Assembly: GCA_009784235.1 (NCBI GenBank)
Contig: WRCC01000003.1
Coordinates: forward strand, 328 to 64,327
Length of the DNA stretch: 64,000 nucleotides
Reading direction: 5' to 3'
DNA from: Alphaproteobacteria bacterium
GTDB taxonomy: Bacteria > Pseudomonadota > Alphaproteobacteria > Rs-D84
Shown here: positions 1 to 64,000 of the stretch, piece by piece
Position numbering within the stretch: the stretch's first letter is position 1
Layout of the letters: every line of letters begins with the position of its first letter
The notes under the pieces: generated by a model
Told to the model about the DNA's origin: nothing
The model's database searches: none
Seen by the model: the letters and a program-made list of their open reading frames with translations, nothing else
Position numbers and translations under genes: made by a program

Positions 1-556
1 CTTAATTAAAAATCAGTTCGTCTTTACATATATGTATTCGCAAGATAGGAATATTCGAGGTTTATAAAAACGAATTTTTTGTAACCTACTACCTATCTTA
101 GTGATGTGCACAATGACAATTGTCAAAGTTTGGATTTTTCCACTTTAACTGTCTGCACATCCCTTCTTTTTATCATTGATATTCTGCATACACAAAAAAC
201 CAAATCAAAAAATTTGATGAGCTGCTTTATTCACAAAATTGGGATTTTATTCTGATTGTCCGAATCGTCGAAAAATCAAAAATCCGCTGAATTCCAGGGG
301 TTGACGCTGATATGCCAACTTGAAAGCCCGCTTAATATAAAGCGTTTCGAATAAAATGTCAAGTGCTTTTGTAAAAATAATCATAAAAAAGTTTTTGGTC
401 GCACCCAAAGGCCACCGCCATTTTGCACAAATTTTGACCCGTTTGCACCGTTATGTTCAAAACATTTTACAAAATCCACGCAATAAGAACAAAAACCGTA
501 TATTAAAAATAATTGCAACAAATGTTGTATTGGGATAAAATAGGCCAGATTATTTA

Positions 557-672
557 ACTGGATTGCTTCGTTCTTGTTTTTAACAATTATTAAATGTTAA
601 AAACAATTCAGTGCTCGCAATAACAAAATATAGTTGTCATTGCGAGGAGCGCAAGCGACGAAGCAATCCAGT
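557..672. repeat. Nested palindromic intergenic element (Rickettsia-palindromic-element-like)
   Basis: ACTGGATTGCTTCGT (557-571) pairs with ACGAAGCAATCCAGT (658-672). Two inner hairpins: TTGTTTTTAACA 574-585 / TGTTAAAAACAA 595-606, and CTCGCAAT 614-621 / ATTGCGAG 639-646. One arm recurs at 26032-26046. Confidence 0.7.
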
Positions 673-690
673 GACTTAAAAGGAACCATA

Positions 691-1890
691 ATGAACATCC
701 GCACCATAAACGAATTAACAGACATCGCCGGGAAATATATTTTGTTGCGCGATGATTTTAATGTGCAAATTGTTGATGGCAAAATCATGGATACTTTTCG
801 CATTGAACAATCTTTGCCGACGATTCGCAGGTTACAGGAAATGGGCGCGCGGATTGCGATTGTATCACATCTGGGTCGGCCGGATGGCGCGCCGGATTCA
901 AAATTTTCTTTGGCGCCCGTGGCATTTGCATTATCTGAATTATTGGGCGAACCAGTTCCATTAATATCGGACTGCATCGGCGAATCGGTGGCCGATGCAC
1001 GCCGTAATATGGAAAACGGCGACGTTGTGTTATTGGAAAACGTTCGGTTTCACGGTGGCGAAGAATCAAACGATTCGGAATTCGCGGCCGCATTGGCCCA
1101 TGGATTTAATATCTATATAAATGACGCATTTGCTGTATCGCATCGCGCACATGCATCAACCGTCGGTGTTACGAAATTTTTACCGGCATACGCGGGCGAA
1201 TTACTGGCGTCCGAAATTGCAGAATTATCACACGTTATGAATAATCCAACGCGGCCATTAATGGCCATTGTCAGCGGCGCGAAATTAAATACAAAAATCG
1301 ATGTGCTGGAATCAATGGTTACAAAGTGCGACACAGTTGCGGTATGCGGCGGAATCGGAACAACGTTCGCCATTGCATCCGGCAAATATAATTTTACCGA
1401 TATGTTGTATAAACCAGAATACAAAGAAATCGTATTACGCATTATGGCCGCGGCTGAAAAGCATGGATGCAAAATATTGTTGCCGATTGATAAAGGCGTC
1501 GGCCCGGAATGGGCCGCATCCGCGCCACGCACGGATAAAACTTTGTCCAATGTATTGGGCAGCGATGTGATAATGGACGAAGGCCCGGAATCAATTGCAC
1601 AAATCACAAATGCAATCGACGAATCGAAAACAATTATATGGAACGGTACGGTCGGAATGGCTGAATGGCCGCCGGTTTGGTCGGCGGGAACATTCGCGAT
1701 TGCAAAACACATCGCGTCGCGCACCCGCGCCGGCAAACTGGAATCCATTATCGGCGGCGGTGATACAGTCGCAGCATTGGAAGCAACGGACACAATGAAC
1801 GACATAACATACGTTTCAACCGGCGGCGGCGCATTTTTGGAATTTATCGAAGGCCGCGCCTTACCCGGCATTGTTGCATTGGAAAATTAA
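691..1890 (+). CDS. pgk: Phosphoglycerate kinase
   Basis: MNIRTINEL...FNVQIVDGKI..RI..SLPTI..L...GARIAIVSHLGRPDG and a C-terminal GGGDT..A...GGGAFLEF are typical Pgk. ATG at 691 follows an AAAAGGA SD. The TTG at 634 lies inside the repeat. Confidence 0.95.
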   Translation: MNIRTINELTDIAGKYILLRDDFNVQIVDGKIMDTFRIEQSLPTIRRLQEMGARIAIVSHLGRPDGAPDSKFSLAPVAFALSELLGEPVPLISDCIGESVADARRNMENGDVVLLENVRFHGGEESNDSEFAAALAHGFNIYINDAFAVSHRAHASTVGVTKFLPAYAGELLASEIAELSHVMNNPTRPLMAIVSGAKLNTKIDVLESMVTKCDTVAVCGGIGTTFAIASGKYNFTDMLYKPEYKEIVLRIMAAAEKHGCKILLPIDKGVGPEWAASAPRTDKTLSNVLGSDVIMDEGPESIAQITNAIDESKTIIWNGTVGMAEWPPVWSAGTFAIAKHIASRTRAGKLESIIGGGDTVAALEATDTMNDITYVSTGGGAFLEFIEGRALPGIVALEN

Positions 1891-1915
1891 AAAACGCGCA
1901 TAATGCGCGTTTTTT
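1889..1915. terminator. Bidirectional intrinsic terminator
   Basis: A-run, ACGCGCA-TAA-TGCGCGT, T-run. Lies between convergent pgk and the 1914-2555 gene. Confidence 0.7.
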
Positions 1916-2555
1916 AATTCACAATTTCTTGTCCGCGGCCAAACATCATGGCCATATTTTCTGTATTTGTTTTTTGATACTGCCGCCAGATTTTTTGTAA
2001 TTCTGTCGCCTGGTCTTCGGTTATAATACAGTTTGTGTCGTGACTGCCACCCATCACATTTCCAATCTCTGTTATAACTTTGCATGACGGGGAATTCGGA
2101 TTTACTTTTTTCGGGGCGCATTTTGGCTGCTCTATGCATTTGTCGCAGCTTATTTCAATGCGGTCAAAGAACAGCGTCGGCACAAGTTGTTGTATTACTT
2201 CTTTCTTATAGGCATCTGACAGCATACCCATTAATTTCGTTGCATCTTTTTCTGGAGCGTGCGCAAGAATTATTACCATAATAACTTCTGCTGCTATACC
2301 TCTGGCCAGCGCATAATCTTCTTCGCTGTTGATTACGTCTTTGTCCATCAGTTCTTCGATAAATTGCATCATTTTTGAAGCAAAATATTCCACGACCATG
2401 GACAATTTCATACGATGCGACATTTGCTGAAATTCGCGCATAGACAAAATGCGTTCCGATTTAACCGCAGCCTTGACCGCATTATACCAAGTTGGCACTG
2501 GCAAATCTTTTTTAATAAATTCTATAAACAATTTTTTGATTAAATTCGTGTTCAT
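1914..2555 (-). CDS. Hypothetical protein (213 aa)
   Basis: Long ORF 11 nt downstream of 2567-3352 on the same strand. No motif recognised. C-terminal half has several Cys (CDKCIEQPKC, SCK, NC). Confidence 0.55.
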   Translation of the reverse strand: MNTNLIKKLFIEFIKKDLPVPTWYNAVKAAVKSERILSMREFQQMSHRMKLSMVVEYFASKMMQFIEELMDKDVINSEEDYALARGIAAEVIMVIILAHAPEKDATKLMGMLSDAYKKEVIQQLVPTLFFDRIEISCDKCIEQPKCAPKKVNPNSPSCKVITEIGNVMGGSHDTNCIITEDQATELQKIWRQYQKTNTENMAMMFGRGQEIVN

Positions 2556-2566
2556 TTTTAAATTCC

Positions 2567-3352
2567 TTAATGTACTGGTTCACACCATTGAATAATGGCG
2601 TCCCAAAATCGGTGCAAGGCATCTGGGTTTTCGCCCCATGAAACTATTTCTACGCGATGCGCCAAATTTATTTTCTCTTTGATATTGTATGGTCGAACCG
2701 CCATTATTGCCGCATGTGTTGCATCACAATTTTCTGGGCGGTCTGGACATTTATTCAATACAAAATCTCTATCAAGCTGTAAATAATTCCGACATTCCCA
2801 GCACGCCATGCCATCCATTGTGTATCCGGGCATATTTATAAATACACCGGGAATTGATTTCATGTACGCTTCGTCTGCAGCGTCCCATTTGTCCGCAAAC
2901 TCAGATTGCCATTCACAAACACTATTCCACAAAGTCGCAAGTGTTTTCTTAGGCATTTTTATTTTATTTTTCGCCGCAATTTTATTCATCGTATTCCACA
3001 TAAAATCATCGGAATATAATGTCATATCTTCGTCCCAGTTTTCATCGCCCGCACAAAGCGACATCGCATCAAATTGTTTCATAAGATAAGTCAGCAAATA
3101 TAACATTTTTTGTCGAACGTTCATTTGCGGCAGTATTTGCTTTTTTTCATCCGCAACAACTTTTTTGGTTTTTTCGGAAAACAGTTTTGGATTTTCACAT
3201 TCTTGCAATATGCGTAAATTAACTTCGTCTGTCAGCATACTTTTTACCGCACGCGCAACCAAAGTATTGAACGAAGCACGCCCCAGAACTTCTTTTTTAA
3301 ATTTTGATATAACTGCATCTACTTCGGGAAATTGTGAATTTTTCTTTGGCAT
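2567..3352 (-). CDS. Hypothetical protein (261 aa)
   Basis: Long ORF forming a probable two-gene operon with 1914-2555. No motif recognised. Confidence 0.55.
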   Translation of the reverse strand: MPKKNSQFPEVDAVISKFKKEVLGRASFNTLVARAVKSMLTDEVNLRILQECENPKLFSEKTKKVVADEKKQILPQMNVRQKMLYLLTYLMKQFDAMSLCAGDENWDEDMTLYSDDFMWNTMNKIAAKNKIKMPKKTLATLWNSVCEWQSEFADKWDAADEAYMKSIPGVFINMPGYTMDGMACWECRNYLQLDRDFVLNKCPDRPENCDATHAAIMAVRPYNIKEKINLAHRVEIVSWGENPDALHRFWDAIIQWCEPVH

Positions 3353-3428
3353 CTTTTATCCATTTGACGAATATTATTTATTGCCATTTTAACCTTGTTA
3401 CAATTATTGTCAAGTTGTTTTACACGAC

Positions 3429-3456
3429 TTGATTTTATACAAAACAACGCTATAAT
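3429..3456 (+). promoter_or_regulatory. Candidate sigma70-type promoter for ftsY
   Basis: TTGATT (3429-3434), 16-nt spacer, TATAAT (3451-3456). The ATG at 3464 is 8 nt after the -10. Confidence 0.3.
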
Positions 3457-3463
3457 GACGCCT

Positions 3464-4342
3464 ATGGGCATATTTTCAAAAATTTCATCGATATTTACAG
3501 GCAAAAAAGAACTGGACGCGGCAAACGTCGAATTGTTGCGCGACGCATTGATTGGCGCAGACATTGCACCTGATTTGGCGGAACAATTGGTCGGCAAACT
3601 GCGCGCACGTGGTACGGTTACTGAATCAGAGGCCAAACAGATACTATTCGACGCCATGTTGCCGATTGTTGGCAAATTGGCCGGATGGCCGATTGCCAAC
3701 CATCTGCCCGTACCCGGAAAATCTGAATCCCCGATGGTAATTTTGATATCGGGTGTAAATGGCGCGGGAAAAACAACATCAATTGGCAAATTGGCTTCAT
3801 TTTGGAAAGACATGGGGCACAAAGTTGTAATCGGCGCAGCCGATACTTTCCGGGCAGCAGCATGCGAACAGCTGGCCGAATGGGCCGACCGCGCAGGTGC
3901 AGATTTAATCACCGGCACCGGCGACCCAGCGTCTGTGGCATACAAAGCCGTCGAACACGGCATCGCAGTCAAAGCTGATATTGTTATAATTGACACCGCC
4001 GGCCGGTTGCATAATCGTGCCGATTTGATGGACGAACTGGCCAAAATCACACGCGTAATACAAAAACTGGACCCTGGCGCGCCGCATGTATCCACGTTGG
4101 TGCTGGACGCGAATACCGGCCAAAATGCGCTGAACCAAATTGAATTTTTTAACAAAGCCGCGCCGCTGACCGGATTGATGGTCACAAAAATGGATTCAAC
4201 GGCCAAAGGTGGATTTTTGGTATCGTATGCAGCAAACAACAAGATTCCCCTGCCCGTCTATGGCATCGGCTATGGCGAAAAATTGCACGATTTGCGCCCA
4301 TTCAGTGCAGATGAATATCTGCATAAATTGTTGGGCATGTAA
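3464..4342 (+). CDS. ftsY: Signal recognition particle receptor FtsY
   Basis: GVNGAGKTTSIGKLA (P-loop), DTAGRLHN, TKMDSTAKGG are SRP-GTPase motifs. Start is uncertain (TTG 3395, ATG 3455 or ATG 3464). Confidence 0.9.
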   Translation: MGIFSKISSIFTGKKELDAANVELLRDALIGADIAPDLAEQLVGKLRARGTVTESEAKQILFDAMLPIVGKLAGWPIANHLPVPGKSESPMVILISGVNGAGKTTSIGKLASFWKDMGHKVVIGAADTFRAAACEQLAEWADRAGADLITGTGDPASVAYKAVEHGIAVKADIVIIDTAGRLHNRADLMDELAKITRVIQKLDPGAPHVSTLVLDANTGQNALNQIEFFNKAAPLTGLMVTKMDSTAKGGFLVSYAANNKIPLPVYGIGYGEKLHDLRPFSADEYLHKLLGM

Positions 4343-4399
4343 AATTCGCGAATCGGTTTTTTGAATGATATAATTACCAGTACACGAAAAGGATAAGAT

Positions 4400-4981
4400 A
4401 TGGCTTTAATTCCAATGGTTATCGAAGAAAGCGGACGTGGCGAACGCTCGTTCGACATATATTCCCGCCTGCTGCGCGACCGAATTGTGATGGTCCAGGG
4501 CGAATTCGGAATGCAGATGGCGAACATTATCATCGCGCAATTGCTGTTCCTGGAATCTGAAAATCCGAACGCAGATATCCAGCTATACATCCAATCCCCG
4601 GGCGGCAGCGCGGACGCATGCTATGCAATTCTGGATACCATGAATTACATCAAATCGCCGGTATCGACAATCGGCATGGGGCTGGTCGCATCGGCCGCAT
4701 CCGTGATATTGGCCGGTGGTGCACCGGGCAAACGATTTGCTTTGCCGAATGCGCATATTATGATTCATCAACCATTAACAGGTGCCGAGGGGCAAGTTAC
4801 AGACGTAGAAATCCGCCTGGCCGAGGCAATCAAATTAAAGAAAAAATTAATCGCCGATTATGCTGCGTGGACCGGAAAATCTGAAAAGATAATCGCGGAC
4901 GCCATCGAACGCGACAATTTCATGTCCGCGACCGAAGCGAAAGAATTTGGCTTGATTGATGAAATTTTGATAAAGAAATAA
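4400..4981 (+). CDS. clpP: ATP-dependent Clp protease proteolytic subunit
   Basis: [16 protein letters not shown]...[21 protein letters not shown]...AILDTM..I...V.T...G.AAS are ClpP hallmarks. Sits upstream of clpX. Confidence 0.95.
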
Positions 4982-4984
4982 TAA

Positions 4985-5098
4985 AAGTTCCCCTCTTTTG
5001 GAGGGGTGTCCCGAAGGGACGGGGTGGTTTACCCAGACTTCGGATACACTGTAAACCACCTCGGCGCTGCGCGCCACTCCTCCAAAGGAGGAGAACTT
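4985..5098. repeat. Structured palindromic repeat, copy 1 (AAGTTCCCCTC-TTTGGAGGGGTG family)
   Basis: Terminal inverted repeats AAGTTCCCCTCTTTTGGAGGGGTG / CACTCCTCCAAAGGAGGAGAACTT, with an inner pair GGGGTGGTTTAC / GTAAACCACC. Near-identical architecture at 9241-9365. Confidence 0.85.
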
Positions 5099-5121
5099 AG
5101 AGTATCCCTAGAGAGAACAAT

Positions 5122-6396
5122 ATGTCCGACAAAGATAAAGAAATAAAGTCTTCGACTACCGAACAAACTGACCACCAGGTCTGCTCTTTCTGTGGCAAGG
5201 CCGTATTCGAAGTAAAAAAATTGGTATCGGGGAAAAACGTCTGCATCTGCGATGAATGCATCGGGCTGTGCAATGATATCATGGCCGAAGACACATCGGT
5301 CAAAGTTTCGCACGATGCGACTAAATTACCCACACCATCAAAGATTTTCAAAACGCTGAACGAATATATAATCGGCCAAGAAGACGCAAAACGCACCCTT
5401 GCCGTCGCGGTTTATAATCATTACAAACGACACAACGCGTCCGCGAAATGCGATGTGGAAATTCAAAAATCAAATATCCTGATGGTCGGGCCAACCGGTA
5501 CCGGAAAAACTTTGTTCGCGCAAACTTTGGCGCGCGTGCTGGATGTTCCGTTTGCGATTGCAGACGCGACAACGTTGACCGAAGCGGGCTATGTCGGCGA
5601 AGACGTGGAAAGCGTTCTGACACGCTTGCTGCAAAATGCGAATTTTGATTTGGAACGCGCACAAAAGGGAATTATCTATATCGACGAAATCGATAAAATT
5701 TCACGTAAATCCGAAAATCCATCGTTGACGCGCGATGTATCGGGCGAAGGCGTACAACAAGCATTACTGAAATTAATCGAAGGCACGACTGCTAATGTTC
5801 CGTCCCACCCAACCGGCGGGCGCAAGCATCCGAATGAAACGACTGTGCAAATCAACACGTCTGGAATTTTATTTATCTGTGGCGGCGCGTTTGACGGCCT
5901 GAACAAAATAATCGGCGCGCGCACGAACGAACGTGCTGGCATTGGATTCGGCGCGAACGTGCAATCGAAAAAAGACCGCAGCGATACGTTCCGCCTGGGC
6001 GAACTATTACCATCTGACATTGTAAAATTCGGAATCATCCCGGAATTGGTTGGACGTTTGCCGATTATCACAACGCTGACCGAATTGGATAAAGACGCGC
6101 TGGTTAAAATCCTGACCGAACCAAAAAACGCCATTGCAAAACAATACGGCGCGATGTTCGAAATGGAAGGCGTCAAATTAACATTAAAACCAGACGCACT
6201 GGACGCCATTGCGACCAAGGCTTTGGAACGTAAAACCGGTGCACGCGGATTGCGTTCGATACTGGAAAAAATCCTGCTGCAACCGATGTTCGATGCCCCG
6301 GACCAGGAAGGACTGAAAGAAATCGTCATCGATGCTGACACCGTGAACGGCATCAAAGAACCAACACTGGTGTTCGAAAAGAAAAAAGCTGCATAA
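5122..6396 (+). CDS. clpX: ATP-dependent Clp protease ATP-binding subunit ClpX
   Basis: N-terminal zinc finger CSFCGK...CICDEC, Walker [29 protein letters not shown]. Confidence 0.97.
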
Positions 6397-6399
6397 AAA

Positions 6400-6425
6400 A
6401 TCACGCCAAATGGCGTGATTTTTTA
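6400..6425 (+). terminator. Intrinsic terminator after clpX
   Basis: ATCACGCCA-AA-TGGCGTGAT followed by a T-run. Confidence 0.75.
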
Positions 6426-6439
6426 TCAAATTTCCTTGC

Positions 6440-8275
6440 TTATAATTGACATTCAACCGCAACAATATTTATCGTTCTGCAACCCGGACTTGACTGTCCC
6501 GACTGGTCCGGACAACGCGATGCCCCTTCGCCAGATGACACCAGCCGTCCACGCAAATTTGGGTTTTGTGATTCAAAATATTCCATTACTTTCTGTGCGC
6601 GGCATTCGGACAAAGCTTGGTTGTTTGCCAAACAATTATCTGCTGATGCGCGAATGTTTTGACTGTCTGTATGGCCAATAATATCAAAACAAGCATTGGC
6701 CAGCTTTGCATCATTCATTATAGCCAGTGCGCGTGACAATTCATTTCGGGCCAAATCGCGGTCGGCAAGGTTGTACCGACCACTGTTAAACAAAGTATTG
6801 GCATTCAGCGAAAATGTGGCAAATAAATCTGACGCAGACACTTGGGGCGTTGTTACGGGTGTGGTTGTGGATGGTGGGATATTGCCGACCGGGATTGCAG
6901 CCATAGTTTCGCCGAATTCTTCATCACTCATGCTGAAATCGTGGTGTTCCAGCGCGACATCAGCGACATCCTCTATACATTCGCCATTGCGCAGCACAAG
7001 TCCATCTCTTTCGCAGTCTGCATTTGTTAATGCACGTGTTTGCGGCGTGGCTTTGTCCAATTCGGCCATAGTCTGATTTTTCGCCCTATCAACTTCACGT
7101 CTTGCTTTATTGGTTTCAAGTCCGCGGCCGACAACACCGGATGCCAATGCACCGGCAGCCATACCCAATCCTGCGCCGACCAGTTCCGCGCGCCGACCGG
7201 CTTGTTCGCGTGTGATTGCGGCCGCATGTTCACGGAAAGTTGTCACATCAACGCCGAACCAATCTTCACTGCATTGATAAGTCATACCCGCGCCAATATT
7301 GCGCGATGCAAATGGTGTCGTGGAACCGCCGACCATAAATTCAACACTGAACACGCATTCCAGTGAACGCGTATCCAGCGTTCCGCGCATCGCCCGGCAT
7401 TCATTCTGCATCTGTTCACGGATAGCATAAAGGCGTTGTTCCAATCGTGCAACATCGCGTTCCGCATCGACGCGAACGCTTGCAAACAATTCCATCGCGC
7501 GGGCGCGCAATCCGTTGTCCGCCGATTGACATCCGCGATATACCTGTTCGCAATCAGCAATCGCACGGTCACCGCCCGATTTAGAAAGGCATCGCGACAA
7601 TCCGCGCCCACCGCAAGCCCGAAATATGCATGCGCGATAATTATCGCCACATTCTTTGATTTCCGTGAAACGACCCAGCAATGCATTCATATCGCGGTCG
7701 GATTTTATTTCTGCGGCGAATATCGTTAATTCACGCCCGCTGCAATTTGCATTTCGTGCACAAATATCTATTTTCCGGCCCCAAACCTGGTCGCCGTCCA
7801 GCGCGCATTTTGTAAAATCATTTCCGCATTCCGCCGACATACATTCGCGCAAAGCATTATCACACGCATTTCCGCGTCCTGTGCCTGTCATTGCCGCAAT
7901 GTTCGCAGTCGCCGCACTTGACGCTTCACCCGCGGCAATTGCCGCGCGTTGTTCTTGTATCCGGCGCGCCATCGCGTCATCATTACCGGAACGGGTTGCC
8001 GCATTTGTATCGGACATCATGGCAGAAAAAGCCGCCGCGCGATTTTCCAAATCCGGCCCGGCCACCACTTCTTCGACAATAATTTCTTCTTCAATTACCA
8101 CGGCGACCGGCGTCGGGCTTTGTTGTACGGCCAAACTGGGCACGCGTGCAACCGGGGCGGCTTGGGCGCGCGATGGTGCCGATGCAGTCGGCCGCGCAAC
8201 GACAGCGGCATCTGCAAACCCAATGCTGAATGCAGCCATCGCAAAACAAATAAAATATTTTTTTACATTCATCAT
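6440..8275 (-). CDS. Exported cysteine-rich protein with C-terminal OmpA-like domain
   Basis: Signal peptide MMNVKKYFICFAMAAFSIGFADA. Has CDNALRECMSAECGNDFTKC and many further Cys, then a Gly-zipper-like GAGLGMAAGALASGVVG. The C-terminus IIGHTDSQ...N..LS..RA..V..Y matches the OmpA_C pattern. Confidence 0.8.
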   Translation of the reverse strand: MMNVKKYFICFAMAAFSIGFADAAVVARPTASAPSRAQAAPVARVPSLAVQQSPTPVAVVIEEEIIVEEVVAGPDLENRAAAFSAMMSDTNAATRSGNDDAMARRIQEQRAAIAAGEASSAATANIAAMTGTGRGNACDNALRECMSAECGNDFTKCALDGDQVWGRKIDICARNANCSGRELTIFAAEIKSDRDMNALLGRFTEIKECGDNYRACIFRACGGRGLSRCLSKSGGDRAIADCEQVYRGCQSADNGLRARAMELFASVRVDAERDVARLEQRLYAIREQMQNECRAMRGTLDTRSLECVFSVEFMVGGSTTPFASRNIGAGMTYQCSEDWFGVDVTTFREHAAAITREQAGRRAELVGAGLGMAAGALASGVVGRGLETNKARREVDRAKNQTMAELDKATPQTRALTNADCERDGLVLRNGECIEDVADVALEHHDFSMSDEEFGETMAAIPVGNIPPSTTTPVTTPQVSASDLFATFSLNANTLFNSGRYNLADRDLARNELSRALAIMNDAKLANACFDIIGHTDSQNIRASADNCLANNQALSECRAQKVMEYFESQNPNLRGRLVSSGEGASRCPDQSGQSSPGCRTINIVAVECQL

Positions 8276-9177
8276 TGTTTAATTCGTTCACACGCCAGAT
8301 CTATATATTTACAGAAATTCGTCGCATGCCCGCGTTCATGCGCAAAATCGTTGCCACAGCGATTAGGCATATAAGAACATACTTCGGCAATGCATGCATT
8401 TTTTGTGGCGCCGCTGGCACAATCGGCGCGTGCGCCGGCCAACCGTCGGTCGCGTGCATCACGCCGCGCCGCCGCAACATTTTCAATATTGGTTGTACGC
8501 GCGGCAAAATAATTATCGCGCGTTGCAATCGATGCGGTGCGCAGTGTATCAACCGCCAGATGACCACAATCTTTTTCCACGACGCATGCCGCGAACACTC
8601 GGTTGAAATCATTGTTTTCCGCGCATCCCGCCCAATCCGCACCGCACCCGGCATCCGCGACCAAACACAAATTAATATCAGATTCGCATGCACGTTCGGT
8701 TTTTTGCGGCTTGGCCACCATCACACGCGCCAATTCATCCGCGGTTATAACGGCTTCGCATGATTTATTGATAAGTGTATCGTAATTTCTTTCCGCATCC
8801 GTGTCACCGCATCCAGCAATTTTTTCAAAGCATAATTTTCGCGCCGCCGCATAACGCGCACCTGGATCAGTAGGCAATTCGCGCAATTGCGCATCGGTCA
8901 AAACATTCGACGCCGCACGCCCAAGTGCCAAAGATTGCATTTGTGCCGCCGGCCGCCCAAAATTATATTCGTTCGTCACAGCGCCGCGCGCCAAATCCGC
9001 CAATTCACGGCTGGCGCACGCAATACACCGCGCACCCGGATTGGTTTCGATATTCGCTGCGCACGCAGAATCCAGGCATTGTATTAAATTCGGAACGTGG
9101 CAAACGGCCGCCGCACTCGCAACCATCGGCGCAAAAATAACAGCAAACAACGAAAACAACAGTGCCCGTTTGAACAT
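8272..9177 (-). CDS. Exported cysteine-rich protein (301 aa), family member
   Basis: Signal peptide MFKRALLFSLFAVIFAPMVASA. Has CHVPNLIQCLDSAC...CIAC, GCGADWAGC and RCGNDF. Its stop overlaps the start of 6440-8275 (ATGA). Confidence 0.75.
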   Translation of the reverse strand: MFKRALLFSLFAVIFAPMVASAAAVCHVPNLIQCLDSACAANIETNPGARCIACASRELADLARGAVTNEYNFGRPAAQMQSLALGRAASNVLTDAQLRELPTDPGARYAAARKLCFEKIAGCGDTDAERNYDTLINKSCEAVITADELARVMVAKPQKTERACESDINLCLVADAGCGADWAGCAENNDFNRVFAACVVEKDCGHLAVDTLRTASIATRDNYFAARTTNIENVAAARRDARDRRLAGARADCASGATKNACIAEVCSYMPNRCGNDFAHERGHATNFCKYIDLACERIKQ

Positions 9178-9240
9178 AAATCTCTCTTAATTAAAGATTT
9201 TATCAGAAATCAGAAATTCGTTCAAGCGGCTATTGCAAAT

Positions 9241-9365
9241 AAGTTCCCCTCCTTTGGAGGGGTGGATTGTGGCGCAAGCCGCAAGACGGGGTGGTTTACC
9301 CAGCTTTCGGGTCCACCGTAAACCACCCCGCCGCTTCGCGGCACCCCTCCAAAGGAGGGGAACTT
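9241..9365. repeat. Structured palindromic repeat, copy 2
   Basis: AAGTTCCCCTCCTTTGGAGGGGTG ... GGGGTGGTTTACCCAG ... GTAAACCACCCC ... CACCCCTCCAAAGGAGGGGAACTT. Lies in the divergent region between 8272-9177 and priA. Confidence 0.85.
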
Positions 9366-9406
9366 CCAATATTGCATTAAACAAAATAATCCTTTAAACT
9401 TTTTGT

Positions 9407-11581
9407 ATGTTCCAACCTGGTGATACTGTTTGCGTGTTGATTCCGAATGCTGGTGGCGGCAATGGTTATGATTATCGTCTGACCACGGCGGCGGAATGCG
9501 GCCAATTCGTTCGTGTAACCGTTATGAACCGCCCGTACGTTGGCGTAATCATCGGCCCGGGTACATCCAACCTGGCCCCAGAAAAAATCAAACCAGTTTT
9601 GGAAATTTTGGATTATAAATTATCATCCAGTGATTTGATATGGATAAAAAAAATGTCCGAATGGACAATGATGCCGATGGGCGCAGTGTTAAAATTAATT
9701 ATAAATATTCCAGACGCATTCAATCCGCCCAAAACCGAACCATTATATATTTATACGCCCGACCCAAAATCACGAATGACCGCCGGGCGTCAATCAGTCG
9801 CGGATGCATTCGCTGAAAATCCGGGCGAAGCACTGTCCGCGAATGATATTTCCCAAATCGCCCGCGTATCCGATACCATCGTTCGAACGATGATAAAAAA
9901 TGGGATTTTGAAATTACATGATAAAAAAATCATAAATCATAAATCCGAAATCATAAATTATTTCGACACCGGCAATATCAAATTAAATACCGAACAGCAA
10001 TCCGCCGCTGACCAGATTTCAGCTCTCAGTTCTCAGTTCTCAGTTCACCTGTTGGATGGTATAACGGGCAGCGGAAAAACCCAAGTCTATTTCGATGCCG
10101 CAATGCGAGTCTATGAATCCGGGAAATCCGTCCTGCTGATGATGCCGGAAATCGCATTGACCGCACAATTCCGCGGCCGATTTACCGACCGATTTGGCGC
10201 GCCGCCAATCGTATGGCATTCGAATCTGACCGCCGCGCGTCGGCGCAAAATATGGCGCGGCGTCGCATCTGGCGACATACGAATTATCGTTGGAACGCGC
10301 AGCGCATTGTTTTTACCATGGCGCGATTTGGGATTGATTGTCGTCGATGAAGAACATGACACTTCGTACAAACAGGAAGATATGGGAAATTATCACGCGC
10401 GCGATATGGCGATTTTGCGCGCTCATGTGCAAGATTTTCCGGTCATCTTGGCATCCGCGACACCGTCGGCTGAAACGGTTAAAAAAGTTGCCGACGGCGC
10501 ATATCGGGCCAGCCGCCTTACCTCTCGTTTTGGCGGCGCCACCCTGCCCCGCATCGAAACCATCGATATGCGCGTCCGCGAAAATAGATGTGACGATTCG
10601 CTTTCTGTACCGACGGCAAATGCGATTACGGAAACGCTGACCATGGGCCAGCAAGCCATGCTGTTCATAAACCGCCGCGGATTTGCACCGATTACACAGT
10701 GTAAATCTTGCGGATGGGTCGCCGAATGTCCGGATTGTTCCACCGGCATGACACATCATAAAAAAATCGGAAAATTGTTGTGCCATATATGCGGCCGCAC
10801 TGCACCGGCAACTCACGATTGCCCGGAATGTAATTCTGGCGAATTATCATCATCCGGCGCAGGTGTTGAAAAAATAGAATCCGAAGTTCGTGCGCGATGG
10901 CCAAACGCACGCACAGCAATCGTGTCATCTGATACAATGCAGTCGCGACAATCGTTGGAAAGATTGGTCGCACAGATGGAATCCGGCGAAATCGACATCA
11001 TAATCGGCACGCAAATTTTGGCAAAGGGGCATCATTTTCCGAACCTGACGCTGGTCGGTGTAATTGATGCGGACATGGGATTGTTCGGCACGGATTTCCG
11101 TGCGGCTGAAAAAACTTTCCAGCAATTATTCCAAGTCGCGGGCCGCGCCGGCCGCGGCCAGCATCCCGGCCGCGTGTTACTGCAAACCTACCAATCCGAA
11201 CATCCGGTATTTCGTGCGATTGTCGCGGGCGACCGGGATGCAGCGATGAATATGGATTTGTCCGCGCGTGAAAAAGCAATGATGCCGCCGTACGGCCAGC
11301 TGATTGCAATTATTGTCGAAGGGAAAAAAGAATCAGAGTTGCAAAAATTCTGCACCGACTTGGCCGCATCCGCACCGAAAATTATGGGTGGTGGCGGAAA
11401 AATAATGGGCCCAATTCCAGCACAAATTTATCAGATAAGAAATTGGTATCGAATGCGGTTTTTGGTCGCCGGTCCCGCACGCGCAAGACTGCAACCCGTT
11501 GTTGAATCATGGGTTTCAAAAATAAAAATTCCTGCAAACATCAAAATTAAAATCGATGTAAATCCACAGAATTTTATTTAA
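9407..11581 (+). CDS. priA: Primosomal protein N' (replication restart helicase PriA)
   Basis: Walker A GITGSGKT, DEEHD box, Cys-rich zinc region C..C...ECPDCS....H......LCHICG......CPEC, and C-terminal helicase motifs IGTQILAKGHHFPN and QVAGRAGR. Confidence 0.93.
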   Translation: MFQPGDTVCVLIPNAGGGNGYDYRLTTAAECGQFVRVTVMNRPYVGVIIGPGTSNLAPEKIKPVLEILDYKLSSSDLIWIKKMSEWTMMPMGAVLKLIINIPDAFNPPKTEPLYIYTPDPKSRMTAGRQSVADAFAENPGEALSANDISQIARVSDTIVRTMIKNGILKLHDKKIINHKSEIINYFDTGNIKLNTEQQSAADQISALSSQFSVHLLDGITGSGKTQVYFDAAMRVYESGKSVLLMMPEIALTAQFRGRFTDRFGAPPIVWHSNLTAARRRKIWRGVASGDIRIIVGTRSALFLPWRDLGLIVVDEEHDTSYKQEDMGNYHARDMAILRAHVQDFPVILASATPSAETVKKVADGAYRASRLTSRFGGATLPRIETIDMRVRENRCDDSLSVPTANAITETLTMGQQAMLFINRRGFAPITQCKSCGWVAECPDCSTGMTHHKKIGKLLCHICGRTAPATHDCPECNSGELSSSGAGVEKIESEVRARWPNARTAIVSSDTMQSRQSLERLVAQMESGEIDIIIGTQILAKGHHFPNLTLVGVIDADMGLFGTDFRAAEKTFQQLFQVAGRAGRGQHPGRVLLQTYQSEHPVFRAIVAGDRDAAMNMDLSAREKAMMPPYGQLIAIIVEGKKESELQKFCTDLAASAPKIMGGGGKIMGPIPAQIYQIRNWYRMRFLVAGPARARLQPVVESWVSKIKIPANIKIKIDVNPQNFI
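9927..9961 (+). repeat. 35-bp five-heptad element (AAATCAT)n, copy in priA
   Basis: AAATCAT AAATCAT AAATCCG AAATCAT AAATTAT. Translated in frame as ..IINHKSEIINY.. Confidence 0.8.
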
Positions 11582-12896
11582 GCAAATCCCCTGCTTTAAT
11601 ATATTCCGGCGAATCTTTGGGCAATTTGCGTTGCGCACGTCGGGCGAATTCACGTGACTTTTTATCTTGGCGTGTAACTGCATAATATTCTGCCATTGCC
11701 CAATCGGCCACGCCGGCATTTCCACGAACATTTTCTGCGCGCGACAAAACCCAGAACGCCAGCGGCAGACGCGATTCCAATAATGCACGCTTTGCCGCCT
11801 CGACCGAGCGGTCCGCATCACCCGGCTTATTGCGTTCAATTAATGCCAACCCGATTGCCGTTTGAATCTGTGCCATGTTGCAAAAGCGGTTACAAATCGG
11901 TCGCAATAATTCCAAAGATTTTTCATACGCAGCAATTGAATCATCATAACGCCCAGATTGATATTCTATATCGCCCAGCAATTCATAAAAGAATGGATTT
12001 TCGGGCAAACGCTTTATCAGTGTCAGCGTTCCCGTTTTTGCAGATTCCAAATTACCGATGCGCATTGCTGCAATTGCGCGTGCATACAGCGCTGGATTCG
12101 ATGTATCTTTTTGCGGATAAATTGCAATGACTGTCGCGGATGGCGATAAATATCCAATTATTTTTGCGCGTATCATTGCGTATTCATTGACCAATTTTTT
12201 ACGCGATGTGGTGGCCGCTTTTTTATCGTAACTGGCGCCCGCAATTTTTTCGCGCGCGTTTTTAATACGTTCGTCCGTGAATGGATGCCGCGCGTTGTTT
12301 GGATTTGCGCGCGATTCCATCGCCGACATCATATCGTTCATTTGTTTTATGACTAACAAAAAGCCTTCTGGGTCTAGCCCTGCCTTTAGCATCAGATCAA
12401 TACCCAGCGCGTCTGCCATGCGTTCTTCATCCCGACTGAACGCCAATAGTGATTGCCGCGACATGCCGCCTGCACCGGCAACAACACCCATGCCCGCCAT
12501 CGGATTCGCCGCAACCAATGCAATGCCCAATGCTTGGACAATCAGCGACCGTTTCATTTCCGCCGCCATCCGCACCGACATTTGCGCGATATGCCCGCCA
12601 ACCATGTGCCCCATTTCGTGCGCGATAACGGCTTGGAACGCATGCGGCGATTCCACGCGTGCGATGAGTCCGGTGTTCACAAATACGTCTTCGCCACCGG
12701 CAACAAACGCATTAAAATCATCATCGCCGATGATGCGAATATGTAATCGCCCCTCGTCCATTCCGGCCGCCTGCGCCAGCGGGTTCACCAGTTCATACAA
12801 TACAGACTCTATTTCAGTATCGCGAATTTCAGTCATACCAAACATGGCATGTGGCATAAAAAGCAAAACAAAAAATAATGCAAATATTTTTTTCAC
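11574..12896 (-). CDS. M48-family periplasmic metalloprotease with TPR region (BepA-like)
   Basis: Signal peptide MKKIFALFFVLLFMPHAMF, HEMGHMVGGH zinc motif, and a C-terminal TPR-like helical repeat region. Confidence 0.85.
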   Translation of the reverse strand: MKKIFALFFVLLFMPHAMFGMTEIRDTEIESVLYELVNPLAQAAGMDEGRLHIRIIGDDDFNAFVAGGEDVFVNTGLIARVESPHAFQAVIAHEMGHMVGGHIAQMSVRMAAEMKRSLIVQALGIALVAANPMAGMGVVAGAGGMSRQSLLAFSRDEERMADALGIDLMLKAGLDPEGFLLVIKQMNDMMSAMESRANPNNARHPFTDERIKNAREKIAGASYDKKAATTSRKKLVNEYAMIRAKIIGYLSPSATVIAIYPQKDTSNPALYARAIAAMRIGNLESAKTGTLTLIKRLPENPFFYELLGDIEYQSGRYDDSIAAYEKSLELLRPICNRFCNMAQIQTAIGLALIERNKPGDADRSVEAAKRALLESRLPLAFWVLSRAENVRGNAGVADWAMAEYYAVTRQDKKSREFARRAQRKLPKDSPEYIKAGDLLK

Positions 12897-13020
12897 AATG
12901 TGATTATAAATTAAAAGTTAATAATTAAAAATCAAAAAATTGCACGATGCGCCCCTTAGACGATACATTATTTTTTTGCAAATTCCACCAGATTTCTGTC
13001 CTAGGCAAAGGTTCTTACAG

Positions 13021-13075
13021 CTATTCCTAGGAATAGTTTTATATTATGGAATCATAATCCTACACACAGGATTAT
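13021..13075 (+). promoter_or_regulatory. Two perfect palindromes upstream of the HTH gene (candidate operators)
   Basis: CTATTCCTAGGAATAG (13021-13036) and ATAATCCT-ACACAC-AGGATTAT (13054-13075), just before the AGGAGAG SD and the ATG at 13093. Confidence 0.35.
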
Positions 13076-13092
13076 AAACACAGGAGAGAGAA

Positions 13093-13332
13093 ATGACCCA
13101 TGACGACATATGGTTTGCCATAGAACAATTTGCGATGAACAACAAATTGTCCTGTTCGGGTCTTGCTAAATCCGGCGGTTTGGACCCGACTACTTTCAAC
13201 AAGAGTAAGCGTTGGTCCAAAGCCGGACAACCCAGATGGCCATCGACACAATCGTTGGCACGGGTGCTTGCCGCGACGGGTTCCAATTTTACGGAATTCG
13301 TCCAACTGCTGCCATCCGAACACAAAGATTGA
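13093..13332 (+). CDS. Small helix-turn-helix DNA-binding protein (phage-repressor-like N-terminal domain only)
   Basis: 79 aa. The segment LSCSGLAKSGGLDPTTFNKSKR...WPSTQSLARVL resembles the HTH part of alphaproteobacterial cI/S24-type repressors. No peptidase domain is present. Confidence 0.55.
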   Translation: MTHDDIWFAIEQFAMNNKLSCSGLAKSGGLDPTTFNKSKRWSKAGQPRWPSTQSLARVLAATGSNFTEFVQLLPSEHKD

Positions 13333-13371
13333 TGCCGCGCTGCTGGAAAAGTCTGATATAAAAGCAAACAG

Positions 13372-13396
13372 AATCCCGCCACTGCGGGATTTTTTT
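13372..13396. terminator. Bidirectional terminator between the HTH gene and rnc
   Basis: AATCCCGC-CACT-GCGGGATT followed by a T-run. Confidence 0.65.
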
Positions 13397-14024
13397 ATTG
13401 TAAAATCTCTAACAAATTCTTTGCCGCATCCGCGGTGGCGGATTTTTTTGATACGCCCGTGCCAGTGGCGGATTTTCCAACTGCGGTAACGCGAACATTG
13501 AAAACCGGACTGTGCGTTGGGCCCGCACCGTCCAAAAATTCATATTCGGGTAAATCGCCATCGCCGAAATGTTGCGCCAATTCTTGCAGCGCGGTCTTTG
13601 GGTCTTTTGGTGCGACCAAATCTGCGGCGGCCAGCGGATTCCAAATTTCAGCAATGACTTTGTATGCCGCATCCCATCCACCATCAATGAATATCGCACC
13701 CAATGTCGATTCCATTGCATCGGCCATGATATGTTTCAATCGGCCGCCGGTCATGTGTCCGCGTTTGATTTTTTTATCAAATCCAAATTCTGCCGCGACA
13801 TTCGACAAAGTATTCGACGATACCAGCATGGCATGACGACGCGCCAATTCACCCTCTGTTTCACCGGGAAACATTTTATACAATAAATCCGCAACAACCA
13901 GGCCAAGGACACGGTCACCCAAGAATTCCAAACGTTCGTTATTATTTACTGCATCCGCGCCAGACTGTGTCAGCGCCAACGATAATAATTTTTCATCATT
14001 AAATTTATAATTTATTTTTTTCAT
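13395..14024 (-). CDS. rnc: Ribonuclease III
   Basis: ERLEFLGDRVL signature, ...DAMESTLGAIFIDGG, and a C-terminal dsRBD (KDPKTALQE......P.Y......GP.H...F). Confidence 0.93.
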   Translation of the reverse strand: MKKINYKFNDEKLLSLALTQSGADAVNNNERLEFLGDRVLGLVVADLLYKMFPGETEGELARRHAMLVSSNTLSNVAAEFGFDKKIKRGHMTGGRLKHIMADAMESTLGAIFIDGGWDAAYKVIAEIWNPLAAADLVAPKDPKTALQELAQHFGDGDLPEYEFLDGAGPTHSPVFNVRVTAVGKSATGTGVSKKSATADAAKNLLEILQ

Positions 14025-14158
14025 ACTGTTTTCTCTTTCGAGAAATTAATTATAATGGAGCAGATAGAAGCAAAAATTGATTTTTTGCGATGGGAGTGTA
14101 CATGAAGTACATGACCGGAGCAAAAAATCAATTTATCGCGATTAGATGCCCATTATAA

Positions 14159-15052
14159 TTAATTTATCCCAAGTCCGAAACGCGACCAACGCATCTTATC
14201 CAACCAATTCCAAACCATTATCATCGGTGCGTAATAATTATGCGAATACCATACGAACCAGACACGACCCAATAAATTATCACGCGGAACAAATCCGACA
14301 TCCGGACTGCGCGAATCACGCGAATTATCGCGATTATCACCCATCATAAAATAGTGTCCATCCGGCACATGGAATACGGTCGTATTATCGTATTCTGCGG
14401 TATCGGTGATTTCGACAATATTGTGGCTGCGACCATTCGGCAAAGTTTCCGTCCATTCGGTTGCGAACATCGGCGTGCATTCCCACGGTGCTTGGCGACA
14501 TATCCAATCCGGACGATATTCAACGGTATAATTAAATGTCGCCGGGGCATTATCAATCCAAATTCGGCCGCCGCGGATAAGCATTATGCGACCACTGTCA
14601 TCAATATTTTGAAATCCAGCATTCCGCAAAGACCGCGGAAGATTCGCAATCACATACGGCCGCGGATTGCTGCGTTCAACAATATGCCCATTAATATATA
14701 AACGTCCGCCCAGCATCTGAATCGCATCACCCGGCACGCCAATCAGGCGTTTTACATAATCGATGGAATCGTTTGGTTTTCTGAATACAATCACATCACC
14801 AACAACGGGTTCACGTGCCATAACCCGGCCTGACCATAAATTCCAAGAACCGAACGGAAATGAATTTCGCGAATAACCATAAGACCATTTCGTAACAAAC
14901 AAATGGTCGCCGACATGCAGCGTCGGAATCATCGAACCGCTGGGGATATTAAAAGGTTCCAACAAAAGACTGCGAAATATAATCGCAATCAAACCGGCCC
15001 AAAATAAAGTTTTAATCCATTCGCGGATTGTGTCGGAGTGTTTTTTTTGCAT
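14159..15052 (-). CDS. lepB: Signal peptidase I
   Basis: PSGSMIPTL (catalytic Ser box), VKRLIGVPGD, GDNRDNSRDSR. ATG at 15052 (MQKKHSD..) precedes the TM segment. The longer ORF to 15142 overlaps the upstream gene. Confidence 0.9.
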   Translation of the reverse strand: MQKKHSDTIREWIKTLFWAGLIAIIFRSLLLEPFNIPSGSMIPTLHVGDHLFVTKWSYGYSRNSFPFGSWNLWSGRVMAREPVVGDVIVFRKPNDSIDYVKRLIGVPGDAIQMLGGRLYINGHIVERSNPRPYVIANLPRSLRNAGFQNIDDSGRIMLIRGGRIWIDNAPATFNYTVEYRPDWICRQAPWECTPMFATEWTETLPNGRSHNIVEITDTAEYDNTTVFHVPDGHYFMMGDNRDNSRDSRSPDVGFVPRDNLLGRVWFVWYSHNYYAPMIMVWNWLDKMRWSRFGLGIN

Positions 15053-15111
15053 GATATTCCCTTTGGCATACCGCGGTATTATAATCTTTGAAATATTAAA
15101 AGCAATGTTTT

Positions 15112-15516
15112 TTACTTTTGTTTTTCCTTGATTTTCGACCAAATTTTTTCAAATTCTTTATTTCGGGCAAGTCCGCGCAAATGCGGATATTTTGTAAATA
15201 TTGGGTCAGTGTCCCACAACATTGTCACAGATTTGCCCGCGCTGCGTTCCAATTTCGCCACGTCGCGTTTATTCCGCGCGTAATATTCATCCCCGCCCAA
15301 CACATGCAGCACAGTATCAAAATCCATCGGCGCAAATATTTCCATCAGCGCCCAATCCGCAATCTGTTCGCGCCCATCCGCACCAATTGTAATCCAGCCG
15401 GCATGCGCACGCGACCCGCGCATCATCAACATCCATGACCACAAAGTACGCGAAGTATCATGCGCATACGCCCATAAAATCATATAGCAAAAACAAGCAT
15501 GGCGGAATTTTTTCAT
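15112..15516 (-). CDS. Hypothetical protein (134 aa)
   Basis: ORF upstream of lepB on the same strand. No motif recognised. Confidence 0.4.
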   Translation of the reverse strand: MKKFRHACFCYMILWAYAHDTSRTLWSWMLMMRGSRAHAGWITIGADGREQIADWALMEIFAPMDFDTVLHVLGGDEYYARNKRDVAKLERSAGKSVTMLWDTDPIFTKYPHLRGLARNKEFEKIWSKIKEKQK

Positions 15517-15554
15517 GGGGAAAGGTTAGCAAAAAAGTCTGTCACCCGCAAGGA

Positions 15555-15580
15555 CAAGAAAAAACCGCCCGAATGGGCGG
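15555..15580 (-). terminator. Intrinsic terminator 3' of the orphan tRNA fragment
   Basis: The minus strand reads CCGCCC-ATTC-GGGCGG followed by TTTTTTCTT. Confidence 0.6.
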
Positions 15581-15590
15581 CTTGAATTTC

Positions 15591-15614
15591 TGGTCGGAGT
15601 GGCGGGATTCGAAC
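15591..15614 (-). pseudogene. Orphan tRNA 3' fragment (T-loop + acceptor 3' strand + CCA)
   Basis: The minus strand reads GTTCGAATCCCGCCACTCCGACCA. A G72/A73 end is typical of bacterial tRNA-Pro. Upstream sequence cannot form the T-stem or the other arms. Confidence 0.6.
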
Positions 15615-15741
15615 TTACGACTCTTTTGCTCAAAACGCAGCCTTTTCGCACGTGCGGGCAAGTTTTTTGGGCTTTGTAGCGATATTTTCAGGCACTATCT
15701 AGTATTTGACTTATTGTGCAAGATTAAATAGAATTGGAAGT

Positions 15742-16140
15742 ATGAAAAATGTGTTTGTTGTTTTTATTGCGATATTAGCATTTTGCGGATACGCTGTTGG
15801 GCAAGAACCTGTTCCTGAACAAAAATTATCGGGCTTGGTGTTAAAAACGGAAAAATTCATAATTCAGGTAGAGTCTTTAAACCGAGACAGCTATATATAT
15901 AGATCTTGGAATATTGATAATTGTTGCGTAACGCCCGATTTAGAATTAAAAAACGGAAAAGTCATTCATGACGGTTCTGGCGGAAATAGGCGTTTCAACT
16001 TTGAAAATGGGGAATATTCGTATGTTATAAACTATGTATACCTTGGAGGGGATGAAAATGTCACCCATAGGCTTACTGTTTATAAAAATGAAAAAGAAAT
16101 TTTAAACCAGCCAGCAGAAATAATTCGCTGGCTGGATTGA
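15742..16140 (+). CDS. Small exported hypothetical protein
   Basis: MKNVFVVFIAILAFCGYAVG signal peptide after a GGAAG SD. AT-rich. No motif recognised. Confidence 0.5.
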   Translation: MKNVFVVFIAILAFCGYAVGQEPVPEQKLSGLVLKTEKFIIQVESLNRDSYIYRSWNIDNCCVTPDLELKNGKVIHDGSGGNRRFNFENGEYSYVINYVYLGGDENVTHRLTVYKNEKEILNQPAEIIRWLD

Positions 16141-16153
16141 AAGCGCATAACTC

Positions 16154-17401
16154 CTAGTCGTTAGCAATAAAAAGATTCCATTCGTCATTTCTGCGATTTA
16201 TCAGTCCGTTCGATACTTTTCCTTGTGTCTTATTCCATGCTTTCCATGCAGACTCTGGGGTTGGATATGCATTGCTTTTAAAGTTCGGATTATTCACATA
16301 TTGTCGTATTGTAGACTCTTTTAAGCCGCCCGCGCCAATATTGTATGTTAGTGACACCAAGGCATCGAACTTATTCTGACTGATAGGAACATCTATATAA
16401 TTTCTAACAGCATTTTCAGCGGCACGAACATCTTGGTGAAATAAATCCATAGCTTCTTTCTCGGTCAAGCCTTTGCTGAAATCTTCCCCTGGTTTTATAA
16501 GGTGTCCATAGCCGATTGTTGCGCCAGGGGGCAATGGTTGACCTTCTGGCACAGGTTTCCCTGTAGCGTCATCGTATATCACATGTCTACCATCAACCAT
16601 TACTTTATTTTCATATCCCTTTAAAAATTCCATTCCTTTTTCGCTAAGCTGCATTTCGCGTACCTTTTCTTTTTCCTTCAGTTCTTTATACTTTTGCTGT
16701 TTTTTCGCGCTGGGCTTGCCGTATTTTTTCTTGTATTCAGAGCCAGGCATTCTAATCGCTTCGCAATTGCAATTGGGATGCGGCTTTGGAACATGATCAT
16801 CGTCAAGAATCGTTCCATCCATTTCTTCACAAACTTCACACGGATTATCACCATTGCAAGACCACACGTAGTAGAATTTTTCCGGATCTGGGTCTGGGAT
16901 TGGGTCGTCTCCATCTTCATCTGGTTCTATAATTTCAATATCGAAAATTTCTAAATTCCTTAAATCTATTATCTCGTTTTCTTCATCTAACAGAACTCTG
17001 ACCGGTATGATTTCGGATATAAAAACTCGGATTTCTACTTCTGGTTTATCTTTATCCTTTGCGTATGATTCACTATCCGCATCGCCACCTTCGCCGTCTC
17101 CACCATCTTCTGATTCCTCTTCATCATTGTCATCATCATCTTCCAACGAACGTCTAATTTCAGCAATCCGTTCTTCTAATTCTTCTTGAATTTTTCGCTG
17201 TAACTCCTCAAATTGTTCCAAAGTCATATCATAATCTGGCCCTTTCATCTTGCCAGTTGCGTCGAATTCCATGCTGCCGGGATAGAACATCTGTAAGTAT
17301 TCCGTCACTTTCTCATTAGTTTGTGCAAAATCTGGATTGCTTCTATTTGTGTAGGCATTTGATTGCATCATCTTTCTTAAAAATTTTGGTGTCTTCATCA
17401 T
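16154..17401 (-). CDS. Fusion protein: acidic N-terminal region + phage MuF/SPP1-gp7-type C-terminal motif + GH24 (T4-type) lysozyme domain
   Basis: YYVWSCNGDNPCEVCEEMDG.......PKPHPNCNCE matches the MuF-domain end motif. The C-terminus (FLKGYENKV...YDDATG...TIGYGHL......LTEKEAMDLFHQDV..A........F.ALVSLTYNIG) matches the T4-lysozyme fold pattern, including the catalytic E and D positions. Confidence 0.8.
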   Translation of the reverse strand: MMKTPKFLRKMMQSNAYTNRSNPDFAQTNEKVTEYLQMFYPGSMEFDATGKMKGPDYDMTLEQFEELQRKIQEELEERIAEIRRSLEDDDDNDEEESEDGGDGEGGDADSESYAKDKDKPEVEIRVFISEIIPVRVLLDEENEIIDLRNLEIFDIEIIEPDEDGDDPIPDPDPEKFYYVWSCNGDNPCEVCEEMDGTILDDDHVPKPHPNCNCEAIRMPGSEYKKKYGKPSAKKQQKYKELKEKEKVREMQLSEKGMEFLKGYENKVMVDGRHVIYDDATGKPVPEGQPLPPGATIGYGHLIKPGEDFSKGLTEKEAMDLFHQDVRAAENAVRNYIDVPISQNKFDALVSLTYNIGAGGLKESTIRQYVNNPNFKSNAYPTPESAWKAWNKTQGKVSNGLINRRNDEWNLFIAND

Positions 17402-17737
17402 TGGTTATCCTTTTATATTAAATAAAAAAAAAGCCCCAGCGAAGGCCAGGGCGAAATAAAAAACAGCGGAAAAATCCGTTTTTGCTTATGTTTTTATTAT
17501 ATCAGAAAATACCAAAAAAATCAATACAAATCTGGCGTCCGACCAGAAGTTTTGCTAACCGCTGGACTTCTTGCACCTGCTGAAAATGCCCCCACAAAGC
17601 CCGATTTTTGCGACCTGTGACTGAGTGAAAATGGGCATTGTATAGAAAGCGGTATAAGTGCTGCCAAATGAGCCATATTTACAGCTATACCACAGTCACA
17701 CATAACGCCAAAGCCCCGCAGAACGCGGGGCTTACAG

Positions 17738-17764
17738 GATAAAAATGGCGGTAAAAACCGCCAT
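17738..17764 (-). terminator. Intrinsic terminator after tRNA-Pro
   Basis: The minus strand reads ATGGCGG-TTTTTA-CCGCCAT followed by TTTTT. Confidence 0.65.
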
Positions 17765-17775
17765 ACATAAATCAC

Positions 17776-17852
17776 TGGTCGGGGTGAAAGGGTTCGAACC
17801 TTCGACCTCTACGTCCCGAACGTAGCACTCTACCAGGCTGAGCTACACCCCG
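17776..17852 (-). tRNA. tRNA-Pro (anticodon CGG)
   Basis: Reverse complement: CGGGGTG TA GCTC AGCCTGGTA GAGT G CTACG TTCGGGA CGTAG AGGTC GAAGG TTCGAAC CCTTT CACCCCG A CCA. Full cloverleaf, C1-G72, 77 nt. Confidence 0.9.
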
Positions 17853-17921
17853 ATTTGTCACCCAAAGCCTTGGCGACGGGTGATGCGGCCGATTATGCAA
17901 TGAGATGTGGCGAATTGCAAG

Positions 17922-20900
17922 TTAAAAGTTTGCCCGAATACCCATATTGGCGCCATAGTTCTTGAACTCTTTGTCGCCGTGCTGGTATGTGAATTCCCCG
18001 AACATGCCCATTCTGGCCGTGATTTCGCCGACCAAACCGATACCGTATTCATAACGGCTTTGCGGCAATTCGGAATTCAGCAGCACGCCGTCATAAGTAA
18101 TATTCGTCCGGCCATCGAATTCGCGCAGGTATGTAAATTTTGCATACGGCTGGACGGATTCAAAGTTATATCGCATCAGGAATCCGACTTGTCCGGATAA
18201 TGACGAACTGGCGTCATATTGGCCTGTGAATCCCGCGCTGTCTGTAAATTTATCGCCGTCGATATATGCATATACCAATTCTGCGCGCGGCTCCAGAATC
18301 AATCTGTCGGTCGCCTTGTATTGGTATCCCAGTTCCGCGCTGACCATAGCCACCAGCGATTTGGTCGTATAATCGATTTTATTGTCGGCGCCGTCGTAAT
18401 AGTATGCATAGCTGTCCAAAAATGCCATACGACCGATCAGGTCGATATAAACATTGCTGGGGAACAATGTCGTTAAATAAATATTCGCGTATGGAACAGT
18501 TGCACTGCCGCCGCCGTCGCGCGACGCCAATGCCGATGTTTTATGACTGGCCGAATTTATACCCGCGCCGCCGCCCAGAATCATGCGCGTTGTGGAACCG
18601 CCCAGCATATCGCGGTCGATGCCTGCTTCGGCGCCGAAATTATTGCCTTTGACTTTGGTCAAATCGTTGAATTCGGTCTGGTTTCCATAAGTACGCGCCC
18701 AAACACGGGTCTTGGACACAGGTCCAGCCAATCGCAAATCACCCAGACGTTTGTGCAACGCATTTTGAATATCGCGCACGGCATAATGGAACCGATGCGC
18801 ACCGTGCATTCCGATATTGGTCGCCGCATCAGACAGCGTCGGAACAAACACATCGCCGCCACCGCCGTTGCCATTTCCGTCATCCGGAATTTCGATACAA
18901 TTATCACCGACACAATTCAGCGACCATATACCGGCATTATTCGCCAGCACATAATTGCGCGCGCCGATACCAACATAGTCTGCACCGTTCGCCAGCGTGA
19001 AATTCATAATACCGGATTGGTCGTCGATTAATTCCAATCCTTGGATGACGCCGACATTCGCCGCACCCACGGCCAATTTATGGTCCACCACGCCCCAATC
19101 CAACACAGATAATATCGTCAGATGGTCGGCGATGCCCGCATCATAATCGGTATTCATCACGAATGTGATATCGCTGTGCGCGTCCAGCTGGGAAATGGTC
19201 GCAGTCTTGAAATCCGCGGTATAATGCGAAAACTCGATTCTTGCACCCGCTGCTTCATCACCGACCAATATCCGCGGCAATATCAGATTATTATCCGAAA
19301 TAATAATGCTGGAATTTTCGCCGGACATGGCGAATGTGATATTCGAATCGTAAGTATATTGCTTTAATTCCAATATTCCACCGCCCGCGCCTATATTCAC
19401 GTCGCGCGCGAATATATTATTTGCATCCGATGCGCCCAGCAATAAATACCCGCCTGGATTTAAATCCAAAGTTGACCCGCCCGATTCTACATTACCGATA
19501 ATAATCAGATTATCGATATTGCCCAAATCGGCATCGCGACCGATATTGTTCAAATATCCACCATGAAATGCATTAATAAACCCGCCGTTGAAATTATCAA
19601 TATACGCGCGGTCGGTCATCATGCCGATTGAGCCGCCAGTCATCAAGCCCATCCAGGACGACCCAGAAAAATCATGAATATAACCCGCCGTCATGCTGCC
19701 CACTGAACCTTGGTGAATGGTTCCAATATCGCCACCGGTCATTAATCCAATATACGCATCGTCATGAATATCATCGATGCGACCGCTGGTTATTGTTCCG
19801 ATACTGCTGCTGCGCAGATTACGAATATTGCCGCTGGTCATCATGTCGATATGGCTGCCCCCGCTGATATCCTGGATTTCGCCGCCCATCAGCAGACCGA
19901 TGTGTCCGCCGTTTTTAATGTTTCCAATCTGGCCATTAAACATCGCCACGATATTTCGTCCGTCCAAATTCTCTATACGGCCACCAAACATATTTTCAAT
20001 CGTGCCACCGGAAACAGTGCCGACATATCCGTCGAACAAATTGGTAATAACGCCACCGGTCATGGAATCAATACGAGTGTATCCTTCGTTATACATATTT
20101 CGAATTTCGCCGGCATTGTTATTTATGGTGCCATTGGTAAATCTGTTAATCGTGCCACCATTATGATATACGATTGTGCCGCCGCGCATATTTTCGATGT
20201 ATCCGTTGGACTTGTTTATAATCGTGCCAAAGTTCATATTGTTAATGCGCGCATCGCCGTTCATCGCGTATATTGTGCCGTCATACATATTATCGATACG
20301 CGCATTTCCGGACATCGACATAATCAAAGAATTATCATACATATTATATATGTGCCCGCCCGTCATAGACCGAATATTTCCGTAATTCCGCAGCGTGCCG
20401 ATATATCCGCCCTGCATATTGTTGATTTGTCCGCCGTGCAAGGTGTCGATATTACCGTTGATAAAATTCTGGACTTCGCCGCCGTACATGTTGCTGATGC
20501 GGCCATAGTTAATATTGGTGATTCGTCCGTTGTTCATGCTATAGACAGTTGCAGAATCATTCAGGTTATTTATAACGGCGCCCCATCCGTTCATGTTATC
20601 GATTCTGGCATAACTGATATTATTAATCGTCCCGCCGTACATATTGTAAATTATAGCATTTTCGTAATAATAATTGGTCCATCCGCCTGGATTCCAAACA
20701 CTGGCATATCCATTGACATTATCTATATATCCACCGTTCATATTATTTATGATGGTTGCGGTCGCATTACTGGAATTCATGTTGTACAGATAAGCACCAC
20801 TGTTCAGATTATTTATGGTGCCACCATACATATAGCCGCCCCACTGATTAAAAGAATCCCACCATTCGCCGTGGTTTATCGATACCGAATGCGATGGCAT

Positions 20901-20948
20901 TGCAGCAATAGAAAAAACAACCGCTGAAGTTAAAAATAATTTTTTCAT
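17922..20948 (-). CDS. Autotransporter (type Va) with highly repetitive passenger
   Basis: Signal peptide MKKLFLTSAVVFSIAAMPSHS after a GGGAGAGG SD. The passenger is dozens of GGxIxNM-like units. The C-terminal ~280 aa has an alternating beta-strand pattern ending ..GANMGIRANF, typical of an autotransporter barrel. Confidence 0.88.
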   Translation of the reverse strand: MKKLFLTSAVVFSIAAMPSHSVSINHGEWWDSFNQWGGYMYGGTINNLNSGAYLYNMNSSNATATIINNMNGGYIDNVNGYASVWNPGGWTNYYYENAIIYNMYGGTINNISYARIDNMNGWGAVINNLNDSATVYSMNNGRITNINYGRISNMYGGEVQNFINGNIDTLHGGQINNMQGGYIGTLRNYGNIRSMTGGHIYNMYDNSLIMSMSGNARIDNMYDGTIYAMNGDARINNMNFGTIINKSNGYIENMRGGTIVYHNGGTINRFTNGTINNNAGEIRNMYNEGYTRIDSMTGGVITNLFDGYVGTVSGGTIENMFGGRIENLDGRNIVAMFNGQIGNIKNGGHIGLLMGGEIQDISGGSHIDMMTSGNIRNLRSSSIGTITSGRIDDIHDDAYIGLMTGGDIGTIHQGSVGSMTAGYIHDFSGSSWMGLMTGGSIGMMTDRAYIDNFNGGFINAFHGGYLNNIGRDADLGNIDNLIIIGNVESGGSTLDLNPGGYLLLGASDANNIFARDVNIGAGGGILELKQYTYDSNITFAMSGENSSIIISDNNLILPRILVGDEAAGARIEFSHYTADFKTATISQLDAHSDITFVMNTDYDAGIADHLTILSVLDWGVVDHKLAVGAANVGVIQGLELIDDQSGIMNFTLANGADYVGIGARNYVLANNAGIWSLNCVGDNCIEIPDDGNGNGGGGDVFVPTLSDAATNIGMHGAHRFHYAVRDIQNALHKRLGDLRLAGPVSKTRVWARTYGNQTEFNDLTKVKGNNFGAEAGIDRDMLGGSTTRMILGGGAGINSASHKTSALASRDGGGSATVPYANIYLTTLFPSNVYIDLIGRMAFLDSYAYYYDGADNKIDYTTKSLVAMVSAELGYQYKATDRLILEPRAELVYAYIDGDKFTDSAGFTGQYDASSSLSGQVGFLMRYNFESVQPYAKFTYLREFDGRTNITYDGVLLNSELPQSRYEYGIGLVGEITARMGMFGEFTYQHGDKEFKNYGANMGIRANF

Positions 20949-21012
20949 GAATCCTCTCCCGTTATTATACAATAGGAATTCTATCACATAATCATGAAAT
21001 AAAAAAGGTGTT

Positions 21013-21040
21013 AAAAATCGCCGCGATTGCGGCGATTTTT
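21013..21040 (-). terminator. Intrinsic terminator after 21043-23763
   Basis: A-run, ATCGCCGC-GATT-GCGGCGAT, T-run. Confidence 0.65.
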
Positions 21041-21042
21041 AT

Positions 21043-23763
21043 TTACATGGCAATGTCACGACACTCCTCAACCGGTGGTTCAGATTCGCATTGGACGCCG
21101 CGGCTGTCCCACAGCCCCAGGAACCCGCGACTGCCCTTTGTCCGGCAATTCTTTATAATTGTCGAAGTACAGTAATGACAGTTGCGCGTATTCCGATCGA
21201 ACAGCGACCACATTTCGCGCGTACCACCATCAAATTCGACTGAATGCTTGGATGATGCCAAGACGCCAATGGCCTTGACCGCCGCATCCGCAATCGCGAC
21301 AACCGGAACTGTTTTTGCCATTGTTGACGCAAGGCCGGTCGCTGTTTCCGCGGCTTTCGATGCGGTCATCGCAACCGTTGCCGCCGCAGTCGTGCCAACG
21401 CCCATAACAATGGTTCCGCCTGTGCCCCCTGTACGTGCACCCGCCGCCGCACCAGTTGTGGTTTCCATCGTCGTCTGGCCCAATGTTCCGGATGTGCGCG
21501 TTCCGCCCGCGGCAATCGCGCTGTCCGCAACGCCCGCAAATTCCATGACTATGGCATACGGAGTAATAATATTATTATTCATTTCCGCAGCGGTCGTGCC
21601 CTGGGCCATGCCGTTTGAAAATGGCAATTTATTACACATCAAGTTTGCCATATCAACGGATGCATTACGCATTGCGTCCGCGACAATTTCATTGAATTTC
21701 CGGTTGTAATTATCCTGGGCCGCGCGCAATGCGGAAACCGATATTTGCATTTTAACCTGGTTCAGCAAATTCGGAAAACGCGCCGCCGTCCGGCCGGCCG
21801 TGCCCGTAATCTGCGACGTGTCGCGGCCATTTATGCAGTATTGAATCTGCGGGTCTAATTCAATCATTTCAATGACGCGGTTAATTGTGCCCTGGATATT
21901 TTGCAATTCGAAATAGATATTATCGACAACGCGGCCGTATTGTTCCGGCACACCCAATCGGCCCAAGCTTTCGAAATAATCACGCAAATCAATCATTCCG
22001 GCGCCCAGTGTGATTTCATTTCCGTCCAAATTGCGCACGCGCGTCTGACCATTTCCGACATTAATTTTTCCGAACGATATCATGCCGCTGATGCGATATA
22101 CTCCGCCGTCTTTTTGCGATGCCAACGAACCTGTACCCATCGTATCGTCCGCGGCGAACCGATTACAATCGGACGTCGAACCACATATTTCCATCATCTT
22201 GGTTTCGACCAAGTTCTGGCAATTTTCCAGTGCGGCATTATCAACGTTCAGCCAAAAGCCCAACAGCAGGCGGTCCAAATCTTCCATCTTGAATTCCTGG
22301 CCGCGTTCGGCGTAATTTCGGCGGCAAATCGGCAAAGAATCCAGTGGACACATTTGGTGCATGAAATTGTAATCCATACCGATACAGTTTGAAAAATCCG
22401 AACCGCATCCAATTGGCGCGGGCCGCGTAAAACAGGTACGCACTTCGTCAGTACAAGCATCAACCGCGATGGAACGCAGACGCGCGACGACGTATGTCCA
22501 GATTTCCGGTTCCATCCGTTCACACGGGTCGATTACATTTTTACATGTCGCGCGGGCGACGGCGCCGTTACGGTCCAGACATGCCGCGATATTTCCACCT
22601 TGGCCAATCATCGGATCGGCGCACGCTTTCTGAATACACGCCGAAATATCGCCCATGCAGGATTGACGCATTCCAGATTCCAAATTCAATTCAGCCAATC
22701 GCATTTCCGGTGCAATATCGCGCAAGAAATTTGGCCACACGGTATCGCGCACGGCCATACATTGGTCCAGAATTCGTTCGCACATAATCTTTTTGGAATC
22801 CAGCATTTCCAATGTCGATGGCGAAATCTGGAATTTTTGTGTTGTTGCAACAGTTGTGCGCGCTGTACTGATGGCGCGATTATTCTGCATATTTTCCGCC
22901 GCCACAAAAGATGCACATCGTGACCAATCGGCACCACATGCATCATCGCCGCGCATGCATTGTTTGAAATTTATCAGACATGTTCCGGCATCGAAACGGT
23001 TTGCTTCTTCGAAAGATGCGCGCAATGCGCCGCGGACTTCGCCACGTGCTTCGGCCAATTCGGATTCAGCGCGGCGTTTTTCATTTTGTGTAAAATTATC
23101 AAATGCGCGACAATCATTTCGAATTTGCGTCGAATACAATTGCGTAATCATTTGTTCATCACGTGCGCGGCATGACGCCGGCATTTGAGGAGCGCACATT
23201 TTATGCGCGGCAGTGCGTAAAGATTCACCCGTCTGGTTTGCAATTGAATCAAAAGTTTCCGCGAACGGATTGCCTAAATCGAAAGCATTATTATTATCCC
23301 ACAGCGACATCATTTCCGCGCGCCGTCGGTCACGCGCCGCGCGCGTGCTTTCAGGCGCAGTCGCTGCATTCAATCCAACAACATTGCCCGCCGCGTCATA
23401 CCGACGTTCGCCGGTGAATATAATATCGGCACGTGCGCCTGCTTCGATTTTTTCGACCTCGATTGTACGCAGATTGTTTGCTTCGGCCAGTTGTTTTTCA
23501 ACATCCGTCAAGACTGCTTGGAATTTATCGTTATCATCACTGCATAAACAAGAACCCGCGGCTTCGTTATCTGAAATACAAAATTGATCCATACATCCAA
23601 AATATGCGTTGTGACATTCCGGCGAATAAAGACCCGTTGCTTCGACACGCTGGCGCACAGCCGTACCGCCTGGCACAACCGCAGTGCGCGCCGCAACGGC
23701 GGCCGCAGCATCGCCAATCGCGATGCCAATTATTGCAAATGATATTAAGAATATTTTTTTCAT
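21043..23763 (-). CDS. Large exported cysteine-rich protein (906 aa), CMDQFC family
   Basis: Signal peptide MKKIFLISFAIIGIAIGDAAA. Has CHNAYFGCMDQFCISDNEAAGSCLCS, NDCRAFDNF, ACGADWSRC and GCGSDFSNC. About 36 Cys by hand count. Gly/Ala/Thr-rich C-terminal segment. Confidence 0.8.
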   Translation of the reverse strand: MKKIFLISFAIIGIAIGDAAAAVAARTAVVPGGTAVRQRVEATGLYSPECHNAYFGCMDQFCISDNEAAGSCLCSDDNDKFQAVLTDVEKQLAEANNLRTIEVEKIEAGARADIIFTGERRYDAAGNVVGLNAATAPESTRAARDRRRAEMMSLWDNNNAFDLGNPFAETFDSIANQTGESLRTAAHKMCAPQMPASCRARDEQMITQLYSTQIRNDCRAFDNFTQNEKRRAESELAEARGEVRGALRASFEEANRFDAGTCLINFKQCMRGDDACGADWSRCASFVAAENMQNNRAISTARTTVATTQKFQISPSTLEMLDSKKIMCERILDQCMAVRDTVWPNFLRDIAPEMRLAELNLESGMRQSCMGDISACIQKACADPMIGQGGNIAACLDRNGAVARATCKNVIDPCERMEPEIWTYVVARLRSIAVDACTDEVRTCFTRPAPIGCGSDFSNCIGMDYNFMHQMCPLDSLPICRRNYAERGQEFKMEDLDRLLLGFWLNVDNAALENCQNLVETKMMEICGSTSDCNRFAADDTMGTGSLASQKDGGVYRISGMISFGKINVGNGQTRVRNLDGNEITLGAGMIDLRDYFESLGRLGVPEQYGRVVDNIYFELQNIQGTINRVIEMIELDPQIQYCINGRDTSQITGTAGRTAARFPNLLNQVKMQISVSALRAAQDNYNRKFNEIVADAMRNASVDMANLMCNKLPFSNGMAQGTTAAEMNNNIITPYAIVMEFAGVADSAIAAGGTRTSGTLGQTTMETTTGAAAGARTGGTGGTIVMGVGTTAAATVAMTASKAAETATGLASTMAKTVPVVAIADAAVKAIGVLASSKHSVEFDGGTREMWSLFDRNTRNCHYCTSTIIKNCRTKGSRGFLGLWDSRGVQCESEPPVEECRDIAM

Positions 23764-23783
23764 TCTCTCTCCGTTGAATGAAA

Positions 23784-25946
23784 TTACATGTTGGTGTTAT
23801 CGCAACTTTCGATTTCTTGGCATACCATTTGTGCTTTGGATTTGCCGCCAATCAATCCGACAACGCCGCCGACCGCGCCACCAATCAGCGCGCCCCATGG
23901 CCCGGCAACCATACCCGCACCCGCACCGCCGGCCGCCATCGCACCCGCGCTGCCCAATCCGGAATTGTTTGTTCCGCCGCGCGCACATACTTTTTGAACC
24001 GTGCAGATTTTGCAATTGCGTAATGCTTCTTCGAACACGTGCGTTGTAACCCATGTGCCCGGTTTGTTTTCGCTTTGCGCGTGCGATGAATTTCCAGCGC
24101 GGCGTGCATTAAATACTTCGTCGCAATTTTTACGTGCATCCGCCACCGACATTGCACGCGACAATTCAGCCTTGCGCGCGGCCCATGCGCGTTTCAACCG
24201 GTCTTCGGCCTGGATAACCGCAATGCTTTTTGCGATGACATTTACATTTTTACCCGCATTGCCAACACATCGTTTAACCGTTGGGTCAGATTCCAATTGC
24301 TTGAATAATTGGTCTGATTCCGTACGGGCAAACATTCGTATCGGCGATACGCCGTCGCGTCCGGCGGTGATTAATCTGTTCAAATCATCCATCGTCAAAG
24401 CGGTTTCAATCGCCGGATTTATCGATATGCACGAAACCATGTCCGCGCCGCACGTACGGTTCAGCACGTCCGCGAAATAGTTGATACATCCATCGGTCAG
24501 CTGGGAATCAACCTGCCACAATGCGGACGCCAATATAGTATCGAAATCGTCATTGTTCGCGCATGATGGGAACATTTCCTGGGGGCACATTGCGGCGATG
24601 CCGACGGCTTGTTCACCGATACATGCTGGGTTCGAATAATCAATTCCGCATTTGTCTTGCAAACATTTCGTGACATCATTCTGGCAGAAACGCGAACGAA
24701 TAAAGCCCAAATTCCCAGAAACAATATTTTTCATCCCAGGCACAAGCGTTTCACATTCATTGATTATCGGACAAATTCCGGCGGCAACATTGATGTTGGA
24801 AAGGCAATCTGCACGCGTGCCAATGCGACATGAATCTTCCAAGCATGCATCAATGCGCAGCAAGCAGGACCCGCGTTTATCACGTTCTGCGAATGCTGCG
24901 GCTTCGCGCAGAATCGTGACTGTGCGTTCTTCCCATCTTTCTGTAACATACGAACGTGACGCCAAACATTGGTCCAGAATATTATCGCACGCACGCGCAC
25001 GCATAGACAGCAATCCAGCATCCAAACAGTTTTCGAAATTATCGCCGCATCCGCCCTTGTTCGAAACACAAGATTCAAACGCGACCAAGCATTCACCCGC
25101 ATTGAAACGATTCGTCACGTCGCGCATTTCCCATCGCGCGGCACGAACTTGCCTCTCGGCCAGTGCAAGATTTGATTCCGCGATTTTTTTCTGTTCACCC
25201 AAGAATGCATTAAACGCACGACAATCATTTGTGATTAAACGTTCATATAAAATTTCTTCCATTCGCGCATCCGGGCCGCATGCTTCCAACCTGCTCGCGC
25301 ATGATGCACGCGCCATCTGATATAAATTGCGCCCTATTTCTTCGTCCGCATCCAGCGCGGCTGACGACCCACCACCAATCCACGCCATAAAATCAATACC
25401 GCGACTTTTTGCTTTTTGTCCGGTTCCAAATGCCCAATCCGCGTGTGCGCCGTACCGTTCGCGTTCGACGCCTTCGTTCGCGGCGCGTGATGCACGCGTC
25501 ATAATATCGTTGATTTCTTTAATCAAAGGTTTGGATTGATTTATGTTATCGGAACAAGCGCACCGTTCGCCTTCGGTTGAATCCATCAAACAGAATTGGT
25601 CCATGCAATCACGAAATTCAGTGCGGCAATTGTTTGAACTGCCCGCTGCGGGGGTGGGTTCTGGTGTGCCGGCTGATATTGCAATTATTGCTTTTTCCAT
25701 TGGGGTTGCCGGCGCCGGTGCAACGGGAACAAATGGTTGAACAGATGGCCCGCCACCGCCACCGCCGCCCAATCCCGCAACCATGCTGGGCGCACGTTGA
25801 CGCGCCGCGGTCTGGGAAGCATTCGCACGAACCGCCGTCGCGCGCGTTGGTGCATGCGCGTCTTCGGATCGTTCTGCGCCATGTGCCACGCCGCATAATA
25901 AAATTACGGAAAATACCGGAATCAAACCGGAAATTATTTTCTTCAT
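23784..25946 (-). CDS. Large exported cysteine-rich protein (~720 aa), CMDQFC family
   Basis: ATG at 25946 after a GGGAAGAG SD gives MKKIISGLIPVFSVILLCGVAHG. Has CRTEFRDCMDQFCLMDSTEGERCACS, NDCRAFNAF and GCGDNFENC. C-terminal Gly-zipper AGGAGAGMVAGPWGALIGGAVGGVVGLIGG. Confidence 0.8.
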   Translation of the reverse strand: MKKIISGLIPVFSVILLCGVAHGAERSEDAHAPTRATAVRANASQTAARQRAPSMVAGLGGGGGGGPSVQPFVPVAPAPATPMEKAIIAISAGTPEPTPAAGSSNNCRTEFRDCMDQFCLMDSTEGERCACSDNINQSKPLIKEINDIMTRASRAANEGVERERYGAHADWAFGTGQKAKSRGIDFMAWIGGGSSAALDADEEIGRNLYQMARASCASRLEACGPDARMEEILYERLITNDCRAFNAFLGEQKKIAESNLALAERQVRAARWEMRDVTNRFNAGECLVAFESCVSNKGGCGDNFENCLDAGLLSMRARACDNILDQCLASRSYVTERWEERTVTILREAAAFAERDKRGSCLLRIDACLEDSCRIGTRADCLSNINVAAGICPIINECETLVPGMKNIVSGNLGFIRSRFCQNDVTKCLQDKCGIDYSNPACIGEQAVGIAAMCPQEMFPSCANNDDFDTILASALWQVDSQLTDGCINYFADVLNRTCGADMVSCISINPAIETALTMDDLNRLITAGRDGVSPIRMFARTESDQLFKQLESDPTVKRCVGNAGKNVNVIAKSIAVIQAEDRLKRAWAARKAELSRAMSVADARKNCDEVFNARRAGNSSHAQSENKPGTWVTTHVFEEALRNCKICTVQKVCARGGTNNSGLGSAGAMAAGGAGAGMVAGPWGALIGGAVGGVVGLIGGKSKAQMVCQEIESCDNTNM

Positions 25947-26031
25947 CTCTTCCCTTTTTATATCTCTTGTAAATTTTATCAGAAAAGGCCCGCAGGGGCA
26001 AATCATTATTTGTTCCCGTAATTATTATTTT

Positions 26032-26065
26032 ACTGGATTGCTTCGTGCATGCAATCAATGACAAC
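26032..26065. repeat. Half copy of the 557-672 palindromic element
   Basis: ACTGGATTGCTTCGT GCATGCAATCAATGACAAC. The first 15 nt are identical to 557-571, and the continuation resembles the reverse complement of 633-657. Confidence 0.55.
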
Positions 26066-26109
26066 TTTTTACTTGATTTTTAACCCAAATGAGTTAATAT
26101 GCACCGCAC

Positions 26110-26186
26110 GCGCGCATAGCTTAACTGGATAAAGCATCTGACTACGGATCAGAAGACTCAGGGTTCGAATCCTTGTGCGCGCGCCA
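26110..26186 (+). tRNA. tRNA-Arg (anticodon ACG)
   Basis: GCGCGCA TA GCTT AACTGGATAA AGCA T CTGAC TACGGAT... The anticodon stem TCTGA/TCAGA carries loop CTACGGA, the T-arm is CAGGG TTCGAAT CCTTG, and the acceptor TGCGCGC is followed by G CCA. 77 nt. Confidence 0.9.
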
Positions 26187-26206
26187 GATTTCCAAAGGTT
26201 TTAATA

Positions 26207-26527
26207 ATGTTTTCAATCCTTCTCACGCTCCTTATAATCGTCGCAATCATGATGATTGGCTTGATTTTGTTACAAAAATCCGAAGGTTCGGGCATGTCTG
26301 GGTCGTCCGCGGCATCTATGTTCGGCGGAATGATGACCGGCGCAGGCGCAGGAAACTTTATGACGCGCGCCACAGCAACACTGGCAACCATATTCTTTAT
26401 ATTGTGCGCATTGTTGGCGATTGTTGTATCGCGTTCCAATCATAACGCGGGTGAATCCGAATTGCGTATGGAATTAAATGCCCCGGCCGAATATGTGCCA
26501 ACCGTGCCAGAAATTCCAATGAATTAA
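26207..26527 (+). CDS. secG: Preprotein translocase subunit SecG
   Basis: Two TM helices flank LLQKSEGSGMSG....FGG, the SecG signature. Confidence 0.88.
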   Translation: MFSILLTLLIIVAIMMIGLILLQKSEGSGMSGSSAASMFGGMMTGAGAGNFMTRATATLATIFFILCALLAIVVSRSNHNAGESELRMELNAPAEYVPTVPEIPMN

Positions 26528-26551
26528 AAAATCCGCATTATGCGGATTTTT
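26526..26551 (+). terminator. Intrinsic terminator after secG
   Basis: ATCCGCA-TTA-TGCGGAT followed by a T-run. Confidence 0.75.
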
Positions 26552-26594
26552 ATTTTCTCTTTCTTTGCTGTCTTATTTTTGATAAAATTATAAT

Positions 26595-27095
26595 GTGAAA
26601 AAACACAAACTATTTTTGTCAATGGCTTTGTTTATCGCATTCATGATGCCTGCGTTTGCCGAACGGGTCTTGGAAACCAACTATTTCCCGGGGCTGGCTT
26701 TCAACGATGAATCCCGGACAGAATTCACATGGATATGGGATGTTTATACAGCAAAAAACACCAGACTTGCCGATTGCAATGCATGCGCTGCGAATAACAA
26801 CGGATGTATTGTCCGGGAAGAATCCGTTACCGCGACCGTAACGCGGGAACAAAAAGAATCTTTTGGTATCGCGAATTCCCCAACGGGCCGGGAAGTGGTC
26901 AGAACAAAATTCATAGCCGTCGGGTGCGCTGAACAGGCAGGCGATAATAATAATACAGCCACGGGCATGGCTGTAACTGGTCAGAATTTTGGTTCAAATA
27001 CAGCGAACAGTGTGGTCGCAAGTGCACAAAATAATCTGGTCGCAAACACACATTCCGCCAATTATGATGAAACCCGATTGATGATCAGGCGATAA
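26595..27095 (+). CDS. Exported hypothetical protein (166 aa, GTG start)
   Basis: Signal peptide MKKHKLFLSMALFIAFMMPAFA. The C-terminal ..NYDETRLMIRR resembles the mature N-terminus of 47491-48549. Confidence 0.5.
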   Translation: MKKHKLFLSMALFIAFMMPAFAERVLETNYFPGLAFNDESRTEFTWIWDVYTAKNTRLADCNACAANNNGCIVREESVTATVTREQKESFGIANSPTGREVVRTKFIAVGCAEQAGDNNNTATGMAVTGQNFGSNTANSVVASAQNNLVANTHSANYDETRLMIRR

Positions 27096-27155
27096 TCTAA
27101 ATTCCACTTTCCTTATTGTTGCGTTTTTGATAAAATAGTCATCAAAGAGAGAATT

Positions 27156-27989
27156 ATGCAAATTCGCAAATTATTTTTGCCATTGTTTTTGTTCAGCGCA
27201 TTCGCATCGCCATTGTTTGCAGAATCTGAAACGGCCACAGAACCCACCCAGGAAGTCACGGACGCAGAACAACGATTGGCCGAAGCAAGGGCACGACAAA
27301 ATTCTTTGGCAAATCGCGCCATCGGCGGCGTTGCAATTACCGGCGGCGGAATTGGCGGCGGCCAATTGGCCCAAGGGTTGGCCGAACGCCGCGCAGACCA
27401 AGCGGCCGCGGATGAAATGGAATCATATCGCGCAACAATTCGGTGCGGATTGACTGGCGGCCCGCATAATACGCCAATTGATGCAACCGGCGAAACGCCG
27501 GGATATTCACAACAATTTTTCACACTGATGTCAGATTATAATGATACCGCCACGCGACTGCGCGTTATCAAAGAAGCACTTTCATTGCCACCTGGCATTG
27601 AATCCGAAGCGCGAATAAATACAGACGTTCTGTACAGCAACGAAGCCATGGCCGAAATCGACCGCACGGGCGCATTTGGAAATACCGCCCAGCAAAGATT
27701 GGATGACGGTGATGCGCAAGCTCGAATTAATACCGGTACCACAGTTGCTGCGGTCGGTATTGGCGCCGGGTTGGTTGGCAATGTCCTGGTCAATCATATA
27801 CAGCCGGAATTGGGTGCAGGCAACATAGATAAAGAATTGGAAAAAATCCAAAACCAAGAACCGAAACAGGAACGTGCCGACGGCGAAAAAACCGGTGTTG
27901 GTAATGTTATTTCTGCGGTTGGCAGTGCAGTGGGCTCTGCCGGCAGCGCAGTTGGAAATGTTGTTGGAAACGTATTTTCAAGGAATTAA
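27156..27989 (+). CDS. Exported hypothetical protein with Gly-zipper-like segments (277 aa)
   Basis: Signal peptide MQIRKLFLPLFLFSAFASPLFA. Has GGVAITGGGIGGGQ, AAVGIGAGLVGNV and GNVISAVGSAVGSAGSAVGNVVGNV. Confidence 0.6.
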   Translation: MQIRKLFLPLFLFSAFASPLFAESETATEPTQEVTDAEQRLAEARARQNSLANRAIGGVAITGGGIGGGQLAQGLAERRADQAAADEMESYRATIRCGLTGGPHNTPIDATGETPGYSQQFFTLMSDYNDTATRLRVIKEALSLPPGIESEARINTDVLYSNEAMAEIDRTGAFGNTAQQRLDDGDAQARINTGTTVAAVGIGAGLVGNVLVNHIQPELGAGNIDKELEKIQNQEPKQERADGEKTGVGNVISAVGSAVGSAGSAVGNVVGNVFSRN

Positions 27990-28063
27990 TAATTAGAACA
28001 AAAACTCGTTATAAATTCCCCTTCGCTTGCGGGAATGACAGAACTGGTTTGAATGAATAGTAA

Positions 28064-28339
28064 TTATTCTGTCACAGCTTCCGTCGGTGCGGCCTGCTCT
28101 GTTCCTGGATTCGGCGTACGGTTGCGTTCGGCGCGGGATATGCGGCCTTTGTTCAAATCGTACGGTGTCATTTCTACTTGGACTTTTTCGCCAACATTAA
28201 CCCAAATGCGGTTTTTACGCATTTTGCCGCAAACCGTCGCGGTAATTTCATGCCCATTTTCCAATCGTACGCGAAACATGGTATTCGGCATTTTGTCCGT
28301 TACCACGCCGCTGAAAGTTATAACTTCGTCTTTTGCCAT
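28064..28339 (-). CDS. infA: Translation initiation factor IF-1 (with ~18-aa C-terminal extension)
   Basis: [42 protein letters not shown]....G.KV.VE.TPYDL.KGRI is near-canonical IF-1. Confidence 0.93.
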
Positions 28340-28491
28340 AAATAAATTCCTTTTGTGTTTTTCGGGATTCTATATGCGAAAGACAAGAAAATCAAGAGAT
28401 TATTAGAATAAAGATGACAATTGTTTTCATATCAAGCCTATTATTCTCTTGCCTGAAATTCACAATTAAGATAAAATGAACAGATAAGAAA

Positions 28492-30615
28492 ATGACGAAA
28501 ATATTCACCGTTTTTGTTGCGGCTTTGTTTTGCGTACCTGCGTTTGCGACGCCACCACAGAACACGCGCGCCGTGGGCGGTACAACGAATGTTCGCACCG
28601 CTGCGACGCCTGTGACTACCACGACCACACCACGTGCCGCCGCGACACCAGAAATTGTCGGGCGCGCTGCGGCAACACTGCCTGCCCGTGCGGGCACAAC
28701 CGTGCCAACAATTGCGTCGCGAACTGCATCCCCGGAAATCACGACGCGCAGTGCGACAACGCAGCCACGCGCAATAATTGCCCAAACGCCGACCACTGCA
28801 CGCAGTGCGACCACGCCATCTGTCGCGCGTTCATCCATCGGATTGGCGCCGGCGGGCGCATCGATGGGCGGCGATTATAATTCTTGCCGCGATGCATATT
28901 TCACATGCATGGATCAATTTTGCGGCAATGCAAATGATAATTATCGCAGATGCACTTGTTCCGCACGACTGGACGATATCCAAGCACTGGAACGCCAAGT
29001 TCGCCAAACCGGCCAACAATTACAAGACTTTCATGATTTGAATATAGATGTGATATCCATGTCTTCGGCCGAAGTTGCGGCAATGTTAAAAGGAACCGCC
29101 GGCGAATATGCAGGCGCGTCTGCGCGTCGCACGGATGACAGCGCCGCCGCACAAACACTGGCCGGCATATCGGCGGTATTGGCTGGCACACGGGGCGCAG
29201 CATTGGCCACTGCGGGAAAATTGGATATCGGCGGTGATATAAATGAAATCTGGGCGGCATCCGCACTTATCGGCGGCGCGGATATACAAAATTTAACGGG
29301 CCGAAAATTATATGACCAAGTCCACGCGCAATGCGTCGTTATGGCGGAACCTTATTGCGGCCGCCAAGCAACCGTGAACATGGTCGTTGCTGCATACGGT
29401 ATGTATATCGAACAAGATTGCAATGTTGTCAAAGCCCAATTGGAAGGTCGCAGAATCCAAGCCGCGGCCGCAATCCGCGCGACGGAACGCGAAATGGGCG
29501 CCGCGCGTCTGGACAATTACAACGTCCATAATTCCGCCGAAATCAACGAATGCATCGCCCAAGTACGCCGTGATATCACGTCCCCCGACGCGTGCGGCCC
29601 GGAATACGTGCGATGTATGGATACAACCGGAATGTATTTGGATTTTGTCACGGGTGAACCTCTGTACACACCGCAGTTGTTTCATTTGGAAAATCTGTTG
29701 TCATTGGATGGCGATGTATTGGTCAATCCACAAAACCGATTGTTTGTATCTTTGCTAAACAACAAGAAACCATTTGCCGCACGCGGATTGGACACTTGTC
29801 GCGATATATCCGGCCATGTATGGGATGAATTTTTGCGCACCGCGATTGTCGAAATTTACCAGGGCCAGCAAAAGCGGGTACGCACCGCCAAAGACGATTG
29901 CGTCAATGTTTTAAACCAATGCTTTGACCAAAGTTTGACCCAGTTGAAAGATTTTTCCCACCAAGCCGCTGAAATGCTGGCCGGATATCGCATTGAATTG
30001 TCCGAAGAACTTTGTCGATCGCGACTGGATACTTGTGCGAACCTGTATGGCGGGGGCGAACCGGGATTGGCCGAACTGCGCGCGCTGATGCACAATATTG
30101 GAAATGCGATGCTGTATGATAATTGTCCGACTTTGATGAATGATTTTGCAAGAACGATTTGCACACCATTATCGCATGATACTGTGAACGTGTTCCCGTA
30201 TGATTGTCGTTCTTTTGAACCCGGCGGCATTGTCGAATGCGGCAGCAATGATAAACTGCAAGACTGCACAGACACATTATTTTACCGCTTTGTAAATTAT
30301 GCCAAAGATTATTGCGTACGTCCGGGCGAAAGAGAAGAAATATTCAAAGACCAAAAAATAATGGGCTTTATAAATTCAACGCTGGATGATTTGAAATTCA
30401 GCATGCGGAAAATGCTACGCGAACGATGCGAAAGTTTCGACGGTCTGTGGAAAGATTCAAATGATTGTACAGCACACACATCCGCAGGTATATGCAACGC
30501 TTCTGGCACTGGATGTGAATGGTACACAGCATGGAATATATGTATTATAAAACCAAATGAAAAGTATAAAGAAATCGGCGCAAATAATGTCTGGGGATTC
30601 TGCACAGAAAAATAA
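28492..30615 (+). CDS. Large exported cysteine-rich protein (707 aa), CMDQFC family
   Basis: Signal peptide MTKIFTVFVAALFCVPAFA, then a Thr/Ala/Arg/Pro-rich ~110-aa linker, then CRDAYFTCMDQFCGNANDNYRRCTCS, ACGPEYVRC and many further Cys. Confidence 0.8.
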   Translation: MTKIFTVFVAALFCVPAFATPPQNTRAVGGTTNVRTAATPVTTTTTPRAAATPEIVGRAAATLPARAGTTVPTIASRTASPEITTRSATTQPRAIIAQTPTTARSATTPSVARSSIGLAPAGASMGGDYNSCRDAYFTCMDQFCGNANDNYRRCTCSARLDDIQALERQVRQTGQQLQDFHDLNIDVISMSSAEVAAMLKGTAGEYAGASARRTDDSAAAQTLAGISAVLAGTRGAALATAGKLDIGGDINEIWAASALIGGADIQNLTGRKLYDQVHAQCVVMAEPYCGRQATVNMVVAAYGMYIEQDCNVVKAQLEGRRIQAAAAIRATEREMGAARLDNYNVHNSAEINECIAQVRRDITSPDACGPEYVRCMDTTGMYLDFVTGEPLYTPQLFHLENLLSLDGDVLVNPQNRLFVSLLNNKKPFAARGLDTCRDISGHVWDEFLRTAIVEIYQGQQKRVRTAKDDCVNVLNQCFDQSLTQLKDFSHQAAEMLAGYRIELSEELCRSRLDTCANLYGGGEPGLAELRALMHNIGNAMLYDNCPTLMNDFARTICTPLSHDTVNVFPYDCRSFEPGGIVECGSNDKLQDCTDTLFYRFVNYAKDYCVRPGEREEIFKDQKIMGFINSTLDDLKFSMRKMLRERCESFDGLWKDSNDCTAHTSAGICNASGTGCEWYTAWNICIIKPNEKYKEIGANNVWGFCTEK

Positions 30616-30635
30616 AATAGCCACGGAGATGGAAA

Positions 30636-31331
30636 ATGAAAAAATATTTAATTTTTGCACTTTGTTTGTTGGTCACGCCGGCGGTTGCTGACTGGTGGAA
30701 AATGCCAACGATTTGCAAACCATCTGCGAACCGATGCTGGCCATCGATGGGCGTGGGATTTGACGGTGGACTGTGGGATGCGGAATCTGCATGCTGGGGC
30801 ATGAAATTAATTTGTCCGGGCGCGCTGACCGCCAATGCACATGAACCAGAACCGATTTCCAAAGTGGCGCTGGGTAAAAATACCGGAATCAATACAGACT
30901 TTGATACGAATGCATTGAATTCGCGTGAACGATGTTTTGGTCTGCGCAAGACAACAGCAAATGGTGCAATGGCAACTGTGAACGGGCAAAGCGTTCGCGT
31001 ATGGTGCCGCGGCGTTTTGGATAATCCGGATGAAGAATTGGCAAACGGCGAAATTACGTATGGCACGCAACCAACATGTGCGCAATTGGCTGCGAATGGT
31101 TTTGTCGCGACGCTGAACGGAAATTGTTATGGTACAAAGTATGCAACGAACGATTACTTTATTGAATGCGGAACTGCGCTGTTGCCAACACGTATCGTTC
31201 AATTACGCGGTGCAACTGGCTGGACGTCTGGTGCGGCGGCGGGCGGCACGGGATTGGCAAATACAAATTCAATATTTGACGCAATGCAGCAAACATCAAC
31301 GACACAAAGAAACGAACATTTTAATAGGTAA
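30636..31331 (+). CDS. Exported cysteine-containing hypothetical protein (231 aa)
   Basis: Signal peptide MKKYLIFALCLLVTPAVA. Starts 20 nt downstream of 28492-30615, so probably co-transcribed. Confidence 0.6.
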   Translation: MKKYLIFALCLLVTPAVADWWKMPTICKPSANRCWPSMGVGFDGGLWDAESACWGMKLICPGALTANAHEPEPISKVALGKNTGINTDFDTNALNSRERCFGLRKTTANGAMATVNGQSVRVWCRGVLDNPDEELANGEITYGTQPTCAQLAANGFVATLNGNCYGTKYATNDYFIECGTALLPTRIVQLRGATGWTSGAAAGGTGLANTNSIFDAMQQTSTTQRNEHFNR

Positions 31332-31370
31332 AAGGTGGCTCGTGCTGGTGGTTGGTAACTAGTATCGAAC

Positions 31371-31408
31371 AAATAAACACTGTCTAATATATTAGACAGT
31401 GTTTATTT
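31371..31408. terminator. Perfect 38-bp palindrome (bidirectional terminator)
   Basis: AAATAAACACTGTCTAATA / TATTAGACAGTGTTTATTT. Lies between convergent 30636-31331 and prmC and overlaps the prmC stop. Confidence 0.65.
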
Positions 31409-32185
31409 GAACACCAAGACCCTTTCTATTTCTGATAAATCGTCATACGAACCAACAAACTGCCATTCGTTGCGCGTAAATACTTCCCGTACGGCATCGC
31501 CCTGGCCCGCACCGATTTCCAAAAATATTTTGCCACCAGGTGCCAAATGTTCACGCGCGGATTTTGCAATCGCGCGATACGCATCCAATCCATCTGCACC
31601 CGCATAAAGCGCAATTTTCGGGTCGTGCATCGCACCTGCATCCACGCGCAGGTCACCAATTGCGATGTATGGTGGATTTGAAATAATAATATCGAATTTC
31701 TGATTTATGATTTCTGATTTATGATTTAAGTTATTAAAATTTCCGCGCAAAATTTTAACCCTATCTTCCAATCCGTGTCGTTTTACATTCCGACGCGCAA
31801 TACGAATTACGGCGCGCGAAATATCGATACCGACACCTGTCGCACCCGGAATGTTTTTTACAATTGAACAAATTAAACATCCAGTACCGGTTCCCAGGTC
31901 GAGGATTTTCATGTTTTTATTATTTTTATTTTCCAGCACTGCTTCGACCAACGTTTCGCTATCCGGCCTTGGGTCCAATGTATGTCGGCTTGTTTCAAAC
32001 TCCATACCGTAAAACCATTTTTTGCCGACAATTTTCGCCACCGGCACACCGCGTCGTAATTTCCGCGCAGCAAAATGAATGCGAAATCGCAAAAACGATT
32101 TGCCTTGAATACTATTCAACACAACCTTTGCGTCGCGTGGGTTGCTGGCCCGGGCCAATATCTGGAATGCTTGATTTAATGTCAT
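31403..32185 (-). CDS. prmC: Release factor glutamine methyltransferase (PrmC/HemK)
   Basis: ILDLGTGTGC (SAM motif I) and IISNPPYI (NPPY catalytic motif). Confidence 0.88.
   Translation of the reverse strand: MTLNQAFQILARASNPRDAKVVLNSIQGKSFLRFRIHFAARKLRRGVPVAKIVGKKWFYGMEFETSRHTLDPRPDSETLVEAVLENKNNKNMKILDLGTGTGCLICSIVKNIPGATGVGIDISRAVIRIARRNVKRHGLEDRVKILRGNFNNLNHKSEIINQKFDIIISNPPYIAIGDLRVDAGAMHDPKIALYAGADGLDAYRAIAKSAREHLAPGGKIFLEIGAGQGDAVREVFTRNEWQFVGSYDDLSEIERVLVFK
31693..31727 (-). repeat. 35-bp five-heptad element, copy in prmC
   Basis: The minus strand reads AAATCAT AAATCAG AAATCAT AAATCAG AAATTCG. Translated in frame as ..LNHKSEIINQKF.., just before the NPPY motif. Confidence 0.8.
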
Positions 32186-32206
32186 AAAACGATTATAATC
32201 ACTGCC

Positions 32207-33457
32207 ATGATAAAATCAATTCTAAATATAAATGCGCATGCGTTCGCCAAAATCGCGCTTGGGTTCGGTTTGGTCCTGTTGGCCGTGGCCGCGATTCTGT
32301 TGGCCACGTCTGGCGGCCGCCGCATGGTCGGGATTACACTCGCCCCGTCCGATGTTGTTGTCGAGGTTAAATCTGGCGATACATTATCAACGATACTTAT
32401 CCAACATAATTTAACCGGCCGTGATATCAACGAAATCGACCGGGAATTGCGCAAATGCGATGTGCGGTCTTTGCGCGCCGGGTCTGACCAATTGGTAATT
32501 TCGCGACCCGACGAAGAAACCGCACCGAATTCAATCACATTAATATGCGGCCCGTGGAAACGCGTCGAAATCACACGCGACGATGGCGGATGGTCCGCGC
32601 ATACAATCGAAGTTGAGCGCGACATCCGTATGGTGCACCGCACTGGGCGAATTCGCGATGGCGATTCATTCTATAACGCCGCCCGCCGCGCCGGAATGCC
32701 GTCCGGAATAATTATCGATGTTTATGATTTGCTGTCATTCGAAATCGACTTTGAACGTGATGTCCGCGCCGGCCAAGAATTTTCGGTATTGTACGAAGAA
32801 CATTTTGCCGATGGTGTCAAGGCTGGCAACGGCGCCGTTGTCGCATTGTCTTTCGATTCACTGCGCGGTAATGTGAAAATGTATCGGTTCCGAAAGAATG
32901 ACGGAACATTCGGATATTATGACGAAAACGGAAATGGCGCGGTCAAGGCACTCAAACGCACGCCGATTAATAATGCCCGTGTGTCCAGCGGATTTGGTAA
33001 TCGCCGACACCCGGTATTGGGCTTCACACGTCAGCACAAGGGTGTTGATTTCCGCGCGGCGCATGGCACGCCGATTCCGTCTGCCGGTGCCGGCCGCGTT
33101 GTGGAACGTAAAAATGCGCCGAATGGATACGGCCTGTATATTCGCATCCGACATAATAATACCTTTGATACTTTGTACGCGCACATGTCGCGTTTTGCGA
33201 ACGGAGTAAATGTCGGAACGAATGTCAAACAAGGCCAAATTATCGGATACGTCGGTTCAACCGGATTGTCCACCGGCCCACATTTGCATTATGAAATTAT
33301 TAAAAACGGTGTGCATGTAAATCCGCTGACCGTGAAATTCCCATCGATTGACAACCTGGACGCAAAATCCAAAGAACGCTTTTTCCCGCTGCGCGACAAT
33401 ATCGACCGCGCGATTGAAACATTGCGAAATCATCCCGATATGTTTGTTCAGATGTGA
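32207..33457 (+). CDS. M23-family peptidoglycan metalloendopeptidase
   Basis: N-terminal TM segment. HKGVDFRAAHGTPI and GSTGLSTGPHLHYEI are the M23 zinc motifs. Confidence 0.88.
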   Translation: MIKSILNINAHAFAKIALGFGLVLLAVAAILLATSGGRRMVGITLAPSDVVVEVKSGDTLSTILIQHNLTGRDINEIDRELRKCDVRSLRAGSDQLVISRPDEETAPNSITLICGPWKRVEITRDDGGWSAHTIEVERDIRMVHRTGRIRDGDSFYNAARRAGMPSGIIIDVYDLLSFEIDFERDVRAGQEFSVLYEEHFADGVKAGNGAVVALSFDSLRGNVKMYRFRKNDGTFGYYDENGNGAVKALKRTPINNARVSSGFGNRRHPVLGFTRQHKGVDFRAAHGTPIPSAGAGRVVERKNAPNGYGLYIRIRHNNTFDTLYAHMSRFANGVNVGTNVKQGQIIGYVGSTGLSTGPHLHYEIIKNGVHVNPLTVKFPSIDNLDAKSKERFFPLRDNIDRAIETLRNHPDMFVQM

Positions 33458-33578
33458 AAAATCGATTCTGATGGACGCCTGCTTGCGTTTGATTCCGGTC
33501 ATGTATGTCCACAATACACTCCCTTTATCAAACGCGGCGCAATCGCCGCATTATAATCGATTTTTATTTTTTGATTTT

Positions 33579-35837
33579 TTATTTACCGAATTTTCCACTG
33601 CGTGGGAACCCGACCGGAATCGTGTGCCCCTGGGTTGCGCGTTTGCCCAGGTACGGCGTCCAATCTTCCAATTTCGTCGTTCCGCGTCCGGTTGTCCAGC
33701 TGAATCCGTCATTACGCGCAAAGAACATTGCATCCATTACGTATGTGCGTTCGGCATTGTATTTTTGTAATATCACGCCTTTGCCACGTGCCATTTCCGG
33801 AATATCGGATGCAGGGAATATCAACAATTTGTCGTTGCTGCCCACGATTGCACAGAAACATTCTTGCAGGGGCGTATTGCATACGCCCATATCGATACAC
33901 AGCTCTGCCGGATTTTTCGCATCAACCGTCATGACTTGTTTGCCGTTTTTGGTTTGCGCCAAACAATTTTCACCGGCAACAATAAAGCCAGTTCCGCGGC
34001 GCGCAACCAATAAATATTTACCCGACTGATTCAAGACAAACGCACGAATAATTGTTTCGTCCGCTGCGATATCCGCCATCATCCGAACCGATTCGCCGAA
34101 TCCGCGCGCCGACGGCAATGTGTTCGCCGCAAGGGTGTACATTTTACCGCCACTTGTGAATAGATTGATTTTATCAGTCGATTGCGCATGAAATGCGGTC
34201 TGCAATTCATCGCCTTCTTTGAATTTCATATCCAGCGCGCCGATATCCAAATGACCCTTGGCCGCGCGAATCCATCCCATCGTTGATAAAATAATTGTCA
34301 GCGGTTCTTTTTCAATAAAATCATCCGGATTGATTACAATTTCATCGGATGCATCCGCTGCCGCCCAAACCGTTTTACGCCGGCCGATTGCGGTATTTTT
34401 TGCATAAGATTTCTTAACATCCGCAAACCATGCTTTCAATTGGTCGTTCTGCATTTCGTCGGACGCCATCAACGCCATCAGTTGTTTTTGTTCCGCACGT
34501 AATTCGGCATCTTCGCGCCGAATTTCCATTTCTTCCAATTTGCGCAAAGAACGCAACCGAGTGTTCAATATTGCTTCGACTTGCAGTTCAGTCAATCTGA
34601 ATTCAGCCATCATGACGGATTTCGCATCGTCTTCATTCCGAATAATTTCAATCACGCGGTCCAGATTTAAATATACGACCAATAACCCGCCCAAGATTTC
34701 CAAGCGTCGCGCGATATTCGCCAAACGCCAATTCGTACGGCGGCCCAGGACGATTTTTTGATGCGCGATAAATTCATTTAATACTTCGCCGATTTTCATC
34801 ACACGCGGTGCACCGACGGAATCAATCACGTTGAAATTCATATTGAAACGTGTTTCCAGCCCCGTCATCGCGAATAAATGCGCCATTAATTTTTCAGGCT
34901 CTATATTGCGGGTTTTCGGCGTAATTACCACGCGGATATCGGTCGTGGATTCATCCACAATATCGTCGCACAATGGCAATTTTTTCGCATCAATCAATCC
35001 GGCAATTTGTTCAACCAGCGCAGATTTCGTCGGCCCATACGGAATTTCAGTGATTACAATCTGGTACTGGCCGCCTGGTAATTTTTCAATATCCCATTTT
35101 GCGCGCACGCGGAATGCGCCGCGCCCCGTATCATAATTTTTTACAATCGTATCAAAATCGTCAATCAGAATGCCACCAGTCGGAAAATCCGGACCGACCA
35201 TTTTCTTCATAATTTGCGCGGTCGTCGCATCCGGCCGGTCAATCATCATGGTCAATGCATCGCAGACTTCGGATACATTATGCGTTGGAATATTTGTGGC
35301 CATACCGACCGCGATACCCATGGAACCATTCGCCAACAGGTTTGGAAATGCACCCGGCATAACCGCCGGTTCGACCGTCGTGCCATCGAAATTCGGATTC
35401 ATATCGACGGAATCTTCGTCAATGCCGTCCATAATCATCATGGCGGCATCGGTCATTTTGGATTCAGTGTAACGATATGCAGCCTGGCCATCACCGTCGA
35501 TATTGCCAAAATTTCCCTGGCCGTCAATCAACGGATATCGCACGCTGAAATCTTGTGCCAATCGCACCATCGCATCATAAACAGAAGAATCACCATGCGG
35601 ATGATAAGACCCAAGCACGTCACCAACCACCGTCGCGCATTTGCGATGCGCCGCAGATGGCGTCAATTTTTTACGCAGCATGGAATACAAGATGCGCCGC
35701 TGGACCGGCTTTAACCCATCACGAACATCCGGCAAAGCGCGTGCGACAATGACGGATACGGAATACGACAAGTACCGCTGCGACAATGCGTCGGATAATG
35801 CTTGTGTATCAATATGCTGAATTATCTCTTTTACCAT
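33579..35837 (-). CDS. parC: DNA topoisomerase IV subunit A
   Basis: [26 protein letters not shown] and AYRYTE (catalytic Tyr). At 752 aa it fits ParC rather than the ~900-aa GyrA. Confidence 0.85.
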
Positions 35838-35942
35838 AACGGGCGTAATTTATTTCATTTAAGGGAAAATTGCAATAAAAAGATTTTTAATTGAAATATC
35901 AAGGCCGTGTGGTAACATTATACAGAATACAGGAGAACCCGC

Positions 35943-36362
35943 ATGAGCCGAACTTTCGACCTGGCCGACCGCTTGGTTTATTATGCTTTGACATATTTAG
36001 ACAAACATGGGCCGACGTCAACAGCGGAACTGTTCAGCGCAATAAAACGAGATATGACATTCAATGAATGGGAAAGCGTGGTTTATCCGAAAACCGGATT
36101 TATTCGCTGGGAACGTATGTTGTATTCATTTTCGGTCGATTTGACCAAAGCAGAATGGATTACAAAAAAACGCAAAGTCTGGACATTGACACCGGCCGGA
36201 AAACATGCGCTGGAAACACTGAAAACACCCGCAGCATTGCGTGCCGAAGCAATACGGTTATGGAAAATATGGTTTGCAACACCGGCCGATGAATTAAAAC
36301 GCCGCAAAGCAGCAGCCAGAGCCGAAAAAGAAGCCGCCGAAGCAAAAACGCATAAAAAATAA
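35943..36362 (+). CDS. Winged-helix protein resembling the Mrr N-terminal domain, with a basic K/A/E tail
   Basis: LTYLDKHGPTSTAELFSAI........W.......TGFIRWERML.....DLTKAEWI.K.RKVWTLTPAGKHAL parallels the Mrr_N wHTH pattern. No nuclease domain. Confidence 0.55.
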   Translation: MSRTFDLADRLVYYALTYLDKHGPTSTAELFSAIKRDMTFNEWESVVYPKTGFIRWERMLYSFSVDLTKAEWITKKRKVWTLTPAGKHALETLKTPAALRAEAIRLWKIWFATPADELKRRKAAARAEKEAAEAKTHKK

Positions 36363-36382
36363 ATCTTGGATGGCACATTGCC

Positions 36383-37696
36383 ATGAAAATCTATCTGAAT
36401 CAAAATGTCTTGGATGCCGCGCTATCGCGCATAAAATACTGTTTCGATAATTTCGATAATGTTCTGGTTGCTTTTTCCGGTGGTAAAGACAGCGGCGTTT
36501 TAATCGAATTGTGCCACGATTACGCCCGCCAACACGGCCTGGTCCACAAAATGGCTATGTATCACGTGGATTACGAAGCTCAATATGAAAAAACCACTGA
36601 ATACGTCACAGAAACTTTCGACCGTATGGATGATATTCGGCGGTTCTGGCTGTGTTTGCCCATATCTGCGCAATGTGCAGTGAATATGCGAAATCCGGGC
36701 ATCTGGTATCCTTGGAATCCGGATGAACAAAGTATTTGGGTGCGTCCCCTGCCCCAACGCGATTTTGTCGTGCATGAAAAAAATGTACCGTTTAAATTCA
36801 ATCCCGGCGTTTCAGATTACGAAATGCAAGAAGCATTTTGCAAATGGTTTTCAAAGACGTATGGCAAAACCGCAGTCTTAATCGGCATCCGCACAGATGA
36901 AAGTTTAAATAGATTTCGCGTAATCGCCAGCAGCCGCCGAGTTAATGTATATAAAGACAAACCATGGATTTTGGGCGTCGGCGATGGATTAACATTCAAA
37001 GCATACCCAATTTACGATTGGTCAAGCGAAGACATATGGGTCGCAAACGCAAAATTCGGATATAAATATAATCGGCTTTATGACTTGATGTACCAAGCCG
37101 GCGTAAAATTGGAAAATATGCGCGTGGCCAGTCCATTCAACGATTGTGCAATAACTGCCTTGAAACTTTACAAAACAATCGAACCCGATACTTGGGCACG
37201 ATTGGTCGGGCGTGTTAATGGTGTAAATTTCGCCGGGATTTACGGCGGAACAACCGCAATGGGATGGCGTAATATAAAGCTGCCGCGTGGATATACTTGG
37301 AAACAATATTGTTCTTTTTTATTGGATACTTTGGATAAACCGTTACGCCAAAATTATGAAAAAAAATTACAAACCAGCATTCGGTTTTGGCAATACAAGG
37401 GTGGTGCGCTGTCCGATAAAACCATCGCGGAATTAAAAAAATCAAAGCATGCACATGGTAACAAAGGCAAGGTCAGCCGGACATCCAACAAAGACGTGAT
37501 AACATTTCCGGAATATCCGGATGACTTGGACATCACGGATTTCAAAAGCGTTCCAACATATAAACGCATGTGTATATGTATATTAAAGAACGACTATTTT
37601 TGCAAATATATGGGATTCGCCGCGACCAAGGAAGAAACGCTGCGCAAGCGTATCGCGCTGGATATATATAAATGTTTATGGGGGGACATAAAATGA
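36383..37696 (+). CDS. PP-loop ATP-pyrophosphatase / PAPS-reductase-like protein (IbrA-like)
   Basis: VLVAFSGGKDSGV PP-loop near the N-terminus and a long C-terminal extension. Overlaps the downstream ParB-like gene by ATGA, the arrangement known for E. coli IbrA-IbrB. Confidence 0.75.
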   Translation: MKIYLNQNVLDAALSRIKYCFDNFDNVLVAFSGGKDSGVLIELCHDYARQHGLVHKMAMYHVDYEAQYEKTTEYVTETFDRMDDIRRFWLCLPISAQCAVNMRNPGIWYPWNPDEQSIWVRPLPQRDFVVHEKNVPFKFNPGVSDYEMQEAFCKWFSKTYGKTAVLIGIRTDESLNRFRVIASSRRVNVYKDKPWILGVGDGLTFKAYPIYDWSSEDIWVANAKFGYKYNRLYDLMYQAGVKLENMRVASPFNDCAITALKLYKTIEPDTWARLVGRVNGVNFAGIYGGTTAMGWRNIKLPRGYTWKQYCSFLLDTLDKPLRQNYEKKLQTSIRFWQYKGGALSDKTIAELKKSKHAHGNKGKVSRTSNKDVITFPEYPDDLDITDFKSVPTYKRMCICILKNDYFCKYMGFAATKEETLRKRIALDIYKCLWGDIK

Positions 37697-38229
37697 CAAA
37701 ATCAAAATCGACAAGTCCGGTTTATAATGTAATTGGTGTGCCAATTGACCAAATAAATGCAAATGCGTATAACCCGAATATGGTCGCGCCGCCGGAAATG
37801 GAATTGCTATATAAATCCATTCTGGAAGACGGATACACGATGCCAATTGTATGCTATAAAATGAATGACGGACGATATGAAATCGTCGATGGATTTCACC
37901 GATATATGGTGATGAAAACACATCCAGATATTTATGAACGCGAAGATGGCTGTATGCCGGTCGTTGTTATAAACAAAGATATTTCAAACCGCATGGCATC
38001 AACGATAAGGCATAACAGAGCCCGCGGCAGCCATAGCATCGAATTAATGGTTAACATAGTTCGCGATTTAGTTGCGGCCGGAATGTCGGATGCCTGGATA
38101 CTAAAAAATATAGGAATGGATACGGATGAATTATTACGTCTGAAACAAATCAGCGGGTTGCAAGCACTGTTCGCTGACAAAGAATTCAGCACGGCATGGA
38201 CAATTGACAGCACAAGAAAATATGCATAA
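37693..38229 (+). CDS. ParB/sulfiredoxin-like nuclease-domain protein (IbrB-like)
   Basis: PIDQINANAYNPN, VDGFHRY (DGxHR) and TIRHNRARG motifs. Its start overlaps the IbrA-like stop. Confidence 0.75.
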   Translation: MTKSKSTSPVYNVIGVPIDQINANAYNPNMVAPPEMELLYKSILEDGYTMPIVCYKMNDGRYEIVDGFHRYMVMKTHPDIYEREDGCMPVVVINKDISNRMASTIRHNRARGSHSIELMVNIVRDLVAAGMSDAWILKNIGMDTDELLRLKQISGLQALFADKEFSTAWTIDSTRKYA

Positions 38230-38258
38230 AAAAATCCCGCTTTCGCGGGATTTTTTTT
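38228..38258. terminator. Bidirectional terminator (IbrB-like gene / rpsU)
   Basis: A-run, ATCCCGC-TTTC-GCGGGAT, T8. Confidence 0.75.
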
Positions 38259-38463
38259 AGAATCCAAACACCATACGCTGTTTGCTCTGACGTTTCTTTT
38301 CTTTGCGCACAGCTTCTTCTTTCAAGCGCTTGCGTGCGGCCGTCGGCTTTTCAAACCGTTGACGTTCCTTCATTTCGCGGTACAATCCTTCTTTTTGGGA
38401 TTTACGTTTCGCAACGCGCAATGCCTGTTCCACGTTATTATCGCGAACTAAAACTTTAACCAT
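38257..38463 (-). CDS. rpsU: 30S ribosomal protein S21
   Basis: MVKVLVRDNNVEQALR..KRK.QKEGL..E.K....FEKP...RK. Confidence 0.92.
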   Translation of the reverse strand: MVKVLVRDNNVEQALRVAKRKSQKEGLYREMKERQRFEKPTAARKRLKEEAVRKEKKRQSKQRMVFGF

Positions 38464-38562
38464 ATGTAATCACCCCCTTCTTGGGACTCTTTGTATTAAT
38501 CCGGCCGATTATGCCAGCGCACAACCCAAAAATCAAGCAAAAATAAAAAACATATAAATGTA

Positions 38563-38590
38563 TTGACAAGAATTCAAAAATCGTTATATT
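38563..38590 (+). promoter_or_regulatory. Candidate sigma70-type promoter
   Basis: TTGACA (38563-38568), 16-nt spacer, TATATT (38585-38590). About 45 nt upstream of the ATG at 38637. Confidence 0.4.
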
Positions 38591-38636
38591 CATCTAGCTT
38601 TGAATGTATAGACACAAATTGACAGGAAAGAAAGAA

Positions 38637-39638
38637 ATGCAGACCGATATTGACAGTCCCGACCGAGAGAGTTTTATAAACAAGGCCAAAGGCCTTTTTA
38701 ATACACCGACAACACCAATTCATACGCACTTTTATTGCAATGGCGAAGACCTTTGCAAATACGGCGATTATCGTCACCTGGCGAACCTGCACGTAAATTA
38801 TGCTGATAATGCGGTCGGCACGATTTATTACATTCACGGATACCACGGAAGCCCGATTGAAGAACCGTTAAGTCCGCTGGGCATAGCGGCCGAACTGGGA
38901 TATAATTGCGCGTTCATCGAAAGCGTCACGCATTCACTGACTGCAAAGCCCAATGGCGACAATTATAAATATGACCAATATCGACATCTGCCGGAACTGC
39001 GGCTGGCCATTGACCGTGCTTTGGCAATGGCGCGTAAAGACAAAAAACTTGGTCGCGGACGTCAGGTCGTACTTGCGCATTCTATGGGATGCCGCGGATT
39101 GACCGATTTGATTGTTTCCAACAAAAAAGTCCGCGCTATGTTTGAAAAAATCATTCTTGCCGATATGTATATGCTGACTGATCCTAGATTACTGGAAAAG
39201 ACGAGCCATATGAATGATGATGAGCTAAATGAATTCAAAGCGGTATCAAGAAATAGAAAATCCAATATTAATGGCGAAGACATACAGTTCAAAGCAACAA
39301 TTGGCGACCTGTTCTTGGATGACCCGTGCAAATTCGACGGCAAAAAAGTATACAATGGCGAATATACCCAAGAATATATAGATGCGTTGTTCGAAGTCTA
39401 TAATTTCGCGCAAATCCTGGGCGGCCATCAAGAGGTTTTTCTATTGGCCGCCGGCGCCAGCAGACAAGTCAGCATGAAAATGCATAACTTGATATACGAA
39501 ACCATTGACTATCCGTTGGTAACCCGGACGATTATCCCAGGGGCTGATCATTATTTTAAAAAAACACCAAAGTTATACAAGGAAGCTCTGCGGAATCAAC
39601 TGTTGGATTTTATAGCCCCAAGCACACTTATACGATAG
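38637..39638 (+). CDS. Alpha/beta-hydrolase-fold protein
   Basis: YYIHGYHGS (oxyanion region) and VVLAHSMGCRG (GxSxG nucleophile elbow). ATG at 38637 follows an AGGAAAG SD. Confidence 0.65.
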   Translation: MQTDIDSPDRESFINKAKGLFNTPTTPIHTHFYCNGEDLCKYGDYRHLANLHVNYADNAVGTIYYIHGYHGSPIEEPLSPLGIAAELGYNCAFIESVTHSLTAKPNGDNYKYDQYRHLPELRLAIDRALAMARKDKKLGRGRQVVLAHSMGCRGLTDLIVSNKKVRAMFEKIILADMYMLTDPRLLEKTSHMNDDELNEFKAVSRNRKSNINGEDIQFKATIGDLFLDDPCKFDGKKVYNGEYTQEYIDALFEVYNFAQILGGHQEVFLLAAGASRQVSMKMHNLIYETIDYPLVTRTIIPGADHYFKKTPKLYKEALRNQLLDFIAPSTLIR

Positions 39639-39673
39639 CTGTTGACGCCGGAGTTTTTTAGTTGTAGCATGGC

Positions 39674-39937
39674 CGGGTCGGTTAAAGTAATTATTACGCG
39701 ATTTGTGCGAAGATAAAATCGCACAGGGCGCGGCAAACCGGCGAAGATGTATAATATACATCAAGACGGTTTAACAAAGCGATGTGGGATTTTAGCCGCA
39801 TCGCAAAGCGACGGCGATAATTTGAATCAATAACTGCGAATTTTGTTTGAATGTATATTATAAATCCTGCACAAAATTCTTGTTCTTGTTTAAAATTCTC
39901 TGCCGCAAATCGCACAATAATTACTTTAACCGACCCG
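39674..39937. repeat. Inverted-repeat-bounded 264-bp element (MITE-like)
   Basis: Left end CGGGTCGGTTAAAGTAATTATT (39674-39695) is the exact reverse complement of 39916-39937. Pairing extends to ~34 bp with 3 mismatches. The interior has no credible ORF. Confidence 0.65.
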
Positions 39938-39939
39938 CT

Positions 39940-41766
39940 ATGAAAAAATTAATATCAAAATGTAAATCATTTATCAAAAACGATGATAAAGAAGCCCAGA
40001 TAAAATGGTCTTTGTACGGTCGCGTTTGGCGCGAAATCGGCAAACCGCAATGGAAATGGCTGTTGGGTGGTATCCTGGCCACAATCGTTGCCGCCGCTGC
40101 CGAAGCTTATACGATTGTACTAATCCGCCAAGTTATTGACCAAGGATTTATCGAAAAAAGCATGTCCGTGATGTATATCGTCGGATTGCAGGTTATTGCT
40201 GCATTCGGCGCGAAAAGTATTTTCGGATATGCAAAAACTCTGTTAATGGCCAAAGCTGGCCTTATGGCTGCAACCGGATTGCGCCAACGTATTTACCGGC
40301 ACATGGTGCGATTGAACATCGCAAACTTTTCTGCATCACGCACCGGCGAATTGATGAATTATTATACTGTCCAGGCGGGCGCCGTCTTGACACTGGTCAC
40401 CGAAACAATCATCAGCATGGTTCACAACAGCGCGACTATATTAATGATGGTAATATTGATGTTCTGGTTCGCGCCGCAAATGGCCGCGGTATTGTTGTTC
40501 TTGGTGCCGGCAATTATCGTGCCGCTGATTATTATCATGCGTAAAAAACGGAAATTATCACGCAAATCATTCGGCATTGCCGCAGATTCCAGCAACCATG
40601 TAAACCAAACAATCCAAGGCATCAAGACCATCCAGTCATTTGGCACCGAAACGGATGAAATCGGCAAATTCCGCGATATAGAACGCGCAAGTATCAGCAA
40701 TGCGTATAAACAAACCCAGCTGGCCGGCATACAATCGCCGCTGCTGGAAATTATGATATCCGTCGGATTGTGTTTGTCGTTGATTGTCGGCGGGCATTTT
40801 GTAACATCAGGCGCGATTTCAACTGGTGATTTTGCGGCGTTTATTCTGGCGCTGACGGCCGCGTACCAGCCGGTTAAAAAAATTACCGGTATTAACGGCG
40901 GTATACAAACCGGCCTGATTGCGTCGGAAAATCTGTTCCGGTTTTTGGATGCAAAATCACAAATCACAAATTCGCGTGGCGCAGTGCCGATTAAATCCAA
41001 AAAATTGCGCGTGGCGCTGGAAGATGTTCATTTCGCATATAATGTCGCAGATGGCGAAGTATTGCGCGGCATATCGTTGGATGTGCGACCTGGCCAAGTA
41101 TGCGCATTGGTCGGTCCATCTGGCGGCGGAAAATCGACTGTATTCAATTTGATTGAGCGGTTTTATGACCCGCAAAGCGGCCGCGTCTTGATTGATAACA
41201 AAGACCTGCGAAATTATACCCTGGAATCATTGCGCAAAAATATCGCGATTGTTTCCCAAGACGTATTCTTGTTCCACGGGTCAATTGCCGACAATATTAA
41301 ATACGGCATGCCATGCGCAACAATGGAACAAATCGTGGCCGCCGCAACGGCCGCAAACGCGGATGAATTTATCAAAGAATTACCGCACGGGTACGATACA
41401 AATGTTGGTGAACGCGGCACATTATTGTCCGGCGGCCAGAAACAACGCATTGCGATTGCACGCGCAATACTGAAAGACGCGCCGATATTATTGTTGGACG
41501 AAGCGACCAGCGCACTGGACACACAAAGCGAAAAATTAATCCAATCCGCACTTCGCGGATTGATGCGTGGCCGCACAACATTCGTAATTGCACACCGCCT
41601 GTCCACTATATTGGACGCGGATATAATTTGCGTTATCAAAGGCGGACTGATTGTCGAACGCGGCACAGACAAAGAATTGGTCAAAATGAATGGTGAATAT
41701 AAAAAATTAAAAGATATACAATTCAAAGAAGACAAGAAAAAGAGCCCGAAAAAATCATCCAAATAA
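39940..41766 (+). CDS. ABC transporter, fused permease/ATPase (MsbA/ABCB-type exporter)
   Basis: Six-TM N-terminal half. Walker A GPSGGGKST, signature LSGGQKQRIAIARA, Walker B ILLLDEATSALD. Confidence 0.9.
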   Translation: MKKLISKCKSFIKNDDKEAQIKWSLYGRVWREIGKPQWKWLLGGILATIVAAAAEAYTIVLIRQVIDQGFIEKSMSVMYIVGLQVIAAFGAKSIFGYAKTLLMAKAGLMAATGLRQRIYRHMVRLNIANFSASRTGELMNYYTVQAGAVLTLVTETIISMVHNSATILMMVILMFWFAPQMAAVLLFLVPAIIVPLIIIMRKKRKLSRKSFGIAADSSNHVNQTIQGIKTIQSFGTETDEIGKFRDIERASISNAYKQTQLAGIQSPLLEIMISVGLCLSLIVGGHFVTSGAISTGDFAAFILALTAAYQPVKKITGINGGIQTGLIASENLFRFLDAKSQITNSRGAVPIKSKKLRVALEDVHFAYNVADGEVLRGISLDVRPGQVCALVGPSGGGKSTVFNLIERFYDPQSGRVLIDNKDLRNYTLESLRKNIAIVSQDVFLFHGSIADNIKYGMPCATMEQIVAAATAANADEFIKELPHGYDTNVGERGTLLSGGQKQRIAIARAILKDAPILLLDEATSALDTQSEKLIQSALRGLMRGRTTFVIAHRLSTILDADIICVIKGGLIVERGTDKELVKMNGEYKKLKDIQFKEDKKKSPKKSSK

Positions 41767-41791
41767 AAATCCGCCATCCGGCGGATTTTTT
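41765..41791 (+). terminator. Intrinsic terminator after the ABC transporter
   Basis: ATCCGCC-ATCC-GGCGGAT followed by a T-run. Confidence 0.75.
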
Positions 41792-41865
41792 ATACTTTCA
41801 TTACAAACCGCATAAATAACCACTTTCTTTTTTATTGTTGACAAATACCATTGTTGCTATACAAT

Positions 41866-43296
41866 ATGACCGAGAGAAACAGCAAACGGGTCCCGCAGAT
41901 AATGTTCGATGAAATTAAAAATTCCCATGAATTCCAAGATATTCTGGCCGCCAGTCATGCGGACACGAGCCAACCTGGCTTTTGGGACCGGGTGGAATTT
42001 TTTGTATCTATGAACAAAAAAGAGTTGCACAATAAATATCGCAGTACCAAAGTATCAAACGGGCCGACGTGGCCGAAAAAAATTCCTGAACTGTGGATTG
42101 CATGCGCCATGCGCCCAAATTTCAACCGTGAAAAAAATATTTTCATCCGCCAGCCATTGGCAAATTCCAAAAACATTGACTATATGTCGATGGAATACGA
42201 CGAACTGTATTCAAAATACTGCGCCGCGAAAAATACTTACGGCAAAGAATGGCCGTACAAAAAGACTGAACTGTATGCGGCCATCGTCGCGATATGTCCA
42301 AATTTCGATACCAAAACAAATACATTCCGGCCACGAAAGCCCAGCGAATTAAAATTCCAACTTATTGATTATTCCCGCAAAACTGAAAAACAATTAATGA
42401 CATCTTTTTATTATTTTAGGGATAAAGGTGGCGCCGACGCCGTACGCGCCCAGACCAGCTTGATGAAAAATTTAATCGAAAGAACCGAAAATTTCGACCA
42501 AGAAAACCTATGCTGGCCGCGCAAACGGTTAAACACCAAAGATTATTCAGTAATCGACAAAGAAAAGCTTCGCCTTGCGCTGAATAATTGGAAAGCATAT
42601 AATAAAATTCTGGAATCACAAAACAAATCGCCCTTGCCAATTGACCCGGTACTTGACGGCGCGCTGCGCAAAGAATTCGGCGATGATTACAACAAGACAA
42701 GAAATAAAAATAGTACAATGCGAAAAGTTAAACGTGCCATGATTATAAAGCCACCAAAGCCAGTAAAAATTAAGAAAACCGAGAAACGGGGTCGGCCGAA
42801 AAAGCCAGAGCCACCAAAGCAACGCATTATCACATCAGCAATACTGGTAACCAGGACTGCGCGCGACGTACGTCAGGCCGAAATAACAGCGCGCAAACCA
42901 CGTATCGCAGACGAACCAACAGCACCCATCGAAATCCCAGTTGAAATAATCCGTGACGGTAAATCAACAACCATCAAAGCATCCGGAAATACTTTACTGG
43001 GCTATGCAACTGTGATTGGATATGATTTATATCTGGGCAATACGGTTCTGGGTATCAAAGTGATGAACAACGATGAACAAATAACGCATCATATATTTCA
43101 AACCAAAGATTTTTCGACCGATAATATTGCAATGCCGTATAAACGCGCAATTGATAATCCGGTGATACGCATCGCCAAAGACGGTGACAATTCGCTGCGC
43201 TTGAATCACAGCTTTTTTGGCACCATAAATTATCTGAACGCAGAACAACAGAAAAGAAATATCACCTGGAAAATAACAGAACGCGTACACGGATAA
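41866..43296 (+). CDS. Hypothetical basic protein with AT-hook-like motif
   Basis: Duplicated block (GPTWPKKIPELWIACAMRPNFNREKNIFIRQP / GKEWPYKKTELYAAIVAICPNFDTKTNTFRPRKP) and a Lys/Pro-rich stretch containing KRGRPKK (R-G-R-P core). Start is uncertain (TTG 41851, ATG 41866 or ATG 41902). Confidence 0.55.
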   Translation: MTERNSKRVPQIMFDEIKNSHEFQDILAASHADTSQPGFWDRVEFFVSMNKKELHNKYRSTKVSNGPTWPKKIPELWIACAMRPNFNREKNIFIRQPLANSKNIDYMSMEYDELYSKYCAAKNTYGKEWPYKKTELYAAIVAICPNFDTKTNTFRPRKPSELKFQLIDYSRKTEKQLMTSFYYFRDKGGADAVRAQTSLMKNLIERTENFDQENLCWPRKRLNTKDYSVIDKEKLRLALNNWKAYNKILESQNKSPLPIDPVLDGALRKEFGDDYNKTRNKNSTMRKVKRAMIIKPPKPVKIKKTEKRGRPKKPEPPKQRIITSAILVTRTARDVRQAEITARKPRIADEPTAPIEIPVEIIRDGKSTTIKASGNTLLGYATVIGYDLYLGNTVLGIKVMNNDEQITHHIFQTKDFSTDNIAMPYKRAIDNPVIRIAKDGDNSLRLNHSFFGTINYLNAEQQKRNITWKITERVHG

Positions 43297-43298
43297 TT

Positions 43299-44396
43299 TT
43301 ACGCCGCCGCCTGCATACCACGTTTTGATTCGCGAACGTGCGCGCGCAAATTATCAATTGGAACCAATGTTCCATCGTCTTTTTCTGCCGACCAATAATC
43401 CCATCCGTTAAAAGACACTGCGCCTTGGATTTTTGCCGCCATAATATGAATTGAATGCTTGCCCAATAATGTATGCTGCAATTGCGCGTCCTTTGTGACC
43501 ATCACTCGGTCGCCGCGCCGACCAACCAAAGTCTGGCCGACATACAGCAATCCGGCCGATATCAATTCCACAAATGCAACGCGTGCTTCTTCGCGTTTTG
43601 CGGCAACTTCGATTGATGATAAATCAATCGGCCGTACGTCGGCAATGCGCGTACGCGCGCCGGCAATATAAGATTCTTCGCGTTCAATTCCAATCCAGTT
43701 GCGTCCCAGCTCTTTTGCCACCGCGCCCGTCGTTCCCGAACCAAAAAACGGGTCCAGGATTATATCGCCCTGCTTGGTCGATGCCAATATTACGCGGCGC
43801 AATAAATCCATAGGTTTTTGCGTATTGTGCAAAGATTTTCCGTCCGTGCCCTTTAACCGTTCGCCGCCCAGACATATATTTATATCCCAGTCCGACCGCA
43901 TCTGTTTGCCACCGGCAAATTTCTTCATGGTGTCGTAATTGAAAGTATAAGCGCCCGTTTTGGACGGCGTCGCCCATATTAATGTTTCATGCGCGTTCGT
44001 GAACCGCGTGCCGCGAAAATTCGGCATCGGATTGGTTTTGATCCAAATGATATCGTTCAGAATCCAGAATCCCAAATCTTGCATCGCAGCGCCAACACGG
44101 AAAATATTGTGATAGCTGCCGATGACCCACATGGACCCGTTCGGTTTTAAAACGCGACGACATTCGGCCAGCCATTCGCGTGTAAAAGCATCATATTCGG
44201 CGGCCGACGCAAATTGGTCCCAATCGTCGCGCACGGCACGCGCGGCCGTTTGGTCTTCGGGCCGGTACAGTGTTTTCACACCCAACTGCAAATTGAACGG
44301 TGGGTCGGCAAAGACCGCATCAATGGACGCATCCGGCAATTCGCGCATACGCGCGATACAGTCGCCCTGTAAAATGGTGTTAATCCACTCTCTCAT
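43299..44396 (-). CDS. ccrM: Cell-cycle-regulated DNA adenine methyltransferase CcrM (GANTC-type)
   Basis: Collinear by eye with Caulobacter CcrM: GDCI..M..LP..S.D..FADPPFNLQLG, WVIGSYHNIFRVG...QDLGFWILNDI.W.K.NPMPNF.GTRF.NAHETLIWA, ILDPFFG.GTTGA.AK.LGR..IGIERE. Motif IV is DPPF rather than DPPY. Confidence 0.92.
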   Translation of the reverse strand: MREWINTILQGDCIARMRELPDASIDAVFADPPFNLQLGVKTLYRPEDQTAARAVRDDWDQFASAAEYDAFTREWLAECRRVLKPNGSMWVIGSYHNIFRVGAAMQDLGFWILNDIIWIKTNPMPNFRGTRFTNAHETLIWATPSKTGAYTFNYDTMKKFAGGKQMRSDWDINICLGGERLKGTDGKSLHNTQKPMDLLRRVILASTKQGDIILDPFFGSGTTGAVAKELGRNWIGIEREESYIAGARTRIADVRPIDLSSIEVAAKREEARVAFVELISAGLLYVGQTLVGRRGDRVMVTKDAQLQHTLLGKHSIHIMAAKIQGAVSFNGWDYWSAEKDDGTLVPIDNLRAHVRESKRGMQAAA

Positions 44397-44494
44397 CCAT
44401 GCATTTTACCATAAATCGCGCGACCAAAAAAGCACCCTGCCCCGTGCCATATGAAAATAAATCGCTTGATTTTTCCCCAAAAAGCACTTTTTCC

Positions 44495-44529
44495 AAATCA
44501 TAAATCATATATCATAAATCATAAATTTT
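44495..44529 (+). repeat. 35-bp five-heptad element, intergenic copy upstream of nrdR
   Basis: AAATCAT AAATCAT ATATCAT AAATCAT AAATTTT. Lies 39 nt upstream of the nrdR ATG, in the ccrM/nrdR divergent region. Confidence 0.8.
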
Positions 44530-44567
44530 CCTTTACAGATGCCCATTTTTTTACTAAATTCCTATGC

Positions 44568-45077
44568 ATGAGATGCCCATACTGCGCCAGTATAGATTCC
44601 CAGGTCAAAGATTCGCGTCCGAACGAAGAAGACGCGACAATCCGCCGTCGCCGCGTGTGTTCTGAATGCGGTGCAAAATTCACGACCATTGAACGCGTCC
44701 AGATTCGCGATTTGTCTGTTCGGAAAAACAACGGCTCGCTGGAATCTTTTGACCGTGAAAAGATGAAACGCTCTATCAAGGTCGCATGTCGCAAGCGTGA
44801 TATTTCCGAAGACCAGATTGAAAAACTGGTGACCAGTATCCACCGCCGACTGGAAACCGAAACGCCGGACGATATTGTGCCATCCGATACGATTGGCCAG
44901 ACAATCGCAGATTCCCTGATTTCGCTGGACCCGATTGCATTTATCCGATTTGTGTCTGTATATCGTAAATTTACAAAAATCACGGATTTCAAAAAAATTA
45001 TCGCCCAGATTCCGGAACCAGACGATACGGCCGATGTGTGCGAATTACCAAAAAAATACCGCAGTTCGCTGTTTTAA
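44568..45077 (+). CDS. nrdR: Transcriptional repressor NrdR
   Basis: MRCPYC....QVKDSRP........RRRR.C..CG.KFTT.ER (zinc ribbon) followed by an ATP-cone. Confidence 0.92.
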   Translation: MRCPYCASIDSQVKDSRPNEEDATIRRRRVCSECGAKFTTIERVQIRDLSVRKNNGSLESFDREKMKRSIKVACRKRDISEDQIEKLVTSIHRRLETETPDDIVPSDTIGQTIADSLISLDPIAFIRFVSVYRKFTKITDFKKIIAQIPEPDDTADVCELPKKYRSSLF

Positions 45078-45083
45078 TTAATC

Positions 45084-46799
45084 ATGAAAAAAATTCTTAC
45101 TTTTTGCCTTTTGGCAATTACATTTATATCACCGGTTTTCGCCGCCGATATCTTGTCTGATTCCGACGCTGAAATTTACACCAAGATTTTTGCGCTGACC
45201 CGCACGGAAAAGCATAATGATGCAAAAAATCTGGAATCCGAAATCAAAGACAATCTGTTGATGTCTGATGTTTTGCACACCCGATATATGTCGAAAACTT
45301 ATCGGACATCCGGTGCCGAGCTGGCCGCATGGCTGACCGCGCATAATACAAAACCGGGTGCAGATAATATGCATAAAATGGCACTTAAACGAAATGTAAA
45401 ATCAACCGGCGCAAAATTACCAAGAACGATTCATGGCAGCGCGCCTGAAAACGCCCAGAATGAAGCATGGACCACGAAAAAATATACTGGGGACGCCGCT
45501 GCGAATATTACGAAATTCCGAAATGCATTGCGCCGCGGCAATACGAAAAACGCACGCGAATTGCTGGAGTCCGCGGCATTCAAACGACAAATCAGCACCG
45601 AAGATTACGGTCGTCTGGCCGGACGTCTTGGATTCATATATTACACAAATGCCGAATTTGAATTGGCGCGCCGATTTGCGCAAATCGGCGCAGATGCAAA
45701 ATCAGAATACGGACATTGGACGCTTGGTCTGATGTCTTTCAAGGATGGAAATTTTCGCACCGCTGAAAAACATTTTATGGCAATCGTTGATTTGCCACAA
45801 ATTAATCAGCAACGAAAAACCGAAGTAACATTTTGGGCGGGGCGCAGCGCGCTGTTCGCAGACGATTTGTTATCCGCACGGCGACATTGGATGGTGGCAT
45901 CGGCGCATCCATCGAATTTTTATGGCGCCTTGGCGAATGCCGCGCTGGGTACCGCGCCGCGATATGAATTCTTTGCAACTGAAATGACTGATTCAGATAT
46001 ACGCGAATTATCGGCGACTGATTATGGTCGTTCGGCATTGGCACTGCTTCAAATAAATGAACCCGTTTTGGCGGAACAACATTTGCGTTTGCTGATTACA
46101 TCGTCTGCATCGGACCGATTGCTGCACGCGGTGCATGCGTTGGCAAATTCCGCCGAATTGCCGCGCACTGCGATGCAGGTTTCTGGCGTTGTTCGTGACC
46201 GCGGAATTTTGGAAATCGATTCGTCGATTATTACGGCCGCGCAATATCCAATGCCAGATTGGGAACCCATGGGCGGATGGTCGATTGACCGCGCTTTGTT
46301 GTTCGCCATAACACGCCAAGAATCTGGATTCCGGCCGAATGCCCAATCAAACAAAGGCGCCACCGGCGTCATGCAATTAATGCCGCGCACAGCGCGCAGC
46401 GTGGCCGCATCACAAAATGTAAAAATGTCAGACATCGATATGAAGAACCCAGAACATAATATGTTTTTGGGCCAACAGTATATCGTCGATATTTTAAACC
46501 TGCCCGCAGTTGATGGCAGCATAATAAAAATGCTGGTCGCATATAATGCCGGCCAAGGCGCAATGGCACGATGGGAACGACAGTTTCAAACGGACGACCC
46601 GTTGTTGTTTATAGAAAGTTTTCCAGCCAAAGAATCGCGCGATTACGTCCGCCGCGTGATGGCGAATTTATGGTTATACCGCGCACGATTGGGCCAACCG
46701 AACCCCAGTATGCGTGAATTGGCAAACGGCCAATGGCCACGTTATGAAACATCCGACAAATTCGTAATCGACCAAATTGCCGAACGAAATATTATCTGA
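45084..46799 (+). CDS. slt: Soluble lytic murein transglycosylase (Slt70-like)
   Basis: Signal peptide, a superhelical N-terminal region, and the SLT catalytic region TRQESGFRPNAQSNKGATGVMQLMPRTA...YNAG. Confidence 0.88.
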   Translation: MKKILTFCLLAITFISPVFAADILSDSDAEIYTKIFALTRTEKHNDAKNLESEIKDNLLMSDVLHTRYMSKTYRTSGAELAAWLTAHNTKPGADNMHKMALKRNVKSTGAKLPRTIHGSAPENAQNEAWTTKKYTGDAAANITKFRNALRRGNTKNARELLESAAFKRQISTEDYGRLAGRLGFIYYTNAEFELARRFAQIGADAKSEYGHWTLGLMSFKDGNFRTAEKHFMAIVDLPQINQQRKTEVTFWAGRSALFADDLLSARRHWMVASAHPSNFYGALANAALGTAPRYEFFATEMTDSDIRELSATDYGRSALALLQINEPVLAEQHLRLLITSSASDRLLHAVHALANSAELPRTAMQVSGVVRDRGILEIDSSIITAAQYPMPDWEPMGGWSIDRALLFAITRQESGFRPNAQSNKGATGVMQLMPRTARSVAASQNVKMSDIDMKNPEHNMFLGQQYIVDILNLPAVDGSIIKMLVAYNAGQGAMARWERQFQTDDPLLFIESFPAKESRDYVRRVMANLWLYRARLGQPNPSMRELANGQWPRYETSDKFVIDQIAERNII

Positions 46800-46805
46800 C
46801 ACGTT

Positions 46806-47408
46806 ATGCCGAACTTTGAAATCGAAAATTCTTGTGCTCGTGAATTAATCGCTGGTGTTGACGAAGCCGGCCGCGGCCCGCTGTGCGGACCGGTTGTCGC
46901 GGCGGCTGTAATATTTTTAAATCACAATGATGTAAATATTTTTATCAATGATTCCAAAAAAATGACCGCCGCTGCGCGCAATGCTGCGTACGAATTCCTG
47001 ACGACCAATCCAAATATAATATGGGCAATTGGACAATGCAGTCCGACTGAAATTGATGAATTAAATATACTGCACGCCAGCATGTTGGCCATGAAACGCG
47101 CGGTCGATAATTTATCCACCACACCGAAATTCGTATTGGTTGATGGCAATCGCATGCCGCCCGATTTACACGGTCGCGCGATTATACAGGGCGATTCAAA
47201 ATCATTATCCATCGCCGCGGCATCAATTATTGCAAAGGTTACCCGCGACAGAATTATGCAAAAACTGGCCGCAGAATTCCCCGAATATGGATGGGACAGA
47301 AATGCTGGGTATCCCACTGTTGCACATATGGCCGCCATTCAAAAATTTGGAATTAATGAACATTACCGTAAAACTTTCGCACCAGTTAAAAAAATAATAT
47401 GTGCATAA
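46806..47408 (+). CDS. rnhB: Ribonuclease HII
   Basis: GVDEAGRGPLCGPVVAAAV, DSK.....R and SIAAASIIAKVTRD. Confidence 0.92.
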   Translation: MPNFEIENSCARELIAGVDEAGRGPLCGPVVAAAVIFLNHNDVNIFINDSKKMTAAARNAAYEFLTTNPNIIWAIGQCSPTEIDELNILHASMLAMKRAVDNLSTTPKFVLVDGNRMPPDLHGRAIIQGDSKSLSIAAASIIAKVTRDRIMQKLAAEFPEYGWDRNAGYPTVAHMAAIQKFGINEHYRKTFAPVKKIICA

Positions 47409-47490
47409 AAATATAACTACATTCGTTTATTGTTTGTTTTGTTTGTCCAACAATGATATAATCTATGATAGCAGAGAGAGGAATGTTATC

Positions 47491-48549
47491 ATGAAAAAAA
47501 CCATCATTTGTTCACTGTTTATTGCGATTGCGTCCGTTGCGGCGGCTTTTGCAGCACCAAATCACGACGAATCCCGACTGATGATTGGGCCAGGCGCCGG
47601 ACGTGGAGTGGTGGCCGTCTGCACCGAAGGAGCAACGGATACATCATGCCCGACAGGTCGGACAGGCATCAGAGTATGCCGCGGCGGACAATGGGACACC
47701 AGCGGATGCACGGCGACTACGCCGGCGGCACGAACCGGCAGAGTGACGGACTTCACAGCGGCAGAGTGCTATTGGCAAAAACCGGAATGCGAAGCAGCAA
47801 GACAACGGTCAGCCAATGCAGCTGGCGAACAATGTGAAGATACGCCGCATGGAGCGGGAGTGACCATTTACTGTATAACAACCATAGGCGCAAACAGCGG
47901 ATTGGGCGCATTGGTTGCGGGCGGCGGCGGTTCGGGTACCGGAACAACGACGCCAACAACGCTAACTGCACCACCTGTTGCATCGGTGGTCACAACATCC
48001 GAAATAGCAGCGCCGGCGCCTGAAACCGTGCGAACAGAAACTCTATTACTACCTTTGCAGCCTGGTCACTTCCGGACCGAACAAGAATGCAGAAATGCAA
48101 TTATTGGTCAAGCTGGTAAAACTTGTTTGTTCTCATCACCCACAGACTCTTGGAGGATTGCAGACCAATCTGAAACCGACACAATAAACCAAAGGAATGC
48201 TGATGACAGGTCCGCAGAACAACAGCGCCTGGAAAGAGCAGCAGCGGCACAAGGCGTGCATGTAAATACTATAATTCAACGAGAACAAAGACAACAAGAC
48301 CTAGACGCTGCTGCCGCAGAAAGAGAACTTAGCGCTCAAAGACCGGGTGCTGTCGTTGCTGAATCTGCTTGCACTGCTTTACCAAATGGCAGATTTACAC
48401 AAAATCGCAATGGCAACTATAATTGCACTTTTTCGCATGGTCCTGCGCATCCATGTGTGGCAACAGCCATACCAAGCAACAATCTCTTCAATGTTACAAG
48501 GGCCAACAGTACCATGGTGGCATGTACGCTGGCAATTGAAATTAATTAA
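47491..48549 (+). CDS. Exported cysteine-containing hypothetical protein (352 aa)
   Basis: ATG after a GAGAGAGG SD gives MKKTIICSLFIAIASVAAAFA. The mature N-terminus is APNHDESRLMIGPG. Has a Cys-rich N-terminal third, a G/T/P linker and a Q/R/E-rich helical stretch. Confidence 0.6.
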   Translation: MKKTIICSLFIAIASVAAAFAAPNHDESRLMIGPGAGRGVVAVCTEGATDTSCPTGRTGIRVCRGGQWDTSGCTATTPAARTGRVTDFTAAECYWQKPECEAARQRSANAAGEQCEDTPHGAGVTIYCITTIGANSGLGALVAGGGGSGTGTTTPTTLTAPPVASVVTTSEIAAPAPETVRTETLLLPLQPGHFRTEQECRNAIIGQAGKTCLFSSPTDSWRIADQSETDTINQRNADDRSAEQQRLERAAAAQGVHVNTIIQREQRQQDLDAAAAERELSAQRPGAVVAESACTALPNGRFTQNRNGNYNCTFSHGPAHPCVATAIPSNNLFNVTRANSTMVACTLAIEIN

Positions 48550-48590
48550 GATTAAGTGAATTAAAAATGTCCGCCGCAGGTGGGCATTTT

Positions 48591-49577
48591 TTATATCCTG
48601 ATTACAATCGCGGCCCACATGTACAGAACCAGCAAACTCATGTACAACACCGCCGTCCAGCGCGATATCTTTTTCCATACGAATAGATTTAACGAAAGCA
48701 TGACCAATGCCGCACACATCACCCAGACATCGAAATACGAAATATGCTTACTGGTTGGCAAATCGATGACCAATGCGCCAATCGGCACGACCAATGCGAT
48801 GTTCATCAGATTGCTGCCGATAATATTTCCAACCGCGATTTGCGGCCGGCGGCGTATCGCGGCCAAAATCGTAACAATCAATTCTGGCATGGATGTACCC
48901 GGCCCAACTATTAATAATCCGGCCAAAGTCTGGTCCAGATGATTTACCCGCGCAACAATTTGCAGTGCATCCATAAACCGTTCCGAACCAATATAGATAA
49001 GGCCGATACCAAACAAGACCAGCATGACTAATCCCATCATCGTGTTTTGGAAAAAATATAATACTCCGGCAATGGTTCCGGGCGGTGGCGCGGATTTGGT
49101 ATCTGTGGTGGATGTTGCATCCGGCTCTCTCTCCTTGGCCGCGCGGATTGCATAAAATAGATATGCGGCGAATATTCCAAACAGCACAATTGCTTCCATC
49201 CAGCCGATTACACGGAACAAACACATCACGGTAAATATTGCGGTCGCAATCCACAGGAATGCAAAATCAACAATATGCTTGCGCCCATCTAATATAATAG
49301 GCGTCAGGAAAGCACCAACGCCAATAACACCCCAGATGTCAACAATGTTCGATGAAATATTATTGCTGATGACCAGTGTACCCAAATCGCGATGACCAGA
49401 TATCAGCGATACAAATATTTCCGGCATTGATGTGCCGATTCCGATGACAATGACTGATATAATAAATTCAGACAATCCACGTTTGCGCGATATGCCAACG
49501 GTACCACGCACCAGCCAATCGCCACCGACCAGCATCAGTCCACCACCAATAAACAAGTGAAGCCATTCCATAAACAT
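48591..49577 (-). CDS. Ca2+/cation antiporter (CaCA family, YrbG-like)
   Basis: Two homologous halves, each with an alpha-repeat GTSMPE motif (IGIGTSMPEIFVS and VGPGTSMPELIVT). Polytopic membrane protein. Confidence 0.85.
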   Translation of the reverse strand: MFMEWLHLFIGGGLMLVGGDWLVRGTVGISRKRGLSEFIISVIVIGIGTSMPEIFVSLISGHRDLGTLVISNNISSNIVDIWGVIGVGAFLTPIILDGRKHIVDFAFLWIATAIFTVMCLFRVIGWMEAIVLFGIFAAYLFYAIRAAKEREPDATSTTDTKSAPPPGTIAGVLYFFQNTMMGLVMLVLFGIGLIYIGSERFMDALQIVARVNHLDQTLAGLLIVGPGTSMPELIVTILAAIRRRPQIAVGNIIGSNLMNIALVVPIGALVIDLPTSKHISYFDVWVMCAALVMLSLNLFVWKKISRWTAVLYMSLLVLYMWAAIVIRI

Positions 49578-49620
49578 AACGATGGCATTTTATAAAAAAA
49601 TAATTGATTTTGGGATAAGA

Positions 49621-52600
49621 TTAAATACCGATTTTATGATTTAATTTCAGCATAAATATCGATTCGTTTCCAAAGCGGTCTGTATGATTTGGATTGTCAC
49701 GGTATATAAATCCAAATGCACCGTTCGTTGCGGGGCCAAGCGGCGTGCGATATGCCATTGAAAATCTTGTTTCGCGATTACGCGCCGCCATGTTCAAATT
49801 CGCAATGTATGATTCGCCCACAACATCATATCCAGCATCCGTTTCAACCAGTTCATAGTCACCGGTTACGTATTGCATCATGCCGCGCGTCACGCCCAAC
49901 GGCCGCGCGATATTAAACGACCAACCGCCATATTCCATTCCGACAGAATAAGCATCCGACCGCAGGTCCGACAATCCCAAAATAAATTCGCCATTCGGAT
50001 TACCGCGTGTTTGTGCATGGGTTGCGCGCATATTGAATCGCAATCTTTCACCCGCACGCACAACTGCAACATTATCAATATAAATCGTACCGCCGCCGCC
50101 CAAATTCAAAAGCCCATCTGAATAAGCGCCCAAAACTGTATCCGATTCATTTACAAATCCAATGTTCGCACCAAATGCAAATACACCCATATCGTACATC
50201 GCACCAGATTCAATACCATGCACACCGCCCAGTCGTGCATGTTGTATGCGTCCGGAAATCGACGGGTCGTTTTCAAGCAGGCCTTCGTCTGTCACACTGC
50301 CCGCAAAGCCACGTGCACCGAATGACCAGCGTCCAAATTTATATTGCGCGTCACTTGACACCGCGTGCGATGCCAATCCAAGAATCGGATTTTCGCCATC
50401 ACCGCGCAATATTTTTGCATCACCCGCATGGCGTTCGTATTTCGCACCGAATGACCAATCACCAAATGATTGGCGTAATGATAGTTTATCCAGATTTCCA
50501 TATTCATCGCGACCGGAATTCAAACTTTCACGAAAAGACATTTTGAAATCAAGTCCGCCCGCCGATGATTCATGTTCATCCAATGTCGTTTTGAAATCAC
50601 CCAATACATCACCCATGGAAACAGCGCGTCGACCAGCCGATAAATCAAAAGAATTTTCAAATATACGCGCCATTGACATAGTGCCATCCGCGGATTCAAC
50701 ATAATCAAATACTGGTGCAGATACAGTGCCCAGGTCCAACCCGAATACGCCGGACGATGCAAAACCGGTTGCCGCCGCCGATGCACCGGATACACTTGCC
50801 GTACGCCATACTGCATTACCGGCGGATGAATTTATCCGGTCACCCGTAAAGAAAAATACCCGTGTTCCCGGACGCGTTGCGCGTTCCAGATTGACCAATC
50901 CGTATCCAAATACTTCGGCGAATATGTCGGCGTAATTGCTGCCGTCTGCCAGAACCTGACTTTGATATTGGCCCGGTAATGTATAAAGATTTTGTAATTG
51001 TGCCGCGGTCAAAGCACGTCCATCAGACGTCACAGCCAACAACGTAAATATCTGTTGATTCGTCATGTATGAAAATGCGCCTTGGACTGAACCAACCGCA
51101 CCGGCCATTGCGGCAACGGCTTGCTCTGTTGTTGCGCCCGCGGCTGCAAAGCACCATGGATCAACGGTTGATGTCCCGCGGCCCGCCATGCCGCATGCAC
51201 GCGCCGCGTACGTATTTGTGCCATCAGACCACGCAGACAATCCAATTGTTCCGCGGCCGCCCGTGCCATCGTATCCGGCCACAGTACCAACGTTCGCGGT
51301 ACCAGTTCCGCCACCAAATTGCACCGCAACAACCGACATAAACAAATGACGCAAGTTTGCATACAAAGCGGGCGCATAGTTTTCCAACGTCGCATCCAAA
51401 ATCGAAATTGTTGAATCCGGCCCGATACCAAATTTATATTCGCCAGTTCCAAAAATTAACATTTGATTTGACAGTGTCGAAAACGCTTGGTTCGCAATCA
51501 GCCCCTGCTTTTCTGTATCGGTTGCATCGGCCCACGCGCTGCGGTCATAATATTGATGTATTAATTGAAAATATGCACCCAGGTTAGATGAAGTCAGTCC
51601 CAAATTCTGCATCGATGATACAGTCAGTGTATTTGTATTCCGCATTTCTGGCACCACTGCCGCATTCGCAATGATGGATGTTCCAGACCCGCGGCCATAC
51701 CCGCTGATTGCGTCCAATATAGCGCCGAAATTTTGATAATCTTGGTCGGCCAATGTTCCGGCCAGAATAATATCCGTGCCATTAATTTCAAACACATTTT
51801 GCGACGCACCACCGACATTATCATACGCCAAACCATTACGTCCAATGAACCATACTATGTTGGATTCGCCCGGTGCCGTCAAAGTCAATAACCCGGTCGT
51901 CGCATCAAAAGATGCAGTATAAGTAACACCACCGATATCAATGGATGTAACGGTTGCGAATGTTGTGCCGCCAACAACGTTATCGCCTTCGACAGTTCCA
52001 GATGTGTCCGCAGTCCATAATTTCCCACCGCCGGTGCGATACAGCAATAATTGGCCATTGGGCAAGAATCCGTAAAAATCGCCGACGTCCGGTGTTATGT
52101 CGCCTTCCCATCCTGCAACAATTTTCGCCAATGACGATTCGTAATCGGACGCGTACGGGTTAAATACACTGCCATGGCCGGAATAATCAAACCATGGAAA
52201 TTCATTCAATATATTTACATCAATATTTGCATATTTGCGCGTGACATTTGCTTCGTACCGAATGCATACGCCGCCCGCCATCTGCAAACAATTATTCAAA
52301 TTAGTAAATCCGATAAATCCGTCCGCCGCACTGCCCGTTGGATTGATACCATGCGCGGTAATCAAAGCAACCGGAATCGGCCGACCACCGCCAACAGTGA
52401 CGCTGGTCAGCGGTTCGCTGCCTGTATATCCGCGGAATTCAAATGTAAAATTGGCCAAATTTTGCGGTGTGCGCGTTGCATTATTCAAACGCAAGGTTGA
52501 TTGACCAAGATATCCACGCGCGAACGGCGCATATCCATGCATCATCAATAAATAATTCTGGCGATTGGCGACCAAGCTGCCCGTCAATGGGTCGCGCCCG

Positions 52601-53262
52601 GACATAAATGCGAATGTCCAATCTCTTACATTCTGGCTGCCCACTGGGTTATTCGGACTGTATAAATTTAATTCATCAGTAAAATCGTATCCCGGTTGCA
52701 ATGTCGCCGGTCCAACGGGCAAAGCGCCCACCGACCATTCAGTTCCGGTGCCATTATTATTTCCACCACCACCCGGCGGATTGGTTGTCGGACGGTCACC
52801 GCCACCACCAGTAGAATTATTATTACCACTGCCGTTCAGTGCGTTCGCAACAAAATACACCCCACCTGCGACAATGGCCGCCCCTGCGGCGGCCAAAGCT
52901 ATACTTTGGGCTGTGGACAATCCGCTGAACAGCCCGCCGGATTCTTCACGCGGCAATCGTTGTCGATATTGTCGGATCTGTCGGTCGCATCCGGATGAAT
53001 CCGCACCATGCAATTGCAATATTTGAGCCGCACGCACATCGTTATTCATCAATGCCGTGCAAACAATCGATAATCCAGTTGAATCAATAAAGTTAACGTT
53101 TGCGCCCGCAGCAATCAATCTTTGAACCTGGGCCACATCGCCAGCGCGTGCGGACGACAATAATTGCGCCGCCATTTGGAATTCAGTCGCAGCAGACGCA
53201 CCCGCACCAAAAGCGCAGAAACCAAGTAACACAGCAAAAATTTTAATACGTTTCAGAAACAT
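49621..53262 (-). CDS. Very large exported protein: N-terminal ankyrin-like repeats, degenerate subtilase-like segment, beta-rich C-terminal region
   Basis: Signal peptide. ARAGDVAQVQRLIAAGANVNFIDSTGLS...ALMNNDVRAAQILQLHGAD is ankyrin-like. AAGATTEQAVAAMAGAVGSV......FGYGLVNLERA resembles the S8 Ser-box region with no Ser at the expected place. The last ~330 aa have an alternating beta pattern. Confidence 0.7.
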   Translation of the reverse strand: MFLKRIKIFAVLLGFCAFGAGASAATEFQMAAQLLSSARAGDVAQVQRLIAAGANVNFIDSTGLSIVCTALMNNDVRAAQILQLHGADSSGCDRQIRQYRQRLPREESGGLFSGLSTAQSIALAAAGAAIVAGGVYFVANALNGSGNNNSTGGGGDRPTTNPPGGGGNNNGTGTEWSVGALPVGPATLQPGYDFTDELNLYSPNNPVGSQNVRDWTFAFMSGRDPLTGSLVANRQNYLLMMHGYAPFARGYLGQSTLRLNNATRTPQNLANFTFEFRGYTGSEPLTSVTVGGGRPIPVALITAHGINPTGSAADGFIGFTNLNNCLQMAGGVCIRYEANVTRKYANIDVNILNEFPWFDYSGHGSVFNPYASDYESSLAKIVAGWEGDITPDVGDFYGFLPNGQLLLYRTGGGKLWTADTSGTVEGDNVVGGTTFATVTSIDIGGVTYTASFDATTGLLTLTAPGESNIVWFIGRNGLAYDNVGGASQNVFEINGTDIILAGTLADQDYQNFGAILDAISGYGRGSGTSIIANAAVVPEMRNTNTLTVSSMQNLGLTSSNLGAYFQLIHQYYDRSAWADATDTEKQGLIANQAFSTLSNQMLIFGTGEYKFGIGPDSTISILDATLENYAPALYANLRHLFMSVVAVQFGGGTGTANVGTVAGYDGTGGRGTIGLSAWSDGTNTYAARACGMAGRGTSTVDPWCFAAAGATTEQAVAAMAGAVGSVQGAFSYMTNQQIFTLLAVTSDGRALTAAQLQNLYTLPGQYQSQVLADGSNYADIFAEVFGYGLVNLERATRPGTRVFFFTGDRINSSAGNAVWRTASVSGASAAATGFASSGVFGLDLGTVSAPVFDYVESADGTMSMARIFENSFDLSAGRRAVSMGDVLGDFKTTLDEHESSAGGLDFKMSFRESLNSGRDEYGNLDKLSLRQSFGDWSFGAKYERHAGDAKILRGDGENPILGLASHAVSSDAQYKFGRWSFGARGFAGSVTDEGLLENDPSISGRIQHARLGGVHGIESGAMYDMGVFAFGANIGFVNESDTVLGAYSDGLLNLGGGGTIYIDNVAVVRAGERLRFNMRATHAQTRGNPNGEFILGLSDLRSDAYSVGMEYGGWSFNIARPLGVTRGMMQYVTGDYELVETDAGYDVVGESYIANLNMAARNRETRFSMAYRTPLGPATNGAFGFIYRDNPNHTDRFGNESIFMLKLNHKIGI

Positions 53263-53344
53263 AATTCTCTCTGAAACTTATTATAGTATAAATTGAATTT
53301 TTTTCGCAAGGGAAAAAAGCACACAAACAAAATTAAAAATCAAA

Positions 53345-53824
53345 TCATTTTGCTGTTATTACCATTGCAGTGCGTAGAACAGAATCACCAAACATAAATC
53401 CGCCTTGGAATTCTTTGATAATTGTATCCGCGGGCGCATCAGATTCTTCGGTATTAATCGCATTATGAAATGCTGGATTTAATTTCTGACCGATTGTCTC
53501 AATGCGCGTGATGCCAACGCGTGCCAAAGCATTTTCCGCCGCAGCCGCCAATGTGCGCAATCCGTCATCCCCCGAATTATGCGCGATTGCCGCATCAATT
53601 GCATCAATCAGCGGTATAAAGTTTTCCGCAACCGACATTGCACGGATGCGCGCACGTGATTCAATATCAATCGCTGCACGTCGTTTTACATTTTCCATTT
53701 CTGCCCGCGCCCGCAAATATTTATCAGACAATTCTGCAATCATAACCTGCAAATCAGCATTATCGTCTGCGCATTCTGTGGCCGCAACATTGCATTCGTT
53801 TAATTCTTTATTTTCATCTGTCAT
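53345..53824 (-). CDS. grpE: Nucleotide exchange factor GrpE
   Basis: KYLRARAEMENVKRR, GI..IE..GQKLNP..H.A and V...Q.G. are the GrpE pattern. Short form (159 aa). Confidence 0.88.
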   Translation of the reverse strand: MTDENKELNECNVAATECADDNADLQVMIAELSDKYLRARAEMENVKRRAAIDIESRARIRAMSVAENFIPLIDAIDAAIAHNSGDDGLRTLAAAAENALARVGITRIETIGQKLNPAFHNAINTEESDAPADTIIKEFQGGFMFGDSVLRTAMVITAK

Positions 53825-54519
53825 TATATTGCCTTTACTATCGGTAAAAAATCCGCGGGTGTTAACGAAGCACCGCCGACCAAAACGCCGCCGACGTGCG
53901 CGATGCCCATAATTTCCGCCGCATTTGAACCTTTGACCGAACCGCCGTATAAAATCGGCACGCTTTCACCTACGATGTTCGCAATATGCGCATGCATTTC
54001 GCGGATGTCATCCATGGTTGGGACCAATCCAGTTCCAATCGCCCATACTGGCTCGTATGCTATCACTATTTCGCCCGATGCGTCACCGGGAATTGATTCC
54101 CGAATTTGCGCGCCAACAATGTCGAACGCCCTGCCCGCTTCTTTTTCACCCTTTGTTTCACCAACACATATAATTGGAATCAAGTTATTTTCAAGTGCCC
54201 GGGCTGCCTTGGCCGCCACAATTGCATTTGTTTCGCCGTGGTATTGCCGACGTTCGGAATGCCCGACGATAACGTATTTCGCACCGGTTTCCGCAATCAT
54301 TTTTGCCGACACTTCGCCGGTATATGCACCCGATGCGTGCGTGCTGACATCTTGTGCGCCGATTGCCACACTTGCGCTGGACGCGACCACCAGATACGGA
54401 AACGGGGGACATATTATAATGGTCGCATCTGTCTTGACATCGCCCAGCGCACCAATCATGATATCCAGCGCCGCGGCCGACCCGTTCATTTTCCAATTTC
54501 CTGCGATTATTTTTTGCAT
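53824..54519 (-). CDS. tpiA: Triosephosphate isomerase
   Basis: MQKIIAGNWKMNG, VGHSERR, ICVGE, AYEPVWAIGTG and LYGGSV. ATG at 54519. The stop overlaps the grpE start (TAATG). Confidence 0.93.
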   Translation of the reverse strand: MQKIIAGNWKMNGSAAALDIMIGALGDVKTDATIIICPPFPYLVVASSASVAIGAQDVSTHASGAYTGEVSAKMIAETGAKYVIVGHSERRQYHGETNAIVAAKAARALENNLIPIICVGETKGEKEAGRAFDIVGAQIRESIPGDASGEIVIAYEPVWAIGTGLVPTMDDIREMHAHIANIVGESVPILYGGSVKGSNAAEIMGIAHVGGVLVGGASLTPADFLPIVKAI

Positions 54520-54622
54520 AATTTTGCCTTTATTTTGTAACCAGTAAAATTTACCATTTTCCGCTTGCAGGGGCAAGCATAACTTTGTAAAGTCCAGAAA
54601 CATAGGAATAAAGGATAAAATC

Positions 54623-56056
54623 ATGTTGGAATATTTTCGTAATGCTTCGGATAAACCTGTTACAAAAATACTGATGGGCGTTTTGATATTTTCGTTCGTC
54701 GGATGGGGCGTTGCCGAATGGGTCTTGGGCGGCGGTTCCACGGACGATGCGATTATTCGCGTTGGCGGCCGACCAGTAACAATGCAACATTTCGAACAAG
54801 AGCGTGGCCGCCAATTATCCATGATGGACCGGGCCCAGCAACGGCAACTGTACGCTGACCGCCAATTGCAAATTGCGTTCAGCCAACAGATTCTGCAACA
54901 ATTGTCATCGCAAATGATGCTGGACGCGCGTGCGTATGATTTGGGATTCACGGTGACGAATGCAGCCGTTGCCGCGGCAATTCGCAGCGAACCTGCATTT
55001 ATGGAAAACGGCCGCTTTTCGCCCGCGAAATTCGATTCGGTTTTGTTTGCAAATGGCTTGACTGAAACCGGCTTTGCCGCACATCTGCGCGGACAAATAT
55101 TGCGTGATATGGTTGTGTCATCCGTTGCATCCGCACCCACAGTTCCGGATTTTATGGTGACAGCAATGCATATCGCACGCGGCCGTGCACGTGATATTGA
55201 ATTTCAAACCATAAAATTCGCGGACTTCAAAGCACCAACAAATCCGACCGATGATAATTTGCGCGAAACGTACGCAAAAAATCCAAAAACAATTCCAGAA
55301 TTTCGCACAGTTTCGTATGTATTGGTCACGGCAAAAATGGAACAACCGGATGAACACGACCGCGCGTATGTTGCGGCGCAAAGACTGGAAGATTCTTTGA
55401 TTGGCGGCGAAACGATGGCCGCAGCTGCAAAAAGACATAATGCGAAACATGTTGCATTGGCACCGATTAATGCCGCGCGCGCGCACAAAGATGGCAAAAC
55501 AACAACCGATGCCTTCATTGATAATTCTGTTATTGCCGTGATATTTGCATTGGACGAAGGTATGGAATCCGAAATCATCGAAACCAAATCTGGATTTGCA
55601 ATTTTACGCGTTGAAAAAATCGCGCCAGCGCATATCGCCGATATGGAATCAATGCGCAAAGAATTGGTTACGGAATGGCAACGCGATGAACAGCGCAAAC
55701 AAGCATATCTGCGCGCGAATGAAATTCTGGTCGCCGCGAATACAGCCGGAAAATCGATTGGAAAACCCGTGCGCGTGACGCGTGCATCTGGCGCACCGCT
55801 GGAAGTATTATATGCCGCATTCGCAAATCCAGTTGGCGCAAAAACGATAATCCAGGGCCGCGATGCATTTTATGTTTTATATGTAAAAACATCAATTGCA
55901 CCGCCGAAATTGGATGATAAGAAACGCGCAGAATTAACCAAAGACGCCGCGACATCGTTGGGACGCGTTATGTTGGATGATTATTCTGCATTCCTGTCGC
56001 GCAAATATCCGGTGAAAATAAATAATAAACTTTTCCGCCGGTTATTCGGGGAATAA
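54623..56056 (+). CDS. Periplasmic chaperone, PpiD-like (SurA N-terminal-domain protein)
   Basis: N-terminal MLEYFRNASDKPVTKILMGVLIFSFVGWGV signal-anchor and overall PpiD-like layout. No clear parvulin catalytic motif seen. Confidence 0.7.
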   Translation: MLEYFRNASDKPVTKILMGVLIFSFVGWGVAEWVLGGGSTDDAIIRVGGRPVTMQHFEQERGRQLSMMDRAQQRQLYADRQLQIAFSQQILQQLSSQMMLDARAYDLGFTVTNAAVAAAIRSEPAFMENGRFSPAKFDSVLFANGLTETGFAAHLRGQILRDMVVSSVASAPTVPDFMVTAMHIARGRARDIEFQTIKFADFKAPTNPTDDNLRETYAKNPKTIPEFRTVSYVLVTAKMEQPDEHDRAYVAAQRLEDSLIGGETMAAAAKRHNAKHVALAPINAARAHKDGKTTTDAFIDNSVIAVIFALDEGMESEIIETKSGFAILRVEKIAPAHIADMESMRKELVTEWQRDEQRKQAYLRANEILVAANTAGKSIGKPVRVTRASGAPLEVLYAAFANPVGAKTIIQGRDAFYVLYVKTSIAPPKLDDKKRAELTKDAATSLGRVMLDDYSAFLSRKYPVKINNKLFRRLFGE

Positions 56057-56108
56057 AAAAACAAACAACAAATAAAAAAAGTTGTCCATTATAATGGACA
56101 ACTTTTTT

Positions 56109-57119
56109 TTATGGTTGCAATGGGACGAAGAAACCAGTGCGTACATCTGTAAATCTTATAACGCCGGCGCGGGCAACGCCGTTATAATGCGTAACCGGAA
56201 TATCGCATGGATATTCAATACAGTCCGGCATCGGTATCTGAACATTTTCCAGCGCGGCGCGGCCGTAATGCCATTCGCCGGTGATTGGGTCTTGTGCGCG
56301 GGCCCAGCATGCTTTTTGAACACCAGACATCGGGTCAGCACCAAAATTCGCCATATTGCACGGCACGCCCGCACCGCGCCCCATTACATCTGCAAAGTTT
56401 CCGCGCGCATCGAATGGGTCCGTCTGATGTGTAAATTTAAAATGCAGCGGCAGATAGGTATTCTTTGAAATTATCCCTTGCCGATGCCCAACCAAAGTCA
56501 CGGTCGTATCCAGCACGCTATTATCGCCGTTAATCCCACGAACATTAAAAGAACACGGATATTCGGTACATTTCGGCATTGTGAAAACTGTATTTTCGCT
56601 GGACAATAATCCATATGTTTCTGTGCCCGTATGGTCATAGAAGTATACTTGGCATGCTTTCAACACGCCGCTCATCGGGTCGCCGCCCAGCGCCGTCGAA
56701 TTACACGTAACCGTCTGTCCGTCGGGTGAATAGTCAAAAATCCGACCGCGTGCATCGAACGGATTTAGATTGCCTGTATATTTGAACGTTAATATCGGGG
56801 CCAGACCACGCGATGGCAATACTATTAATCTGGCCGCATCGCGCACCGCGATATTATTCGCCCAATCATTTGTTGCAAATGCGCCATCGCCATAAGACGT
56901 CGGCGCGATACCAACACGTTCGTTGCATATATCAACCGTTTTCAAAACATATTCCATGTTCGCAGCCGTTCCGCCATGCGCATTGTTTGAAATCAAGCAT
57001 CCGGCCAGCGCAAAATACCGCCGCACAAATTCAATATTCGCCGCCGGCGCCATCGCATTAACCGATGCGGGCAGTGCCATGCAAAAAGAAAATAAAGTTG
57101 CGCGAAAAAAATTCATCAT
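56109..57119 (-). CDS. Exported hypothetical protein with internal ~110-aa tandem duplication
   Basis: Signal peptide MMNFFRATLFSFCMALPASVNA. Repeats are F[KT]..N.[ND]PFDARG...C......G.DPMSGV.KAC..........P.C.EYPC. Confidence 0.6.
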   Translation of the reverse strand: MMNFFRATLFSFCMALPASVNAMAPAANIEFVRRYFALAGCLISNNAHGGTAANMEYVLKTVDICNERVGIAPTSYGDGAFATNDWANNIAVRDAARLIVLPSRGLAPILTFKYTGNLNPFDARGRIFDYSPDGQTVTCNSTALGGDPMSGVLKACQVYFYDHTGTETYGLLSSENTVFTMPKCTEYPCSFNVRGINGDNSVLDTTVTLVGHRQGIISKNTYLPLHFKFTHQTDPFDARGNFADVMGRGAGVPCNMANFGADPMSGVQKACWARAQDPITGEWHYGRAALENVQIPMPDCIEYPCDIPVTHYNGVARAGVIRFTDVRTGFFVPLQP

Positions 57120-57490
57120 TGTATCGGCGTTGGCAATGGCGCGGTTGGAATTATCGGAATGCTGGTGAATGTCTTGACACTGCCGATTGTTTCAACGCCC
57201 ATTCGCTGGACTGCATTATCTGCCTTGACACCTTGGGCTGCGGTTGCGAAATCAGAGGCATTCGCGGCAGCGGCCGTACCCAATGTCGGCCGACCAGATA
57301 AATCATTATAAGAACCAGATGTTGCAACCGGCGCCAAATCTGCGGTATTTGCTTTGCTGGCCAGCCCATCATCAACGTATGCTTTGGCCGCAATCATATC
57401 CACAGATGCGTGCGAACCCGATGCGCCAACCAAGGCGGCAATAAAAACAGCCAGCAAAAAATGTGCTTTTCTATAAAACATTCTCTGCAA
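57116..57490 (-). CDS. Small exported protein with phage-tail-fibre-like motif
   Basis: Signal peptide, then KANTADLAPVATSGSYNDLSGRPTLGTAAAANASDFATAAQG.KAD. Its stop overlaps the start of 56109-57119 by 4 nt. Confidence 0.55.
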   Translation of the reverse strand: MQRMFYRKAHFLLAVFIAALVGASGSHASVDMIAAKAYVDDGLASKANTADLAPVATSGSYNDLSGRPTLGTAAAANASDFATAAQGVKADNAVQRMGVETIGSVKTFTSIPIIPTAPLPTPIQ

Positions 57491-57527
57491 TCATTTTATC
57501 GGAAATTAGGATTTTTTCCAAAGCTTT

Positions 57528-58241
57528 TTAATACGAATTTTGCCGAATTAATTTTAAGTAATTTAAAAATAAATATTGATGACCACCAAAATATTCTTGG
57601 ATAAATGCGGCTGTCTGTCGGCCAACGTACAGATAATGCCATGGTTCGGGCATGATGCCAGTTTGTGATTCTGATTCACGTGTATATGAAACGACAAAAC
57701 CAAACCGCCACACATTGTGTTCCAACCATTGAATTTCTGGACGCATGCGCGCACGCGCACTGATTTCTATAAAATCTAGCCCATACCCCAATTGGTGTTG
57801 GGATGTACCTGGCGCAGCGCGACTGTGTGCACGACCACCATCACCATATATTATTGTCTGTTCATAATATGAACGATATCCAGATATCACAATCAATGGG
57901 CGACCGATTTCGGTATACATTGCCATCCCCATTTCATTCAGTGCTTGGATTACATTCGCATGAATATACATGATTTTATCCGCAATCAAAAACTGTGAAC
58001 CACGAATCCGCATCAAAGAATCCGGCCGAAAAAACCGTGACAGAGTATCACCCGGAACCTGGACATTTTTATAAAAATGATGTTCATGACCCAAATTATA
58101 AAAAGCATGCAATTTCGACGACGCAGGACTTTGATATTTCGTCCGCGTTGATTGATTATGTTCATGGTCGCGAAAATCTTTGGCCGCAGCGCCCGCGCCC
58201 AAAAGATTCAATAAAGCAAATAAATATAATTTCCGATACAT
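57528..58241 (-). CDS. M15B (VanY-like) D-alanyl-D-alanine carboxypeptidase family protein
   Basis: SGYRSYYEQ, PGTSQHQLGYGLDF and EPWHY are the three VanY-type zinc/catalytic motifs. Start is taken at MYRKLYLFALLNLLGAGAAA; the ATG at 58259 or TTG at 58277 are also possible. Confidence 0.8.
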   Translation of the reverse strand: MYRKLYLFALLNLLGAGAAAKDFRDHEHNQSTRTKYQSPASSKLHAFYNLGHEHHFYKNVQVPGDTLSRFFRPDSLMRIRGSQFLIADKIMYIHANVIQALNEMGMAMYTEIGRPLIVISGYRSYYEQTIIYGDGGRAHSRAAPGTSQHQLGYGLDFIEISARARMRPEIQWLEHNVWRFGFVVSYTRESESQTGIMPEPWHYLYVGRQTAAFIQEYFGGHQYLFLNYLKLIRQNSY

Positions 58242-58300
58242 CAGTATGATGTAACACATAAAAACCAATTTCGTCAAACTATTAATAAACTTGACAAATC

Positions 58301-59224
58301 TTGTTTATGCATTACAATTCCATTATGTTAAACAAAATCAAGAATTTTGCAAAAACAAACCGTGTTCTGATTCTTTGGACGATTGGTTATTTCGTCATGC
58401 TGTACTTGATATTTATAATGATATTTGGGTTTGATATGCTATCTGGCCGACATTTGAGCGCTTTGCCGAATGTTCGCCTGCGCGGCCTGGGCGGATTTGC
58501 ATTTGGCGCTTTGATTTTATCTGCGTTGCCTATTTATATTTCAATGGCAATATTCGCGATTAAAAACAAAAAAATTCCAAATCCATTTGCCGCGAATAAA
58601 AAAGATGAAAAAAAGAAAGACGATACGACACCGACCACTGATAACGTCGAACCAGTCGAATCAGACATAAAAATTCCAGATAACCTGCCCCGTGAAATTC
58701 GCGAACCATATATACGCGCAGCGCGAAATGCGGCACTGGACCCAAAATCTGCATTTGCTTTGCCGATAAAAGACGCAGCGGCGGAATTACCAATCGCGAC
58801 ACCGACCACAATGGCAATACCGGAATCATTTGATACGGCACCGGATAATAATTCTGCATTACCGTTACCAACCGATTTTGATTTCGATGCGCCAATGGAT
58901 AAACCAGCGCCAATGTTCAAAGAAATTAATTTTGGTTCGCCAACTAAAACCGATGACGAAATCATAGTCATGGAAAAAAATGGCAAAAAATTCGCCATCG
59001 CAACACACGATGATTCGGATTTCTGGACCGCCGACGGCGATGAATGGTTTGCAACCGGCAAACAAAAACCATCACCTGTGAATGCAGTAATCGACGCGGC
59101 CACCGCAAATGATGCCGAACCTGTCCTGTGTCTGGTCACCACCAACATCATGGATATTGATGGGCGTCGCACCGAATGGTCCGCGCACGGAATTAAAATA
59201 ATCAACGATATATCGGAATTATAA
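58301..59224 (+). CDS. Hypothetical membrane protein (about 300 aa)
   Basis: Three predicted TM helices in the first ~90 aa, then a K/D/P-rich linker. Start is uncertain (TTG 58301, ATG 58307 or ATG 58325). Confidence 0.5.
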   Translation: MFMHYNSIMLNKIKNFAKTNRVLILWTIGYFVMLYLIFIMIFGFDMLSGRHLSALPNVRLRGLGGFAFGALILSALPIYISMAIFAIKNKKIPNPFAANKKDEKKKDDTTPTTDNVEPVESDIKIPDNLPREIREPYIRAARNAALDPKSAFALPIKDAAAELPIATPTTMAIPESFDTAPDNNSALPLPTDFDFDAPMDKPAPMFKEINFGSPTKTDDEIIVMEKNGKKFAIATHDDSDFWTADGDEWFATGKQKPSPVNAVIDAATANDAEPVLCLVTTNIMDIDGRRTEWSAHGIKIINDISEL

Positions 59225-59225
59225 A

Positions 59226-60254
59226 ATGAATAATAAATATGAAAAAATATTTGATGAAGAAACAAACGACACAAATGAAAAACTGGACTTGGCGTTAATG
59301 CTTCATTATAAAACATATATCGATACTTATTTTTTGGATGATGATGGCGAATCATATAATATGGATTCCATAAAAACTCGTCGCCTGGACCCGCGTAAAA
59401 AAGATAAAGATGGCAGACTTCAAAAATATAATTTGTTCGATATATTAAACCGTTCTGGCGCAACATATTTCAGAATTAGAACACCTGAAACATTGTACAT
59501 CAGACTGACCGACCGCGACAACCGGGCAAATACCAGTGGTTTGTTTCAAACCAACTTTGTAAATTTGAAAACACGCATAGTATATGACCTTTATATTGCA
59601 CCAAAAATTATCGATAATGACAACAAAATTCTGGTGGACAGAAATGGCAAAATGGTGAAAAAAACTGAAACCGTATGGGGAATCCAAGACCAAGAACAGC
59701 TGGATAACGTTCTGATATCTATTGATAAGTGTATTTACAAAAAAGCATGTCGATTTTTCCAACAACGCAAAGCTGGGGAAATAATAAGACAAGGCGTAAA
59801 GCCCACAGCAGATGCAGAACACAAATATACGACCCAGTTTTACGCACTTGATTCTGATAAAAATACATTGCGCGAAATCATATCATCTGAACCGAACAGA
59901 CGTTATGAAACAAAGCAACTTATCTGGGATACAATCAAAGCAAATCGACAAATTGTTGCATATACTGTTACACCAGCCAATGATTTATCAATATCAACCG
60001 TTATGCCCGGTTTTACAGTTTATAACGGAAACATGCAAATGGATTTATCCGGATTTATTCCGCGCATAAATTGGATAGATGGAACACCTGCGCACATACA
60101 TATTGATTTCGGGACCAGCAAACCACGATTGATGGCCGAACGCAATATACCAATTCGCCAACATGACCAGGTCGAAAAAGCAATTGTCGAAGCCCAAGAT
60201 TTTTCAATGCGACAAATATTGTCCTATATGAAACGAAATAATATATTGGAATAA
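59226..60254 (+). CDS. Hypothetical protein (342 aa)
   Basis: The ATG is 1 nt after the stop of 58301-59224. AT-rich. No motif recognised. Confidence 0.5.
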   Translation: MNNKYEKIFDEETNDTNEKLDLALMLHYKTYIDTYFLDDDGESYNMDSIKTRRLDPRKKDKDGRLQKYNLFDILNRSGATYFRIRTPETLYIRLTDRDNRANTSGLFQTNFVNLKTRIVYDLYIAPKIIDNDNKILVDRNGKMVKKTETVWGIQDQEQLDNVLISIDKCIYKKACRFFQQRKAGEIIRQGVKPTADAEHKYTTQFYALDSDKNTLREIISSEPNRRYETKQLIWDTIKANRQIVAYTVTPANDLSISTVMPGFTVYNGNMQMDLSGFIPRINWIDGTPAHIHIDFGTSKPRLMAERNIPIRQHDQVEKAIVEAQDFSMRQILSYMKRNNILE

Positions 60255-60298
60255 ATATAAAAAAATCCCGCATTTGCTGGATTTTTTTATCTTATTTA

Positions 60299-60847
60299 TT
60301 AACCAGCATTGGTCCGACGACGTACCGTCGCGGTTGCCTTTGCACCGCCTGCTTTGGCCGCTGGGGCTTTGGCCGGGGTGGCGACTTTGGCTTTCGGCGC
60401 AGCTGCTTTTGGCGTCGCAGTTCTTGCTTCCGCTTTCACAGCTTCTGTTTTCGTGGTTTCCGTTTTCGGTTTGCCTTTGGCGGCCGGGTCGCGGTCAACG
60501 AATTCAATAATCGCCATCGGCGCAGCGTCGCCATAACGGAATCCGGCTTTCAATACGCGGGTGTATCCGCCCGGACGCCCTGCATAACGCGGTCCCAAAA
60601 CCGTGAATAATTTTTTCACAGCCGCGGTGTCATTGCCCAGTTCAGCGGCAACCAAGCGACGATTCGCGACGCTGTCGGTTTTTGCACGTGTAACCAGTTT
60701 TTCAACAATGCTGCGCAGCGTCTTGGCTTTGGGCAAAGTTGTTTTGATTTGTTCGCGTTCAATCAAAGATTTCGATTGATTCAAGAACAATGCTTTGCGT
60801 GCACTGTGATCGCGGTTGAATTTTTTTGTTGCTTTCATATGTCTCAT
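60299..60847 (-). CDS. rplQ: 50S ribosomal protein L17 with Ala/Lys/Pro-rich C-terminal extension
   Basis: [22 protein letters not shown]......E...I.TTLPKAK..R..VEKL.T.AK, then GGYTR..K...R.GD.A.MA.IE.V. ATG at 60847 follows an AGGAG SD. Confidence 0.92.
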
Positions 60848-60985
60848 AAGACGCTCCTGTGTTTGTTGTTGCCCCTTTGGGGATTGATTTGCAATATATC
60901 CTGAAAAAAATTCCCAGTAATACATTTTTCATAGGGGCGTATCGCATACGCCCCTACATTCTACAAATAATTTTGCGATGCAAAA

Positions 60986-62017
60986 TTATTTGTAAGGATC
61001 TTCATACTTTTTTGCCAGCTCGGCAATATTTTCCGGCGGCCAACCTGGGACTTCCATACCCAACGATAATCCCATTGCTTCCAACTGCGCTTTGATTTCG
61101 TTCAGCGATTTGCGGCCAAAGTTTGGCGTTTTCAGCATGTCGTTTTCGGTCTTTTGAACCAATTCGCCCAGCCAGTTAATTTTATCATTCTTCAAGCAAT
61201 TATTCGCACGAACCGACAATTCCAATTCATCAACGTGTTTCAGCAATTTCGGATCAAACGGCAATGCTTCTTTTTTCTTTTCTTCTTCGGTCGGCAGATT
61301 GATTTGTGCCGGGTCTTCGAAATTAATAAAGACAACCAATTGGTCGGTCAGAATGCGCGCTGCCAATGCGATTGCATCTTCTGGCGATACCGCACCATTG
61401 GTTTTCACGGTCATTTCCAATTTGTCATAATCCATGCTTTGACCAACGCGGGTCTCAGAAACATTTGTCGCGACGTTCAAAATTGGGGAATAAATCGAAT
61501 CGATTGGAATCACGCCCAGTGCCGTATGTTCACCGCGATTAACATGCGCCGGCACATATCCACGGCCCGTGTTCAGTGTGATTTCCATATCAAGTGATGC
61601 ACCTTTGTCCAAGTTGCAAATTTCCGCATCTTTGTTCATAACGTGCAAATTTGCACCTGTTTCAATCATCCCGGCGGTAACAACAGCCGGACCTTTGACA
61701 CGCAGGTGTGCTTTTTGTTGGCCTTCGACATCGGCTTTGAAATAAATACCTTTGATGTTCAATGCGATATCGGTAACGTCTTCGCGAACACCCGGAATGG
61801 ATGAAAATTCATGTCCGACACCGTCGATTTTAATATGTGTCGGCGCGCAACCTTGTAACGAAGACAACAATACGCGACGTAATGCAGTACCCATAGTCAA
61901 ACCGAATCCGCGTTCCAGCGGTTCTGCGACCAATGTTGCAATGTTTGGATTTTTTTCAGATACTTTGACGTGTAATTTTTTTGGTTTAATTAACGTCATC
62001 CAGTTTTTTTCAATCAT
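60986..62017 (-). CDS. rpoA: DNA-directed RNA polymerase subunit alpha
   Basis: [21 protein letters not shown] and a C-terminal domain ..[20 protein letters not shown]...E.DML...NFG.KSL.EIK. Confidence 0.96.
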
Positions 62018-62100
62018 GATATATCCCTTTGGCTTAGTTTATCATTTTCACCGTGAAGGCATGCGATTTTATACTGGAATTCAGCAGAAGTCAAATGTTT

Positions 62101-62718
62101 TTATCCTGCGCGCCCGCGGTCAAATCCATATTTCTGGCGCAGCGCATCTGTGAACCTACGCCCAACTTTGCGGCCGGTTTTAAATGCTTCGATTTCAATC
62201 GGATTTTTCAGATAATATTCCATATTTTCATGCGGTTGGATATAATTTTGGGTACTGGCCGCCACAATATCCGGCGTCAATGCGGTTTCTGTATTTCTGA
62301 TTTGATAAACATGTTGTGATTCATGCGCGATGGATTCAATGATTTCATCATGGTCATCGGAATCCAATAATTTATCATAAAAAGACATCTCGCGCCCATT
62401 GGTTGATGCCAACGCGCCGTGATAACTGCCCGGAAATTTTACAGTGACATCCCTCGTAATTTTGCCGAATTTCAATACATACGGAACCAATTTTTCGATA
62501 TATTTAATACGCGCCAAACGGTCCAGATTTTTCCAATCAAACACCCGACCGACATATTTTGGGAATTTTTTATAAAAAGAATTGAAATGGTTACGGAATG
62601 AAATTGAGTAATTTTCTATACTGCTGAAACTGACGGCTGCATTTGCGCGGTCTATTTGTTTTTTGCGATAATCAAGCCAAGCTTTTTTAAGAACCCAAGC
62701 ACACCTCTGTACGTACAT
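62101..62718 (-). CDS. Hypothetical protein with HExxH motif
   Basis: 205 aa, no signal peptide, AHESQHVYQ motif. AT-rich. Lies between rpsK and rpoA. Confidence 0.5.
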   Translation of the reverse strand: MYVQRCAWVLKKAWLDYRKKQIDRANAAVSFSSIENYSISFRNHFNSFYKKFPKYVGRVFDWKNLDRLARIKYIEKLVPYVLKFGKITRDVTVKFPGSYHGALASTNGREMSFYDKLLDSDDHDEIIESIAHESQHVYQIRNTETALTPDIVAASTQNYIQPHENMEYYLKNPIEIEAFKTGRKVGRRFTDALRQKYGFDRGRAG

Positions 62719-62863
62719 ATTACAGGATAAATTTTATCGATTTCAATGGGGAAAAGAGCACGGAACAAAAATAATAACCATGAACACATCACAAAACAAT
62801 TCTTGACAAACATATAAAAACATGCAATTAATGATAACGAATAGATAAAAAAGGACTTATCAT

Positions 62864-63259
62864 ATGACAAATCTCAAAAACAAAACCATATACGGAGCAA
62901 AAAAAGTTATTATTAGCACTGCTATCGCTGGAATTATGTTGTGTGCAAGTACAACGCTTACCGGTTGTAAAAAAGAATCTGCCCCTGTTGGGTATGTCAA
63001 TTATGCCGATTATAATACATTGGACAAATTGATGGCAATGGATTTGAATATATTAAAATTAACACAACAACAATTTACAACTGAAATTGACCCATACCTA
63101 GAAAATTCGAATAAAAAATTTTATTCGCAAACCTTCGGAAAAACTTTCACAAACTATGAAGCGCGGAGATTTAATGAATTAATGATATCTGTCATTGAAC
63201 AAAGAGAAAAAGGATTAGCCCTCTCCTATTCGGATTTCGTAAAAAACAACGTAAGATAA
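62864..63259 (+). CDS. Putative lipoprotein (131 aa)
   Basis: Signal peptide with an LTGC lipobox (..MLCASTTLTGCKKE). Confidence 0.55.
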   Translation: MTNLKNKTIYGAKKVIISTAIAGIMLCASTTLTGCKKESAPVGYVNYADYNTLDKLMAMDLNILKLTQQQFTTEIDPYLENSNKKFYSQTFGKTFTNYEARRFNELMISVIEQREKGLALSYSDFVKNNVR

Positions 63260-63291
63260 CTATCTTTCTCGCTCTCTCATTCTTTTAAAAT

Positions 63292-63320
63292 AAAAAATCC
63301 GCCAAATGGCGGATTTAATT
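63292..63320. terminator. Bidirectional terminator between the lipoprotein gene and rpsK
   Basis: A-run, ATCCGCC-AAAT-GGCGGAT, TTTAATTTT. Confidence 0.65.
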
Positions 63321-63704
63321 TTACACTCGGCGAACTTTCTTCGGTCTGCAGCCATTGTGCGGAATGCGGGTCGTGTCGGTAATCGATTGGACAATCAATC
63401 CGCCGGATGTCAGTCCGCGGACCGCCGGCTCACGCCCCTGGCCGATACCGCGCATCAAAACGTCGACGGTTTTCATTCCATGTTCGGCTGCTTTTTTCGC
63501 AACGCTGTCCGCAACGATTGTCGCGGCGTACGGCGTCGATTTTTTCGCACCTTTGAAATTATTCGCGCCGGATGTTGCCCAGCAAAGCACCGCGCCCGAC
63601 GCATCCGTAATCGTGATACGCGTATTGTTCATGGTCGCCAGAATATGCGCCACGCCATGCGATACTTTTTTGGTAATTTTCTTTTTTGTGTTCTTTACAG
63701 CCAT
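63321..63704 (-). CDS. rpsK: 30S ribosomal protein S11
   Basis: GVAHI.AT.NNT.ITITD..G......S.G...FKG.KKSTP.AA and a C-terminal ITDTTRIPHNGCRPKK.RRV. Confidence 0.95.
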   Translation of the reverse strand: MAVKNTKKKITKKVSHGVAHILATMNNTRITITDASGAVLCWATSGANNFKGAKKSTPYAATIVADSVAKKAAEHGMKTVDVLMRGIGQGREPAVRGLTSGGLIVQSITDTTRIPHNGCRPKKVRRV

Positions 63705-63721
63705 TTTATAAACCTTATTTA

Positions 63722-64000
63722 TTATTTACCTTTCGATGCCGAACCAGCCACGACAACGCGTTTGCCTTTGCGTGTGCGGGCATTTGTTTGTGTACGTTGT
63801 CCGCGCACTGGCAAACGATTGCGATGACGGATTCCGCGATATGCTTTGGCATCTTGCAGACGTTTGATATTCATCTGGACTTCGCGGCGCACGTCACCTT
63901 CGACTTTGAAATTTTCTTCGATATAGTTCGAAATATTGATAACGTCCGCATCGGTCAAATCTTTGGCACGCAACGAATCTTTGAATTTCAGCGCCTTGCA
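63722..64000 (-). CDS. rpsM: 30S ribosomal protein S13 (5' end beyond the window)
   Basis: VEGD.RREV.MNIKRL.D...[22 protein letters not shown]. The ORF stays open to the window edge. Confidence 0.9.

Follow-up and report, generated by a model that had tools for sequence, protein, structure and literature searches.

A stand-alone Mrr_N winged-helix gene accompanies an IbrA/IbrB-type gene pair in an alphaproteobacterial chromosome

The three-gene cassette described here joins a stand-alone Mrr_N-type winged helix, as a third partner, to the already known but biochemically uncharacterised IbrA/IbrB family. The cassette lies in a stretch of 64,000 nucleotides from an Alphaproteobacteria bacterium (GCA_009784235.1, contig WRCC01000003.1), which we call the window and to which all positions refer. 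We read the cassette as a chromosomal member of the IbrA/IbrB (YbdN/YbdM, COG3969 plus mini-ParB) family that acts on DNA, a proposal on which we are almost evenly divided, leaning slightly towards doubt. From the comparisons set out below, we infer a module that modifies or marks DNA at the expense of ATP and whose DNA-engaging subunit can be exchanged. The features of the locus are:

35891..35918, plus strand: promoter-like site (TTGAAA, 16 nt, TAACAT, with TG), from a consensus scan (9/12 matches) and reading of the sequence
35943..36362, plus strand: gene 1, stand-alone Mrr_N-type winged-helix protein of 139 aa with a K/R/A-rich C-terminal tail (Pfam Mrr_N)
36383..37696, plus strand: gene 2, IbrA/YbdN-type protein of 437 aa (Pfam, similarity to YbdN)
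37693..38229, plus strand: gene 3, IbrB/YbdM-type mini-ParB of 178 aa (Pfam ParB_N, similarity to YbdM)
38228..38257, no strand assigned: bidirectional intrinsic terminator, common to the cassette and the convergent rpsU gene (inverted repeat and folding)

The ORF check of the window places the three co-directional genes, all on the plus strand, between parC and rpsU, and profile searches confirm the identity of both flanks on the minus strand (TIGR01062, 806 bits against a cut-off of 629, for parC; S21p, 53 bits against 29, for rpsU), as had been read from the letters alone. The same sequence-only reading had pointed to a strong bidirectional terminator at the end of the cassette, and this holds up. 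Perfect 13-nt arms (38228-38240 and 38245-38257; A7TCCCGC and GCGGGAT7) enclose a 4-nt loop, are accompanied by flanking A7 and T8 runs and touch the stop codons on both sides (gene 3 and rpsU). The folding energy of the element is -17.1 kcal/mol (z=-4.8), which 0 of 200 shuffles reach; the output of the consensus terminator scan does not contain it. At the other end, the intergenic region between parC and gene 1 measures 105 bp and contains the promoter-like site, which is weak evidence, the number of sites in the scan being no higher than the shuffle expectation. An AGGAG ribosome-binding site lies 8 nt ahead of the gene 1 ATG. Nothing convincing was found in a search for a parS-like palindrome within the cassette. 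The GC content of the cassette is 0.428 against 0.463 for the window, and its GC3 is 0.41-0.45 against 0.46-0.53 in the neighbouring genes, a mild compositional signal of horizontal transfer that is not decisive. At about 2.3 kb, the three-gene cassette is the smallest complete form of the module.

The N-terminal part of gene 2 (residues 1-240) is a PP-loop ATP pyrophosphatase domain of the PAPS-reductase-like type (Pfam PAPS_reduct, E=1e-13, 52 bits against a cut-off of 22.5), and residues 240-419 form a DUF3440 domain (E=8.8e-85, 283 bits, profile positions 1-180 of 182) in the C-terminal extension noticed earlier. Over its full length the protein is 34% identical to YbdN of E. coli K-12 (425 columns, BLASTP E=3e-77). 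The SGGKDS PP-loop is intact at residues 32-37, and this motif, GxRxxES..R and PIYDW are each at least 97% conserved in an alignment of 85 IbrA sequences; a single search scored more than 6900 homologues. The near-invariance of the PP-loop and of the PAPS-reductase substrate motifs shows that IbrA is under selection for catalysis. In the AF2 model of gene 2, the N-terminal domain matches FAD synthase, APS/PAPS reductases, CysD, TtuA and TilS, and the DUF3440 domain has no match in the PDB. A sequence search of the PDB returned no solved IbrA relative (E about 0.5), and the top structural match in BFVD is a phage protein labelled COG3969. Among characterised systems, the best HMM relatives of IbrA are DndC, BrxP, TilS and CysD, which work on nucleic acids or carry out adenylylation.

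We considered, and rejected, the idea that C91, C397, C399 and C407 of IbrA form a four-cysteine Fe-S or zinc site. These residues appeared invariant in 14 close sequences, but in the 85-sequence alignment only C407 is near-universal, C397 is replaced by alanine in 36 sequences, and YbdN has neither C91 nor C399. The lack of universal conservation speaks against an Fe-S or persulfide mechanism like that of DndC or TtuA.

The longest ORF of gene 3 begins at 37672. The ATG at 37693 is the better start, because it overlaps the stop of gene 2 as ATGA and is preceded by GGGGGGA; gene 3 is, as this overlap indicates, translationally coupled to gene 2. The protein comprises a ParB/Srx N-terminal domain (Pfam ParB_N, E=4.4e-7, 30.3 bits against a cut-off of 26.3), with the DGFHR motif (DGFHRY in the initial description) and RHNRARG, and a short helical C-terminal part. 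With 51% identity to E. coli YbdM over the full length (E=8e-56), it completes the IbrA/IbrB-type pairing that had been proposed from the sequence. Gene 3 shares 59-82% identity with its counterparts from different phyla, which are present in 79 of 80 loci, and the motifs (DGFHR-type and RHNRARG) are at least 95% conserved. The best PDB sequence matches of gene 3 are exclusively N-terminal domains of ParB, SbnI and Noc; the matches to these chains (228-256 aa) cover only residues 10-76, and the GERR arginine patch of ParB reads GFHR in gene 3.

Gene 1 matches Pfam Mrr_N with E=8.5e-7 and 29.5 bits, exactly the gathering score. It contains no nuclease or NTPase domain in Pfam; specifically, the PD-(D/E)xK nuclease domain Mrr_cat gives no Pfam match, and a basic helical tail closes the protein at residue 139, in agreement with its first description as an Mrr-like N-terminal winged helix without a nuclease. 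A full HMMER/phmmer scan of 1.84 billion proteins yielded 205 distant relatives, of which the closest 150 are 28-42% identical to gene 1 (E down to 1e-13). Ten longer relatives were scanned with Pfam. All ten contain Mrr_N, at the N-terminus in nine, which independently backs the at-threshold assignment of gene 1; in eight of them the domain is combined with Mrr_cat, AAA_5 (McrB-like) or GmrSD_N, and in the other two it stands alone. In such Mrr, McrB-like and GmrSD-like architectures, Mrr_N would serve type IV restriction enzymes as their DNA-sensing end. Close homologues of gene 1 are rare, with only 7 among 5.8 billion proteins, and share many invariant W/R/K positions; none was found in a scan of viral contigs. 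The AF2 single-sequence model (pLDDT 69) has an H-H-H-H-beta-beta-H topology and matches generic winged helices in the PDB, including MarR-type regulators, at non-significant scores (best E=0.2). Given this modest model confidence and the non-significant matches, we read the structure as a winged helix only. The basic, K/A-rich tail suggests non-specific DNA binding, and gene 1 may be a clade-specific third subunit or a regulator of the cassette.

The IbrA-IbrB order is kept in 79 of 80 sampled species, and in 66 of these 80 loci the gene immediately upstream of IbrA belongs to the SNF2 family (Pfam SNF2-rel_dom and Helicase_C). In many SNF2 loci the upstream ORF extends 4 bp into IbrA (for example, ORF end at 6004 and IbrA start at 6001). 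In 25 loci SNF2 keeps motifs I and VI intact and looks catalytically competent; in 32 loci, all from gut alphaproteobacterial MAGs, both motifs are degenerate, so that the SNF2 partner is retained there despite its degenerate ATPase motifs. The Mrr_N gene takes the same slot: in each of the 8 contigs that carry it, IbrA follows immediately, and at locus L001 the two genes overlap by 4 bp, as SNF2 and IbrA do elsewhere. No flanking gene is common to the five longer Mrr_N loci (the window, L001, L002, L081 and L082), and a tblastn search detected no SNF2-like sequence or remnant either in the window or at the related cassette loci, flanks included. The position of the Mrr_N protein, where a helicase usually accompanies the pair, suggests ATP-driven action on DNA. 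The linkage of the winged helix to the pair is thus upheld in every contig with a relative, but not as a general rule: it is confined to one narrow alphaproteobacterial clade, with IbrA proteins at least 70% identical, and SNF2 takes its place elsewhere.

The genomic settings of the module vary. The Mrr_N cassette is located differently from genome to genome and sometimes adjoins tRNA genes. In at least 13 gut alphaproteobacterial species the module sits steadily among core genes (mutL, waaA, lpxK), and in Enterobacteria it adjoins dsbG/ahpC. It is also present on 731 plasmid records, on 226 phage records and in E. coli K-12. A direct DNA search of E. coli genomes for ibrA, with a Xenorhabdus homologue as query, gave no match, and YbdN/YbdM were identified by way of a Klebsiella record. 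We found no conserved nuclease, self-protection or effector neighbour, and no conserved sulfur or amine donor gene near the module. In keeping with the sequence-only reading, we found no paper that gives a biochemical function, a modified nucleoside or an enzymatic activity for any IbrA/IbrB family member, and YbdM was termed 'completely uncharacterized' in 2022 (PMC8764527).

We hypothesize that IbrB, a ParB/Srx-fold protein of the DGxHR type, would engage double-stranded DNA as a nucleotide-dependent clamp, an activator or a nickase, and that the DNA-engaged IbrB would recruit IbrA. The PP-loop of IbrA would split ATP into AMP and PPi and thereby adenylylate a group of the DNA (a phosphate in the backbone or at an end, or the carbonyl of a base), which could then be left as a mark or be displaced by a nucleophile. 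The third, interchangeable subunit would deliver or hold IbrA/IbrB on the DNA, and would be an SNF2 translocase in most lineages, an SNF2 protein with degenerate ATPase motifs in gut Alphaproteobacteria, and Mrr_N with a basic tail in the clade of the window. Biologically, the module likely places an orphan mark, epigenetic or protective, on the DNA of its own carrier, which fits its occurrence in phages, plasmids and chromosomes without a linked nuclease.

Several observations count for action on DNA: family membership, the conservation of the IbrA motifs, the common upstream slot of SNF2 and Mrr_N, the type IV restriction architectures of the gene 1 relatives, the nucleic-acid-acting or adenylylating relatives of IbrA, the presence of the module on plasmids and in phages, among them Flavobacterium phage FCL-2 (PMC4541368), PY4 and AQ113, and the precedents of the ParB-like partners DpdB, DndB and those of ParB-dependent dioxygenases. 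On the other side, no activity or modified nucleoside has been reported, and the only recorded phenotype, eib activation, is transcriptional. No sulfur or amine donor is conserved nearby and only C407 of the DUF3440 cysteines is universal. The gene preceding the pair in Enterobacteria is an ordinary transcription factor, so gene 1 could likewise be a regulator only; and the Mrr_N score sits exactly at threshold, with a gene 1 model of modest confidence and non-significant fold matches. We speculate further that IbrA/IbrB could be a DNA-marking system with undescribed chemistry, in which a mini-ParB-loaded enzyme performs ATP-dependent adenylylation or substitution on dsDNA with a swappable third subunit, the cassette of the window being a reader-writer epigenetic version; this more specific idea we regard as possible yet doubtful.

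Winged helices are the commonest bacterial regulator fold, which counts for the explanation that gene 1 is only a transcriptional (auto)regulator of the operon, like CitR/YbdO, and has no part in the biochemistry of the pair. We consider this rather unlikely, while giving it real weight. In E. coli K-12 the LysR repressor CitR/YbdO co-directionally precedes ybdN-ybdM and represses both (PMC9068703), a CaiF/GrlA regulator precedes the pair on a Salmonella plasmid, and the MarR-type regulators among the non-significant fold matches of gene 1 point the same way. An imperfect inverted repeat (35865-35900) moreover overlaps the putative -35 element. However, no operator-like motif is conserved upstream of gene 1 across five loci, where the upstream regions cannot be aligned and conservation starts at the ATG. 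A shared upstream 'ATATGCCC' was rejected as an operator, being the 5' end of a tRNA-Leu gene in two loci. Classical regulator effector domains are absent from all ten scanned Mrr_N relatives, eight of which have restriction-type partner domains. Gene 1 also fills the SNF2 slot, with SNF2-like 4-bp coupling in L001, and its basic tail suggests non-specific DNA binding. The regulator explanation is silent on the action of the IbrA/IbrB pair.

Anti-phage or anti-plasmid defence is a second alternative, in which IbrB, as a nuclease, and IbrA would damage or mark incoming DNA while SNF2 or Mrr_N sense foreign, possibly modified, DNA. In phages PY4 and AQ113 the module follows the endolysin gene and precedes early genes, which has the look of an accessory 'moron' site; type IV restriction architectures contain Mrr_N, known defence systems (BREX type 4 BrxP, Dnd) include SNF2 helicases and PAPS-reductase-like proteins, and the cassette has a different context in each genome, sometimes beside tRNA genes. 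Nevertheless, PADLOC-DB v2 has no model for the module and returns only sub-threshold partial matches (MkoB, DndC and BrxP; none for gene 3), and the conservation of IbrB across phyla is stronger than expected of a defence system. A conserved self-protection or effector partner is absent, and the vertical stability among core genes in gut Alphaproteobacteria and beside dsbG/ahpC in Enterobacteria argues in the same direction. The module is also carried by Flavobacterium phage FCL-2, which has no integrase or repressor (PMC4541368), and ybdNM is repressed and silent in K-12 (PMC9068703). Defence is therefore improbable in our view. The first description had offered a DNA-modification or defence-type module; its defence half is left without direct support, and modification of DNA is what we infer.

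The founding phenotype of the family is activation of prophage eib (immunoglobulin-binding) genes in E. coli ECOR-9 (Sandt et al. 2002, cited in PMC6008420). It counts for a third alternative, in which IbrA/IbrB, true to their name, would co-activate the transcription of prophage or host genes with no enzymatic action or only an indirect one, and gene 1 would be the DNA-binding specificity subunit. Annotation pipelines name the ParB-like gene 'co-activator of prophage gene expression', and ParB-family proteins can be transcription factors, SbnI being named a bifunctional regulator. Against this stand the signs of selection for catalysis in IbrA, the coupling to SNF2 translocases, which is unexpected for a simple activator, the absence of an eib-like target in the genome of the window, and the many module genomes without a prophage nearby; we hold co-activation to be very improbable.

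Generic database names such as 'phosphoadenosine phosphosulfate reductase' and 'ParB-like partition protein' are common for such genes, but identities as an assimilatory CysH-type PAPS reductase and a chromosome-partition ParB are refuted by the profile scores (gene 2: TIGR00434, 18.2 bits against 165.1, NF002537, 13.8 against 154, and TIGR02057, 13.4 against 254.2; gene 3: parB_part, 24.3 against 58.45, and Noc, 27.4 against 315), by the missing ECG[LI]H catalytic tail of gene 2, by GFHR at the GERR patch, the mere 178 aa and the solely N-terminal ParB/Noc matches of gene 3, and by the absence of a parA neighbour, so that we give ordinary metabolism and partition almost no credence. The first description had named these two identities as outcomes that would refute it.

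YbdN/YbdM (IbrA/IbrB) is one of the more widespread gene pairs still without a biochemical function. The alternation of SNF2, SNF2 with degenerate motifs and stand-alone Mrr_N yields a concrete, testable argument for double-stranded DNA as the substrate and for a third subunit that provides engagement with DNA and not a motor. Should the pair write a mark on DNA, bacterial and phage epigenetics would gain a new enzyme class, the Ibr 'co-activator' phenotype described long ago would have an explanation, and the labels of sulfur metabolism or partition that these genes frequently receive would be corrected. The cassette of about 2.3 kb could serve as a convenient construct for functional tests.

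The closest comparison is with YbdN/YbdM of E. coli K-12, which belong to the same two-protein family and are encoded in the same order by overlapping genes. As in the cassette, a gene for a DNA-binding protein lies co-directionally upstream (citR-ybdN-ybdM), but it encodes a LysR-type repressor in E. coli and an Mrr_N winged helix in the window. C91 and C399, which are conserved in the IbrA group of the window, are absent from YbdN, and the E. coli locus is fixed beside dsbG/ahpC, whereas the cassette occupies a different place in each genome. IbrA/IbrB of ECOR-9 have the identical Pfam architecture and are of the same family by transitive similarity. The IbrA of the window is 59-61% identical to the Macrococcus proteins P0035 and P0082. 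For the IbrA and IbrB of a Macrococcus prophage, phiMC1, PMC6008420 reports 33% and 50% similarity to the E. coli proteins. SNF2-IbrA-IbrB modules are found in prophages, on plasmids and in most chromosomes. In those of Streptococcus phage PY4 and Lactobacillus phage AQ113, IbrA is 50-55% identical to that of the cassette, and the three genes are likewise co-directional and tightly spaced, with the extra gene first; there, this gene encodes an SNF2-family helicase of about 410 aa instead of a winged helix of 139 aa.

A similar logic, in which a PAPS-reductase-like PP-loop enzyme and a ParB-superfamily protein act on DNA, is found in DndB/DndC and in BREX type 4 with BrxP (PMC10853773; PMC12839542). 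The kinship of gene 2 with DndC, suggested at the outset, stands at the level of the superfamily but fails at the level of the family: gene 2 scores 19.9 bits with the DndC model TIGR03183 (cut-off 290.4), and 24.5 bits over only about 80 residues with the DndC model of PADLOC. DUF3440 is not part of DndC, IbrA has no universally conserved cysteine dyad, and the Dnd and BREX neighbours DndA, DndD, DndE, PglZ and BrxC are absent near the cassette, which has no dndA/B/D/E neighbourhood.

ParB-like partners of DNA-modifying enzymes offer further parallels. DndB is the ParB-like partner of DndC (PMC10853773) and DpdB that of the DNA-modifying DpdA (PMC12839542), and the ParB-dependent phage thymine dioxygenases need ParB only on dsDNA (PMC13229309). 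In the DpdB/DpdA and dioxygenase systems, a short ParB-like protein is encoded beside, and required by, an enzyme that modifies dsDNA after replication (PMC13229309; PMC12839542). Since DpdA, a TGT-like transglycosylase, and the Fe/2OG dioxygenase are unrelated to IbrA, the likeness is by analogy only. Finally, gene 1 has its N-terminal winged-helix domain in common with the Mrr, McrB-like and GmrSD-like type IV restriction enzymes, but in contrast to these it is a stand-alone domain with a basic tail, linked to IbrA/IbrB and not to a restriction effector.

The cassette consists of three co-directional genes between parC and rpsU, both of which are encoded on the - strand. This arrangement, described by the sequence-only reading, is upheld by the open reading frames and by the family-model scores of the flanks (parC, TIGR01062, 806 bits, cut-off 629; rpsU, S21p, 53 bits, cut-off 29).

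35943-36362, + strand: gene 1, ORF of 139 aa
36383-37696, + strand: gene 2, ORF of 437 aa
37693-38229, + strand: gene 3, 178 aa, start placed at the ATG at 37693

Gene 1 is preceded by AGGAG and by a weak promoter-like site, and it ends 20 bases short of gene 2. The longest ORF of gene 3 begins at 37672; we placed the start at 37693 because a Shine-Dalgarno-like run (GGGGGGA) precedes that ATG, which overlaps the stop codon of gene 2 as ATGA. Between the stops of gene 3 and rpsU, two perfectly complementary 13-nt arms (AAAAAAATCCCGC / GCGGGATTTTTTT) enclose a loop of 4 nt; this structure folds at -17.1 kcal/mol (z=-4.8), upholding the proposed bidirectional intrinsic terminator that closes the cassette. 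At the other end, 35865-35900 holds a possible operator, an imperfect 17-nt inverted repeat (71% complementary) that is not conserved in the other cassette loci and overlaps the promoter's putative -35 element. Just past rpsU, a 344-aa ORF (38604-39638, + strand) has no NCBIfam match at E<=1e-5, and it was not found adjoining the cassette in other genomes. The cassette (35943-38229) has a GC content of 0.428, the whole window 0.463; its GC3 is 0.41-0.45, compared with 0.46-0.53 in neighbouring genes. This slightly raised AT content would fit an old horizontal acquisition without proving it.

The protein encoded by gene 2 combines PAPS_reduct (Pfam, E=1e-13) and DUF3440 (E=8.8e-85) domains, and gene 3 encodes a ParB_N domain (E=4.4e-7). 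They align with E. coli K-12 YbdN (34% identity over the whole length, E=3e-77) and YbdM (51%, E=8e-56), respectively, so that the IbrA-like and IbrB-like identities first proposed for them stand, and we assign the two genes to the IbrA/IbrB (YbdN/YbdM) family with near certainty. NCBIfam scores far below the cut-offs reject gene 2 as an assimilatory PAPS reductase (cysH, 18 bits against 165) and gene 3 as a partition ParB (parB_part, 24 against 58; Noc, 27 against 315). Gene 2 also scores far under the cut-offs for DndC (20 bits against 290), CysD, TilS and LarE. PADLOC returned only partial, weak matches to DndC, BrxP and MkoB, and none for gene 3; the module is therefore not a catalogued defence system. 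The IbrA family is large (more than 6900 proteins under 1e-5 among 8000 candidates examined), with 45-76% identity to the window protein in Alphaproteobacteria, Clostridia, Bacteroidota, Verrucomicrobiota and others. Macrococcus proteins are among the named matches (59-61% identical), and IbrA/IbrB of a Macrococcus prophage have been equated with the E. coli proteins at 33% and 50% similarity (PMC6008420).

Across an alignment of 85 IbrA proteins, conservation reaches at least 97% in the PP-loop (F31-S37), in G168-R170-E173-S174-R177 and in Y208-P209-D212-W213. Because these three motifs are so strongly retained, IbrA is under selection for catalysis. The structural matches of an AF2 model of IbrA (pLDDT 74) are FAD synthase/FMN adenylyltransferase, APS/PAPS reductases, CysD, TtuA and TilS, all confined to the N-terminal ~240 residues; structure and PDB sequence comparison found no solved relatives of DUF3440, whose cysteines are not universally conserved in the same alignment. 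IbrB is conserved more strongly still (59-82% identity across phyla), with near-invariant NxYNPNxVAxPE, VDGfHR and ASTiRHNRARG motifs and a C-terminal helical segment. Since its GFHR aligns with the GERR patch of ParB and with DGVHR of SbnI, we class IbrB, on these alignments, in what we take to be the DGxHR branch of the ParB/Srx superfamily.

We surveyed the neighbourhoods of the pair using one genome per species. In the best 80 of 538 loci, IbrB follows IbrA in 79, showing that the pairing is obligate. A protein of ~410 aa is encoded immediately upstream of IbrA in 66 of the 80, its ORF ending in many loci 4 bp beyond the IbrA start, and representatives carry Pfam SNF2-rel_dom and Helicase_C. 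No other neighbour is conserved across lineages in the 80 loci, including any nuclease, methyltransferase or sulfur-donor gene. Twenty-five loci (Firmicutes, Bacteroidota, Xenorhabdus and others) encode an SNF2 partner in which motif I (GTGKT/S) and motif VI (RxxRxGQ) are both intact. In another 32, all from gut alphaproteobacterial MAGs, the two motifs are degenerate (e.g. RGMEKI, GARKI): the Walker A GK[TS] is lost, as are the arginines and GQ of motif VI. The degenerate gene is nevertheless kept, tightly coupled to an intact IbrA-IbrB pair, and its sequence predicts a dead-ATPase helicase retained as a scaffold. In at least 13 species of this gut clade the module is embedded in core genes (mutL, waaA and lpxK, for example) and has therefore been inherited stably. 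Several Bacteroidota loci share a protein of ~130-140 aa between SNF2 and IbrA, which may be a fourth, lineage-specific component; Pfam gave no match for the L072 copy, and in L027 (3899-6001) it is fused to the SNF2 C-terminus.

Comparison loci from other genomes, L031-L079 (gut Alphaproteobacteria MAGs), about 4750-6004 in most: degenerate SNF2 gene, directly upstream of IbrA
L022 5585-6007, L072 5592-5984, L078 5588-5980, L032 5603-6001: gene for the ~130-140 aa protein between SNF2 and IbrA

No SNF2-like gene is present in the window or the related gene 1 loci. Gene 1 matches Pfam Mrr_N at E=8.5e-7, with a score exactly equal to the gathering score. HMMER, run in full against 1.84 billion representatives, yielded 205 distant relatives. 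Of the longer ones, ten were scanned with Pfam, and all contain Mrr_N: two have it alone, and eight show type IV restriction architectures in which it is joined to Mrr_cat, AAA_5 (McrB-like) or GmrSD_N. These results bear out the reading of gene 1 as an Mrr_N-like winged helix and, because most scanned relatives join Mrr_N to restriction partners, identify it by domain comparison as the DNA-sensor domain of restriction enzymes in stand-alone form. Its C-terminal tail (residues about 118-139, 36294-36362) is K/R/A-rich and of low complexity; homologues have tails of differing length, reaching about 45 residues in the homologous protein P0122. This layout of winged helix and basic tail is reminiscent of linker histones and thus suggests non-specific DNA affinity.

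Close relatives of gene 1 are rare: only seven were found among 5.8 billion proteins (57-66% identical, W, R and K being invariant at numerous positions), and none in the viral contigs scanned. The suggested linkage of the winged helix to the pair recurs in other genomes, within one clade: IbrA lies directly downstream in all eight independent contigs (the window, L001, L002 (=L090), L081, L082/L083, L089, L091 and L092), followed by IbrB on every contig that extends so far. The winged-helix gene of L001 overlaps IbrA by 4 bp, as SNF2 does elsewhere. Since the IbrA proteins linked to gene 1 are exactly those at least 70% identical to that of the window, the association arose once, in a single alphaproteobacterial/Rickettsiales-like clade. 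The five longer loci (window, L001, L002, L081, L082) have no flanking gene in common, and the three-gene unit is the only thing that travels together among them. Neighbouring tRNA genes hint that the cassette tends to sit beside such genes; the flanks of L002 and L082, which have the same tRNA neighbour, lack protein-coding similarity, and no integrase was noticed in the three loci with tRNA neighbours.

L002 5311-5395 and L082 6224-6308, opposite strand to the cassette: tRNA-Leu(CAG), 120-150 bp upstream
L001 8310-8386: tRNA-Pro, about 480 bp downstream of the cassette

The wider family also occurs in phages and on plasmids. In temperate phages the SNF2-IbrA-IbrB block follows the endolysin gene and precedes the early genes, which we read as the usual position of accessory "moron" genes. 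Homologues occur in Flavobacterium phages including FCL-2, which shows neither integrase nor repressor (PMC4541368), and in 731 plasmid records. An IncFIB plasmid of Salmonella enterica (L086, CP053577, 104702-123901) has three IbrA-matching places; at the one examined, the genes ahead of the pair encode a CaiF/GrlA regulator and a 251-aa protein without Pfam match, and filamentous-haemagglutinin/two-partner-secretion loci lie on either side. A 316-kb Klebsiella record labelled as a plasmid (L087, NZ_OP378648) holds chromosome-like sequence, because the genes around its DUF3440-ParB pair (ahpCF, dsbG, rna, pagP, mtnC) follow the E. coli chromosome order near ybdNM. Together the loci show that phages, plasmids and chromosomes all carry the module, with no nuclease linked to it, and that its third slot holds an SNF2 translocase, an Mrr_N winged helix or an SNF2 protein whose ATPase motifs are degenerate.

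For gene 1, the strongest competing reading is that it only regulates the pair. The co-directional gene upstream in E. coli encodes the LysR repressor CitR/YbdO, which represses ybdNM and is itself described as H-NS-regulated (PMC9068703), and the regulator on the Salmonella plasmid is placed likewise. However, gene 1 sits where SNF2 otherwise does, a conserved operator was looked for upstream and not found, and the scanned Mrr_N relatives have restriction-type rather than regulator architectures; we consider regulation alone unlikely. Less probable still is a defence role for the module, which would fit its position in phages and the restriction-type reader domain. Against it stand the very strong sequence conservation, vertical inheritance that is stable in core-gene settings, absence from PADLOC, and the fact that no effector or immunity partner accompanies the pair. 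A pure transcriptional "co-activator" role would leave the conserved catalytic site unexplained and is very improbable, and sulfur assimilation with partition is refuted by the profile scores.

We regard a DNA-modification mechanism as a serious, if tentative, possibility. Both alternative partners engage DNA, which points to dsDNA as the probable substrate. The essential contribution of the partner would be DNA binding and not motor activity, since genomes keep the degenerate-ATPase form and a small winged helix can stand in for SNF2. IbrA could then apply PP-loop chemistry to a DNA group, with adenylylation as the first step and retention or displacement as the second. The lack of a linked donor enzyme, and DUF3440 cysteines that are not universal, argue against a sulfur relay of the DndC or TtuA type as the mechanism of the whole family. 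By analogy, IbrB may recruit or activate IbrA on DNA, with precedents in DpdB with DpdA (PMC12839542), DndB with DndC (PMC10853773), and the ParB-dependent phage thymine dioxygenases, in which ParB is needed only on dsDNA (PMC13229309).

We found no biochemical characterisation of IbrA/IbrB, DUF3440, ybdN/ybdM, or PAPS reductase with ParB and SNF2 in the literature; in 2022 YbdM was "completely uncharacterized", its overexpression costing about 10% of growth rate (PMC8764527). As a whole, the cassette noted from sequence as a candidate DNA-modification or defence module is confirmed as an observation, and that reading is supported. Its main value is comparative, in that the variant and the degenerate-ATPase SNF2 series sharpen the hypothesis that a widespread pair acts on DNA, for which the cassette offers a compact test construct. 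The module is a member of a known, unsolved family; what is new is a narrow three-gene variant, in which an Mrr_N winged helix replaces the SNF2 partner.
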